Origin: Carcharhinus longimanus
Lineage: Eukaryota
DNA length: 64,000 bases
Direction of reading: 5' to 3'
NCBI GenBank assembly: GCA_030264375.1
Contig: JASCQW010000122.1
Location: 30,517,947 to 30,581,946, forward strand
Shown here: positions 1-64,000 of the stretch, one piece after another
Position numbering within the stretch: the stretch's first letter is position 1
Layout of the letters: every line of letters starts with the position of its first letter
Notes under the pieces: generated by a model
Database searches by the model: none
The model's input: the letters and a program-made list of their open reading frames with translations, nothing else
What the model was told of the DNA's origin: nothing
Made by a program: the position numbers and the translations under genes

Positions 1-450
1 CTCCTGCTCTGCCCAAGACCACAAGAAACTACAACTGGGCAAACGTAGCCCAGTCCATTACGCAAACCAGCCTCCCTTCCATTGACTCCATCTACACTTC
101 CAGCTATCTTAGAAAAGCAGCCAACATAATCAAGGACCCAACGCACCCCAGACATTCTCTCTTTGACCTTCCTCCATCAGGAAAAGAATATAAAACTCTG
201 AGGTCACGTATCAACCAACTCAAGAACAGCTTCTTCTCTGCTACGGTCAGACCTTTGAATGGGCCTACCTTATATTAAGTTGATCTTTCTCTACATCCTA
301 GCTGTGACTGTAACACTACATTCTGCACCCTCTCCTTTCTTTCTCTCCTATGTACTCTATGAATGGTATGCTTTGCCTGTATACCGTGCAAGAAACAATA
401 CTTTTCACTGTATACCAATACATGTGACAATAATAAATCAAATCAAAAAC
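1..450 (+). mobile_element. Rex1/Babar-type LINE 3' fragment
   Basis: Homologous to 12690-13160 and 34340-34985; ends tacatgtgacaataataaatcaaatcaaa. Confidence 0.75.
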
Positions 451-789
451 CAGTAGTGCAATGAGGCCATAAGTGAAGGGAGGAATTACATTCCACCTAA
501 AATGTCTACAAAAGGATGGACAAGACTGATCTAAGATCAATCGTCCCTGAAATGAGTTTCCTCCAAATGAATAAGTTCTCCATGGTGCCTCTCCATAACA
601 TTACTGAGGTGAGAAATTCACTATGTAAGGGATCATGAGTACAAACCCCATTATGCAATAGCAATTATTTTAACAATTGTAAAATAGGTGTTAGTGCTGA
701 TATCATAAGCACTGCATTTTGGGCTAGGGTCAGATGTGATGATACTTTCATTTTGCTTGTACAGAAAACTTGTATTAAATACCTCCATG

Positions 790-1725
790 TCCCTATGGCA
801 ACATTCTCACCTGAGTCAGAACATTGTAGCAAGCCCTACCTAAGAACGTGAGCACAGTGAGGTACTAGGCATGATGGAAAGTGCTGTCTTTCAGGTGAAA
901 CATTATGTAGAGATTCAGTCATTTCTTTTCAGGCAGATACAAAAGTCTCAGTGCATTATTCAAAGGTGAGCAGGGGAGCTCTCCTGGTGTACAGGCCAAA
1001 GTTTATCCCTCAACCAGCCTCATTAACACTAATCTGGTCACTCACCAATGGGAGGCAATGGCCTTGTGGTATTATTGCAAGACTATTAATTCAGAAACTC
1101 AGTTAATGTTCTGAGGACCTGGGTTCAATTCCCGCCATGGCAAATGGTGGAATTTCGATTCAATAAAAAGTATCTGGAATTAAGGATCTACTGTTGACCA
1201 TGAAACCATTGTCAATTGTTGGAAAAATCTATCAGGTTCACTTATGTTCTTCAGGGAAAAAAAATCTGCCATGCTTGCCTGGTCTGGCCTACATGTGACT
1301 CCAGATTCACAGCAATGTGGCTGATCATAAATGTCCTCAGGGATAGGCAANNNNNNNNNNNNNNNNNNNNNNNNNNNNNNNNNNNNNNNNNNNNNNNNNN
1401 NNNNNNNNNNNNNNNNNNNNNNNNNNNNNNNNNNNNNNNNNNNNNNNNNNTGATCTGTTCTACGTGTGACTCCAGAGCCACAGCAATGTGGTTGACGCTG
1501 AACTGCCCTCCAAGGGCAACTAGGGCTGGGCAATAAATGCTGAACAGCCAGCAATGCCCATGTCTCACGAATGGATAAAAAAAATTACTGTTTGTGAGAC
1601 CTTGTGTATAACCTGACGGTTCTATTTTATCACTTTCCAGGAGTAATTATTCTTTCAAAGTCAATTCATTGACTGTGAGACACTTTGGGATGGCTGGGTA
1701 CATTGTAAAAGGTGCAAGCTCTTTA
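790..1725 (+). mobile_element. Deu-domain SINE (SacSINE1/AmnSINE1-like) split by a younger SINE at ~1050-1582
   Basis: gtgctgtctttcaggtgaaac..ttcaaaggtgagcaggggagctctcctggtgtacaggccaa..tttatccctcaacc matches the Deu core; tail resumes at ~1586 (ctgtttgtgagaccttg..ctttcaaagtcaattcattgactgtgagacactttggga). Confidence 0.65.
1050..1582 (+). mobile_element. tRNA-derived SINE whose 3' tail matches the LINE at 21494-22330; contains N gap
   Basis: B-box-like gggttcaattccc; tail agggcaactagggctgggcaataaatgctg; further copies or tails at ~28645-28830 (-) and ~31180-31265 (-). Confidence 0.7.
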
Positions 1726-2245
1726 TAATTCCACTTTACTAATGGAAGTCATGACTGAAGAGTCAGACCAACAGTAAGTAGGATAGAAATTAATTCATGG
1801 GCAGTAAGATGGGTACAAAGGATACTAATTTAACAGTGAAATGGTAAGCTCAGGAGGCTCTTCTTTTAAAGATGCCTGAGCATTATGTCCTTGAGTGGGT
1901 TTAAGGACCTGTTTTCAAAACTTATGAACAGTAATTGGCATCTGCCAACGACGGATAGAAATTTTACAAATTTAAAAATTATTTTTAGAAAAACGCTGTG
2001 AAGTCAGAAGGAGCAAAAGTGCTCCTCTGACACGACAGCAGCCAGTGTTTTCCGCCTATCCTCTCTTATGGAATTTCCCCGAGTGCCCTGTGCCGGTGAG
2101 CCCAACATTGGTGACTTTGCCCAGGGGAACTGTACGTACTGTGTGAAAAGCTCTTGCAGATCAAGCTGAGTGTGCTGAAGTGGCTCAAGGAAGAACTTCT
2201 GCCAGTCTTCACATTCAGGTGCATGTTTGTTCCTCGGAGCCACGA

Positions 2246-4645
2246 TGTGAAGTTCACCAGTTTAGGGAAAACACAACTCATTTATTTACAGCTTAAACCA
2301 TGCAGAGGCTTGCAATCACTCCCCGGATGACAGAAGCCTCTCTCTAAGTCCCTTTACACAAATGTCAATACTCAATTTACACAGTCTCAGTTAATTAAAC
2401 ATTTAGCACATGAATTTAGTCAATTATAAATTAAGTCTTTCGGGGGTTTCCGAATCTTCATAGAGCGCTCCTCTGTCTGGGGCGTTTCTACAGGAGTGCT
2501 GCCAGCCATAACCATAATGACAGCTGCTTCTTCAAGCACAGGCAGTTTAACTCTATCTGTTTCCATGGAGACATCAGTTGTGCCTGCCACGGGATGACAA
2601 TGTACTTCAGTGCTGAAACAGTCGGCAACATTTCCTGATTGCAATGTACTTCCTAATGGCAAAACCGGGCGTTGAGACATCTCTCTTTTTCTCAAGCGGT
2701 TTAAGTATTTTCAGACGATCCTTCCTTCTCCATTCACTTGATAAGACAGGGCTCCAGTTTTAGAAACAATTCCAGGGAGCCAACTCAAACTACGTCCAAA
2801 ACTCCTCACATACATGGCATCATCCACCATAAACGACCGTGTGGACAGACATGAATCATGACTTGCCCCCTGATTCTTCAGCTGACCTCTACCCTCCCCA
2901 GCAAATTTGGAAACACGAGGCTCTGTCTCGTTCTGAACCTGGTGTTGTCAGACTTTTTACTCGTTCTGAATCGACAGTTTATTAATATCTCAGCTGACAG
3001 GATTCCCGTTGTTACATGTGGGGTGATCTGATAGCCAAAAGGAAGTGTGAGATTCTGGTCTCGAGGCTTCCTCATGACTACTTCTTTAGGCCAGACCTAA
3101 AGGTTTAATGACTTGTTCAGCTAATCCATTTGATGCTGGATGGAAAGGTGCAGTTCTAAAGGTTCAGGGAATTAGGAGAGGTTAAAGATCTTGAGGAGTA
3201 TAAGGACTGTAGGAAGGAACTTAAAAGGGAAATTAGNNNNNNNNNNNNNNNNNNNNNNNNNNNNNNNNNNNNNNNNNNNNNNNNNNNNNNNNNNNNNNNN
3301 NNNNNNNNNNNNNNNNNNNNNNNNNNNNNNNNNNNNGTGTTGACGTGATCGGCGCAACTCGTGGGCCGAAGGGCCTGTTTGTGCTGTAGTGTTCTATGTT
3401 CTATGTTCTAATGTGATTTATACTGTAGAGTGTGGTGAAGTTTTGAAACTCAGCACTTACTGTTCCAATGTCCGACACTATAACTTCAGGTATGCTGTGT
3501 GTGGAAAAATAGTGGTGTAATCTTTCAATGGCAGTGTGTGATGTAGGAGGCTTCACCTCAAGAACATCAATGCACTTAGAGTGTGCATCAACAATGTGCA
3601 GGAACATTGTGCCCATGAACGGCCAACATAATCAATATGAACTCATGCCCATGGCTGACCGGACAATTCTCAAGAATGTAGTGGGACTGCAGCACGCAAT
3701 CTTTGTTGCAATTGGTACTGTTCACAGTGTTCCACCAACCTGTTGATGTTGACACCAATGCCAGGCCACCACACAACATGTGGCAAGCATTTTCGTCTTT
3801 GAGATGCCTGATAAGCACGATTCCATTAGAAGCAGCTCTCTGCCTGGTACAGGGATGACTACTTTTGCTCCCCTGAGTATGATGCCATCCTGTCATCCTT
3901 GAGGGGAACAAGTGGTTTCATTTCTTCAAGTAACAGGCTGATTGGCCTAACCTGTAAGTATCTGTGTCTCACTTTGGGCTGAAATGGATGCCAATTGGTT
4001 CAGTTTGCTTTGCTGCCCAAAACTCCAACCCCATGACAACTCCCTGTACTACTGGAGCAACTGGGACACTTTCTTGTAAAGGTAGGTGGCTAAGCACATC
4101 CACATTCAGTATGTGTGTTCCAGTGCTTGAATGTATGTTTGTAGGCGAACAGAATTAATGCCCAATGTTGAATTCTTGCCGATGTGATTGGCAGAGTACC
4201 CTTGTCTTTGTTAGAAAACCTAAAATTGACTGGTGGTCAAAATGATTCTAAAGTGCTGATCATACATAGACTGGTGAAATTTCATGACACAAAAAATTAC
4301 TGATAACGCTTTTTTCTCAATTTGTGAGTTGCTTTTTTCAGTCTCTGAAACAGTTCTTGAGACATAGCTTATTGGCCTTTCAGATTCACCATCCACATCA
4401 GTGCTTTATGGGGAGGCGTCGCAAGTCAACACCAGCTCTTTAGTCCAGTTGAAATGTCCTTACAAGTTTGAAGAATGCATAAATTGTTTTAATTTGTTGA
4501 AAGCTTCTTTCTGGAGAGTCTTCCAAGACCAATGCTGGTGTTTCTTTAGCAGAATATGCAAGAGGGCCAAAAACATCGAGGAGCTTGTTAAAAAATGCCC
4601 ATAGTAATTTACCATTCTCAAAAATGATTTGGGTTTAGATGTAAT
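2246..4645 (-). mobile_element. Decayed Ty3/Gypsy LTR retrotransposon (RT end, RNase H, integrase, partial 3' LTR), interrupted by a CR1 fragment and gap at ~3165-3410
   Basis: Broken motifs SFLRMVNYYGHFL, ELVLTCDASP, SQIEKKALSVIF, MFLHIVDAHSKCIDV..IPEVIVSD, YQITPHVTTGILSAEIL, ERSMKIRKPPKDL; many stops and frameshifts. Confidence 0.85.
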
Positions 4646-4954
4646 CATTGTGCCACCGTGCCTCCAATATCTGTTCTAATTTAGTGATATAATTCGTAAT
4701 TGTTTTGCCAGGGGCTTCCGCCTTGAATTAAATTTGAATCTCTGGAGTATGTCTGATGGTTTAGGCTGGAAATTTGACTTTACCAATTCTACAAGTTCAC
4801 TGAGGGAGTCATGGTGGAGGAGTCAAATGGAGTCTATCTGTCCAAAGAGGGGCATCTTGTTTTTCCTCTGAACTTCACTCACCTTCAGTGTAAACTGGAT
4901 ACTCACAATCTGAGGATTTTTTTTTTAAATCTTTGTAGCTAAATATAAAGATGC

Positions 4955-5500
4955 TCATTCACCCGTTTAGGGAAAACACAACTCACTTATCACAGGTTAA
5001 AGTATTCAGAAGCTTGCAGTCTTGTGGCTGCAATCAGCTCCCAAGATGACTCTGACATCAGGCATCACGGTGGCACAGTGGTTAGCACTGCTGCCTCACA
5101 CACCAGGGACCCGGGTTCAATTCCTGGCTTGGGTCACTGTCTATGTGGAGTTTGCACATTCTCCCCATGTCTGCATGTGTTTCCTCCAGGTGCTCTGGTT
5201 TCCTCCCACAGTCCAAAGAGTGTGGGTTAGATAGATTGGCCATGCTAAATTGCCCCTTAGTGTCAGGGGGACTCGCTATGCTAAATGCATGGGGTTATGG
5301 GGATAGGGTCTGGGTGGGATTGTGGTCGGTGCAGACCTGATGGGCCAAATGGCCTCCTTCTGCACTGTAGGATTCTATGAGTACAGAAGGCTATGCTTAC
5401 CGGGATGACCTTCCACCCTGCTCCCCAATTGATTCCCTGGGTCATGTGACCCTTACTCTCCAGATTGGTCCTTAAAGGGGCCACACAAATCCACCCCAAT
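4955..5500 (-). mobile_element. LTR related to the Gypsy 3' LTR, with an HE1 SINE inserted
   Basis: ttcacc.gtttagggaaaacacaactca.ttat..acag shared by 2253-2335 and 4958-5052. Confidence 0.55.
5061..5380 (+). mobile_element. HE1-type V-SINE, full length, CR1-type tail
   Basis: tRNA head ggtggcacagtggttagcactgctgcctcac..gggttcaattcc; V domain gtggagtttgcacattctcccc; tail gatgggccaaatggcctccttctgcactgtag. Confidence 0.9.
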
Positions 5501-5604
5501 ATATCTTATTAGATCCTAGGAAACTAGTGAGTGCTCAGAAACAAATTATTATATTAACAAATCATGGTTAATGTCAGGTGTCTGCAGCTGACACAATTGT
5601 TAAT

Positions 5605-5905
5605 GGCAGCATGGTGGCACAGTGGTTAGCACTGCTAACACAGCATCAAAGAACCCAGTTCAATTCTCTGCTTAGGTCACTGAGTGGAGTTTGCACGTTC
5701 TCCCTTTGTCTACGTGGGTTTCCTCTGGGTGCTCTCGTTTCCTCCCATAGTCTGAAAGTTTAACATGGTTAATGCACCTAACATGGTTAGGTGCATTAAC
5801 CATGTTAAACTCTTCTTCAGTATATTCGAACACTGGAGGGTGGCAACTAAATGAGTTTCATTGCAGAGTTAATGTAAGCCTATTTGTACACTAATAAATA
5901 AAACT
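5605..5905 (+). mobile_element. HE1-type V-SINE, alternative tail, with internal perfect palindrome
   Basis: Same head and V domain; tail ttcattgcagagttaatgtaagcctatttgtacactaataaataaa. Confidence 0.85.
5757..5811. repeat. Perfect inverted repeat, 26-bp arms, 3-nt loop
   Basis: agtttaacatggttaatgcacctaac-atg-gttaggtgcattaaccatgttaaact. Confidence 0.97.
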
Positions 5906-6086
5906 AAACTGTTCAATTTTATCAATACGTTCCTAAGTATTAATCTCCTAATAGAGCTGTTAGTGTTCCTGATGCAACGGAATATCATTCCACTTGTATA
6001 TAACAAGAAGAAATCCTATCTGGAGAGGACATCTGAATGTTTATTTGAATCAATGTTCAACAGAATTTTGATTGATTTATTCCTAC

Positions 6087-6285
6087 CTTCCCCTCGCCAC
6101 ATTTGGTGCCGGTTAACACAAGTCCCGGGTCAGGCATATCATCCCCCAGATAAACATGTGTGCCACGACACAAGATTTTGCCACCTTCTTGCAAGGGGAT
6201 GTTAGTTTCTATGGAGACTGCATTTGTTCCAATAACGGGGCGGCTCGCTCCTCCCTGACATTGGATTTTTCCACACTGGGCATCT
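6087..6285 (-). CDS. ADAM12: ADAM12 exon H (Cys-rich): DAQCGKIQCQGGASRPVIGTNAVSIETNIPLQEGGKILCRGTHVYLGDDMPDPGLVLTGTKCGEGK
   Basis: 199 nt; acceptor tttttcttaacag, donor AAG|gtagga; phase 2 to 0; near-identical to remembered ADAM12 Cys-rich region. Confidence 0.96.
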
Positions 6286-9030
6286 CTGTTAAGAAAAAGA
6301 GACAAACGGTGTAGACATTCAGTTGAAGTGGAAAGACAATAGCTACAAATGATACACTGTACTCCACAGGATAATTAAATTTCAGTCGATTAGGTAAAAA
6401 GTCTGGAAAGAATTTCATCAATGCACACCAATGTACTCAGCTAACTTCAGGAATTACAAATAAGTGAACCTGTTAAGCACTGAATGTCTTTCAAGTTCTC
6501 TCAAAATCTCCACTCAATAACCAGATCACATAATCAAATTAAGAATTTTCTGGTTTTTATTGATGTAACACATTGCAAAGCACATTAACAGAAGAAGAAT
6601 ATCTGTAGAGAAATTCAGATTAATTTTTAATGTGTGATAATCTCAATACCCACAATAGGTTTTTAATTTGACTTAACAATTGTTCGTGCAACCACCAGAG
6701 GGTTCTCCTTCAGTCTAACATTATTCTTCACAACTCCTGAGTCTGGCTGTTTTGACTGACTATGTTACAAATCGGCTTCATTCAGCTTAGTTTACATCTT
6801 TGGAAAACTTACAACTTGCAGTTCATTTCAGTAATGCACAGCCTTAGCTGCCAAATTTACTGGGCAATAAATAAATGAGGAGGCTCCTGTGCACTGTATA
6901 AATGATTAGGCATAAAGTGGAGTTGTTCTTGTACGTGTGGAAAATAATTTTGCTGAGTAGATTCAGGTACGTATCAGTATTCTGCTGGAAGGAATTATTT
7001 TGCATTCAATCATGGAGAATTTTTAGATGTTTATTTTCCCCTATCAAACACATCAGTAAATGGATGGATGTATTTCCTTATCCTCCGAGTGATTGAGTCA
7101 CTTTTCATAAACTGGCAAATGTTTTTGTGTATTTTAAATGAAAATGGTTACTTTATTCCCCACTTGGCCTGGAGGTTAATGGAATCTCACATGACTCACC
7201 TGCATTTTCACACAAACACAAGAGTTAGATACAGATGAAGGTAAAACAGAAATTATAAAGATCAAATTTAACTCCGTCTCTAATTCAGTGCAGGTCTGAT
7301 ACTTCTCAGTTGAGTTGTTACTCGCTGAAATCTTGAAAAGATCTTGAAAACGCAGAGATTTCTTCACGATGGTTCCTCTTGCTGATATTCCTGGTGAGTT
7401 AATTTTTCAGGTGAGCTTGAAGATGGAACAGGTTAGAGGTGAGAGAGTCCCTTGTCCTCTTTCAGGGTGCTGGGATTAGGCACTTTAGCTGCTTAGTTGC
7501 TTGAAGCAGTCAGTTGCTTGTCAGACTCTCTTGCTCTGATGGAATTCTGTCTACAACCAGTTTGTATTTTCTGCTATATCTTTTAGTGGGGAACAAAGAT
7601 GGCCACTAAGCTATATGACCAAGTTACAAATCATGGTGAGTGTGCTAATCATCAGACTATTTTAAATATTTTTGGCCACTAACTTCCTCAAAGTGGCAAT
7701 CAGTGACGGATTGCCACTCTGTTGCGACTTACCTGCGCTCAAATTGAAAAGTGCTTGTCTTACCCATCCTGACTCAGGCTGAGTGAGGCTGAAGAAACCA
7801 AGCACATCCACAGCTCCAGAAGTGAAGTGTAAAAGGAGCTGAGCACCCTGGCACTGGCTGCCATAGAGCAGGGGTGTTTAAAGGTCCCATTGCAAGGCAA
7901 GTGAATGGGATGTGGGAGTTCAAAAATTGGCAGTAGGATCCAGCCTTGGGACAGGTGAACTGGACATTGGGTGGGGGTGGGGGTGGGGTAGCAGTTTGGG
8001 GGGTGTGGAGGGGGTGTAGGAGGTGTCCCATGTGGGGTTCAGTCTGGGTGTTTAAAAAGTTACTCTGAAGTTAGAAGTGTCCTTTTTTTCCTCCTAACTC
8101 TCTTGGAATAACTGTATGTGTAAAACTGGCAGAATCATCTGAAATGAACGTTTCAAATGGCTTTTGCTACTTGGTTCTCAGTGCAGCACAACTGTCCAAA
8201 GAAGGTTAACCCTTCAGGGGACCCAGGAGTTATAATCCATTATGTTTGTAAGAAGAGAAGTTTTCTGTGTCCTTCATCCATGGATGCATTTGCAGATCAA
8301 ATTTAAGGGGCTGAATTTTGCAGAGATTAATGAAACAATGGTGCGTGCTGCTGACTTCGAAGAAAAGTACCCTCAAAGACCTGGTGAGGTTCTGTTGTGA
8401 ATTTCCCCTTTTCCTGCATTAGTTTGAATCTGGCATCCAGTCAAGACCATCTCCAGGGTCCAGCAGCAAGCAGGATACACAGCCAATTGCTTTGAAGTAT
8501 TCTCACAGTCAGCAAACCAAGAAGAACTGAATCTTTTCATTTTAAATTTTAAATTTCACAAGAATAAAGCAAATATTTGTGACATGCAGATGGCATTTAG
8601 ATAAAAAATAAAATATCATTATCAAACTTACTTTAAAGATATTTGGAATTTCTTAGCATAATGGAGAAATTAAACATTCAACAAATATGAAATTACTCTT
8701 TATCAGTAATTATGAACTGAGAACTCTGTTAAAATAACAATGTGCATCCTTTGCAAGAGTTTTAACAGCAAGACCAAAGGGGGGTAAGAGTTTCCACAGT
8801 ACAATGAATTCCATTCTTGACACTCTTTGGGGACATGGATAACGAAGTCTTGGGGGACATGGAGAAATGAGGGATCACTGACAACAACTTCTGGATTTCT
8901 GGGTCTAACTGTACAGGTACAAACTCCAGAAATCCAGAGGACTGGCAAATTTTTGTTATTAGTACAACCACAAAATCTAGGCCAAGATTTCCTATGGATC
9001 ATCTCAGATTTGACACTTAGTCTGTTCATA

Positions 9031-9335
9031 GGGCAGCACAGTGGCCTCACAGCTCCAGGGCCCCTGGTTCAATTCCAGCCTCGGGTGGCTGTCCATGTCG
9101 AGTTTGCACATCCTCCCCATGTCTGCATGGGTTCCCTCCAGGTCGTTCATTTTCCTTCCACAATCCAAAGATGTGCGGGTTAGGTTGATTGGTCGTGGTA
9201 AATTGATCCTAGTGTCAGAGGGATTGGCAGGGTAAATGTGTGGTGGTGCAGGAAAAGGGCCTGTGTGGGATTGTGGTCAGTACAGACTTGATGAGCCAAA
9301 TGGCCTCCTTCTGTACTGCAGGAATTCTACGATGA
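9031..9335 (+). mobile_element. HE1-type V-SINE, CR1-type tail
   Basis: Homologous to 5061-5380. Confidence 0.85.
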
Positions 9336-10214
9336 TTCATATGTCAACAAAGAATTGTTGAGTTGGTAAAATAGCACCAGCTCTTTGTTCCAAAGATGCT
9401 ATTGGAACTTCTGTCAGCCTGTTATAATAAAACACAAAGGGCAATTCTCTCTAAATACCTTAGCGTTAAAGAGCTTTCAGACGCAAATACTGAATCTTAA
9501 GCTGAATCTTTAATGTAAGGCAGCATTTAGTAAAGCAGTAAAATTCTTATGCTAGGAATGGCCACCCAGACCTTTGTTAAAGGGTTCTTTGTCACTTGGT
9601 TTTCTTGCTGGCACTCATTAACAGAGCAGTACAGTATCTGGGTGGATACTCACTTGATCTAATCTCCCAATAGTGACTAGCCAGTTAGGAATAAACGAGT
9701 ACTTGGTGAGAGCTTGAGCAGTACTTAAAGCTATATCACCTTTTAATGTTTATTTGCTGCTGAAGGCTTGAAGAAGGGGCACAGCCTCAAGATAAAGGGG
9801 GGGGGGGGGCGGGTTTAGAACGGAGTTGAGGAGGNNNNNNNNNNNNNNNNNNNNNNNNNNNNNNNNNNNNNNNNNNNNNNNNNNNNNNNNNCACCTGCAA
9901 GTATTGAAGGTCCCTGGGGACCTTCTCCAGCTCCAGTGTCAGCTCCACAAACCGGTGGACCTTCTCAATCAGTCCCTGAGCCATCACTGAAGCAAACTGC
10001 ACACGTTCAGCAGAGGTTGCTGAGTGGAACCCACTATATTGCTCTTGAGATTGCTAGGCCTGCTTGTGTCTGTTTTATTACTTTCAGGCATATTCAAAGT
10101 ACGGTAATCAGCCATAAATCCAAAACTGTGTGCAAAAACCAGACTTTCAAACAGGAATGTCTGTTCACTACACTATCCATTTAGCATCAATATCAGCCTT
10201 TCACCAAAATAACT

Positions 10215-10357
10215 CAGATTTTTATTTGGCAATGGGTTGAAGGGTTATCGGGAGAAGGCAGGAAAATGGGGATGAGGAGCATATCAGCCGTGATTGAATG
10301 GCGGAGTGGACTTGATGGGCTGAATGGCCTAATTCTGCTCCTATATCTTATGAACTT
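10215..10357 (+). mobile_element. CR1 3' tail fragment
   Basis: Near-identical to 15872-15995. Confidence 0.8.
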
Positions 10358-12455
10358 CAAAACATACAATTTTCCATGACTAACTGAACAAGGCATACAA
10401 AATTTACAAGTGTTTATTAAAAATTAAGGATTTTGGGTGGTAATTGAATAAGGAATTTAAATTCCCTATTTATATAGTGACTTTGTAAGAAATATCAAGA
10501 ATGAGTTTTGTCCTTCAAATATGGTCTTACATAAAAGTCCATCAAATGGAACCTTGCCGGTCTGGGTCCTGAGGGTTAGTTGCATGTAAAGCCTCAGCTT
10601 CCTAGAGAATTTAGCACAGAATCACTTTTCTACAAGAATCTGCTTGTTCAAACTAGTTTGGAATTAAGGGTCAACCCAAAGGCTGCATTAACCCAAAAAC
10701 TGAAGGCAAGGTCAGTTCACCGCATTTTGCTTGAAATATTCTGGTTCAACTCAAACCGAATGCTTCATTATGGCCCCATCTGGTTTGAAATATACTTTCA
10801 TGATTCCACATATCTTTAAAAACAGAGAGCTCCAGAGTGTCCCTGTTGCTACTTTCATAAATTCATGCATAGCCATCCAGAATTGACTTGGGGTACTTTC
10901 ACACAAAGATCATGTTTGATGCTTCGTTTTCTGAAATTGGAATGAAATGAGATGTTGCTGCTTCAATGCCTGTTCAAAAAAGTAATTTCCTTGGTCAAAA
11001 GGTTTTTTCTATTAGTTGTGGAATTCAGCCACCTGGGCCCAACCGGGAACACATGCCTTTCATGAAAATGCCTCAAATTTAAATGAACTCTAACTAAATA
11101 TATCTCTGTGTGAATGATGTATGATGTGCAGCAGGTACGTGCTCATTCTGCATCAGAAGGGGGCTGCTTGCTATATTGGCTGTGGGGCCCTGTACTTGTC
11201 CAGGGTGTGCCCTCCCACCCCCTGCCGCAAAAACTGGCATAATGTTCCCCAATTCCATGTTCAGCAACAGTTTCAGGCTTCTCTGTGTGGATTGTTTGCG
11301 AATGCTCACAGCTTGCACTGTGCATACCGTACTCATGTGTTTCAGGTACTCAGCAGTCAAACCAGCAGTGCTTAACTGTTCTGCTGCAGGCCGCCATCCA
11401 AAAGGCACGTTTGAATCTTTTCTTAAACTGAATGTAGAGCCAAGGACAAGCCTGGCGTTCCAGCCAGCTGAATTTAAGTCCCTCGCTGTAAATGGCAAAC
11501 TGCCTCGAGAACTGCGACAACTCTCATTCTCCACTCCCTCCCCACCCCCCGCCCACCCCACTGCCAGCTCGGGAGTAACATACAAATGAGGTTAGTGGGA
11601 CAATTTGCTGTGGTCCACTTGATGGCCTCCCGCAGTGCATGCAGAACTGTCTGCACCTGGATCGATCCCCCACTTTGGCAATGATCTCATTTTTAAGCCT
11701 TGGGGTTATCGGAATTTACATTCAAAATATCTCCAAAACAAATATCCTCCTTGAGAAGCTGACAGAGTAACCTTTTCTAGCTCAGCAAAAAAAATAGTTC
11801 TATAAGTGTAAACTGCTATAAAATAGGCAGCGTGAGCAAAGCATTAATCTGAACCACTGGGAAAAATGAAATCGTCGTATTGAATATTTAGTGTGAACTC
11901 CTAACAAAATTTGATATCATTGTTGGAAATACAATATAACCTGCTGGAAAAATTGAGTAGCAGGCTGGGAGAATCATCCTTGGCATCATTCACTATGGAC
12001 CATTATGTCCAGAAATTACCAAAGAAATGAGACATAAGAGTTAAATAGCCCTATTCTAGATTACAGATACACTTGATCAGTCACAAAAGAAGATAAACTG
12101 CAATTGCTGCTAAATTAAACAAAAACAGGTAGTTAGTTTGCAGTGTACTTAAGTCTGTACTCATCCAAAATTCTCATAATGTGAGAGTGTAACACTTCAA
12201 TATGATATCCTCAATTCATTGTACAGATAAATATAACAAACTCACCCACAAATACCCAGTTACTTGAGCTAAATAGGGAAGTAAATCATAAGCATTTGGT
12301 ACTATAATGGTGGTCAAAAAACAAAAGTTAAGTGCAGCTTTGTAAAAGTTCATGAAAGGTTTTCTATACTTCCGTACGTTGTCAGGTTGAGAAATCATGA
12401 GATAGAAAAGTCAATTGCTTGTCTCTTGAGAAGAAAGAAGATGTATTGTCTGTAC

Positions 12456-12555
12456 CTGATCTCACATTTTGCAAACAAACCGGTCGAGTCCTTCCCACAA
12501 TTCCCATATGGGTCACCCGCTGAGTTTACTCTTTCAAAGCAGATTCCAGGGGCAG
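12456..12555 (-). CDS. ADAM12: ADAM12 exon G, partial (5' end in N gap): ..(P)APGICFERVNSAGDPYGNCGKDSTGLFAKCEI(R)
   Basis: 100 visible nt; donor AG|gtacag; about 9 nt (GAKP by homology) and the acceptor expected inside gap 12556-12625. Confidence 0.92.
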
Positions 12556-12625
12556 NNNNNNNNNNNNNNNNNNNNNNNNNNNNNNNNNNNNNNNNNNNNN
12601 NNNNNNNNNNNNNNNNNNNNNNNNN
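12556..12625. other. Assembly gap overlapping an ADAM12 exon start (other gaps near 1351, 3237, 9835, 50528, 52173, 57459, 57966, 60148)
   Basis: Runs of N. Confidence 0.99.
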
Positions 12626-12694
12626 AAGGAAGTCCCAGAAATGAAACTTCTGTGATATTGTACCAGTGACAGTACCAAGCTGATGCAATGTGGA

Positions 12695-13162
12695 AGATGC
12701 ACCATAGAAAGCATTCTGTCTGGTTGTATCACAGCTCGGTATGGCTCCTGCTCTGCCCAAGGCTGCAAGAAACTACAAAGGGTTGTGAACGAAGCCCAGT
12801 CCATCATTCAAACCATCACTTGCCCACCTATGGACACTGTCTATACTTCCCACTGCCTCGGAAAAGTAGGCAGCTAATTAAGGACCCCACACATCCCAGA
12901 CATACTTACTTCCTTTGGGAAAAAGACACAAAAGTCTGAATACATGAACCAATGGACCCAAGAAAAAGCTTCTTCCCTGCTGCCATCAGACTTTTGAATG
13001 GGCCTACCTTGCATTAACTTATACCCTAACCATGACTGCAACACTACATTCTGCACTCTTGCCTTTCCTTCTCTATGAATGGCATACTTTGTCTGTATAG
13101 TGTGCAAGAAACCATACTTTTCATTGTATACCAATACATGTGACAATAATAAATCAACTCAA
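12695..13162 (+). mobile_element. Rex1/Babar-type LINE 3' fragment
   Basis: RCTIESILSGCITARYGSCSAQGCKKLQRVVNEAQSII RT C-terminal motif plus the shared 3' UTR. Confidence 0.8.
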
Positions 13163-13808
13163 AAGAATAGTGTTCCCCTCATATTTGTACCCAGCAGCAC
13201 TTTTCAAATAAAATATAAAAGCTGATTTACTAACATTGGGTTGCTGGAGGGGTGGGGGCAGGGTTTAGCTTTTCAAATCTACCTGGAGTATCCTATGATC
13301 ATAATAATTCAATCCTTGTCATGAGCCATCTATTCCTCATTCATTTCAAATTCACTCCAAATTATATGCTCCAGACTTCTCTGCCCCTTGAGCTAATACC
13401 ACTTCACTAACACCTCGTGCAGAAAGACTGTCTGCTAGCCATGAAGGTGGAACATTCCTTTATTGAAACCTTTCCATTTAGCAGCTTCATTAAAGACTGA
13501 TGAAATTCAACTCAGCTGTAACAGGAAGAAGTTACTGGCAGGCAGCCTCTGAAGTCAATCAAATAAGCATGTCTCCAAAGATCCTCTATAATAATAATGT
13601 CATGCATTGGAAAATTCAGGAGTAGGTGCTTTTCAACTTCTGTGGTGGCTGCTTTAGGCAAACGTCAGATCCTGGATCAGAAATAAAATCAGCAATGACA
13701 ATAGCTTAAAAGCAGCTTCAAGGCAGGTGCTGAGGTGTATCTCATGCTGTACTGTATAACAAGAAGTTTCAGAACACCAGGTTAAAGTCCAACAGGTTTA
13801 TTTGGTAG

Positions 13809-13843
13809 CACAAGCTTTCGGAGCACTGCTCCTTCATCAGGTG
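13809..13843 (-). ncRNA. Minimal type I hammerhead ribozyme motif within ~87-bp Penelope-derived repeat (13761-13848)
   Basis: Minus strand: CAC CUGAUGA A GGAGC-AGU-GCUCC GAAA GC UU GUG; both core boxes, 5-bp stem II, palindromic AGCU stem III, 3-bp stem I. Confidence 0.7.
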
Positions 13844-14249
13844 AGTCAGCACCATACAGTAGAACACAGATTGTTTCTTTGATCCTTCACTGAAGTAGAG
13901 AGTGAAGCAAAATTAACAGGCAGGCTGACCTGTGACCCATTGCACATTTCCTAATATTGAGTTCAAGGGCTGCAAGTCCCAGAATCTAGACATTTTGCTC
14001 ACTTAGTTCCCTCCCTGTCAGGCTAATAATAGTAAATTCAATTTATAACAATCTAATTATCAAATGTAAGAATTGAAGTAAAACGGTTATAAGGAGAATG
14101 AATTGACACGCCTCATGGCATGGCACTAGAAAGTGTCTCACATCTTAATAGCAATGTTAACTTCTTGCCTTAAATACTCTCCAAAAATAATCAGATAATG
14201 CAATTTTTTGCACTATAGTGTTGTTGGATTTAAGCTAATCATTATATAC

Positions 14250-14445
14250 CTGGTCCCCAGAGAGTAATACACTGCTGTTCATGGGTCTGGCACATCCCAT
14301 TGTAACAGTAACCATCCTTCTTATGACAGGGTTGACCATCGTGTAGATATACATTGGCTGGACACTGTGCATTCGTTCCAGTGCAAAATTCAGGCAGATC
14401 ACATGAATTGCTGGAATCTCTGCAAGGGGTTCCTGGAGGCTTCAG
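14250..14445 (-). CDS. ADAM12: ADAM12 exon F (disintegrin loop into Cys-rich): [65 protein letters not shown](G)
   Basis: 196 nt, hand-translated; acceptor tttacag, donor CCAG|gtatat; phase 0 to 1; [14 protein letters not shown] loop typical of ADAM12. Confidence 0.96.
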
Positions 14446-15219
14446 CTGTAAACGTACATTAACAAAAAAAGAAAATAAATTAATGGGTTGAAAGTTACAT
14501 TATGCAGTTGGAAATTGTGCAAATAGAATGACGGTCGTTTGTAGGTGCAGAAAACCTATAGTGAAAGTTAACATTAACATTTAATATTGATTCAAACAAC
14601 ATGTTAACCAAATTGGAAGTGGTCATTTTTTAACTGAAGCAATAATAATATGACACATGGGAGTAAACTTCTGAACCTGTTCTCTTAGTTGTCCCGTTTG
14701 AGAGTTTCTCTGGGTCTTCTAATGAAATTATGGCAGATGCAGAGGAAAACCTGCACGATAATTCCCCCTTATCATATGTTCATCATTATTGTTTCAATAA
14801 CACTGGATTCTACACATGCCAGTACTATGTTGCTGCACAGGAACGTGAATTCAAATCCCACTGTGATAATTTGGAAATTGGAATTTATTTATTTTTTCAT
14901 CACTGGACAAAGTTAGGACTTAATGCCTATGGTGATCCCTCTTGAACCGCTAGTCCATGTAGTGTAGGAGGTACCTACTGATGGGAAAAAAGGGGCCCAG
15001 AATCAGACACCATCCTCCATCACCTCCACTTCCCGCCCCTGACAGATCTTTAAACTGATGGTCCTCATCTCCACCTCCTTCCTCCACTTAACTCATGCCT
15101 GAGGCTCCAACATCAATCCTCTGTCGAGGCCACACTGCTGAACTGGCATTGGCCACAGCTCCTAGTGATGCTGCTGGTAATCAAGCTCTGACTGGCTGAT
15201 AACTCTTAGAGATAGGAGA

Positions 15220-16022
15220 TCATAGAATCACTACAGAACAGAAGGCGGCCATTTGGCACATCAAGTCTGCACTGATGCTCTGTGAGAGCATCTGATCCAG
15301 GCCCACTCTACCACGCTATCCCCCTATCCCCATATATTTATCCCGCTGATCTCCTTAACCTACACATCTTGGGATATTAAGGGGCAATTTAGCATGGCCA
15401 ATCCACATCTGCACATCTTTAAACTGTGGGAGAAAACCGGAGCACCCGGAGGAAACCAGAGGAAAGAGGCTGGAATCGAACCTGACTCCCTGGAGCCATG
15501 AGGCAGTTTTGGTCCCCTTATTTGAGGAAAGATGTAGAGACATTGGAGGCAGTTCAGAGGAGGTTCCAGAGATGAGGGATTTGTTTATGAAGAGAGATTG
15601 AACAGTTTAGGGCTATATGCTCTGGAATTTAGAAGAATGAGGGGAGATCAAATTGAGGCATACAAGATGATCAAAGGCATGGATAAAGTAGAGGTGGAGC
15701 AGATGTTTCCGCTGGTGGGGCATCCTAAGATGAGAGGTCATAGTCCTGGGATAAGGGGTAGCAAATTTAAAACAGAATTGAGGAGAAATTGAGTATTGTG
15801 AATCTGTGGAATTCACTACTCCAAAGGACAGTGGATGCTAGGACAGTGAGTAAATCTAAGGAGGAGTTAGACAGATTTTTAATTGGTAATGGGTTGAAAG
15901 GTTATGGGGATCAGGAGCATTTCAGCCATGATCGAATGGTGGAGCAGACTTGATGGGCCGAATGGCCTAATTCTGCTCCTATAAATTATGAACTTATGAC
16001 AGTACTAACCACAATGCCAACT
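15220..16022 (-). mobile_element. HE1-type V-SINE split by the CR1 insertion at 15507-15997
   Basis: Body to ..tgaggcag at ~15506; head resumes cagtactaaccacaatgcca at ~16000. Confidence 0.75.
15507..15997 (+). mobile_element. CR1 LINE 3' fragment inserted into an HE1 SINE
   Basis: LGLYALEFRRMRGDQIEAYKMIKGMDKV; tail gatgggccgaatggcctaattctgctcct. Confidence 0.85.
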
Positions 16023-16304
16023 TTACGCACCCTGGAACAGGATTTGTGGGGGGGAAATTCCCCTCACACGAGTCAGGAAGCCTAAGATGGGAAGGTAAGT
16101 GGCCGATTAGGGCTTAATTCCATTGGGCCTCTAAAAGTGGCTGCAGCGACGGCTATTGCTGGTTTTCCAGTCAGTGGATGGGCTCCAAACCACTAAAACT
16201 AAATATCACTTCTATAAAGATTAGACTTTTTCAGAACGGCTGACATAAAATATGTTATTGTTTTGGTGAGAGCAAAAAGCTCAGTTCTTGAAGGATTCTG
16301 TTAC

Positions 16305-16394
16305 CTTGCAGTCTTTGCAGCAAAGTCCATGTGCGCACACTGCTTCAGGCTTCAGGGTGCAGGTACTCGCATTACAGCATGGATTGGTACATTC
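16305..16394 (-). CDS. ADAM12: ADAM12 exon E (disintegrin): [30 protein letters not shown]
   Basis: 90 nt, hand-translated; acceptor tttttctttgttgag, donor AAG|gtaaca; phase 0 to 0; disintegrin cysteine pattern. Confidence 0.94.
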
Positions 16395-16904
16395 CTCAAC
16401 AAAGAAAAACAAACTGATTGGATTATTTATGTCCATTAATACTCAAAAATCAAAGCACTGGACAGTTACTGGAAGAGAAGACATTTTGGACTTGTAATTA
16501 CTGTTAGGTAACAAAGCGCAAAAGTCTGTCGGCATACATCAAAAGATTGAAACCTTAATTGATTACTTATGAGCCATTTTTACATCACTGCTTGGTATTA
16601 TCAACTGTGCTTTCCTTTGTGCTTCATTCAGATATTCATTTATGCCATAGGTATCGGAATAGGGAAAATTAATAACACAAGTGGGATAATTTGATCAACT
16701 GATAATATTTCTAAAAGCCACAATAAACCTGCTAACATGTGTCTAATTTGGCTATCTCCTGAAACCTCAAAAACAATGCAAGCTGATGTTCCTGTTTGTT
16801 CCGTGTGTACAACACCTCTCTAGTGTAAGGGCTGACAATTTGGCACAGATTTTCTCATTGCCATTTGGGCAAAGGCATCACTTTTGCTTGCTGCTGCCAT
16901 CAGT

Positions 16905-18310
16905 AGGATATAGTCGCGTAGATTTACTTCACAAGAGGAAGGCCATTCAGTTCATCTTTGTCTATTCAGTCAGATAAACCATAATTACCCAACTTGCAAC
17001 ATTCAACTGTTTCTTCAATGATTGCAAGGTATTTGTCTCCATTGTTTCATCAGTAACCTCATTTTAATGTTGATTATTCTTTGCAAAGTCTCTAGACATT
17101 AGTCGTAAAATTAACTAACAAGTTTGAACTTCTGTCCTTTAATTTTACTTATGTAGCTTAATTTAAGGTAATATTTTGGATGAACCTCCTCTACAATATC
17201 AGCAGTCATATATATCTGTAACATCGCTGCTCAGATATTTCCTTTCTATGCTAGAAAAACTCAGGTTTTTACAATCCTTTCTCATCCCTTAGATTTCTAG
17301 TGTTGCGGATTATGAGTAGCTCTTCTCTGCATTCCCACTGGTGCTTCATTGCCTCTCAGACTTTTTGACAACTAGGATTGGATGGCTATTTAAGGTATGG
17401 TCTGGATAGAACACTACAAAGCTTCACAATTATTTCCTCTTTACTTTATAGCTATGTATTTTTAGTTATGTATTTCAACACATTATTGGCTTTGTTGCTT
17501 GTTTTTCTGGATTGGTTGGATATATTTAGTGTTGAGTTTATTTAGACTCCTAAATCTTATTCAGCTTCATTCATACTATTTCAACATCATTTAAGGACTA
17601 TGCATGCAATCTATTTTTTCTTCCAGGTGGTAGCACTTTACACATTTCTGCACTAAATTTCATTTTTCTGCCCACTTAAAAACTTTGGCTGGAATTCTCC
17701 AGCCGTTCATGCTGGCAGGTTCTTCCGGTCCCACTGACAGTGCACCCCTGTGACAGGTTTCCCAGTTACATGGGGTGGAATCAATGGGAAATCCCATTGA
17801 CAGCAGTGGGACCAGGACACCCCATTGCCAGAAAGCAATGCTGCCACCTCTGGCTACAGAGAAGCACTCAGCTGGGAGGCTAGAGAATCCCACCCACTGT
17901 CTCTTTCCTGTGACTCCAACCTCGTTTTGGCTACCGTCCGCAAACATGACTATTTTATATCAAGTTTCAAAATGCACATTTATATAAATTAGAAATAGCA
18001 ATGGGTCCATTCAGTCGCCGAAAACCTCTGTCCTTGCTCACAACTGGGATTCTCTGATGCTGCAGAATGTGAACAGAATTTTGGTGAGAACGCCAAATTC
18101 TCCCCTCTCGTTTGCAGTGAGGTGGGCACAGGTGAGGTCAGAGAATCCCCCCATACCAACATAAATCCTCTAATGACAATTCACTGTTTTCTACCCTTCA
18201 AACAGTTTCTTTACTCATTGCCAGCATTTTACCCTGAATCTTTACAGCTTTGAAGTTAAGTAATAGGCTGTCGTGTGGAACTTTATCAAAGGCTTTTTAA
18301 AGTTCAACTG
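16905..18310 (-). mobile_element. Old degenerate CR1 LINE with MITE insertions
   Basis: CR1 antisense landmarks (gaaggccattcag, ctttatcaaaggcttttt..aagttcaa). Confidence 0.5.
17687..17895. mobile_element. MITE with imperfect TIRs
   Basis: ggctggaattctccagcc ... ggctagagaatcccaccc; related copy at ~35215-35425. Confidence 0.7.
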
Positions 18311-19363
18311 CCAAGAAAAATTAACTCATTGATAACAGAGTCGTCTTTTGCAGAACAGGGCTCCCTATTATTGTTCCAGAAGTTATTATTTGTAAACATT
18401 GTGAATGATTCAGATTTTTCGGTAGCAAAAGCTTCCTATCATTTCTTGGCAACAGATTTCTCAAATCATCAACAATACTGCTTAGTAAAGGTAAAGTAGC
18501 CACGATCCCACAGGACTTTAAGGGGGAGAGCTGATAGGTGATGATTTAACCTGAGGATCACTACACCTCAGGCAAGAGGCAAGATTGAGAAGGTGGAGCC
18601 TTCATGGATAACCTCAGCCAGTACGGGGGTTAGTTGTAATGCCTCATCCTGTCAGCTTGGATCTTGTTTGATTGAACCCAAGATGGGATGTGATGTTTTG
18701 TCTCGTCTCGTCAGCTTGGATCTAGTTTGCTCCTCATGTGGGGACCATGTTTGGACTTAATTTGAATTGGTTTTTGTGATTAGAGCTAAAGTACTCAAAG
18801 GAAAAAAAAACTAACCAGATGTCCAGCCAACTGAGCTATCCGACCCTTTTGGTAGTGATTTATTGAAAGGCAAGCATAGTTAGTATTGTAACATTCACAA
18901 TTATTTCCTTTTTTGAATCACAGATTTGTCACATACATGCTAATGTCAAATAGAGGGTGGGTCAAACTAGTCAATGAGTGATATATTTATTGTAAAACCC
19001 GAATGGGTATTTCAGTCTGCTACTTTCTTTTAAAACTGTAACAGAGAATGTTGTTCTATTGCAGCATGTTGGCCCCACAGGATTTTAAGCTGTGGAAGTT
19101 AGTGCTATAACTACTTCATGTATAAATGTTTTGATGACACACATGGGGTTTTGAACTTCTTTTGTTCAACCACTGATTTACTATGGTACTGCTTTATATT
19201 ATGTACAGCCACATTAAGTATGTTGGCTCTAACCATTGCCATTCTATAATTTATTTTGTGAAAAAACTCAACACAGAATTAAGCTTGACACGAATCCCCT
19301 AAGAGTGAATTTCAAATTGGACAGAAACAAGGAAGAAATTCAGTCTTTCTTGGTCGTCCTTAC

Positions 19364-19541
19364 TTCAAGTTCACCACAGTCACACTCCTCGCCCTCCTCC
19401 ACATATCCATTGCCACACTTTTGCCCACCATAGAGCTCTTTTACTTCTGGCATGTTGAAGAGACACATTCCAACTCCCTTTTCCAGGCTACTGTCCAGGT
19501 CTTTCTTGCTACAGCTGCTAAACACTGTGGGAAAAGGATAT
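19364..19541 (-). CDS. ADAM12: ADAM12 exon D (end of metalloprotease, start of disintegrin): YPFPTVFSSCSKKDLDSSLEKGVGMCLFNMPEVKELYGGQKCGNGYVEEGEECDCGELE
   Basis: 178 nt; acceptor tctttttcag, donor GAA|gtaagg; phase 2 to 0; CGNGYVEEGEECDCG motif. Confidence 0.96.
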
Positions 19542-21453
19542 CTGAAAAAGAAAAACAGTGTCAAGCCTAAATGTGCAACTCAAAGCAACTGTGTTCTTAT
19601 ACCCTCTTTCTTCTCTATCAACTGTCATCAATAGCAAACAGAGGAAAGAAAGTCTGGTTAATTAACTTACTTGGTTTGCAAACTAAGATTCCAGGTTCAA
19701 CCTTGCTCAGAATATATACTACTCATGATAGTTTATGTATTTTGGACTATGATTATCAGTGGAAGATTAAGACATCTCACATAATGCCAACATTCACAGC
19801 CAAAATACATTGGCCGGAATTTTCTGACCATTCACAGTGGGATTTTCCCAAGTTGCTTCAGTGAACGGAGATTTGGTTTGTTGCCAAAATCTCTGTTTTC
19901 ACTACAGTGGGAGCTAAGCATGAACGGGCAGTAAGATCGCACCCATGTTGTTCATCTACATTCTTTTAAAATATAACCCGTTTTATTCCTTCTGATGGAG
20001 GTTCCGCATCTTTTCACAGATGCTGACTGATCTGCTAAGTGTTTCCAGCACTTCTGCAGTTTGTTCTTAATGGTATCATTGCTTTCTAATTTCCTCCTGT
20101 CAATCCTTGTACGCCTCTAATTGAGTCCAGATTGTTAGAACTATAGGAGATAGGCACAGTATTGGTCAATTAAGCTGAGTGTTTTACTACAATTACAACT
20201 GACAACCATGAGAACAAATCTTTTAGCCAGCAGAAATGTAACGCTCGACGATAACGCTAAGATGTTTTCAATGTTAAAGACATGACATTATATGAATGTA
20301 AGTTGCTATTGCCAGTGGATTTATTCCTGACCCTTATGGGGGAGATTTTATAGGAGTAGGAAAGGTGGCGACAGGGTGACAGAGTTACGCAGGACGTAAA
20401 CTCCAATTTCCTAATGGCAGGTTGAGATGCAGAGATTAGGTCAGTGACATCCTTGTAGCGTGTCAGGCCTCACACCATACTGTGGGGCAGGTTTGTGCTT
20501 GCATTACATTTGCAACCCATGAATAGGTATTAATTTTAAAATTACATTCTACCTTCAAGGTATAGTCAGCGGCATTTGAGAATCTCATGGCATCTGGTCC
20601 ACACTCGTTTAAAGATGTAATGCAACAGTTGGGTTTGTGCAGTTGTGTCTACGGTCAGCAGTTAAATGCTGAGGCACAAGGGATGAGAGCAGGAGAATGG
20701 AGGCTCGGGACCAGAAAAGATGAAGAAGGGTAAGCAGGGTCAATAGGGGTTGAAAGGTTGAGGTTCGACTGCATGGAGGAGTGGGAGTGAGATCCAAGGA
20801 AGGGCAGAGGGTGGGGTCATGGGCATGGAGGAGTGAAGTGGAAAGGGCCTGATGTCCTGGGTCAGGCAGGGGGAGGGGGGTAGTCCAGTGTTGTACTCAC
20901 TGCTCTGTGGGACATGGCTGAACTTACAGCCTGATCAAACCCTCCATTCTATGCAGTCAGTTGAGGTAAGTAAATGACCCTGAAGGGCAGGGTCATTATT
21001 GGTCATTATTGTTCAAATGTGAGTATTGGCAGATAGAGTCCTTATAGGGCCTTCACCATCGGGCAGGGAGCGTGATTGATAAAATTCCACCCAATACACT
21101 CTGTGCACAGAATGCTGACTTGGGTGAGAAAACCGGCGTGTAGTTCGCCAGCTACACAGCTGAGTTTACTCTCCACATTCTCTGGGGGCGTGGTTCCCAC
21201 CATCAAGCTTGTGTGTGGGGGGGGGGGGCGCTGATAGAAACGGCAACGTCTTCTTTACTGAGATCGGGGGTCCAACAAAACTCCCCTCAGCCCCAACAGA
21301 CACAGGGCCACAGGGGACCCCTCCACAAGCAACGGGGCAACGGACTGCACAATATTCAGCACCATTCACGACTCCTCAGATACTGAAGTAGTTTATGCCC
21401 AAATGGAAGAAGTCTCACAACACCAGATTAAAGTCCAACAGGTTTATTGGTAG

Positions 21454-21488
21454 CACAAGCTTTCGGAGCACTGCCCCTTCATCAGGTG
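21454..21488 (-). ncRNA. Minimal type I hammerhead ribozyme motif within second ~87-bp Penelope-derived repeat (21407-21493)
   Basis: Minus strand: CAC CUGAUGA A GGGGC-AGU-GCUCC GAAA GC UU GUG; stem II kept through a G.U wobble. Confidence 0.7.
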
Positions 21489-21493
21489 AGTCA

Positions 21494-22330
21494 TCATGTC
21501 CAAATGCAACAAGACACTGACAGTGTCCTGACATGGGCTAGCAATTGGCAAGTAACATTTGTGTCACATAGACACCAAGCAATGACCATCTCCAACAAGA
21601 CAAAATCTAACCATCGCTCCTTGACATTCAATGGTATGACCACCGCTGAATCCCCCACTATCCACATCCTGGGGGTTCCCATTGACCAGAAACTGACTAG
21701 ACTTGGCATATAAATACTGTGACTGCAAGAGCAGGTCAGAGGCTATGAAATCCTGCAGTGATGAACTCACCTTCTGATTTCTCAGACTTTGTTTACATGT
21801 ATAAGGCACAAGTCAGGAATATGACAGAATACTCTCTCCTTGCCAGGATGAGCGGAGCTCTAACAACATTCACGAAGCTGGACACCATCCAGGACAAAGC
21901 AGCCCATTTGACTGGCATCACTTCCACAAATATTTACTTCTTTCACCACCAACACACAGTAGTAGCAGTATGTACTATCTACAACATGCACTGCAGGAAC
22001 ACAGCAAGGCTCCTTAGGAAAGCACCTTCCAATCCCACAACTGCTACCATTTCGAAGGACAACAGCAGTAAATACCCGGGAACACTACCACCTGTAGGTT
22101 CCCCAACTAGTCATTCATCACCCTGTCTTGGAAATAGATTGCTGCTCCTTCAGTGCTGCTGGGTCAAAATCCTGAAACTCCTGCTCTAACAGCACTGGGG
22201 GTGTCTCTACACCACATGGACTGCAGGGGTTCAAGAAGGAAGCTCATCACTGCCTTCTCAAGGACAACTAAGGATGGGCAATGAAGCTGGCCTAGCCAGC
22301 AAAGCCCACTTCCTGTAAGTGCATAAAAAA
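21494..22330 (+). mobile_element. 5'-truncated CR1-superfamily LINE (RT C-terminus and 3' UTR)
   Basis: WASNWQVTF..HQAMTISNK..ILGVPIDQKL and YKAQVRNMTEYSLLA..KLDTIQDKAAHL motifs in two frames. Confidence 0.8.
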
Positions 22331-22349
22331 ATTGCTCCAAACAATTGGG

Positions 22350-23130
22350 TAGTGGAATGGTGGTGGAGGAAGAAATATGTAAGTAAGTATGTGAAACGAA
22401 TAGAAGATGTAGAAAAACTATCAAAGAAATTTTTAACGACTCGAAGATAAACTGGCAAGAACAGCTAGTGAGAAGGGTAAAAGGAATGGAGCTTTTCCAA
22501 TGCATGCAGAACTCTTTTGTTACCCAGTGCATAAAGATCCCAACAAGAGTGGGAGCACTGTTGGGTCTAATAATGGGAAATGAACCAGAATAGATAAGGA
22601 AATAAAGTGTATGGAAATATTTAGGCAACAGCAATAATAACATACTAAAATTTAAGATAAGTATTAAGAAAAACTCAAATTGGTCAAAGACCAAAATAAT
22701 ACATTGGAAAATGCTGATATGAAGTGAAATTGAATGGAACTCGAGGAAGTGGATTGGAATAAGATACTGATAAACACAAAAACACAACAGCAGTGGGAAA
22801 CATTTAAAGCTGTGATCGAGTTCCCAAAGGAACATAGCCCACTAAAAAGCAAGAGCAAACTAACCAGTAATGGGTGATTAAAAAAGGACATAATTAAAAC
22901 TATAACAAAAGACATATACTATGTACATAAATAACAGAAGAAAGCGTGACCATGAGGAATATGGAAAGGTTAGGAAGTAAACAAAAACATTATAGCACAA
23001 CAAACAGAAATTAAGGTATCAAGGAACGAAAAAGAAATAGCAAAGCATTCTATAGGCACTCAAAAATCCCGAAAACCAGTCCAGAGAAATGGCTATTAAG
23101 TGATCCACACAATAAAAGCAGGACTAGTGA
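22350..23130 (+). mobile_element. Degenerate CR1 ORF2 fragment (endonuclease/linker region)
   Basis: A-rich; FFQCMQNSFVTQCIKIPTRVGALLGLIMGNEP and YLGNSNNNILKFKI resemble CR1 endonuclease PTR and SDH motifs. Confidence 0.6.
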
Positions 23131-23389
23131 CCAATAGCAGTACAGATATAAGGACCAGAGGCTTCAGAGCATAGTGAGAGTGGAACCAATAACTGAAAAC
23201 AGCAGGTGAAGATAAAGAGGGAGAAAAGGGGAGAGAGAGAAAGAGAAAGAGAAAGAAAGAAACAGAGGATGGGATTCTCTGATCACAACCTCAGCCGCCC
23301 CACTGCCAGCAGGATTGGAGAATTTGGCACTCACCAAAACTCTATTCACTGCAGTGGCACCGGAGAATTCCTGCTGTGGAGGTGTTTAT

Positions 23390-23568
23390 TTATTTATTAG
23401 TCACAAGTAGGCTTACATTAACACTGCAATGAAGTTAGTGTGAAAATGCCCTAGTTGCTACACTCTGGCACCTGTTTGGGTACATTAAGGGAGAATTTAG
23501 CATGGCCGGTGCACCTAACCAGCACGTCTTTTGTAACGTGGGAGGAAACTAGAGCACCTGGAGGACCG
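23390..23568 (-). mobile_element. V-SINE 3' half, alternative tail
   Basis: tttattagtcacaagtaggcttacattaacactgcaatgaagtt..aatttagcatggcc. Confidence 0.8.
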
Positions 23569-23859
23569 AGAGAGGGAGGGAGAGACTGGAAACTAATCAA
23601 GGAGTGACATTAAAGGAGAGCAGGTAGGTGAGTGGTTGGTGAGTGTTACATTTCTGCTCTTGAATGGAAAATATAACTGTTATTTTATAGAATAAAAGTT
23701 TAAAACTAGGTAAATCAATCATTAATAAAATTAAAAATGTTGACTGAATGAAAGTCTTAACTAATTAAATAACCGGTTACTTTAATTACCCGATATTTTA
23801 ATTCTGCATCTTGCTCCTACTCTGACTTTTCTGTCCCCAATTTCCAGCAGTGTTTCAAT

Positions 23860-23950
23860 GAAAGGCTTGAGGAGCCAGACCTCATCTTTCAATTTGCCAC
23901 TTTACAGCCTTTCCACTCGACACTGAGTTCTTCAATTTCAGATTGTAACC
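23860..23950 (+). mobile_element. Penelope GIY-YIG endonuclease C-terminal remnant
   Basis: Translates ERLEEPDLIFQFATLQP / (frameshift) LDTEFFNFR, resembling the PLE C-terminal EEQHLIFRLGTLQPxGxNIEFxNFR motif. Confidence 0.55.
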
Positions 23951-25484
23951 TCTCCGGTTTCAACAGAGATGAGTTGGAGGCCAGGGGTCTAACCGCCAGA
24001 GGCAGGACCCTAATACCAATATTTGAACGAGGCTATGTGCTTCAGATTTTAACTCTGTGTTAGATATTGTGCTTGTAGGCTCAGTGTCCAAAGCTGGACC
24101 TAACAATTAAGTGCCTTTCTAGCACTGACTGTGGGCCATGAGGAGCAGGAATGCTTTTCTTGGCTCATCAAGTAAGCCCCCTTGTAATTGGATGGCCGTT
24201 TGCTCATGTACCACCCTCACTCCAACCCCCTCACCCACCCATCCAAACATCCCACCTTTCTGGGGTAACCTCCACCCAACTCCCCCTCTGACGCATGACC
24301 TTTCCCTCTCTATTTGCTCTCAGGTTTTTAGTTGTGGTCTGATGCCACAGGCCTCCCTGCTGCGGCTTGGATTTAAAAAATTTAGGTAAGTTCTGACATT
24401 AAACCTTCAGGCACCATACCTCCTGTCTGCGCACCCCACACTGCTTTTTACAGTCTCCTTCTAATCATCATTTTAATATTGCTACGATATCAAACGTCCG
24501 CATTATTTCCAAATATCTTTAATGAAAGACAATGTGAAATATTATTTTTGTGAAGTACATAAAAATACTTTTGTGACAAGGAAAACATATGTTAATAAAG
24601 ATCTAATGTTGGTGTGATCTGAGGGAGATTTGACACATGGCCTGGGTAGACTGACACAAAAAATTAAATTCACAAATGTAACAGTAATACTTTGAAGTTG
24701 TGGCCCAAGCATAAAGTGGAGTCTGAGAGCTAATTCATCAAAGCTGACAGCGTTATTCTAGAGGGGTCTGTCTCCAGTCCACACTGGGAATTTCACTCAG
24801 ACACCAGTTTTTCCTGGAGGAAATCAGGCAGCCAAGTAAAGTAGCTGTAATCATCTCTAACTTATAAGCGATCGGCTCATCTCCCTCCTCCCGATTTTTC
24901 TCCTGTTGCAGTTCCCCAGTAAAATAAATTACAGAAAAAACACGGGTGAAAGGGATAAATTGTGTGCTTGAACACAACACTATTCGTGCTGCTGAAAATT
25001 TACAAACCATTGTGCACAAGAAAGATGAGTTAGTGCGAAAGAACGATGAGTTTGGAGCAAGGTTGCGTGTTGGCAAGTAATTACATCTGCATCTGCAGGA
25101 AACCCACTGATAAAAAAAACAAGATAGATTGGTTGTGTTTAAATCTGGTAAACAGAAACATTACATCCCCTGCAGTTGATAAATGGAGAAAAACACTGAC
25201 AAACTAAAGTTTCATAGCATGTGTGTGTGTATTCACACAACGTTCAATGGCCTTGGATTGACGATGACAGGACTGACTTTTGCACCAGATTCAAAGCTAG
25301 ATACTACCCATTTGTTCCCTTACAAGTCATTGAAGGGACAGACAGATGTAATACTATTTACCCATACTCTCACAGAAAGGTTTATATGTTTGGTGCATGG
25401 AAGCAGTGTTAAATGCTACTGTTTCTATTTATTAATATAAATTTAACATATTTATTCAGGAAACAGTGGCTGTGAAATTAGACA

Positions 25485-25780
25485 GAATTATAGAATCTAC
25501 ATTGCAGAAGGAAGCCATTTGATCCACTGAGCCTGCACCGACAACAGTCCCATCCAGGTCCAACTGCCATAACCGTCCTAATCCCCCTGACACGCTAAGG
25601 GGCAACTTAGCATTACCAATCAACCGAACCCGCACATCTTTGGACTATGGGAGGAAATCGGAGCATGCGGAGGAAACCCTTGCAGACATGGGGAGAATAT
25701 GCAAACTCCACACAGTCACCTGAGGCCGGAATAGAACCAGATCCTTTGCGCTGTGAGGCAGCAGTGCTAACCACTGTACC
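25485..25780 (-). mobile_element. HE1-type V-SINE, CR1-type tail
   Basis: Reverse complement of the 5061-5380 family. Confidence 0.85.
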
Positions 25781-25984
25781 AGTAGGGCAGGAGAAAGGGC
25801 ACAAATATTTGCAATGTGTAATTAAGCTGCTTCCAATGCAGGCAGCATGCAAACTTCATGCTATCTATTGATTTGTAAGGCAGCTGCATGTGGTCAGTTA
25901 TAACTAGGTTAGGAAGGGTTTGCTGATTTTTCCTCTTTGTCCCACTTTAGATGGGTTATAACAAAGATTTAATTGTCAAAATAA

Positions 25985-26794
25985 TGTGATATTGTCAATT
26001 TAATATCCACTTAACTGTGAATAGTTCGATGTAAGAGTTAAGCCAGCCAGGTTCCTAGAGTTAGCAAGTCAGGTGTTAGTTCTATGACTTAAACTCACTC
26101 AGGTAATGATACAGAAACTATTAACAGAAAGGTTTAAAATGTACAAGCATATCCTATTTCCCACTAGTGCAGAAAGCACACACATAACTTCCCCAAGCAT
26201 GCACACAAAATAAATAAAACTTTACGAAGTATCAGAAGTTAAAACTTTGCCAAGTTGAGAAAAGGTAAAGTCAGAACAACTATTCACGGATTGCCTATAT
26301 GCCTCTTCACAGCGAGAGGGTCGCTTTCCACGCTGACTGCTGGTACTTTGGTACGTCTCATGGAAGCAGTCAGTCTGCAGTCAGGGCACGTTGATTCTTT
26401 TGTCTTAAAGAAAGTGGTATCAATTGGAATCCTCTGCTAATTTTTAGCAATGAGGTCCCCTGGTGGGTTTCCAGATCACAAACAGAGCTCAGGTTTGTTA
26501 ACAAAGGCTTCAGAGAGAGAGGAGGAAAGACTGCTGCCCCGACTATTTCTGTGGCAGTCTCTGACTATGAGTTCAAATCCAGTATTTTTCGCATTCAAGA
26601 GCTGGGCCACATGATCTCCCTCTGGTTTCAACCTGGGGCTTATCTCAGCGACTGTCTCAGAGAACTCCATAGACTCTGTCCCCTCAAAATGGTTTGTGGC
26701 CTTCAGAAATGCAAATTAGTAGCTGCTGTAGGCCGGTATCCTTTGCTTAGCGCAAAATGTTCTTATGTAAAAAAGTCCTGCAGATAGCATGACA
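25985..26794. mobile_element. Candidate solo LTR
   Basis: TGTGAT...ATGACA termini; flanks aataa/aatta (one mismatch) as possible 5-bp TSD; no recognisable coding content. Confidence 0.4.
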
Positions 26795-26877
26795 AATTAA
26801 TATTCTATATAGCACATGATAAACATGCTTCTGAATAGCTGCCATGCTCAGCAGAGGGCCCAAATTTACATAATGCT

Positions 26878-27860
26878 AGGATGGGATTTTCCAGCTATGT
26901 TTGTCCCGAAACCGGAAAATCCTGCCTGACGGGACCTATGCCTCGTCTGCCCCCACCTCCCGCTACAATTTCTATGGTGGACAGAATGGAAAAACTCCCC
27001 CCCCAATCTGCACAATTATCACCAAAACGTGCATTTGGGTTGGAGCAGATGCTGTAACTTGTTGCAGAAGTAAGTGTGAAGAAGATGAAAACATGGTGCA
27101 AAAGGGTAGAGATCGTACTCCAAGGCTCCTTGAACCTTCACTGGATGTTTTGATCGAGGAGCTGGACAGGAAGAGATTCCCAGCAGTTGGTTGGGGAAGG
27201 GGAACTGTGGTTGGGCCCTCCAGACTAACTCCACAAAGAAGATAACTGTAGCAGTCAATACCATGATTCTAGTCCTAAGAACCAACTTACAACGCTGTAA
27301 GAAGTTTAATGACAGTACAAGAAACTTCATCTTCAAATGACAAATTGCACCAATGCAACACCAATCTGACATACTGCTCAGTGCATCATATACTCATCAC
27401 ACATACATCTGCAAACAATTTCTATCAATCACAACTCATACACAACATTCATAGCTTCACATCACCCTCACATATGAAGCACTGCTGTAAGCCTTACACA
27501 TACATCTCACAGTTTACACTCACTGCTGGCTACTCAATGGCAGCCACATTACCCAAACACCACACTCCTTAACGCACTTCCCTCTCTCTTCCAGGACAAG
27601 GTGGTATGTAACATAGCTGTACGTCCTTAACCCTTGTACAGTGCTCACCATCATTGAAGGGATCATGACTGAGTCTGCAATTAGCTATGGGTCTGAAGCT
27701 ATTAATGGTGACATTATGCTCAAACCCAATCCATTTTCTCCCATCTCAAACTCCTCGGAGTTAAAAGCTGCAGACAGTGTAAGCACGCACCTCTTGCTTT
27801 CTCCACCTTCCCTTACCAAAACCCTACACTTTGTGCCTTTCTCCTTTTACATACCCAGGG
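26878..27860 (+). mobile_element. PIF/Harbinger-like DNA transposon remnant with decayed Myb/SANT-like ORF
   Basis: TIR-like start, then MVQKGRDRTPRLLEPSLDVLIEELDRKR and, in another frame, ITVAVNTMILVLRTNLQRCKKFNDSTR (cf. PRFS..LEALVEEV..RT..QCRKKFNDL). Confidence 0.6.
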
Positions 27861-29765
27861 GCAGGAGGACTTGTGGTGCAGTGGGTACATTTCTATGCCT
27901 ACATCAGAGCTCTGTGTTCAAGTCTCACCCAGGACTTGATGGTCACAAAAGATACATTTGTGGCATGGCCAAGCAAGTTGATTGTCAACATGTAAATCCT
28001 CCACAAAACTGTGACAGGTGGGAAAAGTGAGAGATATTCCTGGTCAGCAAGAATCATATAGTAGCTGCACTGTGACAGCTTCCCCAAGTTAAAGATTCCA
28101 TGCATAAACACTTACCAAGGGCTGTGTGCTAAGCATCCTTCTCATTTTAAGGGAATCTCTCGAGAGATAGATACTTAAGACTGCAACATGGTCAGGCAGC
28201 GGTGGAGGAGAAAGAGGTAAAAGAGGAAAAAGAAGGTGATGAAAAATAAATATTTGCCAGAAACCTCCAGCCTTGCCTATGCCTGGGCTTCTCCAGTCCC
28301 ACTGCAATAAATGGAGTTTGGCTGGGTGCCAAATTCTCCATTCTTGCTGGCAGTGGTGGCAGCACGAATGAAATTGGAGAATCTCGTCCACTGTCACTCA
28401 TGCTCACAACCCCTAGATCAGATAATGATGCTGTGGGTATTTGAGACCTAAGATTCTAGGGTCTCAGAATACCTGTTTCACTAGGTAGGTCTATGAGTAG
28501 ATATCAAGGGGTGTCCCTCAATTTCTCAAATCCCTCCATGGCCTAAACCTCCCCGTCTCTACAATCTCTTCCAGCTTTACAACCCTCTGAGATATCAATG
28601 CCTTGAATTCTGGTCTCTTGAGTGTCCTTGATGTTAATCGCTCCATCAGTGAGTTCAGCTCATTCAGGGGATATGGGCGTCGCTGGCTAGGCTGGCACTT
28701 ATTGCCCATCCCTAATTGCCCTTGAACTGAGTGGTTTGTTAGGTCATTTCAGAGGGTATTTAAGAGTCAACCCACATTGTTGTGGTTTTGGAATCAGACG
28801 TAGGCCGGGCAGGGTGAGGGTGGCCAGGAAAGGCCCTAAACTCTGGAATTTCCTCTCTAAAATGTGTGCTTCTCCTTTGTTCTTTAAGAAGCTCCTTAAA
28901 TCTTTTGATCATTTGCCTAAATGACTCCTTGGTGTCAAATCTTGCTGCAGACTGTTCTTGTGAAGTGCCCTGGAATGCTTTAGTAATTTAAAAATGTGAT
29001 ATAAATTCAAGTTTTTGTTGTTCCTCCTCACAGATCTCATGCTCAAGATGTGCTTAAAATATTAAAATGGCCATGTTTAGCAAAGTTGATTTTAGCATAA
29101 AACCTGCAACAGCCTCATCCTCTGGACAGTAAAAACGGGGAAGAAAATGTTGAAATAAGCTCAAATGTTAGCTTACTTTTGAAAAGTAAGAGAGACCCAT
29201 GGGTACACATTACAGCAGAAAATCTCCTGAGTACAACTGATGTTTCTACTTGCATTTCACATCAAGTCGTGTACTGCTGGCAAAACTGTACAGGTCTTGT
29301 CACAAGCAATATATCAGAGAGAAGTTAAGCGCAATGTTCCTCCTACTACTTATTTTCTTCATAAGCATAGTTTCAAACACAGCATGAGTGCCTCCAACAA
29401 AATGTGAGGCCGATCTTTATTTGTGAAATGTTTACCGGGAAAACGGCAATCCAAATTTTCCTTGACTAACTAAGATATTTTATAAGGAACTGCAGTGCGA
29501 TGTAGTTGGTCCTGATAGGAAGCCAGAACATAATTAATTCCATTTGGTAGTTTCAAGTCTGTGACATCACGTTGCTGAACCATAGCGGGGGGGATCTTAT
29601 AGCCTTGCTCACCCAGAAACCATAAAAGCCTAAGATCAATGGACCTTTCCATTCTTCGCCCCTTGCACGCTCCAATTCCTGTGGCGAGCGGGACGGTAAA
29701 ATTCCAGCCAATAATTCTTGGCCATTCGTCTGGAATAATAATCTAAATTTTAATAATAAGCTAAT

Positions 29766-29980
29766 AGTTTGCACGTTCTCCCTGTGTCTGTGTGGGTTTC
29801 TTCTGGGTGGTCCTGTTTCCTCCCACTGTCCAAAGATGTGTAGATTAGTTAGGTTAACAATGTTTGGGGGGGTGGGATTATGGGGGTAGGGTGGGAGAAA
29901 GGGCCTGAGAAAGAGACTCTGTCAGAGATTCTGTGTAGACTTGATGGGTCGAATACCCTCCTTCCACATTGTATGATTCT
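29766..29980 (+). mobile_element. HE1-type V-SINE, head-less
   Basis: V domain plus CR1-type tail. Confidence 0.75.
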
Positions 29981-31537
29981 GGTTGCAACTGTTCCTGACA
30001 ATTTATTTTTCAGTTTCTAAGGTCAGAGGTATCAATGCTGTGAATGAAACAATCAGGAATAGATAGACAAGAGTAGACAGAGAATAAAGTCCACTTTTCT
30101 CTATTAATGCATAAAGATTTGCTCTGCTTACCAGGGGGCTCATTGTAACCTGGATGGATTTGTGTCAACCACCCATGTTAAACCCAGCAAAATCGGATAG
30201 GATATAAATCAGGTGGTTGACCCATCATTTCCTGCCTGGCGAGTTAGGTTAAAATTAATGTGCAGCAAGATGGTGAATGCAACATGAATTCCATGATAAA
30301 AATGATTAGCATTTCCAAAGAAATTGCAGATGTCTTGTGAAATCCAACCCAAATTCCTGTTCAAAGAACAGTCCGCAGTCAATCCACCCCCATCGTAGAT
30401 TCGACTCTCCTGAATTAACCTTTTGAAAACAATTCGATACAAGTGCACCACAATCCCAATTCTAAACTCTCTTAAACACAGTACATTTGCAACTTGGTAC
30501 ACCTTGTGGTATGAAAGCAGTCTTTTGTCTTTTTCCAATAAATTTACTACCTTTGCTGTGGCACCAATGGGAGGTGAAAAACAGGGGTCAGTGTCTTTGC
30601 AGGAGGTGAAAGCGACAGTCACAGACAGATTGATCTTGCTCTGTTTTTGTCCATCACTTAGCAATTATTTGCCGAAGGGTTAGAATAGAACTTTGGGAAC
30701 AATTACCCAGAAGGTAGATGCCAAGTGAAGGGAAGAAAATACAACAATAGTACCATGGGGCCAGTTTATCATTGCCTTTGTGGCAACCTATTGCCTGGTC
30801 AAAAGACTGAAAAAGATTTTAATTTTTAAACAAACTCTTAAGAGGGGCCACAATCAAAGTTTTATTGGAACTTGTAGCTCACAGAGATACAGTGTAGCTC
30901 TTCGCTGTTTCAAATAATGTTGGGCCATCATAAACTTTATAGTCATATATATATTCTGAATGGTCTCTGAATAAAGCATCTGCTGCTGTGAGAGTTGTAT
31001 TCACTCCTTGCTATTTCGGGATAATTTTATCAAGCCCACAGCTGGGTGTTTGGAAGTTATGATTACAAGCTGTTTAATATTGAATACAATGGTTGTTGAC
31101 AAATAGTGTCACGAGATAATATCTTGGCCAAGCCCAACAAACAGCTACTTCTTGTAAATTGATTAAGTACATTTTAAAAAATTATTCTTTCACAAGATGT
31201 GGGCATCGTTGGCTGGTCCAACATTTATTACCCATCCCTAATTGCTGCTGAGAAGGTGATAGTGAACTCAAGTGATCTGAGATGGCACCAAATAAGATAG
31301 TTCTTTGGGGGCGGTTGCAGGGGCGGGGTGGTGGTGTTGTTAGTTGTGCAGACTATGTGTTTGGAGAATCTTATAGATAAATATACATTTTTGTATCTCT
31401 CAGTTAACAATTCTTGTATTCTTATTTTTTTCTTCTAAAACCTCAGCTTTGGAAGATTTCCTTGGATAAAGTCCAAGCTTCAGTGCTAAAGTCGGACAAA
31501 CACACTCACTGTGATGCTTCATCGTAATTTTGCTCAC

Positions 31538-31686
31538 CCTGTGGATGGTGTCATTATGCAGCCTCCTTTCTCAGGTGACGCCTTGCAGGTACAGCCACGC
31601 TCAGGAGTATCATGGTTCATGCCAAAGTTGTGGCCCAGTTCGTGGGCCATTGTTACTGCTGCTCCAAGAGGATTGTCTGAATGATC
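31538..31686 (-). CDS. ADAM12: ADAM12 catalytic exon C: [50 protein letters not shown]
   Basis: 149 nt, hand-translated (absent from ORF track); HEXXHXXGXXHD zinc motif at 31609-31644 and CIM Met-turn; acceptor ttttaccag, donor GG|gtgagc; phase 0 to 2. Confidence 0.97.
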
Positions 31687-31904
31687 CTGGTAAAATTACA
31701 GAATAACATTTGTAAACATTTCAAGGGTTGCTCTTCAGAAACAATATAATTCAGCTGAAAAAGTCCAAAAATTTAATAAAATCATAATAATGAGGATGAT
31801 TATATTGTCAATTTCAATATAAATCAGTAAATGAATACATGAGTACCTTTCTACCAAAAGACTCTAGTTAGACTACATCTACATTCATTTGCTGTTGTCC
31901 TAAA

Positions 31905-33900
31905 AACATAGGAACTATGAGTAAGTCATTCAGTGTCTTGTGCCTGTTCACTATTCAATGAGATCTTGACTGATCTGAATCCAAATTCTATCAACCTTCC
32001 TTGGCTGCATATCTCTTAATACCCTTGGCGAACAAAAATCTATCAATCTTAGACATAAATATAGCTTTGAATGTTTTTTCTGAGGTAGAGAGTTCCATAC
32101 TTCATTCATACCAGCAAAAATCTCTTCATCTACTTTATCAAAAACCAAAAAATCTTAATCAAACTGTCTATTTTCCATTTATATCCAAGAGAATACAAGC
32201 CTTGTTTATGCAATAAACCTCCTTATAACCTCATAGCCCTGGTAGAATTATAATGAATCTGTAACTGCACTCCTTCCAAGCACAATATACCTTTTCTATG
32301 GTGCAGTGTCTAAATGTGGCTTAACTAGAGCTTTGTACAGCTGTAACAAAACTTCTTATCCTGTGTATTTTAACTGTCTCGTTATAAAACCTATAATTTA
32401 GTGATCTATGCATTTTCGTGGACCCCTAAACCTCTTTGAACTGCCACGGTTCCTAGCTTTTCACTATTCAATAATACTTTGATCGATCCCTTCTGTTGGA
32501 AGATGCTGTTGGTTGGTCTCATGAATGGCTTCAGAACCTTGTATAGTTTAACAGTAAATATTTATAAACAATTGTAACTGTATACATCTGTACAGTAACA
32601 GGTCTAAGCTGGAGGCTGTTTACACATGTCTCTGTCCAGTACAAGATTGTCCTCAAGACTTGGGTTATGTTTCTCTTTGCATCACAGTGTGGGTGGTATT
32701 GTGTCCAGTCCCATGTAAACCCTTTCTATGCAAGACCTTTACACTATACCTCTTTGGTCCAAAATTGCCTTACACTCATTCCACAGACAACAGTTTTTCC
32801 CACTCACTTCATCTATCACTGTCCTCTTTGTAATTTAATATATGTGTCCCTCTATTGTGTTTTCTAAGTCTTTAATAAATAAAATGAACAGCTGAGGCCT
32901 CAGTACAGAATCTTAGTCATTTCCTTCCAATTTGCACACATACTCATTATCCTTACTCTCTGTCATCTACCAGGTCAATAATTTGCCTTTAATTTCCCAA
33001 CTAGTAACTTTAGCTGCCAGTCTTGCATGTGGAATGTTATTGAATGCCTTCCAGAAGTCCATTAAAACGATATTCATCGACATTTTCCTACTTGCTACTT
33101 TAGTCCTCTCTCTCTCTCTTGTCAGATATCATGCCCTATGACGGTATTAGCAACTGTGGAACTCCATGTTAATCTTGTTCTGGAGGTGTAGATCAGCCTC
33201 ATCGGTGGCACCTTCATCCAGTTTGCAAGGCTCTTTTCTTTGTCTGTCTCAATTTCTTTTATCATCAATCTTTCCATTGGGATCAGACTTTCTAAATCAG
33301 GATTTCTTGTGAGGTGCCCAAGAAATTCCAACTCTCTTTCTGATCTTGGTCAGCAGAGTTCTTTTTGGTTTCAGATTTTTCAAGCACATCTTCCTTGGTC
33401 ATGTGATTTGTCCAAGACATCTTCAAAGGCCACCATATTGCAGCCTCCATTCTTCCCTGCATTGCTTCATTTACCGTCCAGCACTTGTTCCCTTATGTCA
33501 AAACTGGTGTGATGTAGCATTCCAGGATTTTCACCTTTGTTTACTTTGCACTTTGGTTACTTTTTACCTTTTGGTTCCTGAAGTAACTTCTGGTCAAAAA
33601 ATCAATTGGGTTTGCTAGGCATGACTTTCCCTTACACATGTTGGATCTCCCTAATAAGTTCATATTTCAAGTGCTTCTCCCCTCCGCTCCTAATTATACA
33701 TTTTAATAATTTTCTTCCAACATATTAGACTAACCAGTCTATAATTTACTGTTTGTTCCACCTCACCTTGTTAAAATGACAAAGTTACACGTACAACTTT
33801 CCAAACTTGAATTGAGAGCAGTTTAGAAAATTATGGTTAAAATGCATGAAATTCGCTCATCTATTTCCTTCAAAATGCTAGGCTGGAAACCATCGGAGTC
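31905..33900 (-). mobile_element. Old degenerate CR1 LINE with internal insertions (possible solo LTR ~32494-32748)
   Basis: Tail acataggaac..attcaatgagatcttgactgatct; ttattgaatgccttccagaagtcca; gcatgactttccctt; actaaccagtctataatt. Confidence 0.6.
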
Positions 33901-34339
33901 CCACGCATGATTCAGCTGAACGCAGATGCTGAGCCTTACAGGCCATCAATGGAGGGGATAATTCTGGAACAGCAACAGAAAATGTGTGAGATGCTGGCAG
34001 ATGTACCACACTGCCTGCTTGGAGAGGGATTGGAGGAGTCCGTCTCGAGCAATGGCATGATTCCTCAGCCCTTCATGATAATGTCTTCAGTCAATGGAAG
34101 TGTAAGCACCTTTATGGAGCATCAGAGTTCAGATGGTTTCCACACTCGAAATGATATCTTGAACAGGATTGATGAAAACCTCGTATTTGCCCTTTAGTGT
34201 CCAACTGATTTGCAGCAAAGTGCTTTCCACTCGTTACTAGCAGGAGAGTACAGGTGGACAAAGAGAAGGAAGATGGAGAAATAGAAGTGGGTATTCTGAT
34301 TAAAACACTTCCATCTGTCACTCATTGTCCCCTCTTCAG

Positions 34340-34985
34340 TCACATGGTCGAAAGCTTCAAGTTTCCAGGTGTTCAGTTCACCAACAACCTGTCCTGGTCC
34401 CTCCATGCTGACGCTGCAGTTAAGAAAGCCCACCAACACCTTTACTTTCTCAGGAAGCTAAGGAGATTTGGCATGTCAGCTACGACAGTCACCAATTTTT
34501 ACAGATGCACCATAGAAAGCATCCTTTCCGGATGTATCACAGCTTGGTATGGCTCCTGCTCTGACTAAGACCGCAAGAAAGTACAAAGAGTTGTGAACGT
34601 AACCCAGTCCATCATGCAAACCAGCCTCCCATCTATTGACTCCCTCTACACTTCTAGCTGCCTTGGGAAAGCAGCCAGCATTATCAAGGACCCCACTTAT
34701 CCCAGACATACTCTTTTCTACCTTCATCCATTGGGAAAAAGATACAAAAGTCTGAAATCACGTACCAACAGACACAAGCACAGCTTCTCTGCCTCCATCA
34801 GACTTTTGAATGGTCCTATCACATATTAAGCTGATCTTTCTCTTCACCCTACCTGCAACTGCAACACTATATTCTGCACCCTCTCCTTTCCTTTTCCTCC
34901 ATGTACTCTATGAATAGTATGTTTTGTCCCTGTAGCTCGCAAGAAACCAAACCTGTCACTGTCATAATAAATCAATCAATCAACA
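34340..34985 (+). mobile_element. Rex1/Babar-type LINE 3' fragment
   Basis: VESFKFPGVQFTNNLSWSLHADAAVKKAHQHLYFLRKLRRFGMSATTVTNFYRCTIESILSGCITAWYG; stops and frameshifts downstream. Confidence 0.85.
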
Positions 34986-35838
34986 TGCTGCCTTTTGTCC
35001 TGAGAATGAAATCTGACATACACAGATGCATGAGAGGCAACCCAAATCCAGAACTCAAGAGGATGTTAGCCAAGGGCACCTCAGCATTCAAAGCAGGAAA
35101 AGGAGTAGCCTGTCTTTACCTTTGCTGAAACTGAGGGTTTATACCATGTAGGAATAGCAGAAAAGAGAGTGAAAATTTGTAGTTGTATAAAAGTACCTAA
35201 TGGATATGTACCGAACGCCAAAATCTTGCTGGCATTTATACCAGCTGGACCTTATGGTCCTGCCAATGGCGCACCCTCACCATGGGTTTCCCATGGGCTT
35301 GGGATGAATTCAACGGTAAACCCTGTTAACAATGGCAAGAAGACCATAACATTCCACCACTAGTGGGCAGCGCATTGCCTCCTGCCTCCGTGAAACATGC
35401 CACAGAGATGGAGAAAAATCCCACCCATAATGTTAGATTAAATTTTCATTCAATTTTTCATTCATAGAGAAGTTATTTTCTCGATATTCCCATTTTTACC
35501 TGCTGCCTTGCAAGTGACCTTCTCACTTGTGATGAACGGTAAAATAAAACTTCAAGTTGAACAACTGGTTTCCCTGACAGGGAGTGAGTGCTTTGCTGAT
35601 TGCAGGACTGCTTTGCACTGAGGATAGAATGTCAATGTATTTATAGTATGGTTACCAGATGGGTGCACTGGTTGAATCTAAATAAACTATGCCAGAATTA
35701 AGCCATCCCAGACAGCAATGTGAACTACTGCTGGTGTCCTGGTCACATTGGCCCAAATCTTCTGATCATCGGATCCCCAGAGACTAGGTGTACCCTGTCA
35801 AGGTGCACTACAGGATCGTGTGGAAGTCTTGGTATAAT

Positions 35839-36178
35839 GGCCGGTATTTTACAACCTCGATTGGGCGAGGCTCATAAAATCCTGTCCGAGGCCAATTCCA
35901 GAGAATTCTGTTCTGCTCGGGGCGGGCGTGGTGGTAAAATTCCAGCCAATGAATCCATGAGAATTCTTCAGATATTTTGAACATCTGATGGGCAATTTCC
36001 CTGCTCCTTGGGACCCTCTGATATGGTCTCTGACTCTGAGATAGAGTCGGTGGGCAGGATTTTACAGCCTCCCTCGTCCCAAAACTGTAAAATCCTGCCT
36101 GATATCAATGGACTTTCCCGTTGTCTGCCATTTGCCTGCTCTGATTCCCGTGGCAAGCGGGACGGTAGGATTCTGGCT
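35839..36178. mobile_element. Two adjacent ~110-125 bp MITEs (35839-35947, 36052-36178)
   Basis: TIRs ggccggtattttac / gtaaaattccagcc; similar copies at ~18045, 19811, 23270, 28255, 29586, 40405, 53843. Confidence 0.7.
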
Positions 36179-37719
36179 AGAGTCGTTGACTGTTCTGACT
36201 TACTCCCTAAGTCAGGAAATATTACACAGAAAAATCCTGGTCTAACTCCTTGATATCTGTACAACAGATATCCCTATTGTTGCTGTTGTTGTTATTACTG
36301 CTGTAGTGCTCATCTGAGGTCCAAGGTAAATCTACAAAAATGATATCCATGTTGAACTGATGTCTGATTGATGAAAGTGGCAGTCAGACACACAAAACTC
36401 CAACAAAAACAGAAAACATTGGCTCTGTTTCTCTCTCCACAGATGCTGCCAGACCTGCTGAGATTTTCCAGCATTTTTTGTATTTGTTTCAGATTCCAGA
36501 GAAATTCACTTTTAATACAAAATTCCAAAGCATTGGAAATGACCTCCAAAGTAAGAAAAGCACACACTCCGAATAAGTTGTTTGGGCAAAAGTCTTTTCT
36601 CTGGGCAAGGGAGCAGGTGTGAGGTCTCGGTACTTAAAACATTTTTATGTCTTTCATTTGCCACTGCCAATTCTCACTCTCCTTTAACTTTCCCTCCACT
36701 GGCAAGTACCATGAAGTGCATCATAAGGCAAGTATCACAAAGCTCAGGAGTACCATACACACAAGGTTAAGAGCGAAACCTCCAGTTAAAAAAGCAGCTA
36801 ACTACCCCTAGATATATTCAAATTGGTAACACACTTTCTCTGAAAGGGATTTCTCACGCTGCTGAATGCATTGGAAATAAAAGCAGAAATTCAAGTTGGA
36901 TTCCCAACACGCTGACAATCTGCCCATTCGCGTAGTTAGGTTCAATCTCTCCCCAATGTAATTGTTCAACAAGTCTGTAATTCTCTTATTTTAATTTCCA
37001 GTGTGCATTTTTAAAATTATCCCTGACACCCTTTCTCTTCTAATACAACTGAAAATCTTTTGAGTTCACTTTGATATCCCTTGTGTCACTTTTGTATTTC
37101 CTATTTGCTGCTCTTACTGTCCTTCAGTCTTGTTTCATTGTTTTTATAGCTGGCCCAGTTCCCTAGATCGACACTATTGCATACAGATTTTACCTCCTTT
37201 CCTTTAGCTTCATGTTATCTCTCACCTCTTTTGTCAATCATTGGGAAACAACTACTACATTTAAGCAATAGTGAAGATAATCTTCTGCTCAGACAGAATG
37301 TTGGAAAGCACTAGAAGTGATTCACACTGGATTAAGGGATAAAACTTTATGAAATTGTGCTCAAGGCAGGAAATCTTGTCCACTGAGTTCACAGATGTGT
37401 AAGAATTACCTCAAAATGACATCTGGTTTCTGAGGAACAGATTTTGAAAAAGAAAATTGCTTTTGTTGCCATTCTCAATGGACTAAGTCTAAATAAGCTC
37501 AGTGGACAACTTTATACCTGTTGCTAGATTAGCTTTGTGGCATTTGGCCAGTAAATATACAAACTCTGAATTGAGGAAATAGTTGCTCACCATTGATATG
37601 TTCTCATTCAGAAGCTCCTGCATTACAAATCAGGAATAACAAAGAACAACCCGGCACGAGAAACAGGCCCTTCGGCCCAACGAATATTGCTGAATGCTAA
37701 AAATGCTGAATTTATATGA

Positions 37720-37836
37720 TATGGAGATGCCGGCGTTGGACTGAGGTGGGCACAGTATGAAGGAGCAGTGCTCCGAAAGCTCGTGATTCCAAATAAACCT
37801 GTTGAACTTCAACCTGGTGTTGTGAGACTTCTTACT
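37720..37836 (+). mobile_element. Penelope-derived fragment, same family as 13761/21407, with truncated hammerhead core
   Basis: tgaaggagcagtgctccgaaagctcgtg...aaataaacctgttgaacttcaacctggtgttgtgagacttctt is the reverse complement of the two mini-elements; CUGA of the core is missing. Confidence 0.7.
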
Positions 37837-39584
37837 GAATTTAGTGTGACTGGTGAACTACTTTTGTGCTTGGATTGGGGGAGGTGGATTGAAAAGGACG
37901 GGGAAAATAGAGGTCCCAAAAATCAACTCTTGCCACAGCTGCCCTGAAGGGAGCAGTAACCGGGCCTTACCCACCTCTTGTACAGAAATGGATTTATGGG
38001 CATTCATTCTGGGTCTTGGGCATGGCCTCATTTCATTGGTGGATAATGTTGCCTTGATTTCTGCCCAGTATTTTTCAACTCCCTTTGATTTGCAACCTTT
38101 TCACTTACTGTTCCCTTTTCTTCATAATTCTTTGAGTGCAATCTTCTGCTCTCAGCCTTGGAGATGGGAAAGGTATATAATTAGGTAGGGTGGTGGCGTA
38201 TCTGGACTCTGTTGCCTTCCCACTGCCACCAGAATTAAATCCTGAGTGGGAAGGACCATAGACGACCTTCCTGACCTGTCATCTATTGAGGTTCTTAAAT
38301 GTCCAATTAATGACCACTTCAGGGCCTCAGTCCACGGCCACATGGTTTAAAGCTAGTAGCTGGCAGCTAAAACCATGTGGCAGCTAGTCACCACTGGTAT
38401 AGGGTCCCTCGATCAAAAACGCTCAATACCTGATCGAGGGACTGGACATTGGGAAGGGGGGAGTGTCTCCTGGGAGTCAACTTGTGGCCAGACACCTTGC
38501 ATCCTTCTCTCTGTGACTCCCACATGAGTGACTCCGCCTACACCCCCCCAACCCCCCAACCGTGAGGGGCAAAAGTCCCACATGGCTCTCATTAATCCAT
38601 CCTGCACTGCTTTACAGTGGCAGGGCTGGTCAGCCTGAAGCAGGCTGGCTCCATGCCAACTTTGTTTCTGGGAAGGAGTGCCGTCTGCCCCCCGGTATTA
38701 TTCTGCCCTCGATAGATATTAATCTCAATTTTGAATATACTCAAAGTCTGAGGCTGGAATTCTCCCATTTTGAGACTAAGTGCCGTGGTGGGGGCGGGAA
38801 TGTTGAATATTTCCTGTTGCAGAGGCTGGCGGGAAAACAAGTCAAATCATCCTGCTCCAGCCTCATTTCACAGTAACTTCATTGCAGTGTTAATGTAAGC
38901 CTACTTGTGACTAATGAATAAGCTTCAATTATGCACCTGGGAGCTTCATCCATATTCCGTGATGGAGCAGACCTGAATGGTGCATAGTCACCATCGTGTC
39001 TGGGTGCCAAATTGAAAAAGCTCTCAACATCACTGGCAAACTATTGAAAAAAGGTGGACCTGCTGAAAATGAAAATAGATCTCTGGAAACACTCTGAAGC
39101 TGGGAGATGGGCCTCTTGACAAAGAAGATGGTTCTCAGGAGCTTTCTGAAACTGGAAAATGAAGCCTTCTCCGGGACACCTAATGTGAAAGGTCCACTTG
39201 AAGCTGCTCTCCTGACCCACTGTTGTGATGTTTCAGGATCCAGGGCCATGGGTGGCCTCCAATCTGAACTTTAGAAGCAGCCCTAGGCATTGTTCAGCTG
39301 AGTCTCAATATATACATGCCGCATTGTTCTGACTACGTTTGCTGCTGGCCTGTTTTCCCTCCAGCATCGCAGAGAATCTGTCATGGGGGGCGGGGGGGGG
39401 GGGTCAGGCCATCATCTGCATCCTACAAATGAGGTTGACAACAGCTTCTAGTGGGTTTGCTGACCCACCATGGAAAATCCCACTGGAAATTCACCCCAAC
39501 GTGAAAATAATTCCTGGACCTTCCCTATCTTCTGTTCCCACACCCGCCATCTAACCAATCGGCAGGGCTTGGGAGAATTCAGCC

Positions 39585-42010
39585 CTAAGCCTCCCCTGTC
39601 CTCCAAGTAGAGAATTCCAAAGTTCCACCATCCTCTAAGAGAACAAATTCCTCCTCATTTCAGTCATTTCTGGTCTACCTGATATTCTGAAGCTTCTGTG
39701 TTCTAGAACCACCCCCCAACTTGGGAAAACATTCTTCCTGCACCTACCTTGTGAAATCCTTTAAGAATTTTTGATCCTTCAATGAAATCACCTCTCATTC
39801 TTCTAAACTCTAGAGAATGCAGGCACAATCTCTTCAATCTCTTCTCATAGGACAATTCCACTATTCCAGACGCCAGTCTGCCAAACTTTTGTTGCACTCT
39901 CTCTATGGTAAGAACATCCTTCCTTAAGTAAGGAGACGAAAACTATGCACAATTCTCCAGGTGTGGTCTCACCAAAGTTCGATACAACTGCAGTAAGACT
40001 TTCTTATTCCTGTACTCAAATCCTCTTACAATAAAGGCCAACATACCATTTGCCTTCCTAATTGTATTTCAGCCTTCAGTGGCTTCTGAACAAGGACACC
40101 CAGGTTCCTTTAGATCAACACTTCCCAATCTCTCATCTTTTAAGAAATATTCTGCATTTTTGGTTTTCCTACCAAAGTCGATAACTTGACCTACTGACAT
40201 AGTAATCTGTCTGCAATGTTCTTTTTCACTGAATCTGTCTAAATTTCTTTGAAGCCTCTTTGCATCCTCCTCATAATTCACATTCCCACCTAGTTTTGCA
40301 TCACCAGCAATCTTAGAAATATGACCATTGATCCCCAAATTCACGTCACTGATATAGTGTGGAACTTTAGCAAAATTTGTCAGAGGGGCAGGTTCAGACT
40401 CAATAGTTGGAATTTTACTGGCATGCCCACCCGAGACTCATAAGATAACACCAGAAGCCAATGGAGAATGCTGTTCTGTGAGCCTCGTCCACCCTGATTT
40501 TGAGGTGGGCGCGCTGGTAAAATCAGGACCAGTCTCTCCCCAGCTGAGTATTCAAGCTATATCTTTTGGCACTCAGTGCACAGAAAATTGGGGGGAGGGG
40601 GAAGAGGGGAAGGGCAAGCTTTGTACCACCATTCTGGTAGGGTGGGGCCTGATAGAGTCAACAAGGCCGACCACAGAGATCGGGGCACCCTTTGAAGATG
40701 GCATTTCAATCTGTGCAAAAAATAAACCCCCCCCCCCCCGCCCAAGACATGGAGGACTCCTCTACAAGCAATCTCCCCCCTTCCCTCACCACAGAAGTAT
40801 TAGCTGTACTCTTGCCCACTTCCGCCACCCACCCCACAGAACTATCAAGGGCACATCACTCCCTCCCTTGACACACATAAGGGGCACTCGCACCCCCCAT
40901 GGAGCTCCCCAGAGGGCCCACCCCAGCACTGCCAACTGGGCACTGCCCTGGGCACAGGTTGGCACTGCCAGGTTGTCACATCTAGAGAAGTATCAATCTG
41001 TACCAGGGAAGGTTGCCAACTCATGTTGGGCAACGTTAGGAGGCTGTGCTGGGGTATGTTCCTCTCCCCCAGGGGCTATGCTTACCACAGCACTCCCAGA
41101 GGGTTCCCCTCGACCGATGTCCTTTTTGTAAACTTTGCCGATGTGACGTCATGTAGGTGAGATATGAATATTCAGTGGTAGTTGGGGGATCATGTGGCTA
41201 GGATGCCCTTTAATGATGTTTCAGCTTATTAAATTATATTGAAATAAGGTTCCTGCCCTTTCTGGGAGGAACCACATTATGTTACTGGCGAGGGGCAGAG
41301 AAAATTGGGGAACGAGATCTCGCTGGTGAGAATCTGGTTTCCCGATTCTTGCAGGATTTTGGGCCTGCTTCACCGTTTACACTGATGGTGAACACGAGCT
41401 CAAAATCATTCCAATAGCTTGTGAGCAGCTGGTCTCTATCACTGATCCTTGAGGTATCCCACCAGCCACAGCCTGTCAATCTAAGAATGACCTGTTCATT
41501 CCCACTCTCTTTTCTGTCCGTTAATCAATTCTCAATCAATGCCAGTATAATTATCCGCAATTCTACCTGCTCTAATTCTGCTTACTACCCTCCTGTGTGG
41601 GATCTCATCAAAAGGCTTCTGAAAAACCAAATACACCACATCCACAGATACTGCTTATCTATCCTGGCAGGTACAGCCTCGAACAACATGAACAGGTTTG
41701 CCAAAAATGATTTCCCCTTCATAAATCCATGTTGAATCTGCCCAATCCTACCATTATTTCTAAGCGCCCAGTTATCATATCCTTCATAATAGATTGTAGC
41801 ATTTTCCTTACTACTAACAGTCTGTAGTTCTCTGTTATCTCTCTACCTAGGGTTACATTTGGTACCTTCCAATCTGCAGGAACCATTCCAGAAGTCTACA
41901 GAATTTTGGAAGATGACCACCAATGCATCCATTACTACACCCAGCTCTTTCAACACTCTGCGATGCAGATCATCAGGTCCAAGAATTTATCCATTTCAAA
42001 TCCTATTCAT
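39585..42010 (-). mobile_element. CR1 LINE RT fragment interrupted by a GC-rich insertion at ~40365-41415
   Basis: LSYEKRLKRLCLHSLEFRRMRGDFIE; ISKIAGDAKLGGNVNYEEDAKRLQRNLDR; RT sequence resumes at ~41420. Confidence 0.8.
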
Positions 42011-42034
42011 TTCTCAGATTATGAGGATGAATTT

Positions 42035-42335
42035 CATAGAATCCCTACAGTACAGAAGGAGGCCATTTGGCCCATCAAATCTGTAGCGACCACAATCCCA
42101 CCCAGGCCCTATCCCCGTAACCCCTAGTTAATCCCCCTGACAATAAGGGGCAATTTAGCATGGCCAATCCACCTAATCTGCACATCTTTGGACTGTGGAA
42201 GGAAACTGGAGCACCCGGAGGAAATTGACAGATATGGGGAGAATGTGCAAACACCACACAGGCAGGGAGCCAAGCCGGGAATTGAACCCAGATCCCTGGT
42301 GCTGTGAAGCAGCAGTGCTAACCGCTGTACCACCC
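42035..42335 (-). mobile_element. HE1-type V-SINE, CR1-type tail
   Basis: Reverse complement of the 5061-5380 family. Confidence 0.9.
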
Positions 42336-42768
42336 ATTTCCTTCAGGGTTGGCTGAATCTCCTGTCATGGGTTCAGCGAAAGATTAGCAGAAGAGCCAGA
42401 GAAGTGACACAGCCACTTATGTTGATCTCTGACTGCAGATACAGACAAGATTGGGAGGCTCTCTGTGGAAAGTCTGTGCAAATATTGGGATTGACGCCAC
42501 TTTCCAACCGGGTGTTGCAAGGATTTTGTACAGGCAGCAAATGTGTCATGTTGAAGGCAATTAATCTGCACTAGGGAGCAGAACTTTAAAAAATCAGGTT
42601 ATATTTTATTTCATGCTGGTTGTATATTTTAGTTCATGTTTCTGCTATGATCTTTCTCTATTTATTAATGATGGCTCTAATCCTTTAGAATAAAGTAACC
42701 AGTCTAATAAAGTCAGTTTAAAAATGCATGTTTTTTAAAAACACAGAAATTGAGAAAAGTCATGAATA

Positions 42769-43053
42769 TGGCACAGTGCTTAGCACATTGCCTCACAGCG
42801 GCCTCGGGTCACTGTCTGTGTGGAATTTGTACAATCTCCCAATGTCTGTATGGGTTTCATCTGGGTGCTCCCGTATCCTCCCACAGTCCAAAGATAGTCA
42901 GATTAGGTTGATTAGCTACGCTAAGTTCTCCCTAGTGTCAGGAAGATTAGCAGGGTAAATGTGTAGGGTTATGGGGATAGGGTCTGAGTGGGATTGTTGT
43001 TGGTGCAGGCTTGATGGGCCAATGGCCTCTTTCTCACTGTAGGGATTCTATGA
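42769..43053 (+). mobile_element. HE1-type V-SINE, CR1-type tail
   Basis: Homologous to 5061-5380. Confidence 0.85.
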
Positions 43054-44594
43054 TGGATGTGCTTTGGTGAGTCTGCAGTGGTACCAGAGTGTGCCAAATA
43101 TGTCATTGTCAATTTTAAAGTACAATTTACATCTCGGTTAGTCTTCAGAATGAGAGGAAGAAATGTTTTATTAAATTATTAATAAACATCTGTAGCAAGT
43201 TCAAAAAGTGTACTTGGAATATGCTCTTGATAAACTGAAGCCAATGGTTTCCAGTGTGTATAAGAAGAGTCTCCCTGCTAAACTTTTCTTGCCAAAACAT
43301 TCCCTCTCCTGAAGTTTCGACCCATGCTGGGATCTGGCTTCAATAGCCAAAACCCACAAATGCGTATTTTCTAATAGCGGAGATCACTGCAATAGCAATC
43401 AGAAGTAGAACTCCGGGGGTCCTGTCCCTTCAGATATTCTCCCCAGTGCCTGAAAATGCTCACTCATGTTGGGGCATTGTTCCAGAGGCTTTGGCTGCCC
43501 CAGTCTCTCACCGTGAGTGGATACGCTTTGTGGCTGCAAGCGGGATATCATACCCAGGGAATCACTTACATTGAGCCTGATCCTACACTTAACTCTACAA
43601 ACATGCTCACTCACACAAAATATAAAGATCACTGAAAAGCAATCAGGAACCTTGGCTGATTTCCCTCTGCCCTATTCCAAGATGCTGAGGCCAACTTTAG
43701 TACTCTTGCTGCTAACTCAGCTGAAATGACCTAATCTGGAATAGTTTACTCTCCAATTGTTTTCAGTCAGCCGAGGAAGAATTTATTGTTAATCTTCACA
43801 ATTATGTCAAGTGATTAAAGTCTAAAACCTATCATGAAGAGCATTTTAGGAGTAATGAGACCAGCATGGATTGACTAGCTACTGACATATATTTATAATG
43901 GTAGGCAGATTTACACAAGTATGGATGGATATTTTTTAACAAGTATTCATTAAAAAGACAAAAAGAATAACTGAAATCTAAAAACCTGGAGGTTGAGATC
44001 TTACCAGCTTACCTTTCAAGAGAGCATAGCTAGTTTGTTGGGAATTATCTCAGAGGAGGTTTAGGAGGTTGGAGATTCATTCTCTTTGCCAGTCATTAGC
44101 ATACTGTCCATTTCTATCCTACTGTCTGATTTCGAAGAGGAGTCACATTGGACTTAAAATGTTAACTCTGTTTCTCTCTTCAGAGATGCTGACAGATTTG
44201 CTGACTTTTTCCAGCATTTTCTATTTTTATTTCGAGGTTTCCAGCATCCATCGCGTTTTGCCTTTAATTTATTTTGACAGTCTTGTGTCGAAGGAGTGAA
44301 TAAAGAAAAATAGCAGCAATGAAATACATGGGAAGGGTAGGGGAACTCGGGACTCCAAGGAAGACAGAGTTGGGGGCTAGTGCCAAAGTAAAGGTTTCAA
44401 AATTCTCAAATCTGACTCCAACCCACTCACTTCCCATTTTAACTGAGATGAGTGGTGGGTTAGGGTCGGGTTGGAGGGCTGGGAGGAAGAGTCAGATGAC
44501 CAACTCCCTCAAGGAGCGGGCCAATCACTAAGTCTTTCAGGGAGGTTAAGTTATTTTACCAGGTTTTTGATTTTTTAAAGTTTTAACTTTCAAA

Positions 44595-44740
44595 TTTATT
44601 TATTCATGTCACAAGTAGGCTTACATTAACACTGCAATGAAGCTACTGTGAAAATCCCCATCCGCCACATTCCACCATCTGTTCAGGTACACTGAGGGAG
44701 AATTTAGCATGGCCAATCCACCTAACCAGCACATCCTTCA
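44595..44740 (-). mobile_element. V-SINE 3' part, alternative tail
   Basis: gtcacaagtaggcttacattaacactgcaatgaag..gagaatttagcatggccaatcc. Confidence 0.8.
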
Positions 44741-45441
44741 TGGGTTTCCAGAGGCTTTTTGAGTCTCATGGTATTAAAGGAGAAAGGAAAGGCTAATCCG
44801 GGAGTTATGGACATTTACATCACTGCTTTAGGGCTGTGTTGATCAGGAATGCTTTCCCAAACCCAACAAGCTTACCATGATTGAAAAACAACCAATCTAC
44901 ATGATGTCACAGTACCCTGCAATCTCCAACTCACCTCTCCCCAGTGAAGCCTGATGCGCCCCTCTTCCCACCCTACCTCCCAACATGTCCGACCTCCCAG
45001 GGATGTCTGAACCCACCAGGGGACCCCCCATGTTTCCACCCATTCCACAGCAGTGTCTGACACATTACCAATGTCCGACCATCCAGCTACTTCCAATCCC
45101 CACAAGCCGTCCTTCCCCCACTCACCCCCACCGGTCCTCCTGAGATGTCCAATCAATAACTAACATGAAACAGGGTGATCGATCCCTTTAAATAGTGCTG
45201 GTGGGGGCGGGGGGGGAACATGCTGAGCGCATGTTTGACTGTGTGAGATTAGGAAAGGGTGCCAGGTGGAGTATTGAGGTTGAAAGTGGCACTACTGGAG
45301 TCCAATCAGCGTCACGTGTTAACGGATTTCACAATCTGCCAGCTTTAAATCATTTCAATACACACCAGTGCCCGCATCAACAACTTCATCAACATGGTAT
45401 TACACATGGACTCCATTTTGAACCTGAACTGCACTCTTAGT

Positions 45442-45625
45442 CCTCTGAGTGCTCCAGTTTCCTCCCAGAGTCCGAAAGACATGCTGGTTAGGTGCACTGG
45501 CCATGCTAAATTTTCCTTCAGTGTCCCCGAACAGGAGTCTGAGTGTGGTGACTGGAGAATTTTCACGGTAACTTCATTGCAGTATTACTGTTAGTCTACT
45601 TGTGACACTAATAAACAAATAAATA
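45442..45625 (+). mobile_element. V-SINE 3' part, alternative tail
   Basis: gtccgaaagacatgctggttaggtgc..taacttcattgcagt..tacttgtgacactaataaa. Confidence 0.8.
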
Positions 45626-46091
45626 TCAGGCACCGTGCAACACAATTTTGCAGCCTTACTCTCGAGTACGCTATGTTTCCTGGGTGACTCAATTCTATTT
45701 GGATTCTTTTATTTTACTATTTAGGAGCACAATGTTCATCCTTCGTTTGCTAATGATACTTCTCATGTTAATTGTGATTCCCCTTGAATGTTTTGTTTTG
45801 CAAGTTGCAGAGCAAACTAAAAATTAATGTCACAGCAGAATATTTAGACAGTTTTGAAACCACTTTCTCCTGTAACCTTGCCCAATAGAATTAATCAACT
45901 GCCATGATTCACAGCATTAAGTGAGAGAAGAAAAACATATTTTAGCGTTTCCCCGTGGTTATTTACGAGTTGCCATAACTGTTATCACTGAAACAATATT
46001 TGGCAACTTGCAATCAAGCTGCAAGAAAACTTCATCTTGTTTTTGTTGGAAAGACTTAAGGCCACAACACTGCTTGATATTTGTCAGTTCA

Positions 46092-46500
46092 TAAAGAAAG
46101 AACTTGCACTTATATAGCACCTTTGATGTCCTCAGAAAGTCACAAAGATTTCTGCAAACAATTGACTGCTTTTCAACTGTGGTTATTATTGCGATGGCAG
46201 CAAATCTGCATGTTGGGTCCCACAGACTGCAGTGAAATAAATGACTGAATAATCAGTTTTTGGTGATGGTTAAGGGGAAAATGCTAGTCAGTTTGTTAGG
46301 AAAACTCTCCTACTCTTCTTTGAACAGCACTGTGGGATCTTTTACATTTATCTGTATAGGTCGATAGGGCGTCTAATGGACGGCACCTCTGACAATTTAG
46401 CACCCTATGAGTACAGCATTGAAATATCAGCTTAGATTATTTGTTCAAATCATTAGCTAGGTCTTAATCTCACTACCTCTGAATTAGAGGTGAGCGCGCC
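46092..46500 (-). mobile_element. Deu-domain SINE, near full length, degenerate
   Basis: Reverse complement of the same core and tail (ctcctactcttctttgaacagcactgtgggatcttttaca..gacggcacctctgacaat). Confidence 0.65.
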
Positions 46501-47199
46501 AAGTTGCATGGAGGTAGACACTGCAGACATGAAACAACGAAGCTTTGTTCATTTCTATTTGATTGGGAAGGAATTGTTATTCTGTTACACCGTCACCAAC
46601 CCAGCACTCCCACTGCACCCCACCACCCAAAGCATTTCTGAATTCAGAGGCAAAATGGCATCTCAAACATTTGGAGATCAGTAGGGCTACAGATAATGGT
46701 TCTTCCCAAAACCTTTCTAGCTTAACTTCAGGGTTGGAGAAATTAGTATACCTATCTGGTCCATCTATGTTCACCACAGAAGTCTGCACGCAATGAGGAG
46801 ATGTGTGCCTCTATCACCTAAGGATACAAATATGATAAACCCAAATGCACACTTATCCTGTCATGATATGGAAATAGGGATTTTGTTGGTTTTTGGCCAG
46901 GTGTTGAGTGGAAGATGGGCTGGGAAACCATTGCACCAGGCCTTAACCAATCAGCATTTTCCAAAAAAGTAAACACATTCACCCAATTTTGCGTGAGCAC
47001 ATTTAAGTTGTGCAACATTGTTAAGGGTGCTATAATGCAACACAATTTCCATCATTTATATTACAGTGATATATTCCTCACATCTTTGCTGTTATGGATT
47101 ACAAGATGGGAACTTAGACCCTTAAAGTAAAAGCCTAATCTTTTATGAGGTTGCAATCAATCACTGCGTGATCAATTACACTCTGCAATCCTGTGATTT

Positions 47200-47380
47200 T
47201 TGCACCTAACCAGCATGTCTTTCAGACTGTGGGGGGAAACTGGTGTGCCCAGAGGAAACCCACGCAGACACGGGGAGAACGCGCAAACTCCACACAGACA
47301 ATGACCCAAGATGCGAATTGAACCCGGGTTTCTGGCGCTGTGAAGCAGCAGTGCTAACCACTGTGCCACCTTGCTGCCCC
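47200..47380 (-). mobile_element. V-SINE head and V domain
   Basis: gcagcagtgctaaccactgtgccacc and cgcaaactccacacagac. Confidence 0.85.
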
Positions 47381-48302
47381 CAATAAATTCTAATAAATTG
47401 GAAAACCAATCTTGAAGACCATTGTGATGAATGTTTACAGACAGCATAGACTTTATATCCACATCACACTTTCAATCTATCATAGGCAGTAACATAACAA
47501 ATGCACTATATATTGTGGTAATTGACAGTTCATTTGGAGTTGTGACGGAAATGCTTCAGCTAATGTTCACTAACAACTTGACCTTTCCCCTAGAATCCTG
47601 TAGCACCTAATTGAAGTGAATTGGAGTTGCCAGTGAAGAGTTATACAATCAGCACTGTATCACTTTATGACTAGACTACGCAAACATGCATACACATAGC
47701 TTCACCTACAGTCACCGAACTGATGGTTAAATTCCCACGCCAGGGAAGAACTGACTGGACTTGAACTAAAACTAATTTTTAAAAAATAAATAGCTCCGAA
47801 GCGGCCCAACAATAATACTAGTGCAGTTGTTGCAAAGCCAAAGCATCGTGAGACTACTTCCTTGAAATGGCCTCAGAGGGCTTACAGGAACTGGATATAC
47901 TATCGATTGAGCAACTTCATTCCTTAGCTATGCTGCAGTTTTCGTGTTGATCAAACATAGAAATCCTTTCGCAATCGCACAAAATTGTAGTTTAATCATA
48001 CTGCACCTTGGCTTTTAATTTAGCATCAAACTAATAAATTGGTATTGAACGAATCATTCAGGAGAAGACTGCACATTTTATATTCTTTCAGCAAAATAAA
48101 TAATTTGACCCCTCTTCTGTACTTCAGTTCAATACAATTCTCTGATGGTTTTTATGATTTATATGCAAACGGTAACAATTATTTTAATTATTATTACATA
48201 ATTTATAATTCTAAAGTGAAAACTAAAAAAATGGCTCAATTCCAGAATAAACAAAAGTTGATGCATTGTTACTTACAAAGAGAAATGGCAAAAAAAAGGA
48301 CC

Positions 48303-49058
48303 TGATTCAAGCTTTTAAAAGTTTTAATCTGACTTCTTCGAGGAAATCTGTTGATACTGAAATAATTGGCTTCAGAATCATGTCAGCTTATTTTTGGACA
48401 ATTAGAGGATTTGAAAACAAACAAGTTATAGCAAAAGGAAGTTGAAAATATGCGGGTTATAAAATATTGTTTTAATGAACTTATTGTATAAACAGTACTT
48501 TGGACATTAGTTCTTTAAATTTTGCATTATAAATGTAATGTACTTCTTTAGGAAGCCTGGCCACCAACAACGAAAAAAACTACAGGGGAGAGGGGGAAAA
48601 GAAATATAACTTGCCTTGTGGTGCCAGATAAACAATTCCCAGAATATTGTGAAGTGGAACATGGCATTCTGCTGTGCAGTGACCTTATCAAAATATCTTT
48701 TTAAATAGGCAGCTTTCCCTATATATCCCAGAAGTCAAGCATCCCATTCCTGGACTGCACACAAATCGACTTACCAGTTCTACCGAGAAAGGACTCAAAA
48801 GGAAGAATTGTGAAATTCCTTAAGTGAGAGCACATGCATAGAATGTTTTAACAGTGGATCGTAAGACATTGCTTGGAAAAAAATATAAGAACTTGATTCA
48901 GGCTTTTAAAAGTTTTAATTTGACTCCTTAAGTGGAATCTGTTGATATTTAAATAATTAGCTTCAGAATCATGTCAGATCATTTTTGAACAATTAGTGGA
49001 TTTGAAAACAAATGAGTAAAGCCAAAGAAAGTCAAAAACATGTGGGCTATAAGATATT
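48303..49058. repeat. Diverged direct repeat of ~165 bp (48303-48468 and 48894-49058)
   Basis: Both read tgattca.gcttttaaaagttttaat.tgact..tctgttgata..aaataatt.gcttcagaatcatgtcag..ggatttgaaaacaa.. Confidence 0.9.
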
Positions 49059-49582
49059 AAATACAGAATAACAGCAAGCAATAACTTCACTGGTAAATCT
49101 GGGATTCTGAAAGATGTTTTAAGGTGAATATCTGTACTGTCAGCGAAAACACAACACTATCAATGGTGTCAACATCAATGATTCAAGATCAAAGATAATA
49201 ACCACCTCTCAAACCAATTAAATAATGTTCCCTTACTCAAACTGTCAGAAAACTATCCTCACCTCCTCCTGCAACCAGATATTTGCATTTCCAACACAAG
49301 ATATCCTCCCCAGCTAAAACTGCAAATTAGTACCAAGTTATTTGACATTTTGTGCTACAAGACATGTTCCCAGCAGAAACTGTACTGAAACTGATCACAT
49401 TCATATCACTCAGACTGTCCACAATCAAGAGAGAAATGATTTAGAATCAGTAATTGGACTCGGGTCTCAGAAATGAAGAAAATGAGTTAACATTCAATAT
49501 CTGTTTTTAAGGGTTAATGAGTCTGACAGAAATTAGTAAATTCCAGTTCAGACCATTCACTGTTTCTCTGATCGTTACTCAC

Positions 49583-49667
49583 CATAACAATCCCTCCTGA
49601 CTGTTCTGCTGTGCACATACTCATTATTGGTGCCATTCCAATGGTTGTTCCCTGGAAGTACACCCCA
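49583..49667 (-). CDS. ADAM12: ADAM12 exon B: (S)GVYFQGTTIGMAPIMSMCTAEQSGGIVM
   Basis: 85 nt; acceptor tatttgcag, donor ATG|gtgagt; phase 2 to 0, completes Ser codon AG|T from exon A. Confidence 0.95.
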
Positions 49668-50444
49668 CTGCAAATAGATAACAAAGAGACTTTGTCATAA
49701 TCTGTAGTCAAACAATCTGGTTAACTAACTTTCCTCATTATTTTTGTAATTTCTATATTTTCAGTAACAGAAGATTAGTAGCTACTAGATTAATAGCAGG
49801 GCTGAGACTGAGATTGAAATTTGGGCCTACTGGCAGGATGTTGACTGTTTGACAACTAACTTTTGATCCCACAATTGCAGAAACAAAATATGACAGTTAT
49901 TGGTCAATCAATCATGAAGAAAATCATTTCAGTTTCACAATACTGGTTATTATACCACTTAATTCTTCCCTTTTTCGCTTGTCCTAAAGATTATAAATTG
50001 TGGAGCATTAGTCATCAGCTCAGAAATATCTTCCTGAAATGGCCATTATGAACAAGAACAGACAGTTATCAGCTGACAAGAGAGACAAAACTGAAGGAAG
50101 TACCGCAACATAAGACATGATTGGAGGTGATACCTCTGATCACCAATCAACCACTTGTAAAAATGGTTTAGAGCCATCAACGTGGGTGTAAGAAATACAC
50201 CAGATTCCTAGGTAACAGGTATTTGGGTATGCTGGGCATGGCATCCCATCTTAAAGTTTATTGATAAAAACCTTTCCTATTAATTACATTGAGGGGTGTT
50301 GCTGATTAATTGATATACTAGTCCGGCTCAATGCTGATTACTTCTAATAAATTTGATATGTAGCTATATTCTGATTCCAATGTATTATTTGGAATTCTAT
50401 CATATAGCAATTTATTACAATATTGAAGGAAAATTAAACAAACC

Positions 50445-51485
50445 ATAAAACCATAGAACATTACAGCACAGAAACAGGCCTTTTGGCCCTTCTTGTCTAT
50501 GCTGAACCATTTTTCTGCCTAGTCTCANNNNNNNNNNNNNNNNNNNNNNNNNNNNNNNNNNNNNNNNNNNNNNNNNNNNNNNNNNNNNNNNNNNNNNNNN
50601 NNNNNNNNNNNNNNNNNNNNNNNNNNNNNNNNNNNNNNNNNNNNNNNNNNNNNNNNNNNNNNNNNNNNNNNNNNNNNNNNNNNNNNNNNNNNNNNNNNNN
50701 NNNNNNNNNNNNNNNNNNNNNNNNNNNNNNNNNNNNNNNNNNNNNNNNNNNNNNNNNNNNNNNNNNNNNNNNNNNNNNNNNNNNNNNNNNNNNNNNNNNN
50801 NNNNNNNNNNNNNNNNNNNNNNNNNNNNNNNNNNNNNNNNNNNNNNNNNNNNNNNNNNNNNNNNNNNNNNNNNNNNNNNNNNNNNNNNNNNNNNNNNNNN
50901 NNNNNNNNNNNNNGGGTCATTGTTTTTTAACTGGTCGGCTCAACATCGTGGGCCGAAGGGCCTGTTCTGCGCTGTAATGTTCTATGTTCTCTGCACTCTT
51001 TCAGTCTTATTAATATCCTTCCTGTAATTAGGTGACCAAAACTGCACACAATACTTTAAATTCGGCCCCACCAATGTCTTATACAACCTCACCATAACAC
51101 GTGGGATTTTTCTCCTTACAGCAAAGGTTATGGAGAGATTGAACAGAGATGTTCAAAATTATGAGAAATTCGAGAGAATAAATATGAATGAACATTTTTG
51201 CTGACCACTTGTAAGAAGGGCGATAACCAAACGGTTGCAGATTTGAGATAATAGTAAAAGAACCAAAGCAGAGATCTGGAGGTTTTTTTAATGCCGTGAG
51301 TTAGTATGATTTGGAATATGCTGTCTGAGAGTGTATTGGAAACAGATTCAATAGTAAGTTTCAAAATGGAACTAGATACACACTTGAAAAGGAAATATTT
51401 GCAAAACTGTGAGGAAACAGTAGAGGAGTGGGATTATTTCCTCGTTCAAAGAGATGGCAAAGGCACAATAATGGTGCTGTATGAT
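50445..51485. mobile_element. Cluster of CR1 fragments in both orientations around a 386-nt N gap
   Basis: CR1 tails (acagaaacaggcc; gggccgaagggcctgttctgcgctgt) and RT C-terminal remnant ggagagattgaacagagatgttcaaaattatgag. Confidence 0.65.
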
Positions 51486-51487
51486 TC

Positions 51488-51702
51488 AAGCTTAGCTCAG
51501 TTGGCCGGACAGCTGGTACAGAGTGATGCCAACAGCATGGGTTCAATTCCCGTTATGGTTGAGGTTATTCATGAGGCCCTGCCTTCTCAGCCTTGCCCCT
51601 TGCCTGAGGTATGGTGATCCTCAGGTTAAATCACCATCAGTCAGCTCTCCCCCTGAAAGAGCAGGGCAGCCTATGGTTACCTGGGACAATGGTGACTTTA
51701 TG
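51488..51702 (+). mobile_element. tRNA-derived SINE of a different family; inverted copy at ~18490-18845 carries an internal insertion
   Basis: A-box tagctcagttgg, B-box gggttcaattccc, body cctgaggtatggtgatcctcaggttaaatcacc. Confidence 0.7.
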
Positions 51703-52062
51703 TGATTCTGCCTGAATTTAATGCCTGAATATCTCTCAATAGTCTGAGTTTGATACCAATATTTTGATACTTTAGGTTGGGAAAGGATTTGTCAGCTTAT
51801 TCAAATCATTTGAAAACAAGCTGAAAGATAACATTTTAGGTGGATCGGCCACACTAATTTCTCCTTAGTATCAGGGGGACTAGCTAAAGTAAACGCATGG
51901 GGGTTATCGGTATAGGGCCTGGTGGGATTGTGGTCAGTGCAGACTTGATGGGGCGAATGGTCTCCTTCTGCACTGTAGGCATTCTATGGATCTATGATTT
52001 TACAGTAACTTCCATCAACTGCCAACTGAATTGTTTTAGCCCAGAGAGATGGCTAGCCAGTC

Positions 52063-52380
52063 ATAAGAACATAAGAAATAGGAGCAGGGGTAGGTCATCT
52101 AGCCCTTCGAGCCTGCCCCGCCATTCAATAAGATCATGGCTGATCTGAAGTGGCTCAGTTCCACTTTCCCGCNNNNNNNNNNNNNNNNNNNNNNNNNNNN
52201 NNNNNNNNNNNNNNNNNNNNNNNNNNNNNNNNNNNNNNNNNNNNNNNNNNNNNNNNNNNNNNNNNNNNNNNNTACCTCTACCCTATCCATCCCCTTCATT
52301 ATCTTATACGTCTCTATAAGATCCTCCCTCATCCTTCTAAACTCCAACGAGTACAGACCCAGTCTATTTAGTCTCTCTTC
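52063..52380 (-). mobile_element. CR1 3' fragment with gap
   Basis: EFRRMREDLIETYKIMKGMDRV; tail cataagaacataagaaataggagcagg. Confidence 0.85.
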
Positions 52381-52634
52381 AGCTTTGCTTATTATAGAAA
52401 GTAAAAATGAAATCCAGCTTTTGCATTCGGTGTGATTTTAACATTGGTAGTATCCTGTTTTAGAAGCCCCGGTATACAGTGAGGAAGTGATACCCTCTTC
52501 ACTCGAATTTTAAATTGTTTCTGCTCTTAACAAAACAAAGAACCAGTAAAATGAGTTTTGGAAATTTTTCATGTCAGCTTGAAATCTTTGATAACTGTTC
52601 TATTCCTTGCTAATTCTAATTAATAATAGAAGTA

Positions 52635-52810
52635 CATAATCTGGACTGGGACTCCAACGCAATTCTGGGGGAGTGCTGCACTGTTTTTCAGGCCATGAAC
52701 TAAATTAAGGTTTTGCTTTTCACTTTCAGGTGGACGTCAATGAGCCTAAGCGAAGAAGAACATGCACGTTTAATGCAGTAAACATCGTAGTATTTGGATA
52801 TATTTATTTA
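52635..52810 (+). mobile_element. Deu-domain SINE fragment, highly degenerate
   Basis: gggggagtgctgcactgt..tcaggtggacgtcaatgagcc..cgaagaaga. Confidence 0.45.
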
Positions 52811-52894
52811 ATGAAGATTTTCAATTAATGCACTTTCTTTCCCTCATTCCACATTTTAGACTGGCTGTCAGGTACAGAGCAGGAAAGAGCTTCT

Positions 52895-53262
52895 TAGAGC
52901 TTCACCACATGGAAACATGCCCAGTTTTTACCACTAAGCCAGTCCCAGTTGCACACATTTAGCCCATATCCCTTGATACCCATCTTCCCCATGTAACTGT
53001 TTAAATGCTTTTTAAAAGACAAACATGTGCCTGCCTCTTCTATTATCTCTGGCAGCTCGTTCGAGACACCCACCATCCTCTGAGTGAAAAAAAATGCCCC
53101 TCTGGACCCTTTTGTATCTCTCCCCTCTCACCTTAAACCTATGCCCTCTGTTTTAGGCTCTCTGCCTTTGGGAAAAGATGTTGACTATCTATCTATGCCC
53201 CTCATTATTTTATAGACCTCTATAAGGTCACCCCCAAGTTTCCTACACTCCAGGGAAAACAG
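52895..53262 (-). mobile_element. CR1 3' fragment
   Basis: NELPEIIEEAGTCLSFKKHLNSYM motif and 3' UTR. Confidence 0.75.
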
Positions 53263-53902
53263 TCTTTGCAAAGGGAGAATGATCATTCTGTTATCTGCTG
53301 ACCACAGATAAATCCAAAAGTTATTTGCTTTTTCCTTTTTTTTAAAGACTTCCAGCAACAGTAAGTTAACTTTCTAAAATTTAATAGAATACATCGTTGC
53401 AATGTTAACATCCACTTTTTTTCAGGAAGACACACTCGGAGGTTGTACGGCTGGAGGACAGCACTTGGAGTGAGGACAGCACTTGGACTGCATGTGCACA
53501 CAATGAAATTTGTTGGCTGCACTCCTCAAAGCTGTAATAAGAAACAGCAATGTTCCATACGCACAGTTAAGAGTGCTGGCTTTCAATTGTGAGAATTGTT
53601 CATGAGTATATTTCACATCCAGGACTTTTTCCATGTGGAGCCAGATCTAACGATATAGGGTCTGAGATGTCATTCATGAGTTAGTGGGTCACAGAATAAT
53701 TATAAGCATTGATACCTTGACAGGCCCATCTGAGTAACAAATGGTGCAGAGATTTTAATGATTGGAACATTTTTCACAGGAATCAATATGGTAGGATAAT
53801 TGTCCAATGAGTTGCTTTATGTAAATGATTTAAGTCCCAGCAGAATTTTCTCATCCTGCCCACGGCGGGAATCATAGCGGGCAGGGTGACCATCATGGGA
53901 CC

Positions 53903-54262
53903 ATAAGACATAGGAGTGGAATTAGGCCACTTGGCCCACTGAGTCTGCTCCGCCATTCAATCATAGCTGATTTTTTTCTCATCCCCATTCTGCTGCCTTT
54001 TCCCCATTAATCAAGAACTTATCTACTTCTGTCTTAAAGACACTCAATGACCTGGCTTCCACAGCTCTCTGCGGCAAAGAGTTCCACAGATTCACCACTC
54101 TCTGGCTGAAGAAATTCCTCCTCATTTCAGTTTTAAAGGAAGTTGTGTCCTCTGATTCTAGTTTTTCCTACTGAAGAAACTAGAATCCTCTCCACATCCA
54201 CACTATCCAGGCCTTGGAGTATCCTGTAAGTTTCAATAAGGTCCCCTTTCATCCCTCTAAAC
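53903..54262 (-). mobile_element. CR1 3' fragment inserted into a MITE (53843-54340)
   Basis: EFRGMKGDLIETYRILQGLDSVDVER; MITE halves flank it on both sides. Confidence 0.8.
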
Positions 54263-55934
54263 TCCACCATGGAAAGGTCTGTTGACCTCGGGTGAGATTT
54301 TCCAATCTTGGGACGTGCACGGCTGAAAAATCGTGCCCGACTGTAACTTGTGAAGAACAAGTATAATGTTAATTTGACAATTATTCTTTGCTTTACAATT
54401 CCTGATTTGAAAAGGCAAGTTGACCAGATTGTTGCAGCAAGAGGCTGGGGATACTCTGTGACACATGACATCTAGATTAAGAACTGGGAGTGGGAACCAG
54501 TTTTAGATCCGTCTCCACGTACATGGAATGGTTCATCCTTGCTTGCTCAATATTTGTTGGAAGCCGCTACCTGTGGTTCAAAGATGATTGTAAAAGGGAA
54601 ATCTTCCTGCACACTCACCCTTCCCAAATGCTCGTCAGGAATACTGCACCTGCCAAGTCCAAGGATCACTGGGGTTTCTACCCTCCCTCCCCCCCCACTC
54701 CCCCCGGCCCGCCCCCGACCATTTACATTACTTGAGAACGTACACAGAGCCTACCATTACCAAAGGGGCCAGAAGTAAAGGACCAGATGCAGACCTCCAT
54801 TGACAGCAGAAGTGAATCTGCCCTTAGAATCTGTTGGGTGATGACAGAAATTGTGACCATTCAGGATCCCAGTGGGTCTGGTGGTTATTAATGAAGAAGG
54901 CTTATCTTAATCATTTTAAGTTGAATATGCATAGGTGAGGTGGTGCTGCAGAGACTAAAGGGCTGCTGGTCCTCTGATTGGCTAGCAGCCCCTAGAGGCA
55001 GGATTTTCATCTTCCAAGGCCCTTGCACCATCAAAGGCAGGCTGTTAACTGTCCAAATTAAATTTAAACATGTGGGAAATGGTTCTGACTGGGTAACCAC
55101 CAGCTTTCTGTCTGATGGATGGGGCCACCCTTAAAAACATTAAAGTGGTGAGGGCCCCCCCTCCCTACACCTTGAGACAGCAGTGAGGCTGCCAGGATAA
55201 TCTACCAATGGTAGTGTAATGAGGCCCTTGAATGACCATCAATTGACTAATTAAAGACTACAATTGGCCTCTGGGTGGGCAGGTCATCTTTGACTTTACC
55301 CATCCTGGCTCGATTGGGGTGGCGAATCAGGCAGGGGAAGGGCCCTCCATGCAATTCTTTCCCTACCAATTATACACCACCCTTCCACCACATTCCCACC
55401 CCACACCCATCTCCTTACCCATTCCTGGAGGGAAAATCGAATTCGACCTGTTGTGGGCTTGGGAAATGTTATTCTGGTGACAAGCTATCACTGACAAATT
55501 GGGATCGGAGTTACTGAGTTATTTCCTTTGTAGTTTCTGGGGTAATTTAGCTTTACATTTTTTCTAAAAGAAAAGGGCCTGTGAATTTGTAGCCATTTTT
55601 GTTTCATTTTCTGGCATGATGGACAGAAAAAGTTAACGACACTTTTCCAGGATTTCAAGCCCAAAGATAAACTTATTCAGGTTTTCTAATAAGTCCTCAT
55701 ATTTTAAAATATAATTAACTGAGAATTTTAAGCTTGTTGTTATGCCTTTCAATACCACAGGATTTATTTTTAAATAATATGGATATATTATGGATATGAC
55801 TGTACATCAAGGAAATGGCAAGTCCTAAAATTGAAAATTACTTCATACAAATTGAAGCAGTGAATTGACATGTAGATAAATTATTCTTCTGATGGCATCA
55901 GATTCAAATTACAGCCTCACTTGACGTCTCAATA

Positions 55935-56240
55935 AACTGAGCCATAAAGATTATGATTGATTTCTCGTTTGTGTTGAGTTAGCTGATCTCAGCAGGACTG
56001 TACTAGAGGTGGTAAAATTGGCCCAGGCATCCTGATTAGAATGAAGAAGTTCAGCCAATGTTCCAGTCTTCATCACTATCTAGTGAGTCTTGGTGTAAAA
56101 GCAATTGTTGAGGAGAGGTTTGCATTTGCCTGCAAAGACTGAGCGGTTCAGCTGCCTGCCGATAATCTCGGTTAAGTCTCATATCATTGATGCCAGTGGG
56201 ATCAGACTCCAGCAAGGAACCAAAGCACTCAGGAGACGGT
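55935..56240 (+). mobile_element. Old SINE-like interspersed repeat; related inverted fragment at ~43640-43745
   Basis: tgagttagctgatctcagc..aattggcccaggcatcctg..tcagccaatgttcc versus ggaaccttggctga..gatgctgaggccaa..gctaactcagc. Confidence 0.45.
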
Positions 56241-56854
56241 TAGCAAGAAAACTGAAAAGGAGCAGTATTTAATTCTGTAGTCTAGAAATAAGTACTGGTG
56301 TTATGAAGGGAAAATGTTCATGCGATATTCCTTTGTCTGCTACTGTAACAGAGGAATTAACCTGAAACTAATTAAATGTCCATTCTGGGCTCTCATTTTG
56401 ACTGTAACTGCATTCATTCTAAAAGACCCCTGTTGTTAATTATCATCAGAATCTCATATTTTCCAATGAACAGGAAATTGTTTGAACATGAATAAAGAGG
56501 ATTCCAATTAAATCCACTTATTCTTTGCTTCTAACTGAGGATTTAATTTATGAGGTACTAGTTGTTTCAGATTGCTCTTCTTTGCTAACACCTCTCTTCC
56601 CTGTTGTGATTTGGCACACACACAGCTACACGAGATTTTATGCAAACATTTTTCATGAGAATGGTCTAACTCCATTAGTCAACCTCTCAAGCTCAGGCTC
56701 AACTTCAGCTGTTTCAGGAGTTGGAGAATGTTACGAGTAGTAAGTAGCAAGCTGTAAGCTGAGGAGGGGCTTCTCGAAATAATCTGTCCTCCATAATTAG
56801 CAATTTCATTGCAAACTGGGATTGTAATTAAGGGACACAGCTTTTCCCTACTTA

Positions 56855-57240
56855 TGTTTGATTTAATTTATTGTTGCCACATGTATTGGTGTGCAGTGCT
56901 TCTTGTGCGCTATACAGACAAAGCATACCTTTGTATGTAAGGGGATTAGGAAAGGAAAGGGTGCAGAATGTACTGTTACAGTCATAGCTAGGGTGTCGAG
57001 AAAGATCAACTTAATGTATGGTAGGTCCATTCAAAAGTCTGATGGCAGCAGGGAAGAAGCTGTTCTTGAGTCAGCTGGTGCGTGATCTCAAACTTTTGTA
57101 TCTTTTTCCCAACCAAAGAAGGTGGAAGAGAGTATGTCTGGGGTGCGTGGGGTCCTTGTTTATGCTGGCTGCTTTTCCAAGGCAGCAGGATGTGTAGACA
57201 GTGTCAATGAATGGGAGGCTGGTTTGCATGATGGACCGTC
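56855..57240 (-). mobile_element. Rex1/Babar-type LINE 3' fragment
   Basis: Reverse complement of the 1-450 and 34600-34985 blocks. Confidence 0.8.
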
Positions 57241-57257
57241 CTGACAATGCTGCTGAT

Positions 57258-57458
57258 CATAGATCATAGAATTCCTGCCGTACAGAAGGAGGCCCTTTGG
57301 CCCATTGAGTCTGCACCGACCACAATCCCACCCAACCCCTATCCCCAAAATCCCACGTAATATCCCTGCTAGTCCCCCTAGGGACACTAAGGGGCAATTT
57401 AGCATGGCCAATCAACCTAATCCGCGCATCACTGGACTGTGGGAGGAAAACAGCGCAG
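57258..57458 (-). mobile_element. HE1-type V-SINE 3' part running into gap
   Basis: CR1-type tail and taaggggcaatttagcatggcc. Confidence 0.8.
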
Positions 57459-57589
57459 NNNNNNNNNNNNNNNNNNNNNNNNNNNNNNNNNNNNNNNNNN
57501 NNNNNNNNNNNNNNNNNNNNNNNNNNNNNNNNNNNNNNNNNNNNNNNNNNNNNNNNNNGGTTGACAGGAAATCGGGCAGTTAGAGAACA

Positions 57590-57882
57590 GGGCAGAGGGA
57601 AAGGATGGGAGGGGTAGAGGGAGGAGATGGGGGAAAGGGGGTAAGAGGGTACAGTCAGGGGAAAGGGGAAAAGAGAAAAGGGTAAAGGATGGGAGGGGGT
57701 AAAGGATGGGAGGGGCAGTGGACGGAGGAGAGGGTGTGGGGAAAGAGGAGAGGGCAAAAGAAGGAGGAGTGAAAGGAAAGGGAGGGGAATATGCAAGTTT
57801 TGGAGAGGGGAGTAAAGGGTGTGGTTTAAGGAACAGGAGAGAGGATGGAGTGAGATGTAGGGTGGGGGCATGGGAGGAGATG
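57590..57882 (+). repeat. Polypurine, G-rich low-complexity tract
   Basis: About 290 nt dominated by GGG/GGA/AAA runs, next to an N gap. Confidence 0.85.
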
Positions 57883-59074
57883 GTCTGACACCACATTCTG
57901 CATTCTTTATCAGCTGGGATGTAGGAAATTCTGGCTGTTTTCCCACCACATGTTACTGTGATCACNNNNNNNNNNATGAGACAATAATAGCAATTGAGTG
58001 CCGTTGACATGAAATCAAAGCTGTTGAAACCAAACGATATCAAGTAATATGAAAAATTTTGGGAAGAATTATTGGCTAGTGTCAGACCAGAATTTCTAGC
58101 AGGTGATTTTGATCCATATACCTTTTATGTATCTTTGGAATTCTGCTCTGGTACAATTTATTGAACAATTCATTAGTGTGTTTCTAAACTAAATAACTAC
58201 AAATGGCTTACCTCTAAAGCTACATTAATTATTATCCAATTTTGTGTCTTTATCCTATTTGTTAATCTGTTTGCAAATGAAATATCTGAAAAATTAATGG
58301 ACACATTTCAACGGAACCTGACAAAGCTACTCAAGGAAAAACTGATGTGTTTTTGGTGAAAATGTGGATCTGTTAAGAATGGAATGTAGGAAAAATTGAA
58401 TTTTTCTTTTAGAATATGGTTGGTTGTTTTAATTAGAAAGTTGTTGACTCTTTTATAATGTTATAGATTGAATCAACTGTTGTGATGGGCTTTTCCAGAG
58501 CTGTCAAAATATAAGCAGAGTTGTCAGATCAGGTTGTTGGATGTGGATTGGCCTGAAGCTTCCTTTGTGGGATGGAAACTCTTAATTAAAAGGTCTCTTT
58601 TTTCAACTTTGTAGTTATAGTGCGTCAACAAGACAGGGATAAACCTTGAGGAAGAGCTGTGTAACTGTAATACCGTTGAGTTACTGTAGTGTAGAGAAGT
58701 TATTCGCTCTCCTGAATGACCCCTTCACTTGCTCTATGTTGCAGTTAATGGCTCATTTTCTGATTCTTCTTCCGTTAACTCTTGTTTCTCTTTTCCCTAC
58801 CACTGTGCTCCTTTTTAATATCAATTATACCTTCCAGACATTGTTCAATCCTATCCATTTCTCCTTAAGACCGTGAGCTTCAGTCCGCTTGCAGTTCAGT
58901 GGCTGAACGGGTGCCATTTTGACCTAACTGATCTGGTTGGAAAACAACAAGATCAGATGCCTATCAGATGTCTATTTTACAGTTTTTTGTTTTCTTTTCA
59001 CTCCAATGGAAAGTAAAATCTAGGGGATTGTCAGGTGGGTATCATATCTCATCAGTTTTTCTCTGGGGGATTAT

Positions 59075-59422
59075 TCATAGAAATCATAGAAACCCGACAG
59101 TGCAGAAGGAGGCCATATGGCCCATCAAGTCTGCACCAATCACAATCCCACCCATTCCCTACCCCCATATCCCTACATATTTACCCACTAATCCCTCTAA
59201 CCTACACATCTCAGGACAGTAAGGGGAAATTTTAGCTTGTCCAATCAACCTAATCCGCACATCTTTGAACTGTGGGAGGAAACCGGAGCACCAGGAGGAA
59301 ACCCACGCAGACACAAGGAGAATGTGCAAACTCCAAACAGACAGTGACCCAAGCTGGCACTTGAATCTGTGTCCCTGCTGCTCTGAGGCAGCAGTGCTAA
59401 CCACAGTGCCACTGTGCCACCA
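59075..59422 (-). mobile_element. HE1-type V-SINE, full length, CR1-type tail
   Basis: Reverse complement of the 5061-5380 family. Confidence 0.9.
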
Positions 59423-60544
59423 CACTGTGATCCCCCCTGAAGCCAGCTGCAAAGTGTATCTTGATATTTTGCACAAGTTGAACTGGACAATGTGTATGTT
59501 TTATTTTTTCTTGGAATATGGGTGATATTGTCAAAGCAGCATTTATTACCCATCCCTTATTATCATCAAGCAAAGTAAATCCTGATTTTAACCTAGGAGG
59601 TCCAGAGATCAGGTCAGGAGGTGTTAGGAACAGGTCAGGAACTTACAGTTCTTGAGCTATTCCTAATGCAAAGCCAGTTTAACTCATGATTTCTGGCTTT
59701 GGGACATCTGTTTACCTCAGACAAAGTGGGGCCTAATTTTACAGACGGAGTCACAGTCCAAGTATGTCATTCAAATACACAAGCAAGGTTAATGGTGAAT
59801 TTTTAACTCTGTAAGTTTCATCTTTCTTTTACACTCCTGAGCTTCAGTAATCAACCTGTGTTAGTCTCTGCTTCCATTATACAGTCATCTTTGTAATCAA
59901 AGTGCGTGTGTGCAGAGGGGACATACATCCAAAGTGCTGGGAGCTATTTACTGATCTTTCCTGTCACTATATGGTAAGAATAGAAACTCTCTTCAGACTC
60001 TAGGGCATTTCAGGAATTTGAATGGGTGCCTGTTCTTAAGAATGCCAGGAGGCTCCCTGAAACTCAAATCTTTGAAGTGATATTTTAATATATAATGAGG
60101 TGCAGTGTTAATGTGGTGGATTGGCTACAGACACATTCCATTGTGCANNNNNNNNNNGGTGAAAACATGCAGCTCGCATCTCAGCGAGATCTTAATCCAG
60201 ATTGTGAGATTATCGGAACAATTGAGATGAATCTGTACATTAGCATGAACTTCAAAACTGAACTTGATTCATTTTTGTTACCAAAGGATATTAAGGATTA
60301 TGCAACCAAAACGCATAGGTGGAGCTGAGATACAGATCGACTTGTGATCTAATTTAATGGTCAGTCTGGCTTGAGAGATTAAATGTCCTCTGCCTGTTCC
60401 ATTTTACTTTCACTATTGGTTGAAATACAAAAATATCAACACCAAAATGTCAAAGGAAACAGATGGGACTGAAACAGTAACATTATTGTAACTGAGAAGA
60501 TAGTGTGACTATAATTAGCACTCTTCATCCCTTAATGACACCAT

Positions 60545-60865
60545 TCACACTCCCCTTTGTCTTATGCCATGACAAATTTGTCAATCTCTCCATTTCCTTG
60601 ACCTACCCCTGGTCTTTTATTCTGTAAAAAGTCCGACAACACCAGGTTTTAGTCCAACCTAATTTTATTCTGTCCCACCTCCTCGTCTCCTTTCCAACCA
60701 TATAATTCTGTACATTTCTACCTTTCTCAGTTCTGTAGAAGGGTCACTTAGACCCGAAAGGTTAACTTTGTTTCTCTCCACAGATGCTGCCGTACCTGCT
60801 GAGATTATCCAGCATTTACTGTTGTTATTTCTGATGTCCAGCATTGCAATATTTTACTTTTATTT
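60545..60865 (+). mobile_element. Penelope-like terminal fragment (second family) with degenerate hammerhead at 60729-60767
   Basis: agtt CTGTAGA a gggtc-actta-gaccc GAAA ggtt aact, followed by ctctccacagatgctgcc..cctgctgag..tccagcattt; the same downstream block occurs at ~20010-20065, ~36415-36500, ~44125-44270. Confidence 0.6.
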
Positions 60866-60949
60866 TAACTGATTGATCTATTAAGAATGCAGCACAAATT
60901 CAACCTTGTTCACTGCAGTTCTTGCAGAATGATACTTGGCAGTACCTAC

Positions 60950-61119
60950 CTCACTAGCTGGGCATTATCATGTGGTTTACAGGACAGTAGCTTCATTTTC
61001 CTCCAGTCAAGAAACTCATTAAGCGTAGTGAATGGGTCTGCTGTTATTGAACACTTATCCATGTCAGTCCAAACTTCAACTCCAACAAGGGCAACTCTAA
61101 TGTTCAAGGGTCTGTAAAA
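60950..61119 (-). CDS. ADAM12: ADAM12 internal exon A (metalloprotease domain): FYRPLNIRVALVGVEVWTDMDKCSITADPFTTLNEFLDWRKMKLLSCKPHDNAQLVS
   Basis: 170 nt; acceptor ttttgtttcag, donor AG|gtaggt; phase 0 to 2; closely matches remembered vertebrate ADAM12 FYRPLNIR...HDNAQLVS. Confidence 0.95.
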
Positions 61120-61559
61120 CTGAAACAAAATAATTATTGTACCCAAAACAACATAGGGGCTATATATCAGCTATGTGTAGTTCAGTATTACTATTAGTTA
61201 ATACCAGTAAAACCCATTCTACGGTACTGAACATAAAAATGTAAAAATTGGGCAATAATTCATCACAAGACGTAAACAGAAGTTGGATTTTGCAGTAGTA
61301 ATAACAACAAAACTGCGGACATTCACTGTCATCACTCCTCTGAATTTTAACTTCTGGAGTCCACAAATACACAGTTAAATGCCATTATTCAGAAGTTACT
61401 GCCAGGGATTCTATGCTTCTCCATTGTTGATGTCCCCATAGGTTGCAATCAATTAGAAGTTACTGAACTCACAACAGCATTCCACTTTTACCACTATAAA
61501 AACACGTGAGTAAGTTTCAGTTTATTGAATGAGGTGTATGTAAAATTTAAAATCTTTTT

Positions 61560-61857
61560 TAAGTTTATTTATTAGTGTCACAAGTAGGCTAATATTAACA
61601 AAGCAACAAAATTACTGTGAAAATCCCCTCGTTGCCACACTTGTTCGGGTACACGGAGGGAGAATTTAGCATGGCCAATGCACCTACCCAGCATGTCTTT
61701 TGGACTGTGGGAGGAAACCGGAGCACCCAAAGGAAACCCATGCAGGCATGGGGAAAACATGCAGACGCTGCACAGACAGTGACGCAAGTGGGAAATCAAA
61801 CCCGGGTCTCTGGCGCTGTGAGGCAGCCGTGCTCACCACTGTGCCACCATGCTGCCT
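61560..61857 (-). mobile_element. V-SINE, full length, alternative tail
   Basis: Head cactgtgccaccatgctgcc; tail tttattagtgtcacaagtaggct. Confidence 0.88.
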
Positions 61858-64000
61858 ACTCAGACTTCTAACAGCGTATTAAGTTCATAATTTCTGCTGA
61901 ACAACCTCTTTGACCCTCAAAACCTTATATATATGGAATGTCAAATTTTGCCACTGCTATAAATTAAATATTTTTAAAATAATGTTGCATAAAATGTATG
62001 ACTTTTCAGCTTCTATCTTGATTCCATGTTTAGGGCCTATTCTTTATTTCACTCTCTGTAAAATGGTATTAAAAGTAAAGGATAATCAGTACTATTAATT
62101 TCCTGTCTTGCAGTTAGTGAGAATTGTTCAATGGAATTGGCTACTTACCTTGCCTGACGTTAACACTATTGATGAATGACTATAATTCCCTTTGACATGG
62201 CACCAAATTCAGATATATGTCTGGATGGGGGAAACCCATACCACAGAGACCACTAGACCTTTGTGAAAAGCTTACCTCAAGGTCAGTGCCAAATCACTTT
62301 GCCCTTGACCACAAAATCTGAGCCAATGTTTTTAGTTACATTAAAACAACACTCTGGTCCTGCTCATTCTTCACCATTGCCCATTATTCCACCAAAACCA
62401 AACTCAACTATCAAAATTACTGTTCTCTATGTCTTCCATGAACACCTTCCAGTGACACGCGAAGACCAGGATTAATGCCATCAGTGAAAGAATTGAGAAT
62501 GACAGCAATCCTCTCAAAACCTTTTACATACAAATAGAGTTAATGGAAGTCCTTTCACTAATGTTAACACTATTGGAGTTCTCTCATCCATCACTGTGAA
62601 AGTAACAAAGGTAAATGGTGAAGAACTAGAATAGTGTGTGGATGAGAAACAACAGTAAAGATGGTTTTTAGTTTGTGGCTGATATCGCTTCTTCACAGTC
62701 AGAACAATCACCATTCACTGCCCACTTCATACTAATCAATGATGGAGACGCAACTGAATTTTGCATTCAGTAAGAGTTGTTCAATTGAACAGCAGCAATA
62801 ATAATAGTGACTGGGAAGGTTTTTCTATTTAATATTATCATTCTATTTCTACAACAGCAACATTGTCAATTGTTGTGGTGGCAAATCTTCTCACAGGTAC
62901 TAATGACAGGACCATATAAGAGGATGGTATAGGTGTCAGAGGCATTACAAATGCTGCCATAGCCAAGGATTTGTGGATTAATGTGAACACATATCCTTTG
63001 CTGCTAACTAAGCCTTTATTTACCCTCAGATCTCTAATACCCTTATACTCTTTTTCTCTCTCAGTATCTTAATGTAAAGGGTACTCATTAATGTAAAGGG
63101 CAACCTCTTCAAATGCTCAACTACTGTCAATGTTGTTATCTATCTAGTCAGAGTGACTATCGGTCTGGCATCTCAAGCTTCCCTTCAATATTTTCATGCG
63201 CACCAGACATATCGCTCCCCTCTCTGTTACTGCAGGAAAGGCTGCAGGTGGCTGGCCCATCTGGGATAGCAGCTGCTCTGAGCTGAAAATCAGCTGAGGC
63301 TGGATGATGGCAACTTCTGTTGTATGAAAGAAGTTTGCAGCCAGTGAGCTATCTTGTGAGAACAGGCAGGTGTGAGGTGATTCATTTATTGAGTCAACTT
63401 TCAATAATTGTGTTTTACTTCTTTTAACATCAGATGGTCCTGTTCTACACCTCTCCTTCCTGGACAGGATTTTCATGCTGATCATTTCCCCTCTTCGTCA
63501 CCTTCGTTTTCATTCACGTTATCTTCAGGTTCTGGATGCAACATGCCTTTTTTTTTGTGGCAACATTATGAGCACACTGCATGATAACACATTCCAAGAG
63601 AAACTAACTGTGTTAACTAACTCCTGAGGGGAGTATCGGTGGCCTTCTTAATGAAATGGTGAACTGACAACAGGCTAATGTGGTGTATATCACCTGATAT
63701 TGCCAGGGAGAATTGAGTTCAAGGTGGTTTAAGGTTTACCTAACTTGTTATAGTCAGAACTGCTCCTGCTCCCCTGGCCTGCAGCCCTTAAATCAGCAGA
63801 TTATCTATTTCTCCAACAGCCTTCAGTAGGAGAAAATGAAAGGAAAGTGTAGCCTTCTGAAGCACAGATAATCAAATGGACCCTCTTAGTGTGTAGACCT
63901 GATGACTGAGTGCTGATGTTGAGAGGAGACCTGTCTTCTATGATACTGGACTACCATCACTTTTAATTTGACATTTTTATATCTTCATTCTCCTCCTTTT

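What the first reader, a model, noticed from the sequence alone, without database searches (positions are those of the whole stretch)
13761..21493. Two same-orientation minimal hammerhead ribozymes in the ADAM12 pre-mRNA, bracketing three exons
Seen: two ~87-bp copies (13761-13848, 21407-21493) with nearly identical boundaries, both ending a few bases beyond stem I. Both carry CUGAUGA, a stem II, GAAA and a palindromic AGCU stem III on the minus strand, which is the transcribed strand of ADAM12. Established: Penelope-like elements carry minimal type I hammerheads with a palindromic helix III, proposed to cleave as dimers. Inference: the shared boundaries suggest a defined mini-element, and the two copies could pair in cis across exons D, E and F and cut the nascent transcript. 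The cleavage triplet is CUU and stem I is only 3 bp, so activity may be low or absent.
Basis: partly seen in the sequence, partly recalled or inferred. Interest (0 to 1): 0.7.

Follow-up and report, generated by a model that had tools for sequence, protein, structure and literature searches.

The report
Penelope run-off stubs in shark ADAM12
The two small self-cutting-RNA motifs are real, but they are two of at least 30,000 leftover stubs of a known kind of jumping gene scattered through a shark genome; they probably do not cut the ADAM12 message, and their matching ends likely mark where the jumping gene's own RNA starts and where its copying begins.

Summary
Observation confirmed. Both minimal hammerhead motifs are there (minus strand, 94% identical), in introns of shark ADAM12 with three exons between them. 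They are ~87-bp stubs of the pLTR of a Neptune-type Penelope-like element: at least 30,156 copies, with degenerate full-length parents (RT plus GIY-YIG) in the same genome. The shared ends are real but mechanistic. 3' ends fall in two clusters (the known 'tail'). 5' ends pile up just before the ribozyme (64 of 191 in ten positions), 31-32 nt after a TATA-like box. An extra G precedes that site 1,837 times against 1,174 for A or T; at an internal control site it is 289 against 2,100. This likely records a copied cap on run-off cDNA. Cleavage of ADAM12 RNA by a cis dimer is unlikely: the active dimer is predicted less stable than inactive folds, ADAM12 holds 7 sense and 8 antisense fragments, and essential G12 decays freely. 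Against neutrality: other core sites vary about 40% less than the rest. The scan has reported such stubs and the transcription-start reading on other shark DNA; the cap-G count was not found among those notes. Interest 0.2.

The parts
13761..13848 (-). Copy 1: PLE pLTR stub (TG + ACTCAC start, minimal hammerhead, AATAAA, short 3' end); in the intron after the third exon
13809..13843 (-). Hammerhead motif of copy 1 (stem I 5' strand to stem I 3' strand); predicted cut between 13812 and 13811
   Evidence: sequence
13797..13802 (-). AATAAA hexamer of copy 1, sense to ADAM12; use not tested
21407..21493 (-). Copy 2: PLE pLTR stub of the same subfamily, independent insertion; in the intron before the first of the three exons
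21454..21488 (-). Hammerhead motif of copy 2; predicted cut between 21457 and 21456
   Evidence: sequence
21443..21448 (-). AATAAA hexamer of copy 2, sense to ADAM12; use not tested
21496..21509 (-). Upstream half of the target-site duplication of copy 2 (12 of 14 letters match 21408-21395)
   Evidence: 1 of 1500 random pairs reach the score
21395..21408 (-). Downstream half of the target-site duplication of copy 2
19364..19541 (-). ADAM12 coding exon (end of metalloprotease, start of disintegrin)
16305..16394 (-). ADAM12 coding exon (disintegrin)
14250..14445 (-). ADAM12 coding exon (disintegrin to cysteine-rich)
37717..37837 (+).

Best explanation
The two motifs are short insertions of the hammerhead-bearing end (pLTR) of a very abundant Neptune-type Penelope-like retroelement, likely independent and likely passive passengers in ADAM12 introns; their matching ends likely arose because the element's reverse transcriptase primes about 85 nt downstream of the ribozyme core and runs off the capped 5' end of the element's RNA. 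Shown: the family, its parent, the two 3'-end clusters, the 5' pile-up, and the G excess at the start site with a control site. Inferred: a Pol II start at the A of ACUCAC (TATA-like box at -31/-32, initiator-like CCA/TCA-CT), copying of the cap as an extra G, and insertion at an endonuclease nick with a target-site duplication. Also inferred: the ribozyme is kept by selection on the source elements and decays after insertion, and in the ADAM12 pre-mRNA these copies stay misfolded and leave with the introns.
For: Family size: 30,156 exact matches to a 23-mer, control 0; 14,499 to the 5' 16-mer. Parent: loci L162 and L217 link the motif to an ORF with RT motifs; homologues are shark proteins with RVT_1 over the Pfam cut-off (3 of 3 scanned); a GIY-YIG hit at E 4.6e-4, under the cut-off, in 1 of 8 fragments; a C-x4-C-x2-C linker. 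3' ends: 172 of 209 in two clusters about 38 nt apart. 5' ends: 64 of 191 at -10..-1, against 71 over the next 45 positions. TATA-like word at -30..-34 in 32 of 56 upstream-extending copies. Base before ACTCAC: G 1,837, A/T 1,174; 59 of 60 sampled G loci are junctions rather than mutated parent. Control C|A site: G 289, A/T 2,100. Target-site duplication at copy 2. Better matches to copy 1 lie on other contigs (up to 98% against 93-94%). ADAM12, 340 kb: 7 sense and 8 antisense fragments, 2 and 2 with intact core. G12 changed in 22 of 91 copies and in 13 of 30 inverted partner arms. Intact core in only 51 of 119 copies that span it. Folding disfavours the active form.
Against: Non-CpG core sites vary less than other sites: 34 of 833 against 230 of 3,227, p=0.001, and 14 of 374 against 146 of 2,167, p=0.03, in inverted partner arms. 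I attribute this to selection on source elements and to alignment bias, but could not separate it from selection after insertion. Both window copies have a complete core, and they are the only two intact sense copies in the gene. A third sense copy with the same TG start lies 42 kb downstream; about 2 such close same-strand pairs are expected genome-wide and the third has a chance of about 0.04 (arithmetic), so mild clustering is unexplained. T precedes the extra G in 1,111 of 1,837 cases, which a cap alone does not explain. In 12 of 60 sampled G loci the G can be read from an abutting inverted arm. Copy 1 has no statistically supported target-site duplication (280 of 1500 random pairs score as well). 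23 of 56 upstream-extending copies lack the TATA-like word. Drosophila Penelope has a TATA-less internal promoter (PMC2377424, passages).
Confidence: 0.85

Rival explanations
1. One reading: the two copies pair in cis across 7.6 kb through AGCU, form a double hammerhead and cut the nascent ADAM12 transcript, affecting its expression or splicing.
For: Both cores are complete and sense to the gene, and they are the only intact sense pair in the gene. Dimeric min-HHR constructs show low cleavage in vitro (PMC4209133, results read). Core sites are somewhat better conserved family-wide.
Against: The active dimer is 3 kcal/mol less stable than the folded monomers and 15 less than an inactive duplex, before any loop penalty. 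A competing AGC/GCU hairpin over the cut site has probability 0.74-0.93. This subfamily has the shortest stem I (3 bp; others 4-6 bp). No strand bias. Chance pairs are common. The anole PLE ribozyme cleaved only with the element's protein, and no RNA-seq reads ended at its site (PMC11167929, main text read). Introns cut by slow hammerheads are still spliced (as reported in PMC2995048, passages).
Confidence: 0.03
2. The 87-mer is a separate non-autonomous mini-element (retrozyme- or SINE-like) that is transcribed and re-mobilised as a unit with a TGACTCAC start.
For: 1,111 exact TGACTCAC-start matches; T before G is enriched; some solo copies have target-site duplications next to the start.
Against: TG-start copies belong to several parent subfamilies and 19 of 30 carry inverted arms of variable length. 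The stub lacks the upstream TATA region and has no poly(A) or Pol III boxes that I could see. Lengths form a continuum up to full-length elements. The copies are not tandem arrays, as retrozymes are defined (bioRxiv 10.64898/2026.07.22.740005, parts 1-2 read).
Confidence: 0.06
3. The 5' pile-up and the extra (T)G come from stalling at the RNA fold and from fold-back or microhomology at the near-palindrome TGA-C-TCA, not from a transcription start and cap. The copies are still passengers.
For: Perfect head-to-head junctions exist; 12 of 60 G loci are explained by the inverted arm. T is enriched before G. Self-priming was proposed for PLE inverted junctions (PMC3846280, passages).
Against: 20 of 60 G loci have no inverted arm, including the type seen in this window. 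Ends pile up after the enzyme has passed the stems, not before them. The spacing to the TATA-like word is canonical. No G excess at the control site.
Confidence: 0.3
4. The sense copies matter through their AATAAA and downstream GU-rich tract, as intronic polyadenylation sites that would give truncated ADAM12 forms.
For: AATAAA in both copies on the transcribed strand, followed by a GU-rich stretch.
Against: 5 sense and 8 antisense fragments in the gene carry the hexamer, so there is no clear selection either way. No transcript evidence was obtained.
Confidence: 0.05

Closest known systems
Minimal hammerheads (min-HHR) in pLTRs of metazoan Penelope-like elements (Cervera and De la Pena 2014, PMC4209133; parts 1-2 of 4 read, supplements not seen)
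   Same: Type I core, unpaired base between 9 and 10.1, G10.1-C11.1, palindromic 15.2-16.2, short helix I, dispersed single copies from truncated PLEs, opposite-strand neighbours.
   Different: Shark host (not named in the parts read); far higher copy number; helix II of 5 bp and helix I of only 3 bp in this subfamily.
EN+ PLE insertions of the Neptune clade: 5'-truncated copies, partial tandems, inverted 5' copy, 30-40-bp tail (Craig et al. 2021, PMC8557442, passages; Arkhipova et al. 2013, PMC3846280, passages)
   Same: All of these structures occur in this family; CX2-5CxxC linker; TATA plus TCACT-like initiator predicted in the pLTR, as for Adineta Pen2a.
   Different: Most copies here are reduced to 85-130 bp with a sharp 5' pile-up and an extra G; I found no statement of that in the passages read.
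Anole Poseidon PAc (Frangieh et al. 2024, PMC11167929; main text read)
   Same: Two internal RT start sites that define the tail; ribozyme just upstream; both target strands extended, which would give head-to-head arms.
   Different: Poseidon clade; its ORF starts inside the ribozyme, whereas here the ATG follows the tail at about +122. The run-off product to a capped end is my inference.
Untemplated 5' G of full-length LINE-1 and SVA insertions (review PMC4859970, passages)
   Same: An extra G at the 5' junction, read as a reverse-transcribed cap.
   Different: Here it would mark a ~90-nt run-off from internal priming, not a full-length copy.
Non-LTR retrozymes (bioRxiv 10.64898/2026.07.22.740005, parts 1-2 of 5 and passages)
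   Same: PLE-derived, non-coding, type I hammerhead, present in a cartilaginous fish.
   Different: Retrozymes are tandem arrays of 2 or more units; these are dispersed single stubs 7.6 kb apart.

Membership tests
PLE minimal hammerhead | Core C3 U4 G5 A6 N7 G8 A9 / G12 A13 A14 A15.1 / U16.1 H17 | tested here: met
   Complete in both copies
PLE minimal hammerhead | Unpaired base before stem II, G10.1-C11.1, palindromic helix III | tested here: met
   A bulge, G-C pair and AGCU in both copies
PLE minimal hammerhead | Compensatory changes in the stems across the family | tested here: met
   3 of 5 stem II pairs change on both sides in 16 hand-picked copies, 7 of 500 shuffles; small, related and pattern-selected sample; stem I of 3-6 bp across subfamilies
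PLE minimal hammerhead | Self-cleavage as a dimer | not testable with these tools
   Folding predicts it is unfavourable; no pile-up of copies starting at the cut site (2 of 191 at +29, 4 at +30)
EN+ Penelope-like element | Motif lies in the pLTR of an element with RT and C-terminal GIY-YIG | tested here: met
   L162 and L217; RVT_1 in homologues; GIY-YIG hit weak, E 4.6e-4, below the cut-off; no intact ORF found
EN+ Penelope-like element | 30-40-bp optional tail, inverted 5' copies, partial tandems | tested here: met
   Two 3'-end clusters; inverted arms; partial tandems
EN+ Penelope-like element | Target-site duplication | tested here: inconclusive
   Supported for copy 2, not for copy 1
Neptune clade | CX2-5CxxC motif between RT and EN | tested here: met
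   C-x4-C-x2-C in genomic fragments and homologues; the motif is shared with Nematis
Neptune clade | RT phylogeny with reference PLEs | not tested
   No reference set was fetched
Non-LTR retrozyme | Tandem array of 2 or more hammerhead-bearing units | tested here: not met
   Unrelated 7.6 kb with three exons between the copies; flanks do not align

The most novel reading that the evidence does not exclude
About 1,800 insertions in this genome, the two ADAM12 copies among them, record a Penelope reverse transcriptase priming internally near the 5' end of its own capped Pol II transcript, running off after 90-130 nt, copying the cap as an extra G, and integrating this strong-stop-like cDNA directly or joining it head-to-head with a second one. 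That would map the start site, show cap copying for PLEs, and explain stubs, inverted pLTRs and partial tandems by one step in which the ribozyme does not cut.
Probability: 0.55. Interest if true: 0.45.

Novelty: new member of a known kind. Interest (0 to 1): 0.2.

Why it matters
As a claim about ADAM12 it matters little: such pairs are expected in many shark genes. The modest value is mechanistic. How Penelope-like elements build their pLTRs, tails and inverted ends is still open, and the ends of tens of thousands of stubs give a countable record. The G excess at one site, absent at a control site, makes a specific and cheap prediction (a capped start at ACUCAC, cap copying by the enzyme). 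If the unlikely cis-dimer model were true it would be a new way to regulate a host gene.

Tried and rejected
Rfam scan of the window: no hammerhead hit; minimal motifs fall below its models. PDB search with the exon peptide gave only general ADAM and venom-metalloprotease relatives and could not name the gene. A genome search with Pfam RVT_1 returned 150 scored matches of 78,004 candidates; I did not inspect them, and it did not help find the parent. Pfam missed the degenerate RT fragments directly. No intact PLE ORF was found in 34 fetched loci. The first end-mapping used a reference with an internal deletion and was redone (then); the +75 peak comes from diverged letters in the reference and belongs to the short 3' end. 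Sequencing runs: no RNA holder listed, and only contigs were available, so RNA ends could not be tested. Contigs of a relative (organism E) run from the flank into copy 1 at both ends and into copy 2 at its 5' end, which hints that both insertions are shared, but the overlaps are 26-30 letters, under the tool's 31-letter bar, so I do not count them. A pile-up of copies starting at the cut site was looked for and not found. A CpG-decayed 16-18-bp duplication at copy 1 looked plausible by eye but failed the random control. Segmental duplication as the origin of the pair was rejected (flanks unrelated). Paper searches: hammerhead + Penelope + shark gave one review (listing only); Penelope + shark genome + Neptune gave none; Penelope-like + untemplated + cap + pLTR listed 16 papers; the PLE papers among them have no occurrence of 'untemplated'. 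These three searches cover only the open library.
Full report
Observation. Both copies are present on the minus strand at 13761-13848 and 21407-21493. Each has a complete minimal hammerhead core, a bulged A before a 5-bp stem II, the palindrome AGCU, the triplet CUU and a 3-bp stem I. They are 94% identical and their flanks are unrelated. Rfam does not see them and the loose pattern is at chance level, so the case rests on the repeat family. The host gene is ADAM12: an exon peptide is 99% identical to a named shark ADAM12, and that protein maps exon by exon on the minus strand over about 340 kb. Three coding exons lie between the copies. A third copy, antisense and cut inside the core, lies at 37717-37837.

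The family. Positions below are relative to C3 = 0. A 23-mer downstream of the ribozyme matches 30,156 times in the 2.68-Gb genome, with 0 for the reversed control. Scaling by the share of copies that keep the 23-mer gives about 270,000 (13 of 116) or about 150,000 (5 exact among 25 fragments in 464 kb); both are rough. Copies that continue upstream lead into a 3' UTR and a GIY-YIG region, and copies that continue downstream pass a tail into an ATG at about +122. Loci L162 and L217 are degenerate full-length elements with this motif in their terminal repeats. The L217 RT fragment finds 22 homologues, the named ones from sharks; 3 of 3 scanned pass the RVT_1 cut-off. One of 8 genomic fragments hits GIY-YIG weakly. 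A C-x4-C-x2-C motif between RT and endonuclease fits the Neptune or Nematis type (PMC8557442, passages); no tree was built.

Are the boundaries fixed? In part. Of 209 copies not selected on the core, 172 end in one of two clusters, +75 to +86 (77) and +117 to +123 (95). This matches the optional 30-40-bp tail, which in the anole element is the distance between two internal RT start sites (PMC11167929, main text read). The window copies end at +79. For 5' ends, 64 of 191 fall at -10 to -1, 71 are spread over 0 to +44, 36 over -60 to -11 and 19 further upstream (masked ends left out). There is no pile-up at the cut site (+29: 2 copies; +30: 4). The sample mixes 90 loci taken in order along one contig, loci picked by the ORF start, and incidental copies, so it is not a random draw. 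Many copies carry a head-to-head inverted arm or a partial tandem, as described for PLEs. The pair is therefore typical of by-products of the parent, and better matches to copy 1 lie on other contigs. Copy 2 has a supported target-site duplication; copy 1 does not.

Why the 5' ends coincide. In copies that extend upstream, a TATA-like word lies 30-34 nt before the A of ACTCAC in 32 of 56 (25 at -31 or -32), one lies at -26, and 23 lack it. The A sits in CCA/TCA-CT, which I recall as an initiator consensus; a TATA box and TCACT were also predicted in the Adineta pLTR (PMC3846280, passages). The parent base before that A is C. Among 14,499 exact matches the base is G 1,837 times and A or T 1,174 times. 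59 of 60 sampled G loci and 20 of 30 sampled A/T loci are junctions rather than mutated parent, which gives G about 6.5 times the expected share. At an internal C|A control site the counts are 289 and 2,100, mostly mutated parent (25 of 30 and 26 of 30), with a junction ratio of 0.17 against 2.3 (the control junction estimate rests on 5 and 4 loci). An extra 5' G is read as a copied cap for LINE-1 and SVA (PMC4859970, passages). I infer run-off cDNA from internal priming on a capped RNA. Against this: 12 of 60 G loci can take the G from an inverted arm, T before the G is in excess (1,111 of 1,837), Drosophila Penelope has a TATA-less promoter (PMC2377424, passages), and no RNA data were available.

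Could the pair cut ADAM12 RNA? For 52-nt fragments the double hammerhead scores -15.4 kcal/mol, the two monomer folds -18.5 together, and an inactive strand-swapped duplex -30.1. Secondary structure only: no tertiary contacts, no protein, no loop penalty. In local context stem I has probability 0.03 and 0.00, and a hairpin over the cut site 0.74-0.93. Other subfamilies have 4-6-bp stem I; the 6-bp form comes within 5 kcal/mol of its best fold. In the literature single min-HHRs did not cleave and dimers cleaved weakly (PMC4209133, parts 1-2), the anole ribozyme needed its protein, and introns cut by slow hammerheads were still spliced (PMC2995048, passages, reporting earlier work). Across the gene there are 7 sense and 8 antisense fragments of 35 bp or more, with 2 and 2 intact cores; the numbers are too small to detect a moderate bias. 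With 48 of 191 copies intact, about 6,500 same-strand intact pairs within 8 kb are expected under the upper copy estimate, and several hundred if only 20,000 copies are intact (my arithmetic). The narrower class that starts TGACTCAC is rarer: about 2 such pairs are expected genome-wide, and a third same-strand copy, with G12 broken and of another subfamily, lies in the last intron. That mild clustering is unexplained.

Core conservation. Essential G12 lies in a CpG and is changed in 22 of 91 copies and 13 of 30 inverted partner arms; only 51 of 119 spanning copies keep a full core. So copies decay after insertion. Yet non-CpG core sites vary less than other sites (4.1% against 7.1%, p=0.001; 3.7% against 6.7%, p=0.03), and stem II shows compensatory changes in a small hand-picked set. 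Selection on the source elements explains this, since arms share non-majority states only 30 of 51 times and may come from different RNAs, but I could not exclude some selection after insertion.

Comparison and novelty. This is a new shark member of a class described in 2014. The scan's own notes list 160 findings on Penelope hammerheads in shark introns, and several reached the transcription-start reading; I had noted that idea before seeing them. They are unchecked notes and not support. A look-up with cap and untemplated found no note, and three paper searches found no report for sharks or for cap copying in PLEs. Supplements of the cited papers were not read and may list shark motifs.

Verdict. 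Real motifs, ordinary origin, probably no effect on ADAM12. Interest 0.2; the run-off and cap reading has probability about 0.55 and would deserve about 0.45.

Noticed in passing
window 37717-37837: Third family copy: the forward arm begins inside the core and is joined to an inverted copy of the tail only.
   Followed up: yes
G000:C122, about 42 kb downstream of copy 1 (L098), last ADAM12 intron: Another sense copy with the same TG start and the long tail, but G12 changed to A and of a different subfamily.
   Followed up: partly
window 2936-2961 and 60624-60658: Short, more diverged fragments sharing the downstream motif, probably a related PLE family or older copies without the ribozyme.
   Followed up: no
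L134 and L145, around 1456-1520: A subfamily with a 6-bp stem I and a compensated stem II; the best candidate for an active dimer in vitro.
   Followed up: partly
L111, L123, L128, L129, around 1500-1660: Partial tandems in which about 70-80 nt of ORF start are joined directly to (G)ACTCAC, as if the enzyme jumped template after reaching the RNA 5' end.
   Followed up: partly
L062, L074, L075, L078, L086, at 1500: The same gapless head-to-head junction recurs in 5 of 30 TG-start loci, centred on the near-palindrome TGA-C-TCA.
   Followed up: partly
window-wide (for example 5103-5371, 9035-9333, 25485-25781, 42031-42334, 59081-59436): Many copies of other dispersed SINE- and LINE-like repeats in both orientations; not classified.
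   Followed up: no
protein P0121: A shark epsin-2 isoform annotated with this PLE's RT region fused to ENTH, either an annotation artefact or exonisation.
   Followed up: no
window 7984-8165: Weak Rfam match to a Bacteroides sRNA (26 bits against a gathering score of 175); chance.
   Followed up: no
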